Below, piece by piece: positions 1 through 26,746 of a stretch of DNA of 26,746 nucleotides; the first letter of the stretch is position 1; every line of letters starts with the position of its first letter. The notes under the pieces are model-generated. The model was not told the origin of the DNA. It worked only from the letters and a program-made list of their open reading frames with translations, and did no database searches. Location of the stretch: positions 1 through 26,746 of the forward strand of contig JAFGXZ010000279.1 of assembly GCA_016936335.1 (NCBI GenBank), given 5' to 3'. This DNA comes from Fidelibacterota bacterium (GTDB lineage: Bacteria > Fidelibacterota > UBA2242). The translations under genes were made by a program, and so were the position numbers.

Positions 1-1
1 C

Positions 2-418
2 ATAGCCCTCCCGATGGACCTTGCGAACCAGGGTCGAATAATGACATTGAAAATCAATCTCCTCCTTCAAATAACCATGTAAACTTCGTAAAGTCCAATG
101 GGCATATCCAGCCTGATCGGGATTCTCGAGCAAGTCCTTGATTTGTCGCATCGCTTCATCCGTAATTACCGGCGGACGGCCCGACCGAGGCTGATAAATG
201 AGACCATCGATACCACGCTCATTATATAACGTAATCCAACGGTTCAAGGTGTGTACCGTGACCAAAGAGGATTTAGCAATCGTTTTCTTACTGATCCCTT
301 CAAATAATAAAAAAATCGCATTAAGACGAATGTATCCCTTTTTGGTGGGAGAGGCATCCATGGCGATCCGAATTTCTTCAATACTGGCATTCTCTGGATT
401 GGCGCTTGTCTCTCTCAC
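2..418 (-). mobile_element. IS630-family transposase, N-terminal part (runs off the window's left edge); not in the ORF track
   Basis: Manual translation from GTG at 418: MRETSANPENASIEEIRIAMDASPTKKGYIRLNAIFLLFEGISKKTIAKSSLVTVHTLNRWITLYNERGIDGLIYQPRSGRPPVIT...HWTLRSLHGYLKEEIDFQCHYSTLVRKVHREGY. The frame is open to the edge. The W-x3-YN-x2-G-x2-GL-x4-RSGRP HTH and the WTL...YSTL winged-HTH are typical of IS630/Tc1 transposases. The DDE domain lies outside the window. Confidence 0.85.
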
Positions 419-565
419 ACTTATAGCATAAGTATAATAAAATCAAAAAGCTACTTTTTTTTTCTTACATCGGACATTATTTTTGCAATTCGCTATAATA
501 ATCGTTCAGAAGATTACATATTCTGATGTAGGAAATCAACAGGAAGCTTTCGGAATTTAGGAGGT

Positions 566-1219
566 TCAGATATTTAGAATATAATAGACCGCAAAAAAGT
601 GTGTGATAGTGCCACCAAGTACAAAGAGATGCCAGACACCGTGGCCGAAAGGGATTTTTTGGAATGCATAAAAAATCGTACCCAGTGTATAAGAGAGACC
701 GCCGGAAATCAGAAAAATCAGGGATGTACGGTTCAGGATATGAATAATCTGCGGCATGGCAATGACGACCAGCCAGCCCATGGCAATGTATATAAAAACC
801 GACAGAATTCGAAACCGATGAATATAAATGCTCTTAAAAATGATCCCGATAATCGCCAGTCCCCAGATTATTCCAAACAATGTCCAGCCTAAGGTGCCGC
901 GCAGCAATACGAGTAAAAAAGGTGTATATGAGCCGGCGATAAGCAGGAATATTGCCGAATGATCAATAATTTTCAGAAATGGTTTTATTTTTGTATGCTG
1001 AATACTGTGGTATAATGTCGAAGCCAGGTACAATATCACCATTGTACAGCCGAAAATCGTATAACTGACCACATGCCAAACGTTTCCGTGTCTGGCGGCC
1101 TGAATGACGAGCAGCACCATCCCGGTAATGCTTAATAGTACACCAATTCCATGAGTAATTCCATTGACGATCTCTTCAACTGGATGATCTTGAATATATT
1201 TCAGAGAGGTTGATGACAT
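566..1219 (-). CDS. trhA: Hemolysin III family (PAQR/TrhA) membrane protein
   Basis: 217 aa, about 7 hydrophobic segments; family motifs EEIVNGITHG, ASTLYH, IDHSAIFLLIAGSYTPF, HGVWHLFV. Confidence 0.92.
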   Translation of the reverse strand: MSSTSLKYIQDHPVEEIVNGITHGIGVLLSITGMVLLVIQAARHGNVWHVVSYTIFGCTMVILYLASTLYHSIQHTKIKPFLKIIDHSAIFLLIAGSYTPFLLVLLRGTLGWTLFGIIWGLAIIGIIFKSIYIHRFRILSVFIYIAMGWLVVIAMPQIIHILNRTSLIFLISGGLSYTLGTIFYAFQKIPFGHGVWHLFVLGGTITHFFAVYYILNI

Positions 1220-1257
1220 TGTTTTACGTTTTTATTTTAATAGTTGTGAGTATGGTA

Positions 1258-2151
1258 CTATCTCGGTAATGTAATTTTAAATTTATAAGGAGATGATTCA
1301 TTTCCTATTATTAATATATTCTCACCGTCAATAAGAATAGATTTATACCGGGACGTTTTTCTTCCGATATGTTCATTATTGACGATCGTACCCAGATGAC
1401 TTCCGCAATCTAAAATGTAATATTGATTTTCGTAAAAATTGATGAGCAAGTGATTTTTGGAAATACTATACGGGACAACATCCTGAATATAAAAACCACT
1501 GTCGGAAAACATATTGTCGTTGATTGTTGATCTGGTCCGGCCAAATTTAAACGGAAAATTCTGAATGAAATGTTCTTTGTTGTTTAATAATTCTTTTGCT
1601 TTATTGGTCATTCCTGAAATTTTAATGATTCCGGGTGATGTATCTTCGGGCATTACAGATGTTTTATCAAGATTTGTAATAATTGTGGGATTGTGTGATT
1701 CAAAATCTCTGTCCCATCTAATACACAGACTTCTTGCCATCTGGTAGATTTCTTCCTTACATGAAGGTTTGGCAAGATAGAAAACATCGTGTTCCAAAAC
1801 TTCCTGAATTTGATCAATGGAACGATCACGATATCCGGTAATTATGACAATATAAATCCTGTCATCTAATTTGCGGATAGCTTCAGCTGTTTTAAGACCG
1901 TCCCATCCCGGGAGCATACGCATATCGATGAAGGCGACTGCAAAAGGGGTATTCGCATCCAAGGCCTGTCTTGCCAATTCAACTCCGGCTTGACCATGAT
2001 TTGCTGTTTTAACTGTAAAGAATCTTGAGTTGTTATCTTTAGAGAAGTGGGCTTCTGTTGGCATTGTTTCAGGAATATCCGGACTAAGAAAATCCTGATA
2101 TAAGTTTAATAAATTGATATCGTCATCAATGATCAATACCCGTCGGTTCAT
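1258..2151 (-). CDS. Response regulator receiver domain fused to a C-terminal FHA domain
   Basis: REC: VLIIDDD, AFIDMRMLPGWDG (phospho-Asp), IITGY, LAKP. FHA: FKFGR, SISKNH, ILDCGSHLGTIVN. Confidence 0.85.
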   Translation of the reverse strand: MNRRVLIIDDDINLLNLYQDFLSPDIPETMPTEAHFSKDNNSRFFTVKTANHGQAGVELARQALDANTPFAVAFIDMRMLPGWDGLKTAEAIRKLDDRIYIVIITGYRDRSIDQIQEVLEHDVFYLAKPSCKEEIYQMARSLCIRWDRDFESHNPTIITNLDKTSVMPEDTSPGIIKISGMTNKAKELLNNKEHFIQNFPFKFGRTRSTINDNMFSDSGFYIQDVVPYSISKNHLLINFYENQYYILDCGSHLGTIVNNEHIGRKTSRYKSILIDGENILIIGNESSPYKFKITLPR

Positions 2152-2312
2152 TTTGCTTTCTTAATATTCGTTAAATAAACATTTCTATCAGGAATGATAT
2201 CAAATTTGTTAAGAATTGGAGATTTTTTAAAATCTGTTCGTATAATTTTCGGATTTATTTCTGAAATAATTTAACCTTATTGTTTGCAGGGTTAACATCT
2301 TTTTTCAAACGG

Positions 2313-2341
2313 AATATAGTATCAGAATGTCAATATATCAA
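2313..2341 (-). promoter_or_regulatory. Putative sigma70 promoter upstream of the REC-FHA gene
   Basis: Minus strand TTGATA-17 nt-TATATT, about 160 nt upstream of the ATG at 2151, in an AT-rich intergenic region. Confidence 0.45.
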
Positions 2342-2426
2342 TATTGGATTTATATTCAATTTAATTCGGCGAAATATTTTGCAGTCTGAACGATTGAAGA
2401 ATCCCAAATAATTAAATTGTTCTTCT

Positions 2427-3845
2427 TCACACCGGAGATAATGACAGTTTTGTTACAACTTCAATATGCGGCGTGTGAGGGAATAGATCGACCGGCTGGA
2501 TTTTATCGATAGTGTACGGCACCAGTTCCAGCAGCATTTTAATGTCCCGGACCTGGGTGGCCGGATTACAGGATACATAGACAATGGTCCTTGGGTGTAA
2601 ATCTGCAACAATCTCTACCAATTTAGGATGCATGCCTCCTCTTGGTGGATCGATGATCAGAATGTCTGGTTTAGGAAGATCGTTAAGCAGATCCGGATTA
2701 TTCAGAAACAATTTATCCAGATCGCCTTCGATGAAGCGGGCGTTATGAATGGTATTCAGTGACGCGTTAATGTGAGCGTCTTTGACGGCATCTTTTACGA
2801 TTTCAAAACCGATAATCGCTTTGGCCTTTCTGGCTAGATAGAGCGCAATACTACCGGTGCCGCAGTATAAATCCCAAACTATGTCCTGTTCGGAACTTCC
2901 GGCGGAATCCCTGACAATGTTGTACAATTTTTCCGCCATTACCGTATTAGTCTGGAAAAATGAGGCCGGGGATATTTTGAATGTCAAGTCGCCAAGAATT
3001 TCAAGAATATGATCGTCACCAAAAAGCGTGTATTGCTTTTCGCCAACCGTTGTTCCGGACCAGCTCCGGGAAATGGTATTGACGACACAGCTGAGATTAT
3101 CGAGGCTTGTTTGAAGTTCATTCACCAGGGGTTGGAAAATCGCATGCCGATCATCGTTGGTGACGATATTGATCATCAGCTGGTTTGTAATGAAGGCTTT
3201 GCGCAGGACCAGGTGTCGCAGAAATCCGGTATGATTTTTTTGATTGTAAGCGACCAGCTGATTGGCCAGCGCGAATTCCCGAACAGCCGTCAATACGATC
3301 GCAGTCTCTTCCGGAGCGATCAGGCAGTCGTTCAGGTCAATGGCTTTCCAATAATTTCCCGGAGCCCGCAATCCAAGTGCAAAATTCTCCGGCTTATCGG
3401 CCTCAAAATCGTCGATTAGCCAGCGTTTTTCGGAAAATGCAAATTCCATTTTATTTCGATAACGAAAGATGCTTTGTGAAGGAATGGGCTGTAGCACTTC
3501 AACGGGGCCGAAACCGCCAAGGTGACAGTAAAGATCGATAATCTGGCGGTGAAGATATTTTAACTGGGTTTTATAGTCAAGATGCTGATGTGTGCAACCG
3601 CCGCAATGATCAAAATAGACACAAGGTGCCTCACGATATTCGGGGCTTTGTTCGACAATGTCCAGGATTTTAGCTTCGGCGAAGCTGGATTTAACTTTCG
3701 TTATTCTGGCAGTGATCTTCTGGCCGGGGACGGCATTTTTCACAAAGATAACGAAGTCTTCAATATGTGCTATTCCGTCTCCGCCATAGGCCAAATCGGT
3801 GATTGATAATTCAATTTCCTGATGTTTTTTGACCGGTTTTTCCAT
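2427..3845 (-). CDS. rlmD: 23S rRNA (uracil-1939-C5)-methyltransferase RlmD
   Basis: TRAM N-terminus (ITDLAYGGDGIA); Fe-S motif CVYFDHCGGC plus DCL; SFFQTN; DLYCGTGSI; IDPPRGG; YVSCNPATQ; VDLFPHTPHIE. Confidence 0.95.
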   Translation of the reverse strand: MEKPVKKHQEIELSITDLAYGGDGIAHIEDFVIFVKNAVPGQKITARITKVKSSFAEAKILDIVEQSPEYREAPCVYFDHCGGCTHQHLDYKTQLKYLHRQIIDLYCHLGGFGPVEVLQPIPSQSIFRYRNKMEFAFSEKRWLIDDFEADKPENFALGLRAPGNYWKAIDLNDCLIAPEETAIVLTAVREFALANQLVAYNQKNHTGFLRHLVLRKAFITNQLMINIVTNDDRHAIFQPLVNELQTSLDNLSCVVNTISRSWSGTTVGEKQYTLFGDDHILEILGDLTFKISPASFFQTNTVMAEKLYNIVRDSAGSSEQDIVWDLYCGTGSIALYLARKAKAIIGFEIVKDAVKDAHINASLNTIHNARFIEGDLDKLFLNNPDLLNDLPKPDILIIDPPRGGMHPKLVEIVADLHPRTIVYVSCNPATQVRDIKMLLELVPYTIDKIQPVDLFPHTPHIEVVTKLSLSPV

Positions 3846-3886
3846 CGGGGCATAATATAGGGAATGAATGGATTGGGAGAAAATTA

Positions 3887-5608
3887 TTATTGGACTATTT
3901 TTGGATCGATGTCATCGATTTGGGAGGGATCCATATTTTCTTGGGCGTATTTCAGGTAGAGTTTTTCCTGAACAAAAATCTTGAACAATTCAGGATCGAT
4001 ATGTTTATCCTTGGCCATAAAACCCATAATCTTCATTGCCTCGGCGAGTGTTTTGCCCTTTTTGTATGGTCGATCGCGGGCAGTGAGCGCCTCGAATATA
4101 TCCGCCAATGCCATCATGCGGGCCTGAGGCGACAGTTGCTCTTCTTTGAGACCGTTCGGATAACCGGTTCCGTCGAGCTTTTCGTGATGTCCGCCGGCAT
4201 ATTCGGGAACCCGCTGAAGTTTTTTCGGATAGGGTAGTTTTTCCAGCATTTTAATGGTCATTACCACATGGTGGTTGATGATTTCCCGTTCTTCATTGGT
4301 GAGTGTGCCCCTGGGAATGCAGAGATTGAGAATTTCATTTTCATCCAGCAGTTCGCGGGTTTCGTTGTTCAATTCAATTTTTTGCTGCCCGATTTCTTTG
4401 ACACGATCCTGTTTTTCCGGAGCCATGTATTCACCGCCAATATTGGCTGTTTCAATAAACGCCAGATCATCGTCAATGGTCTGAATTCTCATCTGGTAAT
4501 TTTCCTCAACGGATTCGATATTTTCCAGAGATTCACCTTTAGCAACTTTAAGTTGGTGTTCCAGTAGTTTAATTTTTTCGTCGCGTTTCAATATCTCAAA
4601 CCGGGCTTTGACAGTATTGATCCGATCGTAGATAGTTTCCAGTTTGGTGGATTTATCAACGACGTATTCAGGCGTTGTAATTTTTCCGATATCGTGCATC
4701 CACGAGGCAATGCGCAGCTCCTTCAATTCGTCCTGATTCAGGAAAAGTGGTGCATACACACCGTAATCGATGTTATTGATATTTTCCGCGATCATCATCG
4801 TCAGTTTCGCAACGCGTTCAATATGACCACCGGTGTATGGTGATTTTTCATCAATTGCCGACGCAATTACCTGGATGAAAGATTCCAGGAGTAATTCCAG
4901 GTCATGAATCAGGCGGGTATTGGTAATGGCGACAGCCGCCTGAGACGCGAGAGAAATAATCAGACCCTGATCGGCATTTGTGAAGGGAATGGGCTCATTG
5001 GAAATAGGATCAAGAGCATTTAGTAATTGTAATACACCGATAATTTCATCTTCGTGATTACGCATGGGAACCACAAGCATGGACTTGGAACGATAACCGG
5101 TCTTACTGTCAAATGCCCGGGTGCCGGTGAAATCAAAGCCCTGGACATCGTAAACATCAGGAATATTGACAACTTCACCTGACAGGCCGACATGTGCTGA
5201 AACCATGGCATGATTTGGTGTTCCATCCTGAAGATACAGACGCACAGGGTACCAATCGATTGTTTTTCCGGAGGTACCGCCCATTCGAATATTCAGAGAA
5301 CTAGTCTGAACGATTTCAAACCGGAGCGAAAGCCCGTCATCATTCACCATATAAAGAGTGCCGCCGTCGGCGTTGGTAAAATGCCGGGCTTCTTCGAGAA
5401 TCATTTCAAGCAGTTTCGGCAGATTCCGTTCAGCGGACAGCGCCGCTCCGATTTTTGATAAATCCTGTATCTGACTGCAAAGCGCCGATAAATATTGCTG
5501 AACTTCTTCAGGACTTTCCTGAATTTTTTTCCGCAATTCGTTATTTTCAATCTGGCACAACAGATCAGATTCCATGATTTTTTTACTTTTGTTCGGACTT
5601 GAATTCAT
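3887..5608 (-). CDS. GAF domain plus HD-GYP cyclic-dinucleotide phosphodiesterase
   Basis: GAF (ADGGTLY...SMLVVPM...IIGVLQLLN); HD-GYP motifs YTGGHIERV, MHDIGK, HHEKLDGTGYPNGL, DIFEALT-RDRPYK, with a roughly 120-aa helical insertion after the HD motif. Confidence 0.92.
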   Translation of the reverse strand: MNSSPNKSKKIMESDLLCQIENNELRKKIQESPEEVQQYLSALCSQIQDLSKIGAALSAERNLPKLLEMILEEARHFTNADGGTLYMVNDDGLSLRFEIVQTSSLNIRMGGTSGKTIDWYPVRLYLQDGTPNHAMVSAHVGLSGEVVNIPDVYDVQGFDFTGTRAFDSKTGYRSKSMLVVPMRNHEDEIIGVLQLLNALDPISNEPIPFTNADQGLIISLASQAAVAITNTRLIHDLELLLESFIQVIASAIDEKSPYTGGHIERVAKLTMMIAENINNIDYGVYAPLFLNQDELKELRIASWMHDIGKITTPEYVVDKSTKLETIYDRINTVKARFEILKRDEKIKLLEHQLKVAKGESLENIESVEENYQMRIQTIDDDLAFIETANIGGEYMAPEKQDRVKEIGQQKIELNNETRELLDENEILNLCIPRGTLTNEEREIINHHVVMTIKMLEKLPYPKKLQRVPEYAGGHHEKLDGTGYPNGLKEEQLSPQARMMALADIFEALTARDRPYKKGKTLAEAMKIMGFMAKDKHIDPELFKIFVQEKLYLKYAQENMDPSQIDDIDPKIVQ

Positions 5609-5659
5609 TGTTCGAATTTTATCTAATTTGTATTGATTTCAAAAAGAAAAATTGGTTTG

Positions 5660-8600
5660 TTATTTATTTATCATGATTCGTTTGGCGGTTTGCCTGATCC
5701 AGTCTCCAAGTTTGACATCCTTCTTCTCTGTTAGTAACCAAATCAGTAAAATTGTTACAATGCACAAAACTGACAGGGCGCCGGCATAGCTTCTGGGAGT
5801 TCTGGATGCAATCAGGTTCTCGGAAAATTTCACTGCTGTAAAAATCAAACCGGAATACAAATATGCGGGGATGTTATTTCGTAAAAAGCAGACAATCGCA
5901 ATCCATAACCAGACAATAATCGCCGCGTAGGAAATGTAAAGGACAATGTACTCGCGAATGGTATCATAGGAATCGGGAATGAAAACAGCGAGGGACAGAG
6001 CAACGATAATATATTGAATCGATTGACGCGGGATGATTTTCCGAATCCAGAATATTCCGACGCCGGCAACAGCCGCTAAGATAAATCCACGACTGACAAT
6101 TGACAAAATTGCGTATAATGGAGCTAAAATATAATTGATCGAATGAGGCATCTGAAAATCCGGTTGAATAACCGCTGGCGCAACATTGAATGCCAGCCGG
6201 TAGCTCAAATGCTGAATTGCATAAATTCCGACGCTGATTAGAATTGCGGAAAAAACAGCATCCCGGGAAAAGTGATATCGGCAGTCTCGTTTTAATGTCG
6301 TTAGACATTTGGGATATATCGATAAAACCAGAGTTGTCAGCAGAAATATAATCAGGGTAATCACGAGGATCCGAAGCAGCGTTATCAGTACCCAGAAAAC
6401 CGTCCAGACCTGAATTCCCCAGCTGGTATTATAATTAATCAGGGCGAGTGGATAATTGGCCAATTCCAGGATTAGCCAGCCGCCCCCCAATAGGATACTG
6501 ATCATCAGCGGTGTTTTCCATTCAATAGTCACAGATTTCATTTGCCGGGTCAATACCATAAACGAAACAAAAGCAATCAGACACAACACGGCGATCTGGA
6601 TCGCCAGTCGCAGGGAATCAAAAAGCGTTTTCCGGGTTTTGGCATGTTCCCATTCTTCGGGGATTTTGTAAAAAATTGTAAAGCTTGAAACCGCATCGCC
6701 GGTAACGATGGTTTTAAAACGCAGAGTTCCATCGCCAACGTTGGCCGGATGAAGGTCTTTCGCTTCCCAGATAAAAGTATGTTCGATACGGTTTGGTAGC
6801 TGTCGTGAATAATCTTCAACGAGTTCAAAATCGGACAGGCGCAAGTTCCGACTACTTAGAAATTCTTTTGCCCGGAAGCAGGCGGCGTCTTTATCGATAG
6901 AAAACGCTTCAGCGGATTCCGGAAGAAGGTGATCAAAACCCACCACGGATTTTTCGCCGGGATGAATGTAAATATTGTATTCTTCTTTTTCCAGCGGTCG
7001 GTAGAATCTGACTCTCCAGACTACTGAATTATTGAGGTGCCGAGCCAGAATGGAGTTAAAATTTTTAACAGTGCTGTTTTCAAGGATATAGCGTCCATTT
7101 AAATTGGAGTAATTATTGATCAACACCATGGTGTTTTTAAAATTGTCCGGATCAACGCCTTTGTCCCGTAAAAAATCTGTTGCGGTTTGTTTGATTTCCG
7201 AACGGGGTATGGAATACTTATAATAATCACCGATTTTTTCAAAAGGAATCCACAGTACAGCAGTAAATATCAGAATCAGGATCAGGATTGTTTTCAGTCG
7301 TCGAGGCGTTAATTTTTGATACGCGGTGACGTATAAGTGGCAGGCTTTCTCCGGTTCTTTCGGTTCCGGTTTTAGGGGCGGACTGAATGCGGACAACAGG
7401 GGTTCGGAATCGGCAAATCCTCGGTTTTTCAGGTACATGATAATGTTGTACAGCAACGGGATCAAAATAATACCCAATGCAATGGAAGCGCTGATTACAT
7501 GATAGGGTTCGCCGGTTCTGAGCAGCAGCATGGATGAATAGATTGCATCGACCATATAGTGCCATACCAGAACCGTCAGAATCCCAAATTTCAGAAAAAT
7601 AAAACCGATGATAATACCAAAAACAGACACTTCAAAACCACGAATCCAGAATGGCTGATTGGGATAATTGGCATGGGCAAATCCCCAGATCACAGCCGGT
7701 ATCAAAACAGCCAGGATTTTGGATTTAAGCAGTTTTTCAATGAACGGGATTGCAAAAAGGCGGAAAGAAAATTCTTCAAGTACAGCCGGCAGAAAACCAC
7801 CGATAAGAATCAGTATCCATGGGAAAGCAGTATTCAGTGTGTCTGAGTAAGAGATGTTGGCCGGGGCCCAGGCCCCAAATCGTTTTGCAGTCAAATAGAA
7901 AATTGTCTGAAATGCCATAAACACTATTGCCAGCGTAATTCCGAGCGAAATACTGAAAAAGGTGTGTTTTGTCTGCAACCCTTTTCGAGAAAAAAGCCGA
8001 GCAAGCGGAATTCGATTGGGATAACTCCGGGCATAGATTAATTCACCAGCTCCGGTGAGAACGGTTATAATTAATCCCAGCAGTAGTGACTGGATAAAAA
8101 GATTGATGAAAAAATCACTGTAAAAGGCCCCAATACTCTGATTGATATCCAGATGAAATTTATAAAGGGGCAACAGGTTGAGTTCGGACAAAAATTTCAG
8201 CACAAAGGTCAGTAGTCCGAAAGTTGCCGAGGTTTTAATATTTACCTGTTTTCGGCCCAGATAGATAATAAAGAATGTGGCGATAACGATCATCAGAATG
8301 ATAAAGAAAACATCGGCGGTGGTGGCGGTAGTGGCGTTCAGTGAACGCAGACGCTGATAACTCCGCTGCCAGTTTTCGGGAACATGCAGGTATTCCCGGT
8401 ATTCGCCAATTTTATTTCCCTGAATCATAACGTCAAAACGGTAGGTGGCGTCGTATATTTCTACGGATTTGTTTTTATAGGTAAAGCGATAATCCACCCG
8501 ATTGGGTTTTACTTCGGTTCTATCTTCAATGAATTCCCATTCGTCGGGATTGATCCGGACGATCGCGGTTAAAAATTGATGACTTAATCGCCGTGCCTCA

Positions 8601-9040
8601 TCAATTGACAGAAGATCAGCGGCAACCTCTTCGGGAATTTTGTGCAGAAACTGAGTAACTTCGCCTTTTGGGGTGACCCCGACCAAAATTTCTTCACGGT
8701 TCAGTGGCTCGAACCAGCGATTGGTCCACTGCCAGATTCGAAAGTGATTGGTCAGTAAATCGTCGGCATCCTCCAGTCCGACCTCTTTTTCGACAAATGT
8801 TTTTGCCGTGTTGTCAAATTCAAACGCGGAAGCGTGAATTTTTGGGCCGGGATCAATATCCATTTTTGCCAGAAAGTCCAGTGCAATGTTCCGGGCTTCT
8901 TTCCGATTGACCTGGAAGTCAATGGCATGTTCAGGAAAGGCCCGATGGTAGTTAGACAATTCAAAATATCCGGCGCCTGCGATAGCCAGCAGACAAATCA
9001 GAATCAGAAGAAAATCTTTGGATTGAAGTCTTGTATTCAC
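5660..9040 (-). CDS. Large multi-pass membrane protein with a CPBP (CAAX/Rce1-like) glutamic protease domain and an internal duplication
   Basis: 1126 aa, GTG start. CPBP motifs LEEFSFR (E422 at nt 7775-7777), WGFAH and WHYMVD are present. Two related ectodomain-plus-TM modules are joined by a Pro-rich linker (SPPLKPEPKEPEK). Confidence 0.85.
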   Translation of the reverse strand: MNTRLQSKDFLLILICLLAIAGAGYFELSNYHRAFPEHAIDFQVNRKEARNIALDFLAKMDIDPGPKIHASAFEFDNTAKTFVEKEVGLEDADDLLTNHFRIWQWTNRWFEPLNREEILVGVTPKGEVTQFLHKIPEEVAADLLSIDEARRLSHQFLTAIVRINPDEWEFIEDRTEVKPNRVDYRFTYKNKSVEIYDATYRFDVMIQGNKIGEYREYLHVPENWQRSYQRLRSLNATTATTADVFFIILMIVIATFFIIYLGRKQVNIKTSATFGLLTFVLKFLSELNLLPLYKFHLDINQSIGAFYSDFFINLFIQSLLLGLIITVLTGAGELIYARSYPNRIPLARLFSRKGLQTKHTFFSISLGITLAIVFMAFQTIFYLTAKRFGAWAPANISYSDTLNTAFPWILILIGGFLPAVLEEFSFRLFAIPFIEKLLKSKILAVLIPAVIWGFAHANYPNQPFWIRGFEVSVFGIIIGFIFLKFGILTVLVWHYMVDAIYSSMLLLRTGEPYHVISASIALGIILIPLLYNIIMYLKNRGFADSEPLLSAFSPPLKPEPKEPEKACHLYVTAYQKLTPRRLKTILILILIFTAVLWIPFEKIGDYYKYSIPRSEIKQTATDFLRDKGVDPDNFKNTMVLINNYSNLNGRYILENSTVKNFNSILARHLNNSVVWRVRFYRPLEKEEYNIYIHPGEKSVVGFDHLLPESAEAFSIDKDAACFRAKEFLSSRNLRLSDFELVEDYSRQLPNRIEHTFIWEAKDLHPANVGDGTLRFKTIVTGDAVSSFTIFYKIPEEWEHAKTRKTLFDSLRLAIQIAVLCLIAFVSFMVLTRQMKSVTIEWKTPLMISILLGGGWLILELANYPLALINYNTSWGIQVWTVFWVLITLLRILVITLIIFLLTTLVLSIYPKCLTTLKRDCRYHFSRDAVFSAILISVGIYAIQHLSYRLAFNVAPAVIQPDFQMPHSINYILAPLYAILSIVSRGFILAAVAGVGIFWIRKIIPRQSIQYIIVALSLAVFIPDSYDTIREYIVLYISYAAIIVWLWIAIVCFLRNNIPAYLYSGLIFTAVKFSENLIASRTPRSYAGALSVLCIVTILLIWLLTEKKDVKLGDWIRQTAKRIMINK

Positions 9041-9088
9041 GTTAACTAATATAATAAATTTTGAGAAAATAACAGGTCAATAAAATGA

Positions 9089-9114
9089 AAGACTCCGCTT
9101 GAAAGCGGAGTCTT
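9089..9114 (-). terminator. Rho-independent terminator after the 75-aa protein gene
   Basis: Perfect 11-bp stem AAGACTCCGCT-TTCA-AGCGGAGTCTT followed by TCATTTTATT on the minus strand, about 33 nt after the stop at 9148. Confidence 0.85.
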
Positions 9115-9147
9115 GTCGATAATATTTTTGTTGCAGAAGAGCAGGAA

Positions 9148-9375
9148 TTATTTTCTTCCTCTTGCCATCTTTGCACGAGAAACATCACCATTCTTATCGA
9201 TGAAATACAGGTAACCGGCTTCTCTTTTTACGCCACATTTGTTAACGACTTCAGCGCCGCCGCCTTTTTCACCGCCACGAGCCATTTTTGAACGGGCGAC
9301 ATTACCGTTTTTGTCAAGATAATAGAGGTATCCTTTTTCCTTCTTAACGCCACATGTTGCTACTTTTTCTGCCAT
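9148..9375 (-). CDS. 75-aa basic protein made of two tandem ~33-aa repeats, function unknown
   Basis: The true start is probably ATG 9375 (strong SD AAGGAGG 8 nt upstream) rather than the ORF-track start at 9453, which sits in the -35 box. It has its own promoter and terminator. Confidence 0.9.
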   Translation of the reverse strand: MAEKVATCGVKKEKGYLYYLDKNGNVARSKMARGGEKGGGAEVVNKCGVKREAGYLYFIDKNGDVSRAKMARGRK

Positions 9376-9424
9376 AATAAATTCCTCCTTATTTGGTTGA
9401 TTACTTTTTTTACAAGTTGACCCT

Positions 9425-9453
9425 ATGTTACACGACTGAAAATTAAATGTCAA
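9425..9453 (-). promoter_or_regulatory. Near-consensus sigma70 promoter for the 75-aa protein
   Basis: Minus strand TTGACA (9453-9448), 17 nt, TAACAT (9430-9425). Confidence 0.75.
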
Positions 9454-9503
9454 GATATTTCCGTCGGTGATATGTCAAATTCTCCTTAAAAATGAAAATA
9501 TTT

Positions 9504-10100
9504 TTAGTCATTGATCATTTTTTCAATTTCCGAGGCCTTTGATCGGCGACCGGCCCGGATATATCGATTGATGGCTTCTTCAAACAATTCATTGGCCTTG
9601 TCAATGTTTCCCCGTGCTTTTTGCTCAATACCGGCCTCTTTTAGGTAAAGCGCGGATTCTTCCCATCGGCCCTCGTCTTTGAGAGTGTTTGCCAGCTGAA
9701 TATAATCTGGCTTGGCTTCACCGGCGGTATGCTGTTCGCCTTTCAGGGCAGCATTCAAAGTTGGGATTAGTTTTTCATAAATCGCAGACTTGGCATGAAT
9801 ATCATAAGCTCCGATCGACAAATATTTTTCCCGAATTTCGATCGTCAACTCTCCGGTGAGACCAATGACAGGAATATTGGGTTTGGTCTGCTTCATTAAT
9901 TTTAAGGTTTTATACCCGTCCATCCCCGGAAGATTATGGTCCAGAATCACGACATCGTAATCATTTTCTGTAAACAGAGCAACTGCTTTCTCGCCATCTT
10001 CGGCTTCAATAATCTCGTATTCCTCAGAACCCAGGTACTCGATCAAAGCATCCCGTAAAAGGGCCTTATCATCAACCAACAGAATTTTTTTAATAAGCAT
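9504..10100 (-). CDS. Response regulator: receiver domain plus a short TPR/SNAP-like helical C-terminus
   Basis: REC: LLVDD, VILDHNLPGMDG, GLTG, HAK. C-terminal helical repeats (LANTLKDEGRWEESALYLKEAG / QKARGNIDKANELFEEAINRY); no HTH recognisable. Confidence 0.85.
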   Translation of the reverse strand: MLIKKILLVDDKALLRDALIEYLGSEEYEIIEAEDGEKAVALFTENDYDVVILDHNLPGMDGYKTLKLMKQTKPNIPVIGLTGELTIEIREKYLSIGAYDIHAKSAIYEKLIPTLNAALKGEQHTAGEAKPDYIQLANTLKDEGRWEESALYLKEAGIEQKARGNIDKANELFEEAINRYIRAGRRSKASEIEKMIND

Positions 10101-10113
10101 TTTAAAATCCTTT

Positions 10114-11310
10114 CTATATCAACTTGAATTTTATTGTAAAAGTGGTTCCCTGCCCGGCAACACTTTTAACTGTTATTTCGCCCTCGTGATTTTCGACGGC
10201 TTTTTTACAGATCATCAAACCAAGCCCGGTGCCCTGTTTGCCGGCCCAATGTGTATAATCCGGGCGCCAGATTTTTTCAATTTTGTCTTCAGGGATACCG
10301 ACACCAGTGTCGGAGATCTCGACAATTGCATATCCATTCTCACGATAGACTTTCGCTGTCAGATTGCCTTTACCATCCATTGCCTTGAATGCATTTTCCA
10401 CGAGGTTGACAAACACTCTGATCAGATCCTCTTCGCTGGCGCTGATATTCAGCGCTTCACTGGAATATTCTTCAATCAGTTTGACATCGGGGTTTGCAAC
10501 CAGTTGCGAGTCTGTAAACAGGTGGATCGCTTCTTTGACAAGAGCGTTCAGATCGACAGTTTTTTTATGGCTTTTATCAATATCAATAGCCTGACCCAGA
10601 TGTTTCAGCTTTTCCCCCAACTCTTTGAAAAATCCCATCAAGGTAATGATTCCGTTTCCTTTTTCAATACCTTCTTCGGCAATTTTTAATACCCGGTCCC
10701 GGCACTCTTGCATAGTATCGGTACTGTTTTGATTCTGAATAGTATCAAAACAGTGTTCGACTTCATTCTTGAAACTTTCGATTTTACGCTGCAGGGTCTG
10801 AAGCCGCAACATTAGCGAAGCATAATAGCTGCCGGACATATCATGCCCGACGCTTTTCACAATTAAGCGGCTTTCTTCAATTGCCCGGCGGCGTTCTTTT
10901 GCCAGCTTTTCGTTTTCAATCCGCTCTTTTTGCCAGGCATATCCTTTTTCAATACGTTCCAGGAACAGATCCGGGTATTCCACCACGGCGTGTTTTTGGA
11001 TAAAATCCCGGGCGCCGAGGCGCAGGGAATCCACGGCGTTTTCGATTGTAATTTCGCCAGTCAGCACAATCACATAGTTCCGCTGAACCAGATGCTGTTT
11101 TTCAAGTTCTGCCAGAAAATCAAGTCCGGACATATTCGGCATTCGAATATCCAATAGAACGACTTTGAACTGTTTTTCCCGGAGAAATGCCAACCCGGCT
11201 TCAGGGTCGGTATTATAAATGATAGACCAGCCATTATCCTCCAGGGTTTCCTGGATGCTTTTACAAAAGGGTTCACTGTCATCGATCAAAAAAATATCTT
11301 TGTAAAACAT
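10114..11310 (-). CDS. Hybrid histidine kinase (N-terminal REC plus DHp plus HATPase_c), no sensor domain
   Basis: REC: FLIDD, LLDIRMPNMSG, VLTG, IQK. H-box VGHDMSG (His at 10843-10845); N-box VNLVENAFKAM; G1 SDTGVGI; G2 GTGLGL; HEGEI...GQGTTF. Confidence 0.92.
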   Translation of the reverse strand: MFYKDIFLIDDSEPFCKSIQETLEDNGWSIIYNTDPEAGLAFLREKQFKVVLLDIRMPNMSGLDFLAELEKQHLVQRNYVIVLTGEITIENAVDSLRLGARDFIQKHAVVEYPDLFLERIEKGYAWQKERIENEKLAKERRRAIEESRLIVKSVGHDMSGSYYASLMLRLQTLQRKIESFKNEVEHCFDTIQNQNSTDTMQECRDRVLKIAEEGIEKGNGIITLMGFFKELGEKLKHLGQAIDIDKSHKKTVDLNALVKEAIHLFTDSQLVANPDVKLIEEYSSEALNISASEEDLIRVFVNLVENAFKAMDGKGNLTAKVYRENGYAIVEISDTGVGIPEDKIEKIWRPDYTHWAGKQGTGLGLMICKKAVENHEGEITVKSVAGQGTTFTIKFKLI

Positions 11311-11313
11311 AAC

Positions 11314-13128
11314 TTAATTTCCTATTGGTATTTCCAGCGTCAAGCGCAAATTTGAAGCGTTTTCGTGAAGGGTTATCGTGCCGCCATAATCGTTACCAAC
11401 CAGTTCCCGGACTACTTCCAGGGAAAACTGGTAAGGGCTGTAACTTTTGCCGTCACCAAACAGCTCATTCATGGATTTTTTATGAATTTCAACACCCGCT
11501 ACATTATCGGAGCCGGCGATATTGGTAACAAGCATTTTTTTGTCATTTACCTGGGTTTCGATCCACAGTATTGAACCGTAATGTTCAAAACGCGAGATGA
11601 TTAATGAAATCAGCGTTACCAGAACTTCGGTTATTTCATTGGGGTCGACAACCAGCTGGGGAATGTTTGGCTCTTCACTTTTGTTACGCTGAATGACAAT
11701 TTTATAGGAAAGCAAATCATTCGTCAGGTATAAAAGTGCCTCGTCCAGTAGTTCCTGCCAGGTGCGTTTGACATGGATGAATCCGGCCTTAGTGGAAAAT
11801 TCCTGCAGTACCCTAACTTCATTGGCGACATTTTTCAGGTTGCTCAGAATCTGTTCAAATCTCTCAACGCTGGCATCAAGAGACTCGGTTTTACCCTTTT
11901 TAATTCTTTTCAGGTAATTGCCAATGCTCAGTTGGGCTTCCGTTAAAGGATTGACGACATCGTTGGGGATTCGCATGGCCAGGGTGCCCAGGGCGGTCAG
12001 GCGCTGGTTTTTCATTGTGGAAACCGCAGAATACTTCATTGTATCAAGGTATTGTACGTTTTCGATGGCAACGGAAATCATATCGACCATAATCTGAAGA
12101 TACTGCTCATCATCTTCGGTAAAAAACTTATCCCTTTCGGTACCCGGAAGCTTATTGTAAAGTTTAATAGCTCCCTGTGTTTCATTCTTGATGTTGATCG
12201 GCATTCCCAAAAAGGTCAGACGATCACCGAATTTTAAATGTTCTTTGATGGCTTTCCGGTATTTTCCTTTGTATTCCGGCAGGGTCAAGACATTCCGGGA
12301 GCGAATGGTACGGTTCTCTTTTACAATAGTTCCGGTCAGTCCTTCGCCGACCTTATGTTCGGCAACGTTTATCAAATCTTTGGGAATCCCATATCCCCCT
12401 TTAAGAACAAGTGTATCTTTATCGGTTTTTTTGCGAAGGTAAATTTCACAGGTTTCCGAACCGATAGTTTTGGCTGTGTTTTCCGCAACGAATTCCAACA
12501 GGTCGCTTAATTCGAAGAATGACAAGACCTGGGTGCCGACTTTCATTAACAGTTCGAGATATTCAGCTTTCCGGCGTTCCCGTCTTAAATATTCTGAATT
12601 ATCAATTGCCATCGCTACATAACGGGCTATCAGCGATAAGATTTCAAGATCGGAGCTTGTAAAATTTTTATCATCGGAAGCTGTCCGGATCAAACCGATA
12701 AAGCGCTCCTGGTAGCTGAGCAGCGGAACGGCCATGAAAGATTTGGCTTTTTGGTGGTCGGATTCAGTAAACTTGCCAATCCAACGCAGGTTCTCGCCCA
12801 GCTTGCTAAGATCGGCGTTGGATTTTTTGTTCAAATCGCGAATCAGAAGTGGTTTCTGGTTATCAAATACCCAACCGGTTAACCCTTCATTCCGCTTGTA
12901 GATAACTTCGCCATTCGTCGGGGTTGACAGTCCGCTGGTTTTGACCATGCGAACCACATCATCTTCTTCATCATACAGAAAGATAGAACAGCCTTTCCAT
13001 TTGAAAATCTGGGGAATTAAATCAGCACTTTTTTCGATGATACCATCCAGTGACCGTTCCCGAAAGATTGAAATTACTTTCAGAACCTGATCGATAGTCA
13101 AGGCGCTGATGTCTTTTTTTCCGCTCAT
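11314..13128 (-). CDS. Tandem GAF-GAF protein with a degenerate (pseudo) histidine kinase module
   Basis: Two GAF domains (CSIFLYD...EGLTGWV...FMAVPL; CEIYL...EGLTGTI...FLGMPI). The H-box reads LGTLAMRIPNDVVNPL, with His replaced by Asn. N-box and G2-box residues are absent; YGGTI is retained. Confidence 0.85.
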   Translation of the reverse strand: MSGKKDISALTIDQVLKVISIFRERSLDGIIEKSADLIPQIFKWKGCSIFLYDEEDDVVRMVKTSGLSTPTNGEVIYKRNEGLTGWVFDNQKPLLIRDLNKKSNADLSKLGENLRWIGKFTESDHQKAKSFMAVPLLSYQERFIGLIRTASDDKNFTSSDLEILSLIARYVAMAIDNSEYLRRERRKAEYLELLMKVGTQVLSFFELSDLLEFVAENTAKTIGSETCEIYLRKKTDKDTLVLKGGYGIPKDLINVAEHKVGEGLTGTIVKENRTIRSRNVLTLPEYKGKYRKAIKEHLKFGDRLTFLGMPINIKNETQGAIKLYNKLPGTERDKFFTEDDEQYLQIMVDMISVAIENVQYLDTMKYSAVSTMKNQRLTALGTLAMRIPNDVVNPLTEAQLSIGNYLKRIKKGKTESLDASVERFEQILSNLKNVANEVRVLQEFSTKAGFIHVKRTWQELLDEALLYLTNDLLSYKIVIQRNKSEEPNIPQLVVDPNEITEVLVTLISLIISRFEHYGSILWIETQVNDKKMLVTNIAGSDNVAGVEIHKKSMNELFGDGKSYSPYQFSLEVVRELVGNDYGGTITLHENASNLRLTLEIPIGN

Positions 13129-14102
13129 GACGATAATATCCGATAGATTTTCAATAGTTCGGAGTCCAGCGGTTTTTTCTTTTCCCAGGTTTCCAGCAAG
13201 GGTGTATAAGTGACATGATTATTGGACCAGCCCACCATAATATCGGTTTTTCTCTCTAAAAGTGCCTGGACGGCATGGTAACCCAGACGACTGGCCAGCA
13301 GTCGATCGGTGGCTGTCGGACTGCCACCCCGCTGGGTGTGGCCCAAAACGCAGACATGACAGTCGACATTAAAATTCTTTTTCAATTTGAAAGCGATTTC
13401 ATTAGCCGAGCCAAGTTTATGTCCCTCGGCAACAACCAACAGGCTGCTTGTTTTTCCGGCCTTTGACCAGGTCTTGATCATTTCGCCGAGGTGTTCGAGG
13501 CTCGTTTCGGATTCGGGAACCAGGATTTCCTCGGCTCCGCCGCAGATACCGACTTCAAGAGCAATAAAACCGGCACGCCGCCCCATGACTTCAACCAGGA
13601 AAATCCGGTCGTGGGACGCAGCGGTGTCCCGGATTTTGTCAATGGAATCCAGGGCTGTGTGAACGGCGGTGTCATAGCCGATAGTTAGATCTGTACCGAA
13701 AATATCATTGTCAATGGTGCCGGGAATACCGATCACGTTGAATTTATGTTCTTCATACAAGGCATGGGCGCCGTGAAAGCTTCCGTCTCCACCAATCACA
13801 ACCAGACCGTCGATGTCCCATTCTTTGAGAACATCGGCGCCACGTTTACGCCCGGCTTTATGCAGGAAAGCCTCACTGCGGGAAGTTTTTAAAAAAGTGC
13901 CACCTTTTTGAATAATATTGCTGACAGAACGACGGGACATAGGCATTACTTCCCCTTCGATCAGGCCTTCATAACCACCGTAGATGCCAAATACATTAAT
14001 GCCTTGATCAATTGCCGTACGGACCACAGCCCGGATAGCAGCGTTCATACCGGGAGCATCACCCCCGCTTGTCAATAATGCGAGTCGTTTTATTGTATAC
14101 AT
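13125..14102 (-). CDS. pfkA: ATP-dependent 6-phosphofructokinase
   Basis: LLTSGGDAPGMNAAIR, GGDGS, PGTIDND (Gly at both ATP-specificity positions), EVMGR, LGHTQRGG. The stop overlaps the next gene's ATG by 4 nt. Confidence 0.97.
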   Translation of the reverse strand: MYTIKRLALLTSGGDAPGMNAAIRAVVRTAIDQGINVFGIYGGYEGLIEGEVMPMSRRSVSNIIQKGGTFLKTSRSEAFLHKAGRKRGADVLKEWDIDGLVVIGGDGSFHGAHALYEEHKFNVIGIPGTIDNDIFGTDLTIGYDTAVHTALDSIDKIRDTAASHDRIFLVEVMGRRAGFIALEVGICGGAEEILVPESETSLEHLGEMIKTWSKAGKTSSLLVVAEGHKLGSANEIAFKLKKNFNVDCHVCVLGHTQRGGSPTATDRLLASRLGYHAVQALLERKTDIMVGWSNNHVTYTPLLETWEKKKPLDSELLKIYRILSS

Positions 14103-14137
14103 GGGAATATCCTGTTGGTTAATCTAAAAAGCGCCGT

Positions 14138-14167
14138 AATATACATCAAAACAGCCCAATATTTCAA
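14138..14167 (-). promoter_or_regulatory. Putative sigma70 promoter for the pfkA operon
   Basis: Minus strand TTGAAA (14167-14162), 18 nt, TATATT (14143-14138); SD-like CAGGA before the ATG. Confidence 0.5.
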
Positions 14168-14209
14168 TATTACTGATTTGAGAGAGAAATTATTATTCAA
14201 GGGAGATTA

Positions 14210-14238
14210 TTGATTAAGTGCTTCGGCATCATTAAATT
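14210..14238 (+). promoter_or_regulatory. Putative sigma70 promoter for eno-ftsB
   Basis: TTGATT (14210-14215), 17 nt, TAAATT (14233-14238); SD AAGGAG before ATG 14286. Confidence 0.5.
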
Positions 14239-14273
14239 CAACCGATACTTTTACAAAAATCATTTAATTATAA

Positions 14274-15565
<1,292 letters not shown>

Positions 15566-15566
<1 letters not shown>

Positions 15567-15910
15567 TGGTAAAAAACACACCCAGAGTCCGGTACAAACA
15601 TAAACCTGAAGCCGAAAATATCAGGCGCTTGTACTGGATTCTGGGCGTGTTATCTTTCGTAACGTTGTTCATTATCTTTTTTGTCATTGGAGACTATGGT
15701 TTGTATCAGATTTTTGTCCTTAAAAAACAAAAAAAACAGATAACCGACCATATTGCCGCACTAAAATTGGAACAAAACTCAATGCAGGCCGAGCGCAGCC
15801 GTTTGGAAACCGATATGGAATATATTGAAAGGTTGGCTCGCGAGCGTTACCGCATGGCTAAAAAGGGAGAAAAGGTTTTTCGTGTAATTGAAAAGCCTGC
15901 CCAAAAATAA
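15566..15910 (+). CDS. ftsB: Septum formation initiator FtsB/DivIC family protein
   Basis: One TM segment, a coiled coil and the signature YIERLARERYRM-KKGE; TAATG coupling to eno matches the widespread eno-ftsB order. Confidence 0.9.
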
Positions 15911-15986
15911 TATTGCTTTATCGAATATTCTTATTAATTTCTCCCAATAACGGTTATGCGTAGATTAAGATCATAGAGGACTGTTT

Positions 15987-16841
15987 ATGGATATCGCCAC
16001 ACTCTTCGGGCTAGCTACTGGAATTGCTTTAGTTGTTTATTCGATTACAGCCAAAGGGGGCTCAGCGGAATATTTCTGGAATCTGCCAGCCCTGTTGCTG
16101 GTCCTGGGGGGAACACTCGCAGCAACTTTTGTAAATTATCCGTTGAAAAATATACTAAGCGTTTTCAAAGTATTGAAAAATGCATTCCGCAGTACGCGCG
16201 GTGGTTACCAGAAAATAATCGATCAGTTTACGGACCTTTCGTCAAAAGCCCGAAAACAAAATCTCATGTCTCTCGAAGGTGAACTTAGTAAAATTGAAGA
16301 TCGTTTTATGCGTGCCGGTATTGAACTGGCCATCAGCGAAAAAGACCAGGACCGTCTGCGTAATTATCTGAATCTCGAATTGTCCAATATGGAAAAACGA
16401 CACACAATCGGACAGGAAATTTTTTTCTATATGGGCACCTATGCCCCGGCTTTCGGGATGGTTGGAACCATTGTTGGTCTGATCGTAATGATGAAAAATT
16501 TTACCGGTGGCGGTCTTGGAGCAGAAATAGGAGCCGCCGCCAGTTCTTTTGAATTTGATATTGCCACCAAGATGAAAGAGCTTCTCAGTGGTATGGGCCT
16601 GGCCTTGTTGACAACATTCTATGGGCTGGTACTGGCAAATTTACTTTTTATCCCTCTCGGAGGTAAGTTGAAACGGCGCTCGGATGAAGAAATCATGATG
16701 AAGGAATTCATGATTGAGGGAATTATATGTCTGCACAATCGCGATCACCCCATGATCGTTCGGGAAAAATTGAATACTTTTGTTCCCAGCAGTGAGCGAA
16801 AGGCCGAAGATATCAAAAAAGACAAACAAAAGAAAAAGTAG
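15987..16841 (+). CDS. motA: MotA/PomA-type stator A subunit (MotA/TolQ/ExbB family); no adjacent motB
   Basis: Four-TM layout; PALLLVLGGT, ARKQNLMSLE (rotor-contact Arg/Glu pattern), YAPAFGMVGTIVGL, ALLTTFYG, ANLLFIPLGGKL. Confidence 0.88.
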   Translation: MDIATLFGLATGIALVVYSITAKGGSAEYFWNLPALLLVLGGTLAATFVNYPLKNILSVFKVLKNAFRSTRGGYQKIIDQFTDLSSKARKQNLMSLEGELSKIEDRFMRAGIELAISEKDQDRLRNYLNLELSNMEKRHTIGQEIFFYMGTYAPAFGMVGTIVGLIVMMKNFTGGGLGAEIGAAASSFEFDIATKMKELLSGMGLALLTTFYGLVLANLLFIPLGGKLKRRSDEEIMMKEFMIEGIICLHNRDHPMIVREKLNTFVPSSERKAEDIKKDKQKKK

Positions 16842-17005
16842 TTTGGATTGACGCTATGTCGGATGATATTCAAAAATAAATACATCTGACAAGCCACGAC
16901 GATATAGAACATAGTTTATCAATTGCTGCTACCAGCAGTGCGGTTTTCTATTGGATTGAGTTTTTTAATGAGTGTAAATGACGGAACATTGATCGTGATC
17001 TGACA

Positions 17006-17803
17006 ATGTGTCGAAAGCTGATTATAGCACTAATTCTGTTGCCGACAGCCTGTCTGGCGGCCTTTGAGGTGCAATCGATTAATACTTCTTCAATTGCTCT
17101 GGGTTCTATTGCTTCGTTATATCCCGGTTCACAAAATCCCGCCTGTCTGTTTCAACAAAAATCTTTGGTGATGCGCGTTGATTATGCCCGATTGTACAGT
17201 CTGGCCGGTCTTGATTATTACCAGGCGGCACTGGGATGGAATTCAATAAAACGGAAAAGTGTTCGTCTTTCTTTACGAAATTTCGGGAACCCGGTTTACC
17301 AGGAAAAAACCGTTGGATTTAGCTACGGGCAAAGCCTGAAAAATATATTATCTCTTGGTATAACGGTGGACGTGTATAATATTGCTATTGCGGGATATCA
17401 AAGCTCGACAACAATTGGTCTGAGTCTTGGATCGGTATGGGATTTAAGCGAGCAAATGCAAATCGGATTATTGTTACAGAATATAAACAGTCCTTCCGTA
17501 TATAAATGTGCCGACCCTCTGCCGGAATGTTTTTCGCTGGGCGTCCGGTGTGCTCCTCTCTCAAAAATGGAATTTTGTGGTGAACTGTTTAAGGACACCG
17601 AATTCCCGTTTTCACTGCGAATGGGTACAAAAATTAAACCTTTTGACCTGATGGATTTAAAATTCGGTGTCCAGCTCAATCCGGACTGTTATTCCGGCGG
17701 TCTTTCACTGTACTGGAAAAAACTCTCCCTTGATTTTACATTTCAGCAACATCCAATACTACCTTATACCCTCTATTATGGGATTGGGTACGGTTTTAAA
17801 TGA
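17006..17803 (+). CDS. Secreted outer-membrane beta-barrel, PorV/FadL-like superfamily
   Basis: Signal peptide; N-terminal S-x-ALG...NPA-x-L motif reminiscent of PorV/FadL barrels; alternating amphipathic strands; aromatic C-terminus YYGIGYGFK. Confidence 0.6.
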   Translation: MCRKLIIALILLPTACLAAFEVQSINTSSIALGSIASLYPGSQNPACLFQQKSLVMRVDYARLYSLAGLDYYQAALGWNSIKRKSVRLSLRNFGNPVYQEKTVGFSYGQSLKNILSLGITVDVYNIAIAGYQSSTTIGLSLGSVWDLSEQMQIGLLLQNINSPSVYKCADPLPECFSLGVRCAPLSKMEFCGELFKDTEFPFSLRMGTKIKPFDLMDLKFGVQLNPDCYSGGLSLYWKKLSLDFTFQQHPILPYTLYYGIGYGFK

Positions 17804-19614
17804 AAACACGTTTTCTCTGGATCCTGGTAATTGGCAGCCTGATTGTTTTATACGGGGAAGTGTTATCACTCGACGCATTGAATATTTCATTATTTCCGGA
17901 AGACATTTCCGAGGAAGACCTTGAAATTTATCTTGAAACATATCTCAACAATCCACTTGATTGGAACCATTGTGGTCCATCTGATATCGCGGCATTGCCT
18001 TTGAACGATGATATATTAGATAAATTACGCAGGTTAAAAAGCCGTTATCCGAACGTTACCAGCTGGCAAGAATTCCAGTCGATTTCAAAATTAGACAAAC
18101 AGGAGTTGAAAATTGTACAACTCTTTTTTATTATGGAAGAACCAGTAATTGAGCAAAAATTTCATTTTTTGAATTATACCTCTTTAAATAAGAGCAGTAC
18201 GATGGATTTAAATAAAAATTTATCCCGGGGAAAAATAACGTCTGGCCGACACTTGTCTATTGGTTTTATTGCCGAGCGGGACCGGGGCGAAAAAGCACTG
18301 TGGGATTATCGGAACTTCAGTGTGACAGTGAAACCTTTTTCCGGCCAAAGTGTCCTTGGGCTGTCATCTTTTAAATTGGATTGGGGACATGGACTGCTGT
18401 TTGCGAGAAGTAATTTGGCGTTTAAAAGTACATCGGTTGCGGGAAACATTCTGGCGGGCACGCCCCGGTTTGCTGAATATACCGGCTCTGATGAAAATCG
18501 ATATCTGCAGGGCGCTTATATCAGCCGGCAATGGAACCATCTGGGGTTGTACTCCGGTATTTCACGTCGGCAGCTTGATGCTACAATTCATGATTCAACC
18601 GTGGTGTCATTTCGTGAAACCGGTATTCACATTACAAACTCTGAGATGGCCGCAAAGGATACACTACAGGAAAATACGCTTTGTGGCGGCCTGGTATATT
18701 CAGGCAGTAGATTTCTGGGAGGAATTCTGGTATTTCAATCTTTCTATTCTTATCCGGTCTGCAATTATTTTAATCAGTCCCGGCAGAGTGGATTTTCGAT
18801 TTATCAGAAAATTAATGTAGGAAACTGGCGGTTTTCGGGTGAAATGGCAGTGTTGAATTCAAAGGAATATGCGATGATCCAGGGGTTTGTTTTTAAAGTG
18901 GATCCGTATGTGTTGGGTATTCAATATCGCTATTTTTCCGATTATTTTTCGACCCGCCTGTCTTCAGCCTTAAAGGAGTTTTCCGGTTCCGGCGGTAATG
19001 AACAGGGAATTTATATGGGATTACAGTGTAAAATTAATCAGCGCAACCGGGCCGGTGGATATATTGATTTTTATTCTCAAAACCGATCGTTTGAAAGGGG
19101 CATTGAGCCACTTCAAGGCTCGGATGCAGTACTATATCTGGATCATCGATGGCCTGACAGGCATTTTATCAATATGCGCCTGAGACGAAAATTGTTCATC
19201 GGGAGTTCAACAAAATATCAGACGACAATCTCGGCAAAATATTTTTTTCAAAAAAATGTTTCAGTGTCGTTCCGAGGTATTGTTAATGACATTGAAAACA
19301 ATCGAGGTGTGGGAACAAGTGTTTCATTATCTGTAAGTGAAATTAAAACCATGGAGATCACAGCGGGCACAACGCAATTTTACTCGCCGGTCTATAATAC
19401 CAGAATTTATCTCTATGAACCAGGGATTCCATTACGTTTCAATATGGTTTCACTTTATGGAACCGGTTATCGTTACTTTATAATAATTCAGAACCATTTT
19501 CGAAATGATATTGTGGTCGCGTTATCTATAAAAACTCAGGCCCGGCGCCTGATTACAGAATCAGTGTTTTCCAAAACTTTTCTGGTCGAATTCCAGATGG
19601 TGGTTGATTTATGA
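17800..19614 (+). CDS. Outer-membrane protein with an N-terminal ComEA-like helix-hairpin-helix region and a C-terminal beta-barrel
   Basis: Signal-like N-terminus; NPLDWN-x7-AALP...WQEFQSISKLD resembles the ComEA-type PLNLN...LP...F...L-x2-I; strand-rich remainder; 4-nt overlap with the upstream gene. Confidence 0.65.
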   Translation: MKTRFLWILVIGSLIVLYGEVLSLDALNISLFPEDISEEDLEIYLETYLNNPLDWNHCGPSDIAALPLNDDILDKLRRLKSRYPNVTSWQEFQSISKLDKQELKIVQLFFIMEEPVIEQKFHFLNYTSLNKSSTMDLNKNLSRGKITSGRHLSIGFIAERDRGEKALWDYRNFSVTVKPFSGQSVLGLSSFKLDWGHGLLFARSNLAFKSTSVAGNILAGTPRFAEYTGSDENRYLQGAYISRQWNHLGLYSGISRRQLDATIHDSTVVSFRETGIHITNSEMAAKDTLQENTLCGGLVYSGSRFLGGILVFQSFYSYPVCNYFNQSRQSGFSIYQKINVGNWRFSGEMAVLNSKEYAMIQGFVFKVDPYVLGIQYRYFSDYFSTRLSSALKEFSGSGGNEQGIYMGLQCKINQRNRAGGYIDFYSQNRSFERGIEPLQGSDAVLYLDHRWPDRHFINMRLRRKLFIGSSTKYQTTISAKYFFQKNVSVSFRGIVNDIENNRGVGTSVSLSVSEIKTMEITAGTTQFYSPVYNTRIYLYEPGIPLRFNMVSLYGTGYRYFIIIQNHFRNDIVVALSIKTQARRLITESVFSKTFLVEFQMVVDL

Positions 19615-19645
19615 GGTGTTAGTTCGTAATTTCCCCCCGATTGTA

Positions 19646-21205
19646 ATGAAGATAAAATTATTTATACTATTCATAATATTGTCAGAGATGCTAACCGGTT
19701 CGGTATCGGAAAAACTCGTTATCAGTTCTCCGCCGCTTAAGAATACGGACCAACTGATTACAGTTTTAACGGTTGAGAAAACCCGATATCTGTCAGCCCA
19801 GGACTTTGCGGCGGCGTTCGGGGTTCGAATATATTACCGCAAAGAGAGCGGTAAAATCGTCTTTTTCTTTAAAAATAATAAAATCAAGTTGACGGTCAAT
19901 AATTCATTTTTAATGTTTGATGCTCAGATATTTCAGATGCCTCTCCCGGCGGTACTGATTGATGATCAGGTATTCGTACCAGCGGTTTCGTTTTTAACAT
20001 TGGTCAAACAATATACACTTCCTGATTTACAATATACAATATCAGAGACAACCGATTCCCTCTATGTTAATGAAAACCGAATTAATCATTTTGACCGGCC
20101 GAAGACCACTGGGGGAACAATAGCAGGCATTACGGAGCTGACAGGCATTCGCTTTGAAGAAAAAGCCAACGGTGTGGCAATTCGAATCAATGCGCCGGGT
20201 ACGTTCACAGATGCCGACTTTTCAAGTTTTTTTAAAGGCGAAGAGTGGTTTTATTTGACTATCTATGGTGCCTCGTGCGATTCCTCCCGGCTGTCCTCGG
20301 TTTTCCCGACGAATTCAATTCAAAAAGTTGTTGCAATTCCAACCGGCAGCTCGGTCCAGATCGGTTTTCAGTTGAACCGGCAATTTAAATCCGCCGATGT
20401 TCATTTCGATATGCGGACCAGCGAAATTCTGCTCTCCCTGTTTTTACCACTGAACCGTGATATTAAACGCAAGATTGAAGAGGCTAAGACCGCCTGGATT
20501 ATTGATACTATTGTTCTTGATCCCGGTCATGGTGGCAAGGACCCGGGGACTCCCGGGCGTTGGGGGTACATGCATGAAAAAGACATTGTCCTAGACGTTG
20601 CCTTGAGGGTCGGCAGGCTATTGGAGAAAAACAAGAAAATCAAGGTTGTTTACACGCGCAAAACAGATGAATTTATTCCCATTTGGAAACGATCTGAAAT
20701 TGCCAATCAAGCCAACGGAAAACTGTTTATCAGTCTTCATGTTAATGCAACAAAAAATATCTCTAACGCGGAGGGTCTGGAATTTTACCTGCTGCGCCCC
20801 GGAAGATCTGAGGAAGCCATAAAAATCGCAGAGACTGAAAATTCCGTTATTCATCTTGAAGATGATGAAGACAAGCTTAAATATCAGGGTTATGATGATA
20901 TTACCAATATTCTGGCGAACATGGTACATTCGACAAATATGAAAGACAGTGAACTTCTGGCCAGTATTCATTCCCGGAATTTTACCCAGATGGTTGCCCA
21001 AAAGAACCGGGGCGTGAAACAGGCCGGTTTCTACGTGCTTGTCGGGGCAGACATGCCCAAGCTGCTTTGCGAACTCGGTTATAATACCAACAAAGAAGAA
21101 GCCAGAAAACTGAACAATCCCAAGCACCGCCAGAAAATGGCTGAGGCGATTTATAAAAGTATAATAGAGTTTAAGGAGTTAAGTGATAAAACCATCTCCC
21201 GCTAA
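19646..21205 (+). CDS. N-acetylmuramoyl-L-alanine amidase (Amidase_3) with N-terminal stalk/AMIN-like domains
   Basis: Zn ligands in IVLDPGHGGKDPG, EKDIVL and ISLHVNA, and catalytic Glu in LCELGY. The start is placed at the signal-peptide Met (MKIKLF); the ORF track starts at 19604. Confidence 0.93.
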   Translation: MKIKLFILFIILSEMLTGSVSEKLVISSPPLKNTDQLITVLTVEKTRYLSAQDFAAAFGVRIYYRKESGKIVFFFKNNKIKLTVNNSFLMFDAQIFQMPLPAVLIDDQVFVPAVSFLTLVKQYTLPDLQYTISETTDSLYVNENRINHFDRPKTTGGTIAGITELTGIRFEEKANGVAIRINAPGTFTDADFSSFFKGEEWFYLTIYGASCDSSRLSSVFPTNSIQKVVAIPTGSSVQIGFQLNRQFKSADVHFDMRTSEILLSLFLPLNRDIKRKIEEAKTAWIIDTIVLDPGHGGKDPGTPGRWGYMHEKDIVLDVALRVGRLLEKNKKIKVVYTRKTDEFIPIWKRSEIANQANGKLFISLHVNATKNISNAEGLEFYLLRPGRSEEAIKIAETENSVIHLEDDEDKLKYQGYDDITNILANMVHSTNMKDSELLASIHSRNFTQMVAQKNRGVKQAGFYVLVGADMPKLLCELGYNTNKEEARKLNNPKHRQKMAEAIYKSIIEFKELSDKTISR

Positions 21206-22022
21206 TCTTGATTTGAAAAACAGACCCATCGGGGTATTCGATTCCGGTCTGGGCGGATTAACCGTTGTTAATCAGTTGATGCATTATCTTCCGCAGGAAT
21301 CCATTATCTATTTCGGCGATACGGCCCGGGTTCCTTACGGTACAAAAAGTCCGGAAACAATCCGGAAGTTTGCTATTCAAATCACCCAGTATTTACAGTC
21401 CCAAGGTGTAAAATTCATCGTAGTGGCATGTAATACTGTATCCAGTGTCGCCATGGAAAATGTTATTGAACTCAGCTCTGTTCCGGTGATCGGTGTTATC
21501 CAGCCGGGGGCCCGGGCGGCGCTGGAAAAAAGTAAAATCCGGCGTATCGGTGTTATTGGAACAAGTGCTACTGTAGCTGCAGGCAAGTACAATTCGGTGC
21601 TATTATCAATGGCGCCGGATGTGGCGGTTTTTTCCCAGGCCTGTCCCCTTTTTGTACCGTTGGTGGAAGAGGGTTGGATTGATTCCGAAGTAACGGAAAT
21701 GGTTGCCCGGATTTATCTGGAATCCTTAATGCGGCAGAGCATCGATACCTTGATTCTGGGCTGTACTCATTATCCGATCATTAAAGAAACCATCAAAAAG
21801 GTAGTTGATGGCGACGTTGAAATTGTTGACAGTGCGATTCAAACCGCACTCGAGGTCCGTGAAGTATTGTCCTCAAAAAATTTACTGAATGCTTCCGGAA
21901 CGCCGCCTAAATATCAGTTTTATGTCAGTGATTTCCCCCAAAAGTTTGAAGATATTGCCCGCCGATTACTCGGTCAGACACCAGAAAACATCCGCCGGAT
22001 TTCTCTCGATGATTGTGTCTAA
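21183..22022 (+). CDS. murI: Glutamate racemase
   Basis: IGVFDSGLGGLTV, DTARVPYG, and the catalytic Cys pair in VACNT and LGCTHYP. Confidence 0.97.
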   Translation: MIKPSPANLDLKNRPIGVFDSGLGGLTVVNQLMHYLPQESIIYFGDTARVPYGTKSPETIRKFAIQITQYLQSQGVKFIVVACNTVSSVAMENVIELSSVPVIGVIQPGARAALEKSKIRRIGVIGTSATVAAGKYNSVLLSMAPDVAVFSQACPLFVPLVEEGWIDSEVTEMVARIYLESLMRQSIDTLILGCTHYPIIKETIKKVVDGDVEIVDSAIQTALEVREVLSSKNLLNASGTPPKYQFYVSDFPQKFEDIARRLLGQTPENIRRISLDDCV

Positions 22023-23320
22023 TGAATCTCCCCGATAATAAAAACCCGCTTCAACCGAAGCTGGATTATTTATATGCCCTCGACGGTAAAGGTATTAAAC
22101 CGGGTTTGAAGAGGATATTGGAATTTCTGAACCGTATTGGCAATCCTCAAAAACAGTTAAACGCGATTCATGTCGCCGGGACAAACGGTAAGGGCAGCAC
22201 CTGTGCAATGTTATCGTCGGTGTTAAGGGCTACGGGTCTCAAGGTTGGTCTGTACACGTCACCCCATTTGGTTCATTTTAATGAACGGATTCGAATCAAT
22301 GGAAATAAAATCAGTGATGCTGAAATTATCGGTTTTTTGGACAAATACCAAACTGTCATTGAAAATGTTGATTCCACCTTTTTTGAAACCACAACCGCCC
22401 TGGCCTTTGATTATTTTCAAAAAAATGCCGTCGATATTGCAATTCTGGAAACGGGATTGGGCGGCCGCTTTGATGCAACAAATGTTGTAACTCCGTTACT
22501 ATCGATCATAACACCCATTGGGAAGGACCACGAAATATTTTTAGGCAACACACTGGCTAAAATTGCACTGGAAAAAGCAGGCATAATAAAACCCGGGATC
22601 CCGGTTATTTCTGCTAAGCAACGCCCGCAGCTCCGGCAAATTCTAGAAAATGAGGCACAAAAAAATTGCTGTCCGTTCGTTTATGCTCCGGATTGTTGTC
22701 AAATTACAATACGTAAGCAATTTGATGATCGGCAATCTATTACAATTAAATCGGATAAATTTCATTTTGATGAACTTATTTTCCCGTTAATAGGTGATCA
22801 TCAACTGGTAAATTTAAAAACGGTGATAGCTGCATTGAATAATTTGCATATGCTTAAAATTACTCCTTACGCTGTTGAATCAGGTATTGCTTCAACCTGC
22901 TGGCACGGACGCCTTGAACGGCTTTCCCGGAATCCCTTGGTTTATTATGATGTTGGCCATAATTTGCACGGGATTCGACAAATTGCACAAACTCTCGAAA
23001 AAACGTTTCCCGGGAAGAAATTTAAATTGCTGATTGCGATGGGACAGTATAAAAATATTGACTCACTGGGGAAGCTGCTGTCGAAAATTATTGATGAAGT
23101 TTTTGTCTCGGAAATACCGGGCGGTCAATCAATTCCCGCAATAACATTAGCTGCCATTGTGAAACGCGATTTACCCGCTGTGACCATAAATATCGAACCC
23201 GATCTGAACTTGTCACTTCGGCGAATCATGACGTCTTTTGGGGCCACTGACCGGTTGCTGATTTTAGGCAGTCATTATTTTGCACCAGTGATTTATGATT
23301 TTTTTAAAATAAATGTTTGA
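22022..23320 (+). CDS. folC: Bifunctional folylpolyglutamate synthase / dihydrofolate synthase
   Basis: HVAGTNGKGS, YTSPHL, ERIRING, LETGLGGRFDATN, WHGRLE, DVGHN. The start is placed at the TAATG overlap with the murI stop. Confidence 0.95.
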   Translation: MNLPDNKNPLQPKLDYLYALDGKGIKPGLKRILEFLNRIGNPQKQLNAIHVAGTNGKGSTCAMLSSVLRATGLKVGLYTSPHLVHFNERIRINGNKISDAEIIGFLDKYQTVIENVDSTFFETTTALAFDYFQKNAVDIAILETGLGGRFDATNVVTPLLSIITPIGKDHEIFLGNTLAKIALEKAGIIKPGIPVISAKQRPQLRQILENEAQKNCCPFVYAPDCCQITIRKQFDDRQSITIKSDKFHFDELIFPLIGDHQLVNLKTVIAALNNLHMLKITPYAVESGIASTCWHGRLERLSRNPLVYYDVGHNLHGIRQIAQTLEKTFPGKKFKLLIAMGQYKNIDSLGKLLSKIIDEVFVSEIPGGQSIPAITLAAIVKRDLPAVTINIEPDLNLSLRRIMTSFGATDRLLILGSHYFAPVIYDFFKINV

Positions 23321-23344
23321 CAATAACGGAATAGTAGTTAAATT
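23317..23344 (+). promoter_or_regulatory. Putative sigma70 promoter for rho
   Basis: TTGACA (23317-23322, overlapping the folC stop), 16 nt, TAAATT (23339-23344). Confidence 0.55.
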
Positions 23345-23435
23345 TTTTAAGTGTGAATTTTAGGCCGCGTTTTTAGACCTACCAACTTTATGAAAATCAC
23401 TTTTAAACTTATTCTATTAATATAGGGAATTAATA

Positions 23436-24695
23436 ATGGAGAAAGAATTGACGATTACGTCGCTTCAATCTATGAAGATTAAAGATCTAACGGATATGGC
23501 CGTTAAACTGGAGATTCCGGAACATACTGGTTTAAAGAAAATAGACCTGATCAATAAGATTCTGGAAGCGAATGCCAAAAAAGAGGGACGAATATTTTCT
23601 CAGGGTGTTCTACAGGTTATGGATGAAGGCTACGGATTTCTTCGTTCGGAAGAATTCAGTTATTTATCCGGTCCCGATGATGTGTATATTTCGCCATCAC
23701 AGATCAAACGATTTGGATTAAGGACCGGCCATATTGTTTCCGGTCAGATCCGGCCACCGAAAGACAACGAACGATTTTTCGCATTACTCAGAGTTGACGC
23801 GGTTAATATGATGAACCCGGAAGAGGTAAAATCCAAGAAACCTTTCGACAGTCTGACCCCGCTTTACCCCGAAAGCCGGGTACAATTGGAAACTGACGGG
23901 AAAAACCTCTCCATGCGTGTGATGGATCTGCTTTGTCCGATCGGCAAAGGCCAAAGAGGGTTGATTGTAGCCCAGCCCAAAACCGGTAAAACGATTCTCC
24001 TACAGCAGATTGCCAACAGTATTACCACTAATCACCCGGAAATTATTCTGATCGTTCTCCTGATTGACGAGCGCCCGGAAGAGGTTACGGATATGGAACG
24101 GTCGGTTAAAGCCGAAGTGGTTAGTTCGACCTTCGATGAACCGCCGGAACGTCATGTCCAGGTTTCCGATATGGTATTGGAAAAGGCCAAACGCCTGGTA
24201 GAGCTAGGCTTTCACGTGGTGATTTTGCTCGATAGTATTACCCGGCTTGCCCGGGCTCATAACGCGGTTGTACCCCACAGTGGAAAAATTCTTTCCGGCG
24301 GTATTGACGCCAACGCACTCCACCGACCGAAACGATTTTTCGGTTCAGCCCGAAACATCGAACAGGGCGGCAGCCTGACAATTATTGCCACGGCATTAAT
24401 TGATACCGGCAGCCGTATGGACGATGTGATTTTTGAAGAGTTTAAAGGAACCGGTAATATGGAACTGGTGCTGGATCGGCGCCTCAGCGACCGGCGTGTT
24501 TTTCCGTCGATAGATGTGAACCGGTCTGGAACCCGTAAAGAGGAACTGCTGATGTCATCGGCGGAACTTGCTCGGGTCTGGGTGTTGCGGAAATTGCTCA
24601 GTGAAATGAATCCCGTTGAGGCTATGGAGTTTCTGCTGGAGCGAATGAAACGGGCGAACAGCAACCGTGAATTTCTTAAATCCATGAATCAGTAG
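23436..24695 (+). CDS. rho: Transcription termination factor Rho (short form, no N-terminal insertion domain)
   Basis: [25 protein letters not shown], Walker [39 protein letters not shown]; 419 aa. Confidence 0.99.
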
Positions 24696-24730
24696 ACGTG
24701 GTTATCACGGAAAGCGGCGGATTTATTCAC

Positions 24731-24760
24731 TTGATTTTTTAGACATTAGCGTTGTATATT
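24731..24760 (+). promoter_or_regulatory. Putative sigma70 promoter for rpmE
   Basis: TTGATT (24731-24736), 18 nt, TATATT (24755-24760); SD AAGGA before ATG 24802. Confidence 0.5.
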
Positions 24761-24801
24761 TGCACGCTTTATACAATGATGACTTAGAGTAAGGATCTCA
24801 C

Positions 24802-25014
24802 ATGAAATCGGATATACATCCAAAATACGAAAAATGCACCGTAAGTTGTGCATGCGGGAATACATTTGAAACCCGGTCAACGACCGGCGATCTGAAAGTT
24901 GAAATTTGTTCAGCCTGTCACCCCTTTTTTACCGGGAAACAGAAGCTGATTGATTCAGCCGGGCGGATTGAGAAATTCAACCGTAAGTATAATCGCCCCA
25001 CAGAAAAGGGTTAG
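24802..25014 (+). CDS. rpmE: 50S ribosomal protein L31, Zn-binding type
   Basis: [36 protein letters not shown]; four Cys. Confidence 0.98.
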
Positions 25015-25028
25015 CAATCCAAATAAAT

Positions 25029-25070
25029 ATAGCGACGTCTTCTTTCGTTGGAAGGGGTCGCTATTTTTTT
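25029..25070 (+). terminator. Rho-independent terminator after rpmE
   Basis: Stem ATAGCGAC.../...GTCGCTAT with an imperfect inner extension, followed by a T run to 25070. Confidence 0.75.
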
Positions 25071-25080
25071 GTGTAAAACT

Positions 25081-26037
25081 ATGAATAAAAAAATACTCGT
25101 TGGCGGACAGGCAGTAATTGAAGGCGTGATGATGCGAGTGCCTGGCGCATACGCTACGGCAGTTCGGAAACCGGATGGTGCAATTGAAACGAAACGGCAC
25201 GAATTTACGTCTGTAACAGAAAAGATACCATTATTGAAACGCCCGATTTTCCGGGGAATGGTTTCGCTGTTTGAATCATTAAAAATAGGGCTGGGCACAT
25301 TGCAGTTTTCCGCAGATGTGGCCATTCAGGCCGAAGAGCAGGCCCAGGGGAAGGAGCATAAGGAAGAAAACAAACTTGTTTCCGGATTGACAATGGCTTT
25401 TGCTTTGCTGCTTGGATTTGTCCTGTTTGGATTTTTACCTCTGTACATTACAACAGAATTGCTGAACATTGAAAAAAAGGCCTTTGCATTTAATATAGTC
25501 GCCGGACTGTGGCGGATTGGTTTTTTTCTGGTATACCTATGGGTAATTTCGCTGATGAAGGATATACAGCGGCTTTTTCAATATCATGGCGCCGAGCATA
25601 AAATCGTTTTTACCTTTGAAAACGGTGATGATCTGACCATAGAGAACAGCCGAAAGTTTGAAACCTTTCATCCCCGTTGTGGCACCAGTTTTATTTTTAT
25701 TGTTTTATTATCGTCGATCCTGATGTTTGCTTTAATTGATACGGCAATTATTGCCATTGTAGGCAATATTACACTTCCGATGCGTCTGATTTTTCACCTG
25801 TTGATGATGCCGGTGGTTGCCGGAGTGGGCTATGAGTTTTTAAAAGTGACCTCTAAACATCAAAATTCCTGGTGGGGCCGCAGTCTGTCTGCGCCGGGTT
25901 TATGGCTGCAGCGGATTACAACAAAACCACCCAGCGATGAACAACTGGAAGTGGCAATTATTGCTCTTAAGACGGCCTTTGGTGATTCTTTTGATAAATA
26001 TGTTGGTCAAAAATTTATCGCGGAAGCGGTTGAGTAA
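25081..26037 (+). CDS. DUF1385 family membrane protein
   Basis: [42 protein letters not shown]. The start is placed at ATG 25081; the ORF-track start at 25048 lies inside the terminator. Confidence 0.92.
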
Positions 26038-26048
26038 ATGGTAATTTT

Positions 26049-26746
26049 ATGAAAGACAAACTCCTTGAAATCCAACGGCATTCGGAGGAATTATCACGAG
26101 AATTAGCGAAACCGGAAGTATTTTCCGATCAGGATCGCTATAAAAAACTGGGCAAAGAACACAAAGATCTGCAGCCTATTGTTGAAAAATCAAAAGAATA
26201 TCTGGCCGTTCTTAAAAACCTTGAAGATGACCAGGAAATTCTTAAAGGTTCCGACAATGAATTAAAGGAACTGGTTTATGGAGAGATTGATCATCTTAAA
26301 GTTCGCGAAGAAGAACTTCAGGAAGAACTTAAAATTCTTCTAATCCCCAAAGATCCGAACGATGATAAAAATGCCATCGTCGAAATTCGTGCCGGTACCG
26401 GTGGAGATGAGGCCGCCATTTTTGCTGCGGACCTCTATCGTATGTATATCAAATATGCGGAGCGAAAAAACTGGAAAGTCGAAGAATTATCCAGCAATAT
26501 GATCGGCATCGGTGGCCTGAAGGAAGTCATTTTTTCAATCAGTGGTAGTGGTGTTTACGGGACACTGAAATTTGAATCCGGTGTGCATCGGGTACAGCGA
26601 GTTCCGGTAACCGAGACTTCCGGCCGAATTCACACATCTGCCGCTACAGTTGCGGTATTGCCGGAAGCTGAAGACGTTGACCTGGATATTGATCCGTCGG
26701 AGTTGAGAATTGATACATACCGGGCCAGTGGCGCCGGTGGTCAGCA
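26049..26746 (+). CDS. prfA: Peptide chain release factor 1, partial (runs off the right edge); not in the ORF track
   Basis: Manual translation from ATG 26049: MKDKLLEIQ...[12 protein letters not shown]...[14 protein letters not shown]...[13 protein letters not shown]...RASGAGGQ. It has the RF1-type PVT motif and GGQ. Confidence 0.98.

Follow-up and report, generated by a model that had tools for sequence, protein, structure and literature searches.

Organization of the pfkA locus

Why should a gene for a glycolytic enzyme be followed so closely by genes for a set of signalling proteins? On the minus strand of the window (the whole 26,746-nucleotide stretch of DNA analysed here), the ORF listing confirmed four consecutive genes, pfkA, a GAF-GAF pseudokinase, a REC-kinase and a REC-helical regulator:

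13125–14102, minus strand: pfkA, ATP-dependent 6-phosphofructokinase, 325 aa (ORF, PF00365, TIGR02482)
11314–13128, minus strand: GAF-GAF pseudo-histidine-kinase, 604 aa (ORF, Pfam, alignment, AlphaFold model)
10114–11310, minus strand: REC-histidine kinase, 398 aa (ORF, Pfam, alignment)
9504–10100, minus strand: REC with four-helix TPR-like output, 198 aa (ORF, Pfam, alignment, structure model)
14138–14167, minus strand: best sigma-70-like promoter candidate, TTGAAA-18-TATATT (consensus match only, 10/12)

An earlier sequence-only reading had described these genes as co-oriented, with a 4-nt overlap and gaps of 3 and 13 nt, and both coordinates and junctions were confirmed from the sequence. 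The ATGA at 13125–13128 holds the stop of pfkA and the start of the pseudokinase, the pseudokinase/REC-kinase junction reads TAA-GTT-ATG, and an AAAGGA lies inside the 13-nt gap ahead of the 198-aa regulator gene. The same reading had placed all four genes behind one predicted promoter. In agreement with this, the best candidate (14167–14138) is located 5′ of pfkA, in the 183 nt that separate it from the divergent eno, and sites internal to the unit score at most 9/12, these scores being sigma-70 consensus matches only in a phylum whose promoter type may differ. A convincing terminator-like hairpin was not found on the minus strand before 9114–9089, and the one RNA run of the source study contained none of the locus. 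From the sequence we lean towards the four-gene stretch being one transcription unit, in which pfkA is followed by a cytoplasmic two-component cassette. The arrangement is more than chance, as the four-gene order is repeated in 18 other species-level genomes.

All four products had been read as lacking transmembrane segments and DNA-binding domains, and hydropathy and family searches agree that they are cytoplasmic. The top 19-residue Kyte-Doolittle mean was no higher than 1.49 in any of them, against 2.6–2.9 reached by the window’s membrane proteins, and Pfam and NCBIfam returned no DNA-binding family match for the four proteins.

PfkA is of the ATP-dependent type

PfkA matched the Pfam PFK family PF00365 (E 1e-108), Bacillus PFK structures (E 1e-91) and, over the whole protein, the curated equivalog TIGR02482 (PFKA_ATP) at 414 bits, above its cut-off of 371. 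ATP- and PPi-dependent PFKs are told apart by Gly versus Asp after GGD and by Gly versus Lys before TIDND. The translation carries GGDGS and PGTIDND, the ATP-type residues, and a 408-aa PFK paralogue in the same genome carries GGDD and PKTIDND and is PPi-PFK-like. The window’s genome encodes the ATP-PFK, this PPi-PFK-like paralogue, two membrane pyrophosphatases (mPPases) and PFOR.

A pseudokinase, a kinase and a small regulator

Within the 604-aa protein Pfam recognised two GAF domains and no other domain, with no HATPase_c match. A profile search against the PDB, with three canonical kinases included in the profile, nevertheless identified the C-terminal 255 aa as a DHp+CA homologue (ZraS, E 2e-34 over 245 positions). 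The AlphaFold model has the order GAF-helix-GAF-DHp-CA, ending in two long helices and then an alpha/beta domain, with GAF-A at residues ~27–151, GAF-B at ~207–326, the DHp helices at 338–448 and a degenerate CA at 453–601. Asn389 (11962–11964) stands where a kinase has its phospho-accepting His, and alignment to canonical kinases shows the N, G1 and G2 boxes to be missing in every clade. The D-x-x-N phosphatase motif is retained as D390-V-V-N393; Asn393 (H+4; 11950–11952) is invariant in 27/27 aligned family members, and the acidic H+1 residue is also kept. Two H-box patterns occur: I[RLP]HExxNPL in Anaerolineae, the only clade to keep the His, and IPN[DE]xxN[PS]L in the Marinisomatota, Cloacimonadota and Acidobacteriota-labelled members. 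Judged by these motifs, the GAF-GAF protein is a true pseudokinase, which upholds its earlier description as ‘His-less’. The tandem GAFs of the model matched PDE2/5/6, CyaB2 and bacteriophytochrome kinases in Foldseek (E 1e-16 to 2e-19), and by sequence the nearest GAFs were those of PtsP, NifA and Nlh1.

For the 398-aa protein, Pfam recognised Response_reg and HATPase_c (E 2e-24 for the latter) and gave no HisKA match. Its receiver has D10, D11, D54, T84 and K106, with the phospho-acceptor Asp54 at 11149–11151. The H-box, VGHDMSGSYY, contains His156 (10843–10845), Asp157 at H+1 and Gly160 at H+4 (10831–10833), and the N, G1, F and G2 boxes are complete (NLVENA, DTGVGI, IWRPDYT, GTGLGL) and conserved across four phyla. 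The pattern VGHD[MI]xG[ST]x[YF] is invariant, with Gly at H+4 in every orthologue found; the kinase therefore reads H-D-x-x-G and does not have the Thr/Asn found at H+4 in bifunctional kinase/phosphatases.

The 198-aa regulator couples a canonical receiver to a small helical output, probably of repeats. Pfam recognised Response_reg, with TPR_10, TPR_2 and SNAP below their cut-offs (E 7e-4 to 7e-3), and the receiver residues D10, D11, D54 (9939–9941), T82 and K104 are invariant in 32 sequences. The conserved C-terminal region, GRWEESA...RAGR (residues 133–197), is modelled as four helices (pLDDT 85–96). Separately, language-model neighbours of this C-terminus fell in TPR/SNAP clusters at 0.80, a lead only.

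The cassette is widespread and mostly found without pfkA

The three-gene cassette is present with invariant gene order in ~75 species-level genomes of Marinisomatota/Fidelibacterota, Cloacimonadota, two Acidobacteriota-labelled MAGs and Anaerolineae. Among 79 loci taken from GTDB species representatives, the order pseudokinase, REC-kinase, REC-TPR regulator was kept in every locus with enough sequence, and it recurs on metagenome contigs. We regard the three signalling genes, on this comparative sequence evidence, as an autonomous cassette that is ancient and self-contained.

Linkage to pfkA is limited to one order of Marinisomatota, where it was seen in 19/22 informative genomes and in at least five flank contexts. 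The sequence-only reading had named in advance the absence of linkage from close relatives as the result that would count against it, and with the linkage present that part of its claim stands. The pfkA/pseudokinase overlap is present in all family-f1 loci, and in other families gaps measure 9–22 nt. Most lineages (~55 genomes of other clades) carry the cassette with no pfkA nearby. At least three losses of the cassette, each leaving pfkA in place, occurred within the Marinisomatota order: orthologous pfkA (73–81% identity) remains in sister genera after clean cassette loss, linked and unlinked genes are interleaved in the PfkA tree with at least 3 well-supported changes, and in genome G010 the window’s synteny is intact with the cassette (and eno) alone missing. 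In three cassette-bearing genomes of the same clade (G025, G031 and G306), pfkA is not beside the cassette and a PfkA orthologue was not found. The view that the cassette is intrinsically a partner of Pfk fails on these counts: it mostly occurs without pfkA, pfkA survives its loss, and three genomes carry it without a PfkA orthologue. On the sequence comparisons, the cassette became linked to pfkA a single time, at an early point in one Marinisomatota order, and persisted there through several rearrangements. In Fidelibacter-type genomes, in Cloacimonadales and in the Acidobacteriota-labelled MAGs, the cassette has unrelated housekeeping genes for neighbours (a TPR protein and ffh, a methyltransferase, adenosine deaminase and pyrG).

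Association with membrane pyrophosphatases

The broader and more repeatable association of the cassette is with membrane pyrophosphatases, not with pfkA. A membrane pyrophosphatase gene adjoins the cassette in 29 of ~37 Anaerolineae loci; in 24 of these the gene immediately upstream, on the same strand, encodes an H+-PPase (PF03030, E 8e-224), and in the other 5 a second PPase type lies ~1 kb downstream. In G306 a type I mPPase is found ~1 kb downstream of the cassette. Across 301 Marinisomatota genomes, an 857-aa mPPase paralogue and the cassette occurred together in 30/30 versus 0/271, the 271 having neither; on the tree this co-occurrence offers 3–4 testable phylogenetically independent contrasts (sign test p 0.25). 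The paralogue carries a 128-aa cytoplasmic insert, its loop measuring 148 aa against 20 aa in all others. It lies 184 kb from the cassette in Fidelibacter, and G306 carries the cassette without it.

Because the cassette is found repeatedly beside, or together with, membrane pyrophosphatases in four phyla, it may govern how the cell spends ATP versus pyrophosphate. Its likely role, as far as sequence comparison can indicate, is metabolite-gated control of the PPi/ATP economy. Of the earlier proposal, the general idea survives of a relay that senses a metabolite, serves energy metabolism and works through protein contact, and the likely target moves from Pfk itself to the PPi/ATP economy.

A proposed division of kinase and phosphatase activities

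HisKA kinases cannot work as kinases without the acidic residue at H+1, or as phosphatases without the Thr/Asn at H+4 (PMC3510030). The pseudokinase keeps D/E-x-x-N without ATP-site motifs and the REC-kinase has H-D-x-x-G without the phosphatase motif, so it looks like the two activities of a bifunctional histidine kinase have been divided between the two proteins. Activities are predicted here from motifs, with HisKA rules applied to a DHp that has neither His nor nucleotide, and a pure docking role for the pseudokinase would fit equally well as a phosphatase role. We modestly favour, as an overall explanation, a split kinase/phosphatase cassette that would tune PPi- versus ATP-driven metabolism and be co-transcribed with pfkA. 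The small regulator would be phosphorylated by the REC-kinase, which may act on its own receiver as well. A small cytoplasmic ligand would gate the GAF-GAF protein, which would oppose this phosphorylation by serving as a dedicated phosphatase or else by docking, as DivL does, on a phosphorylated receiver or on the kinase. The regulator would act via protein-protein contact, and the cassette would thereby tune PPi-driven against ATP-driven energy metabolism (membrane PPase and PPi-PFK versus ATP-PFK), with co-transcription coupling its dosage to the ATP-consuming glycolytic step. A fully specified version is quite unlikely: a metabolite at the GAF pair would set regulator phosphorylation, and the regulator would dock on the insert of the mPPase paralogue, and perhaps in this order on ATP-PFK, switching between PPi-conserving glycolysis (PPi-PFK, PPase as pump/synthase) and ATP-spending glycolysis. 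If true, it would give the first demonstrated case of post-translational control of an ion-pumping pyrophosphatase by a two-component system.

Direct control of Pfk by the cassette is unproven, and we consider it very unlikely that the cassette is a dedicated Pfk controller, made in proportion to PfkA, whose phospho-regulator or pseudokinase binds PfkA to report or set glycolytic flux. The start-stop overlap kept in all family-f1 loci, the adjacency held in 19/22 genomes across five or more different flank contexts, and the output domain, a protein-contact module without a DNA-binding domain, are all consistent with such a controller. However, the cassette is at least as conserved in the ~55 genomes of other clades that have no pfkA nearby, PfkA orthologues at 73–81% identity outlast it in at least 3 lineages, the cassette-bearing G025, G031 and G306 yielded no PfkA orthologue, and no test here showed linked PfkA to be distinct from unlinked PfkA. 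The cassette might instead have no metabolic tie, borrowing the promoters of well-expressed housekeeping genes (pfkA, hppA, the TPR gene by ffh, the methyltransferase) while controlling, for instance, envelope, secretion or motility in the manner of FCB PorX-type regulators. Its upstream neighbours do vary by clade and are mostly same-strand housekeeping genes across short gaps, receiver and helices together find their best structural match in PorX, which is also a sub-threshold NCBIfam match, and the co-occurrence with the mPPase paralogue is not significant after allowing for relatedness. We nonetheless hold such hitch-hiking to be unlikely: across two phyla the cassette and a membrane PPase gene are neighbours in three or more separate arrangements, although a genome has only 1–3 such genes; 30/30 versus 0/271, separate losses included, is hard to obtain by chance; the cassette is cleanly excised in G010 and the paralogue lies 25–184 kb away in other genomes; and the regulator lacks the PglZ enzyme domain that defines PorX.

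A further possibility, which we think somewhat doubtful, concerns how the pseudokinase works. Rather than a phosphatase, it could be an allosteric partner that reads receiver phosphorylation (on the regulator or on the kinase’s N-terminal domain) together with a GAF ligand and turns the REC-kinase on or off, with a DHp heterodimer as a possible means. Its DHp surface is well conserved though it is unable to phosphorylate, the sensor-less REC-kinase requires input from elsewhere, and the DivL kinase core has been repurposed in the same way (PMC4211667). Mere docking, however, leaves unexplained both the invariant Asn393 (27/27) with its acidic H+1 and the complementary loss of Asn/Thr in the REC-kinase, and the His kept in Anaerolineae means that phosphotransfer chemistry may still matter there.

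Significance

To our knowledge, transcription is nearly always the end point of two-component signalling, and only a few pseudo-histidine kinases, DivL among them, have been described. Here a cassette in four phyla has neither a membrane sensor nor a DNA-binding output and shows an apparent division of kinase and phosphatase between two proteins, amounting to a natural experiment on each half of a bifunctional kinase. Its association with pfkA and membrane pyrophosphatases points to post-translational control of the choice between ATP and PPi in anaerobic sugar/peptide fermenters. The phylum (Marine Group A/SAR406), abundant both in the oceans and in sediments, has a single cultured representative, Fidelibacter multiformis IA91. 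Its genome encodes the special pyrophosphatase as well as the cassette, which makes the idea testable.

Comparison with known systems

The literature searched described no system of this architecture and NCBIfam contained none, in keeping with the earlier claim that it is undescribed. The suggested analogy with DivL is reasonable for the way of working and fails as a statement of membership. Like DivL-CckA-DivK of Caulobacter, the cassette combines a kinase-like protein incapable of autophosphorylation, a true kinase and a small receiver protein, none of them DNA-binding, and information probably flows from the receiver to the DHp-CA core as in DivL (PMC4211667). In DivL, however, Tyr replaces the His, the sensors are PAS domains, the protein is membrane-anchored and the CA looks intact, whereas the cassette pseudokinase is soluble, with Asn (His in Anaerolineae), tandem GAFs and no remaining ATP site. 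The receiver of the cassette kinase is N-terminal and that of CckA C-terminal, and the three cassette genes, unlike those of the Caulobacter system, form one invariant operon. The match of DivL chain 4q20 was confined to the CA of the REC-kinase (E 5e-8), and no sequence kinship between DivL and the cassette was seen beyond the superfamily. A DivL-type system was rejected on the Asn for His, the GAF sensors and the N-terminal partner receiver.

The DHp-CA fold is shared with bifunctional HisKA kinases (CrdS, HK853, EnvZ, NtrB/ZraS; H-[E/D]-x-x-[T/N]), the best PDB matches being ZraS and the ThkA-type 3a0r, and the acidic and Thr/Asn positions are recognisable in both cassette proteins. In those kinases both residues sit in one protein, whereas here the kinase has His, Asp and Gly at H+4 and the pseudokinase Asp/Glu and Asn. 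Two GAFs, a long helix and a helical output recall the tandem GAF modules of PDE2/5/6 and cyanobacterial CyaB2 and those of bacteriophytochrome kinases, but sequence identity is 11–17%, the cyclic-nucleotide NKFDE signature is not in the family consensus, and a bilin-binding Cys context is missing. For the regulator, the top Foldseek match was PorX (type IX secretion, Bacteroidota, FCB super-group), likewise a receiver followed by a helical bundle (188–200 columns, E 5e-11), but the PglZ phosphodiesterase domain of ~300 aa is missing and the rmsd over both domains is ~14 Å. A PorX-type regulator was rejected, as the NCBIfam PorX model scored 60 bits against a cut-off of 300 and the protein ends after the helices.

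We know of no signalling system that governs the coupling of mPPase and PFK. The window’s genome, with its PPi-PFK-like enzyme, membrane PPases and PFOR, resembles those with PPi-dependent glycolysis and a proton-pumping mPPase, such as Clostridium thermocellum, and it is established that PPi couples mPPase to PFK metabolically (PMC8863071). Unlike in those systems, the gene linked to the cassette here is the ATP-PFK and not a PPi enzyme.

An operon-like block headed by pfkA

The feature comprises four co-oriented genes, pfkA followed by a three-gene signalling cassette:

13125-14102, minus strand, pfkA, 325 aa
11314-13128, minus strand, GAF-GAF protein, 604 aa
10114-11310, minus strand, REC-kinase, 398 aa
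9504-10100, minus strand, REC-helical regulator, 198 aa

The pfkA and GAF-GAF open reading frames (ORFs) overlap at ATGA, and the remaining junctions are a 3-nt gap and then a 13-nt gap with a ribosome-binding-like AAAGGA, so that the 4-nt overlap and both gaps of the sequence-only reading were confirmed. Its single promoter was also borne out: one sigma-70-like candidate site with 10/12 matches lies upstream of pfkA, in the 183-nt spacer common to the pfkA block and a divergent enolase gene (eno), and the candidate sites internal to the block are weaker. On the minus strand through the block, we found no convincing terminator-like hairpin until past the small downstream gene. The claim that none of the four proteins has a transmembrane segment or a DNA-binding domain likewise stood, as no hydrophobic stretch fit for a membrane helix was found in any of them, nor any DNA-binding family match in Pfam or NCBIfam. 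Neither Rfam nor tRNA scanning gave a match anywhere in the window, and thus no riboswitch or leader upstream of pfkA. Sequences of the locus were absent from the single metatranscriptome of the source study, and co-transcription therefore remains something that we infer. At the sequence level, the four genes show an operon-like arrangement.

Two further genes lie downstream:

9148-9453, minus strand, gene for a small basic protein
5660-9040, minus strand, gene for a 1126-aa protein combining an Rce1/CAAX-protease domain with a YcdB/YcdC-type repeat

For the small basic protein gene, we found a TTGACA-17-TAACAT site of its own and, at 9114-9089, a strong terminator. Its product is 72-94% identical in family f1, where the gene is found just downstream of the cassette, and in the cassette-less genome G010 it directly follows pfkA. 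The CAAX-protease protein is likewise conserved in family f1, at 56-87% identity, and its gene there follows the block.

A predicted pseudokinase beside an active-looking kinase

Two GAF domains are the sole Pfam matches of the 604-aa protein, and its AlphaFold model (mean pLDDT 82) runs through a GAF, a long helix, a second GAF, two long helices and an alpha/beta domain. The tandem GAF part is where it resembles the regulatory modules of PDE2/5/6 and CyaB2, and phytochrome kinases. A cyclic-nucleotide ligand was considered and dropped, as the NK...F-x3-D-like string in GAF-A of the window's protein is missing from the family consensus. Using a family profile, we found that the C-terminal 255 residues are homologous to the DHp and CA domains of HisKA kinases (ZraS, E 2e-34). 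When aligned with canonical kinases, Asn389 occupies the column of the phospho-accepting His and none of the N, G1 and G2 boxes remains; Asp390 and Asn393 are retained after it, Asn393 being invariant in 27 of 27 aligned family members. What this alignment shows is a predicted kinase-dead sensor that keeps the phosphatase-motif residue.

The 398-aa protein matched Response_reg and HATPase_c in Pfam. Its receiver is canonical (D10, D11, D54, T84, K106) and is followed by a coiled linker and a kinase core in which the H-box reads VGHDMSGSYY, the N, G1, F and G2 boxes are complete and the H+4 residue is Gly. By its motifs, the protein shows itself an active-looking kinase without the phosphatase residue. 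The 198-aa protein matched Response_reg, with TPR/SNAP matches below the Pfam threshold, and was modelled as a canonical receiver that leads into four helices (pLDDT 85-96). It carries a strongly conserved GRWEESA...RAGR signature, and these features show a receiver joined to a predicted protein-contact output. With EutV among the fold matches, we considered an RNA-binding output of the ANTAR type, and dropped it as there was no Pfam ANTAR match at E 0.01. None of the three cassette proteins scored above the cut-off of an NCBIfam model.

Conservation of the cassette

Orthologues of the pseudokinase were 61-94% identical within the window's own order and 41-47% identical in the remaining Marinisomatota (Fidelibacterota), in Cloacimonadota and in two MAGs labelled Acidobacteriota, falling to 26-31% in approximately 45 Anaerolineae. 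The order of pseudokinase, REC-kinase and REC-helical gene was the same in every locus with enough sequence, and the REC-helical regulator family (~75 clusters) was found only with the cassette. These comparisons show a cassette that stands as a unit of its own and is widely conserved. A motif census over loci gave the pseudokinase H-box as IPN[DE]xxN[PS]L in the FCB-type clade and as I[RLP]HExxNPL in Anaerolineae, and the REC-kinase H-box as VGHD[MI]xG[ST]x[YF] in all clades, a complementary pattern conserved across four phyla. Because Anaerolineae pseudokinases retain the His, loss of the ATP site, which is universal, predates its loss.

One metagenome contig (L044:2352-12875) has an expanded cassette with two GAF pseudokinase, two REC-kinase and two REC-helical regulator genes in a row, preceded by an ECF sigma factor and an anti-sigma-like zf-HC2/REC protein. 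One of its pseudokinases has three GAFs (788 aa).

Linkage to pfkA

The first ORF is a phosphofructokinase (Pfam, E 1e-108) that scored 414 bits against the curated PFKA_ATP model (cut-off 371), carries GGDGS and PGTIDND, and matched the Bacillus enzyme at E 1e-91; on these matches PfkA is an ordinary ATP-type enzyme. Absence of its linkage to the cassette from close relatives would have counted against the sequence-only reading. We found instead that the cassette directly follows pfkA in 19 of the 22 informative species-level genomes of the window's order, with the ATGA overlap in all family f1 loci and 9-22-nt gaps in other families. Outside a few genera the outer flanks (enolase, small basic protein, CAAX protease) give way to unrelated genes, and the four-gene block has therefore survived at least five rearrangements.

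The tie to Pfk is thus retained in the window's order but is neither general nor obligatory, as there are both cassette-less pfkA genes and pfkA-less cassettes. Sister genera have an orthologous pfkA (73-81% identity) without the cassette, and G010 keeps the window's synteny intact minus the cassette (and eno) between pfkA and the small downstream gene. Three genomes (G025, G031 and G306) keep the cassette, and no PfkA orthologue was found in them; nor was pfkA found beside the cassette in any clade outside the window's order. In Fidelibacter multiformis IA91, the genes flanking the cassette are a TPR gene and ffh. In the PfkA tree, genes with and without the linkage are intermixed, at least three changes between the two states being well supported. 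The simplest history would be that transcription units fused once, in the distant past, and that the cassette was then lost repeatedly.

Two loci of this order hold other genes near the pfkA position. In G031 (genus g15), the place taken by pfkA in congeners has an opposite-strand gene (L033:4362-6509) for a 715-aa protein in which a D-Ala-D-Ala-ligase-like ATP-grasp domain is fused to an M20 peptidase domain. In G033, of a cassette-less genus, a lone 120-aa receiver gene (L058:7991-8353) lies 170 nt after pfkA; its product shares 32% identity with the receiver of the regulator and may be either a remnant or an unrelated CheY-like protein.

Membrane pyrophosphatases as candidate cassette partners

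At 24 Anaerolineae loci, the cassette is immediately preceded, on the same strand, by an H+-PPase gene (PF03030, E 8e-224). Five further loci have a membrane pyrophosphatase (mPPase) of another type ~1 kb downstream, and at about eight no such gene lies within 5 kb. A type I mPPase is also found ~1 kb downstream of the cassette in G306, a genome with a pseudokinase 68% identical to that of the window. Among 301 Marinisomatota genomes, the cassette and an orthologue of an 857-aa mPPase paralogue were both present in 30 and both absent in 271; the one apparent exception was G034, where a contig end carries the last two cassette genes. Cassette and paralogue are physically separate, with 25-28 kb between them in two genomes and 184 kb in the complete genome matching Fidelibacter multiformis. 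A formal test of co-evolution on the PfkA tree had only 3-4 independent contrasts (p 0.25), with perhaps two more in families f8 and f17, outside that tree; the perfect co-occurrence is therefore suggestive, not proven. Three results agree in suggesting that membrane pyrophosphatase is a more general partner of the cassette than pfkA.

Relevant genes outside the window are:

G000:C15:8910-10022 (L148), fragment of the insert-bearing mPPase paralogue in the window's genome
L144:1702-4275 (P0202), its full-length orthologue, 857 aa, with the insert at about residues 668-812
L142:1286-2512 (G000:C84), second phosphofructokinase of the window's genome, 408 aa, with the PPi-type residues GGDD and PKTIDND

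The 857-aa paralogue keeps its catalytic motifs on either side of a 148-aa loop between GGAWDNAKK and GDTVGDP, a loop of 20 aa in every other mPPase examined. Its 128-aa insertion in this cytoplasmic loop replaces the usual GGKGS..HK stretch, matches no Pfam family, and has relatives in only three clusters among 1.84 billion representatives. The window's genome has fragments of a type I mPPase and of the insert-bearing mPPase, besides PfkA and the PPi-PFK-like paralogue. The latter sits between a PFOR gene and phosphate acyltransferase/acyl-kinase-like genes, a setting that suggests a PPi-dependent fermentative route alongside the ATP-PFK.

The only mPPase in two cassette-bearing Cloacimonadales genomes (G301, L151; G302, L152) has a ~100-aa C-terminal tail that looks like a metal- or redox-binding appendage, a Cys-rich TTGEMCDDC.AKGGCD motif occurring twice in it.

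Proposed mechanism and relation to known systems

We propose that the REC-kinase would phosphorylate the REC-helical regulator, and that the GAF-GAF protein, controlled by a ligand from the cytoplasm, would strip the phosphate from the phospho-regulator. Alternatively, the GAF-GAF protein might behave like DivL, the Caulobacter pseudo-histidine kinase that docks on a phosphorylated receiver and modulates a kinase (PMC4211667). The regulator would then act on a protein involved in the PPi/ATP side of energy metabolism. The earlier interpretation, a metabolite-sensing phosphorelay co-expressed with Pfk that might report or control glycolytic flux through protein contact, is partly supported, by the tight conserved unit and the pseudokinase; PfkA as the direct target of the regulator is possible but less supported. 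We give the mechanism as a whole, with its predicted activities, about an even chance of being correct.

Literature searches on pfkA with GAF/kinase genes and on pseudo-histidine kinases with GAF domains gave no description of such a system, in agreement with the sequence-only reading, and neither did a search on Marinimicrobia, PPase and PFK. Ties of the cassette to pfkA and membrane pyrophosphatases are thus undescribed in the literature searched. By its predicted parts, the cassette itself is not a new category but a split kinase/phosphatase with a pseudokinase sensor, within two-component signalling.

Follow-up and report, generated by a model that had tools for sequence, protein, structure and literature searches.

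A tandem-GAF pseudo-histidine kinase encoded beside a REC-histidine kinase in Marinimicrobia, a candidate receiver phosphatase

To our knowledge, few pseudo-histidine kinases are known, each studied singly (DivL, RocA, PsmA, RedE-like proteins), and the gene of DivL is not adjacent to that of its partner kinase, CckA. The ‘four-component’ RedCDEF system of Myxococcus xanthus includes RedE, a histidine kinase-like protein that does not autophosphorylate. Its gene shares an operon with those of a true kinase and of receiver proteins; RedE dephosphorylates the single-domain receiver RedF~P and keeps its His, which is phosphorylated by RedD (PMC2755868). DivL of Caulobacter crescentus (PDB 4q20) is a conserved protein that keeps the DHp-CA fold, carries Tyr in place of the phospho-acceptor His and has PAS sensors. 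It binds a phosphorylated single-domain receiver and controls a real kinase (PMC4211667), and it is not regarded as a phosphatase. In Spo0B, ChpT and PhyT, a DHp four-helix bundle that serves as the docking site for receivers is joined to an ATP-independent CA-like domain. All three require the His, and PhyT also restrains its regulator (PMC3433190, PMC5898713).

The E/D-x-x-T/N phosphatase motif of HisKA kinases can work without the His, as stated in the first-pass annotation of this DNA and borne out by published mutagenesis of an NtrB-type kinase (PMC3510030). The H-box of that kinase, CrdS, reads LAHEIKNPL. CrdA~P has a half-life of 0.7 min with wild-type CrdS, 2.6 min with the H371A mutant, which keeps most of the phosphatase activity, and 53.5 min with no enzyme (PMC3510030). 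The N375A mutation abolishes the activity (half-life 47.6 min) and P376A strongly reduces it, while D/E(+1) is dispensable (PMC3510030). Similarly, NRII-H139N is in use as a phosphatase-only enzyme (bioRxiv 10.1101/122606). CrdS-H371A and NRII-H139N are kinase-dead and phosphatase-competent, with N(+4) essential.

In the window (the whole 26,746-nucleotide stretch of DNA analysed here), translation and orthologues define P0001, a gene on the minus strand (11314..13128) for a GAF-GAF pseudo-histidine kinase of 604 aa. GAF domain 1 covers aa 25-177 (12598..13056; Pfam GAF_2, E 2.9e-26) and GAF domain 2, the second Pfam GAF stretch, aa 195-357 (12058..12546). An NK...F-x3-DE motif lies inside GAF domain 2 (12106-12156) and makes cAMP and cGMP the first candidate ligands, and the profile alignment of P0001 spans both GAFs of PDE5, PDE2 and CyaB2. 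Pfam identified these two domains only, with no DHp or CA call (HisKA, HATPase_c) in the C-terminus even at E <= 10. AlphaFold2 modelled the C-terminal 250 residues (pLDDT 79) as a helical hairpin (fragment residues 2-56 and 63-93) followed by an alpha/beta domain. We assigned these to a DHp-like hairpin, aa 358-448 (11785..12057), and a degenerate CA-like domain, aa 449-604 (11317..11784). Foldseek matched the model to HK853, LvrB, DivL, ZraS and RetS (E 1e-12 to 1e-9; HK853 ~1e-12). A single-sequence query with the C-terminus matched ThkA/ZraS at E 2e-3, and the family profile, which takes in true kinases, matched at E 1e-34. By the model and these matches, P0001 retains a kinase-type DHp hairpin and the CA alpha/beta fold.

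We observed that the H-box place in the P0001 translation reads R-I-P-N-D-V-V-N-P-L. The phospho-acceptor His is replaced by Asn389 (codon AAC, 11962..11964, minus strand), and D(+1), N(+4) and P(+5) are kept. The HisKA phosphatase motif (PMC3510030) is present as D390 and Asn393 (11950..11952, minus strand), the latter at the +4 phosphatase position. All three ATP boxes, encoded on the same strand, are degenerate: the N-box remnant reads EVLVTLISL (11602-11628), the G1 remnant (11494-11511) keeps its Asp, and the G2 remnant reads P-Y-Q-F-S-L (YQFSL at 11419-11433). Alignment with true GAF-kinases showed that the Mg-binding N-box Asn has become Leu and that GxGLGL is gone. Translation and alignment thus confirmed what had been read from the letters, both the Asn-for-His H-box with its retained neighbours and the loss of the N and G2 boxes. 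Asn was found at the Mg-binding column in 0/57 P0001 relatives compared to 13/13 true kinases; the G1 Asp is present in 53/57, and given this Asp the pseudo-CA domain may bind nucleotide. Because P0001 has neither a phospho-acceptor His nor a Mg-ATP site, it is predicted to carry out neither autophosphorylation nor phosphate relay.

The H-box residues are conserved across 57 sequence clusters of P0001 relatives, with identity down to about 31%, and the common motif is P-N-[DE]-x-x-N-[PS]-L. The His place holds N (54), S (2) or G (1), so orthologues do not mostly retain His, the pattern that would have pointed to recent decay. Conservation was also high at N(+4) (56), L(+6) (56) and D/E(+1) (54), and lower at P(+5) (43). 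Pro at −1 is present in 57/57 and might distort the helix. Both N(+4) and D/E(+1) are held more tightly than +2, +3, +5 and the remaining C-terminal half, in which the H-box helix (aa 375-400; 11929-12006) is the best-conserved block of the conservation profile. Asn at the His place persists to about 40% identity, and some residue other than His is kept there down to about 31%; the divergent P0133, on a long branch in a quick tree, has Asp there and Thr at +4. dN/dS was 0.02-0.09 in each of GAF1, GAF2, DHp and pseudo-CA, and dN was 0 across the H-box ±10 residues in 7/10 pairs (dS 0.3-1.5 where estimable). The orthologue comparison therefore places the His-to-Asn state with retained DxxNP under purifying selection, [DE]-x-x-N-[PS] being fixed over the 57 clusters. 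With its kinase fold kept, catalytic residues lost and purifying selection, P0001 has the make-up of a pseudo-histidine kinase of the DivL-like class. That it binds a receiver or partner kinase and signals without phosphotransfer is suggested, indirectly, by the conserved cassette and the co-occurrence of its genes.

P0002 (10114..11310, minus strand, 398 aa), which begins 3 nt past the P0001 stop codon, encodes a REC-histidine kinase. Pfam and the AF2 model place REC at 10975-11310, a long DHp at 10585-10974 and CA at 10117-10563. Its H-box reads V-G-H-D-M-S-G-S-Y-Y (10822..10851, minus strand; His156 at 10843-10845), and its N, G1 and G2 boxes are intact (Pfam HATPase_c, E 2.4e-24), as in a functional histidine kinase. 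This H-box is invariant in 16 Marinimicrobia orthologues, and G-H-D-x-x-G is found in 52/52 over both phyla. H156, N302, N306, D334-x-G-x-G and G-x-G-x-G are likewise invariant (52/52). The first-pass annotation had described a neighbour that retains His and all ATP boxes but reads H-D-M-S-G-S, lacking T/N(+4) and P(+5), and the translation bears this out. Its further claim that P0002 is kinase-only fared less well. Gly occupies +4 in 52/52 orthologues. The claim applies the HisKA +4 rule to a DHp outside the Pfam families: Pfam HisKA matched the P0002 DHp in 0/45 orthologues, and HisKA_3 only weakly in 3/45 (sub-threshold, searching up to E <= 10). P0002 thus has neither the Pfam HisKA match nor the T/N(+4) of HisKA-family DHps. 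The call is also weakened by a conserved S/T at +5 (50/52), which might serve the same role as HisKA T/N(+4).

The third cassette gene, P0004 (9504..10100, minus strand, 198 aa), encodes REC plus a short TPR-like helical domain, as recognised by Pfam and its conserved position. Its receiver residues D-D-D-T-K were found in 47/47 orthologues, and both receivers (P0002 REC and P0004) retain all phosphorylation residues. The complete cassette of GAF protein, REC-kinase and REC-helical protein was present in each of the Marinimicrobia loci (16/16) and in all Anaerolineae loci with enough flank; about 50 cassettes fall into two or three deep clades. P0001 and P0002 genes co-occur in the same 28/201 genomes of the phylum, adjacent in 28/28. 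Pfam detected no sensor domain in P0002, and P0001 is the sole sensor-bearing member of the cassette. Neither the REC-helical gene nor the His-bearing, dead-CA relatives in Anaerolineae had figured in the first-pass annotation. A 6-phosphofructokinase gene (13125..14102, minus strand) precedes the cassette, its stop overlapping the P0001 start. This arrangement recurs in most loci of the host's order (L033 and L034 have no pfk upstream) and in 0 loci outside it. As the adjacency is confined to one order, we rejected a general functional link of the cassette to pfk.

We tentatively favour, at somewhat under even likelihood, a reading in which P0001 docks receivers under GAF control and is most likely a dedicated REC~P phosphatase, with P0002 as the kinase and P0004 as the output. 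From its residues, P0001 would still dock a receiver domain at the H-box helix, where Asn393, aided by Pro394, would position the water that hydrolyses the receiver acyl-phosphate. The ligand of the tandem GAF domains would set this activity and P0002 would supply the phosphoryl groups, so that P0004 output would equal kinase flux minus GAF-gated dephosphorylation. Because P0001 is invariably found beside a sensor-less kinase and a receiver protein, it probably forms the ‘off’ side of a switch made of three proteins, under control of the signal. Several points weigh against the phosphatase reading. Receiver binding without catalysis would also conserve the H-box helix; D/E(+1) is conserved in the P0001 family though dispensable in CrdS; and the His requirement for phosphatase activity varies among kinases, PleC H610A being cited in PMC3510030 as losing the activity. 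The invariant Pro at −1 and the retained G1 Asp also count on this side.

P0001 resembles RedE in being kinase-like and in the company of its gene, a true kinase plus receiver proteins, and it is predicted to share both the lack of autophosphorylation and the phosphatase role. However, P0001 has Asn where RedE keeps His, carries two GAF sensor domains and, in the comparisons made, showed no sequence kinship to the Red proteins. The His-bearing Anaerolineae relatives are closer to the RedE logic. Compared to NRII-H139N, P0001 has the identical substitution, and its true-kinase relatives share the H-box type of NRII and CrdS (A-H-E-I-K/R-N-P-L). Those mutants are engineered and have a working ATP-binding domain, whereas the P0001 state is natural and ancient, with the ATP site also lost. 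P0001 resembles Spo0B, ChpT and PhyT in joining a DHp to a CA-like domain that has no working Mg-ATP site. The phosphate-accepting DHp His of these proteins and of RedE is absent from P0001, so a relay of the Spo0B/ChpT/PhyT kind would be possible for the Anaerolineae branch of the family only.

A possible alternative, which we rate as fairly unlikely, is that P0001 acts, in the manner of DivL, as a non-catalytic sensor. Its pseudo-DHp would bind the REC-kinase or a receiver, in either phosphorylation state, without hydrolysis. The GAF signal would then pass allosterically to P0002, or receiver phosphorylation would be reported back, or P0004 would be sequestered, much as PhyT sequesters its regulator (PMC5898713). 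P0001 matches DivL in its kept kinase fold, lost His and strong selection (PMC4211667). The tolerance of N, S, G or D at the His place fits this alternative, as do the strict co-occurrence of both genes and the sensor-less P0002. What sets P0001 apart from DivL is Asn at the His place, beside an intact [DE]-x-x-N motif, and a dead Mg-ATP site. The tight conservation of N(+4) (56/57) and D/E(+1) (54/57) points to an active-site-like role more than to a binding surface alone, although it is no proof of one.

A DHp heterodimer of P0001 with P0002, comparable to that of RetS and GacS, by which the GAF protein would switch the real kinase on or off, seems improbable to us. The adjacent genes with their 3-nt gap, their strict co-occurrence and the presence of RetS among the structural matches of P0001 would suit such pairing. 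However, the AF2 models count 21 residues from the active-site position to the hairpin turn in P0001 and 37 in P0002, where the tip is variable, and the P0001 H-box is NtrB/HisKA-like whereas the P0002 DHp belongs to no Pfam DHp family. Below the active site the two hairpins differ in length by about 16 residues, which disfavours the heterodimerisation that had been proposed for the two proteins. Finally, a recently decayed kinase or incipient pseudogene with a functionless C-terminal half, which the absence of Pfam HisKA and HATPase_c calls might suggest, is ruled out with near certainty by the dN/dS values in DHp and pseudo-CA and by the depth of conservation. The frame is uninterrupted in every relative, and the family is monophyletic and sharply bounded (15 clusters at E <= 1e-30, then a gap).

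The Anaerolineae relatives suggest how the phosphatase candidate may have arisen. In 38/38 of them the His is present, as H-E-x-x-N-P-L, together with a dead CA domain, and this form is probably the earlier state. Because the Anaerolineae GAF protein keeps His although its ATP site is already dead, loss of the ATP site probably preceded that of the His. Like RedE and PhyT, the Anaerolineae protein could also accept a phosphoryl group from a receiver. A bolder proposal, which we hold as doubtful, is that a bifunctional sensor kinase has had its two opposing activities permanently divided between a pair of co-operonic proteins, with the path preserved. All tandem-GAF input would then fall on the His-less, ATP-blind phosphatase arm, the kinase arm would be sensor-less, and the signal would control output solely via regulated dephosphorylation. 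The path would lead from a true GAF-kinase through the His-bearing dead-CA protein of Anaerolineae, with a possible His-Asp-His-Asp relay, to the His-less phosphatase of Marinimicrobia and relatives.

Overall, the GAF protein of the cassette adds a variant to the known pseudo-histidine kinases. ‘GAF domain-containing protein’ labels conceal a signalling component that is not caught by Pfam domain models. The cassette is a compact, soluble three-gene module that occurs in uncultured Marinimicrobia and Anaerolineae, and probably in other phyla too; some of its natural variants have the His and others lack it. This makes it a convenient system for asking whether a protein of kinase shape can act as a dedicated phosphatase gated by a ligand, what role the [DE]-x-x-N motif has in the absence of the His, and how phosphorelays are rewired in evolution.

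The gene for P0001, a 604-aa GAF-GAF pseudo-histidine kinase, lies among four closely packed genes on the minus strand of the window. The 6-phosphofructokinase gene (pfk; 13125-14102, −) precedes P0001 (11314-13128, −), whose start overlaps the pfk stop (13125-13128). P0002 (10114-11310, −), a 398-aa REC-histidine kinase, starts 3 nt past the P0001 stop codon, and P0004 (9504-10100, −), a 198-aa REC-helical protein, completes the three-gene cassette. Downstream, a small ORF (9148-9453, −) has a 75-aa product kept at 91–93% identity, in the same place, in the family f1 loci, where a large CPBP/CAAX-protease-like membrane protein gene follows.

The H-box place of P0001 reads R-I-P-N-D-V-V-N-P-L, with Asn389 (AAC, 11962-11964) at the position of the phospho-His. 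The N-box and G2 places (EVLVTLISL and YQFSL) were likewise as first annotated, as were the P0002 H-box (V-G-H-D-M-S-G-S) and its intact N, G1 and G2 boxes. Pfam returned two GAF domains for P0001 and no DHp or CA call, even at E ≤ 10. AlphaFold2 modeled the C-terminal 250 residues (pLDDT 79) as a hairpin of two helices with an alpha/beta domain after it, and Foldseek matched this model to HK853, LvrB, DivL, ZraS, RetS and KinB (E 1e-12 to 1e-9). The single sequence matched ThkA and ZraS across DHp plus CA (E about 2e-3); the family profile, whose members include true kinases, matched ZraS at 1e-34. In an alignment with true GAF-kinases (H-box A-H-E-I-R-N-P-L), Asn389 occupied the His column and Leu stood in place of the Mg-binding Asn; of the remaining boxes, the G2 glycines were lost, and the G1 Asp was the sole survivor. 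P0001 therefore fails as a working kinase, with neither His nor Mg-ATP site, and, as read from its sequence, can neither autophosphorylate nor relay phosphate. The missing His also sets it apart from phosphotransferases of the Spo0B/ChpT/PhyT type.

The second GAF domain (aa 325-341; 12106-12156) carries an N-K...F-x3-D-E motif kept in both His-less and His-bearing branches. The tandem GAF profile of the family aligned with PDE5, PDE2 and CyaB2 across the GAF pair of each. Because the NKFDE signature marks cyclic-nucleotide-type GAF domains, cAMP or cGMP is a candidate ligand.

To assess conservation, we sought relatives among 5.8 billion proteins. Full-length relatives were named Marinimicrobia/Fidelibacterota and Cloacimonetes, with one cluster member named Acidobacteriota. 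Across 57 His-less clusters (identity down to about 31%), the His place was Asn in 54, Ser in 2 and Gly in 1. Flanking positions were Pro at −1 (57/57), Asp/Glu at +1 (54/57), Asn at +4 (56/57), Pro at +5 (43/57) and Leu at +6 (56/57); the N-box Mg site was Asn in 0/57. The best-conserved block of the C-terminal half was the helix Q-R-L-T-A-L-G-T-L-A-x-R-I-P-N-[DE]-x-x-N-P-L-T-x-A-Q-L. Searching 1.84 billion representatives with the C-terminal-module profile gave only 15 clusters at E ≤ 1e-30, below which scores fell to a generic kinase background near 1e-20; by this profile, the family is small, with sharp bounds. dN/dS was 0.02–0.09 in GAF1, GAF2, DHp and pseudo-CA (Nei-Gojobori), and around the H-box dN was 0 in 7 of 10 pairs (dS 0.3–1.5 where estimable). 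The recent decay that the first-pass annotation had considered is contradicted by this conservation, the low dN/dS and the sharp family bound. These sequence data show that P0001 is under strong selection. In two divergent His-less members, P0037 and P0062, residue +1 is Lys; the His place and +4 are Asn and Gly in one, Ser and Asn in the other. They may be tandem paralogues, because the contig reported for each is 12,994 bp long.

Of 201 genomes from the phylum, 29 had the REC-kinase; 28 of these also had the pseudo-kinase module, which occurred in no others, and there the two genes lay side by side. The single genome with the REC-kinase but without the pseudo-kinase was 82% complete. The order GAF-pseudokinase, REC-kinase, REC-helical protein held in 16/16 wider loci, where pfk was attached solely inside the taxonomic order to which the window belongs. 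The pfk gene lay upstream in most loci of that taxon (absent in L033 and L034), and at that place in neither families f8 and f17 nor Anaerolineae. When the remoter His-bearing branch was used to scan the species genomes of GTDB, about 44 loci from Anaerolineae/Chloroflexota were recovered, and all with sufficient flank had the same cassette. P0001 thus lies obligatorily beside a complete kinase that lacks a sensor, and beside two phosphorylatable receivers. Two loci had genes broken into two ORFs, possibly by frameshift or assembly error: the GAF gene of one Anaerolineales MAG (L083:6970-8936) and the REC-kinase of Marinimicrobia genome G070 (L040:5784-6993).

The Anaerolineae GAF proteins kept His in 38/38 ([RLP]-H-E-x-x-N-P-L), with the N-box Asn and G2 box already gone. 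Because this dead-CA family was also monophyletic in a quick tree (support 99), loss of the ATP site probably preceded loss of His. In that tree the divergent relative P0133, whose His place is Asp and whose +4 residue is Thr, grouped with the His branch, but on a long branch. Pro388 (11965-11967), directly before the His place, was absent from the true kinases compared and present in P0133 and in three Anaerolineae loci still with His. The P-H-E of these three loci is a possible intermediate on the way to P-N-E. At the usual aromatic switch position of P0004 orthologues, 3 residues before the conserved Lys, we observed Tyr/Phe in 30/30 Anaerolineae and Ile/Val in 17/17 Marinimicrobia; this parallels the His-to-Asn change, but with two clades only may be coincidence.

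All 52 REC-kinase orthologues, from both phyla, shared His, Asp(+1) and Gly(+4) in the H-box, G-H-D-x-x-G-[ST]; 50/52 had Ser or Thr at +5, and every ATP-box and receiver residue was invariant. The AlphaFold2 model of P0002 (pLDDT 83) had a long hairpin with a variable tip. Its DHp (10585-10974) is about 16 residues longer in the hairpin than usual, with an indel-rich tip at aa 183-205 (10696-10764). The proposal that P0002 is kinase-only agrees with the lack of T/N at +4, but the HisKA rule behind it may not fit: of 45 orthologues, none matched Pfam HisKA and 3 gave weak HisKA_3 matches, and this may be an unclassified DHp type. A recent survey cautions likewise about other families of DHp (bioRxiv 10.64898/2026.02.27.708494). 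The role of T/N(+4) could be taken by the conserved hydroxyl at +5.

The sequence of P0001 fits the definition of the HisKA phosphatase motif, and the surface it has kept best is the helix with which HisKA kinases dock and dephosphorylate receivers. We tentatively favor, as its likeliest role, a REC~P phosphatase that would be gated by its GAF domains. [quoted passage not shown] NRII-H139N serves as an enzyme with phosphatase activity only (bioRxiv 10.1101/122606), and kinase-like RedE, which cannot autophosphorylate, dephosphorylates RedF~P from the same operon (PMC2755868). Against a phosphatase, D/E(+1) is conserved, yet the acidic +1 residue of CrdS is required for kinase activity only (PMC3510030); some kinases, such as PleC, require His for phosphatase activity (as cited in PMC3510030); and Pro at −1 is not accounted for. 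Second in likelihood, and possible rather than probable, is a docking regulator without catalysis, like DivL, which controls CckA and binds a receiver in its phosphorylated form (PMC4211667); kinase-like PhyT, a phosphotransferase, also holds back its regulator (PMC5898713). The DHp heterodimer with P0002 suggested by the first-pass annotation is improbable, as the modeled hairpins, 21 residues from active-site position to turn in P0001 vs 37 from His156 in P0002, speak against a canonical mixed four-helix bundle.

Pseudo-histidine kinases are already known as a kind, and by sequence definition P0001 is one of them. As far as the literature searched shows, its family, the cassette and the His-bearing/His-less series are undescribed. 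The system appeals chiefly because its three small soluble proteins make direct tests possible.
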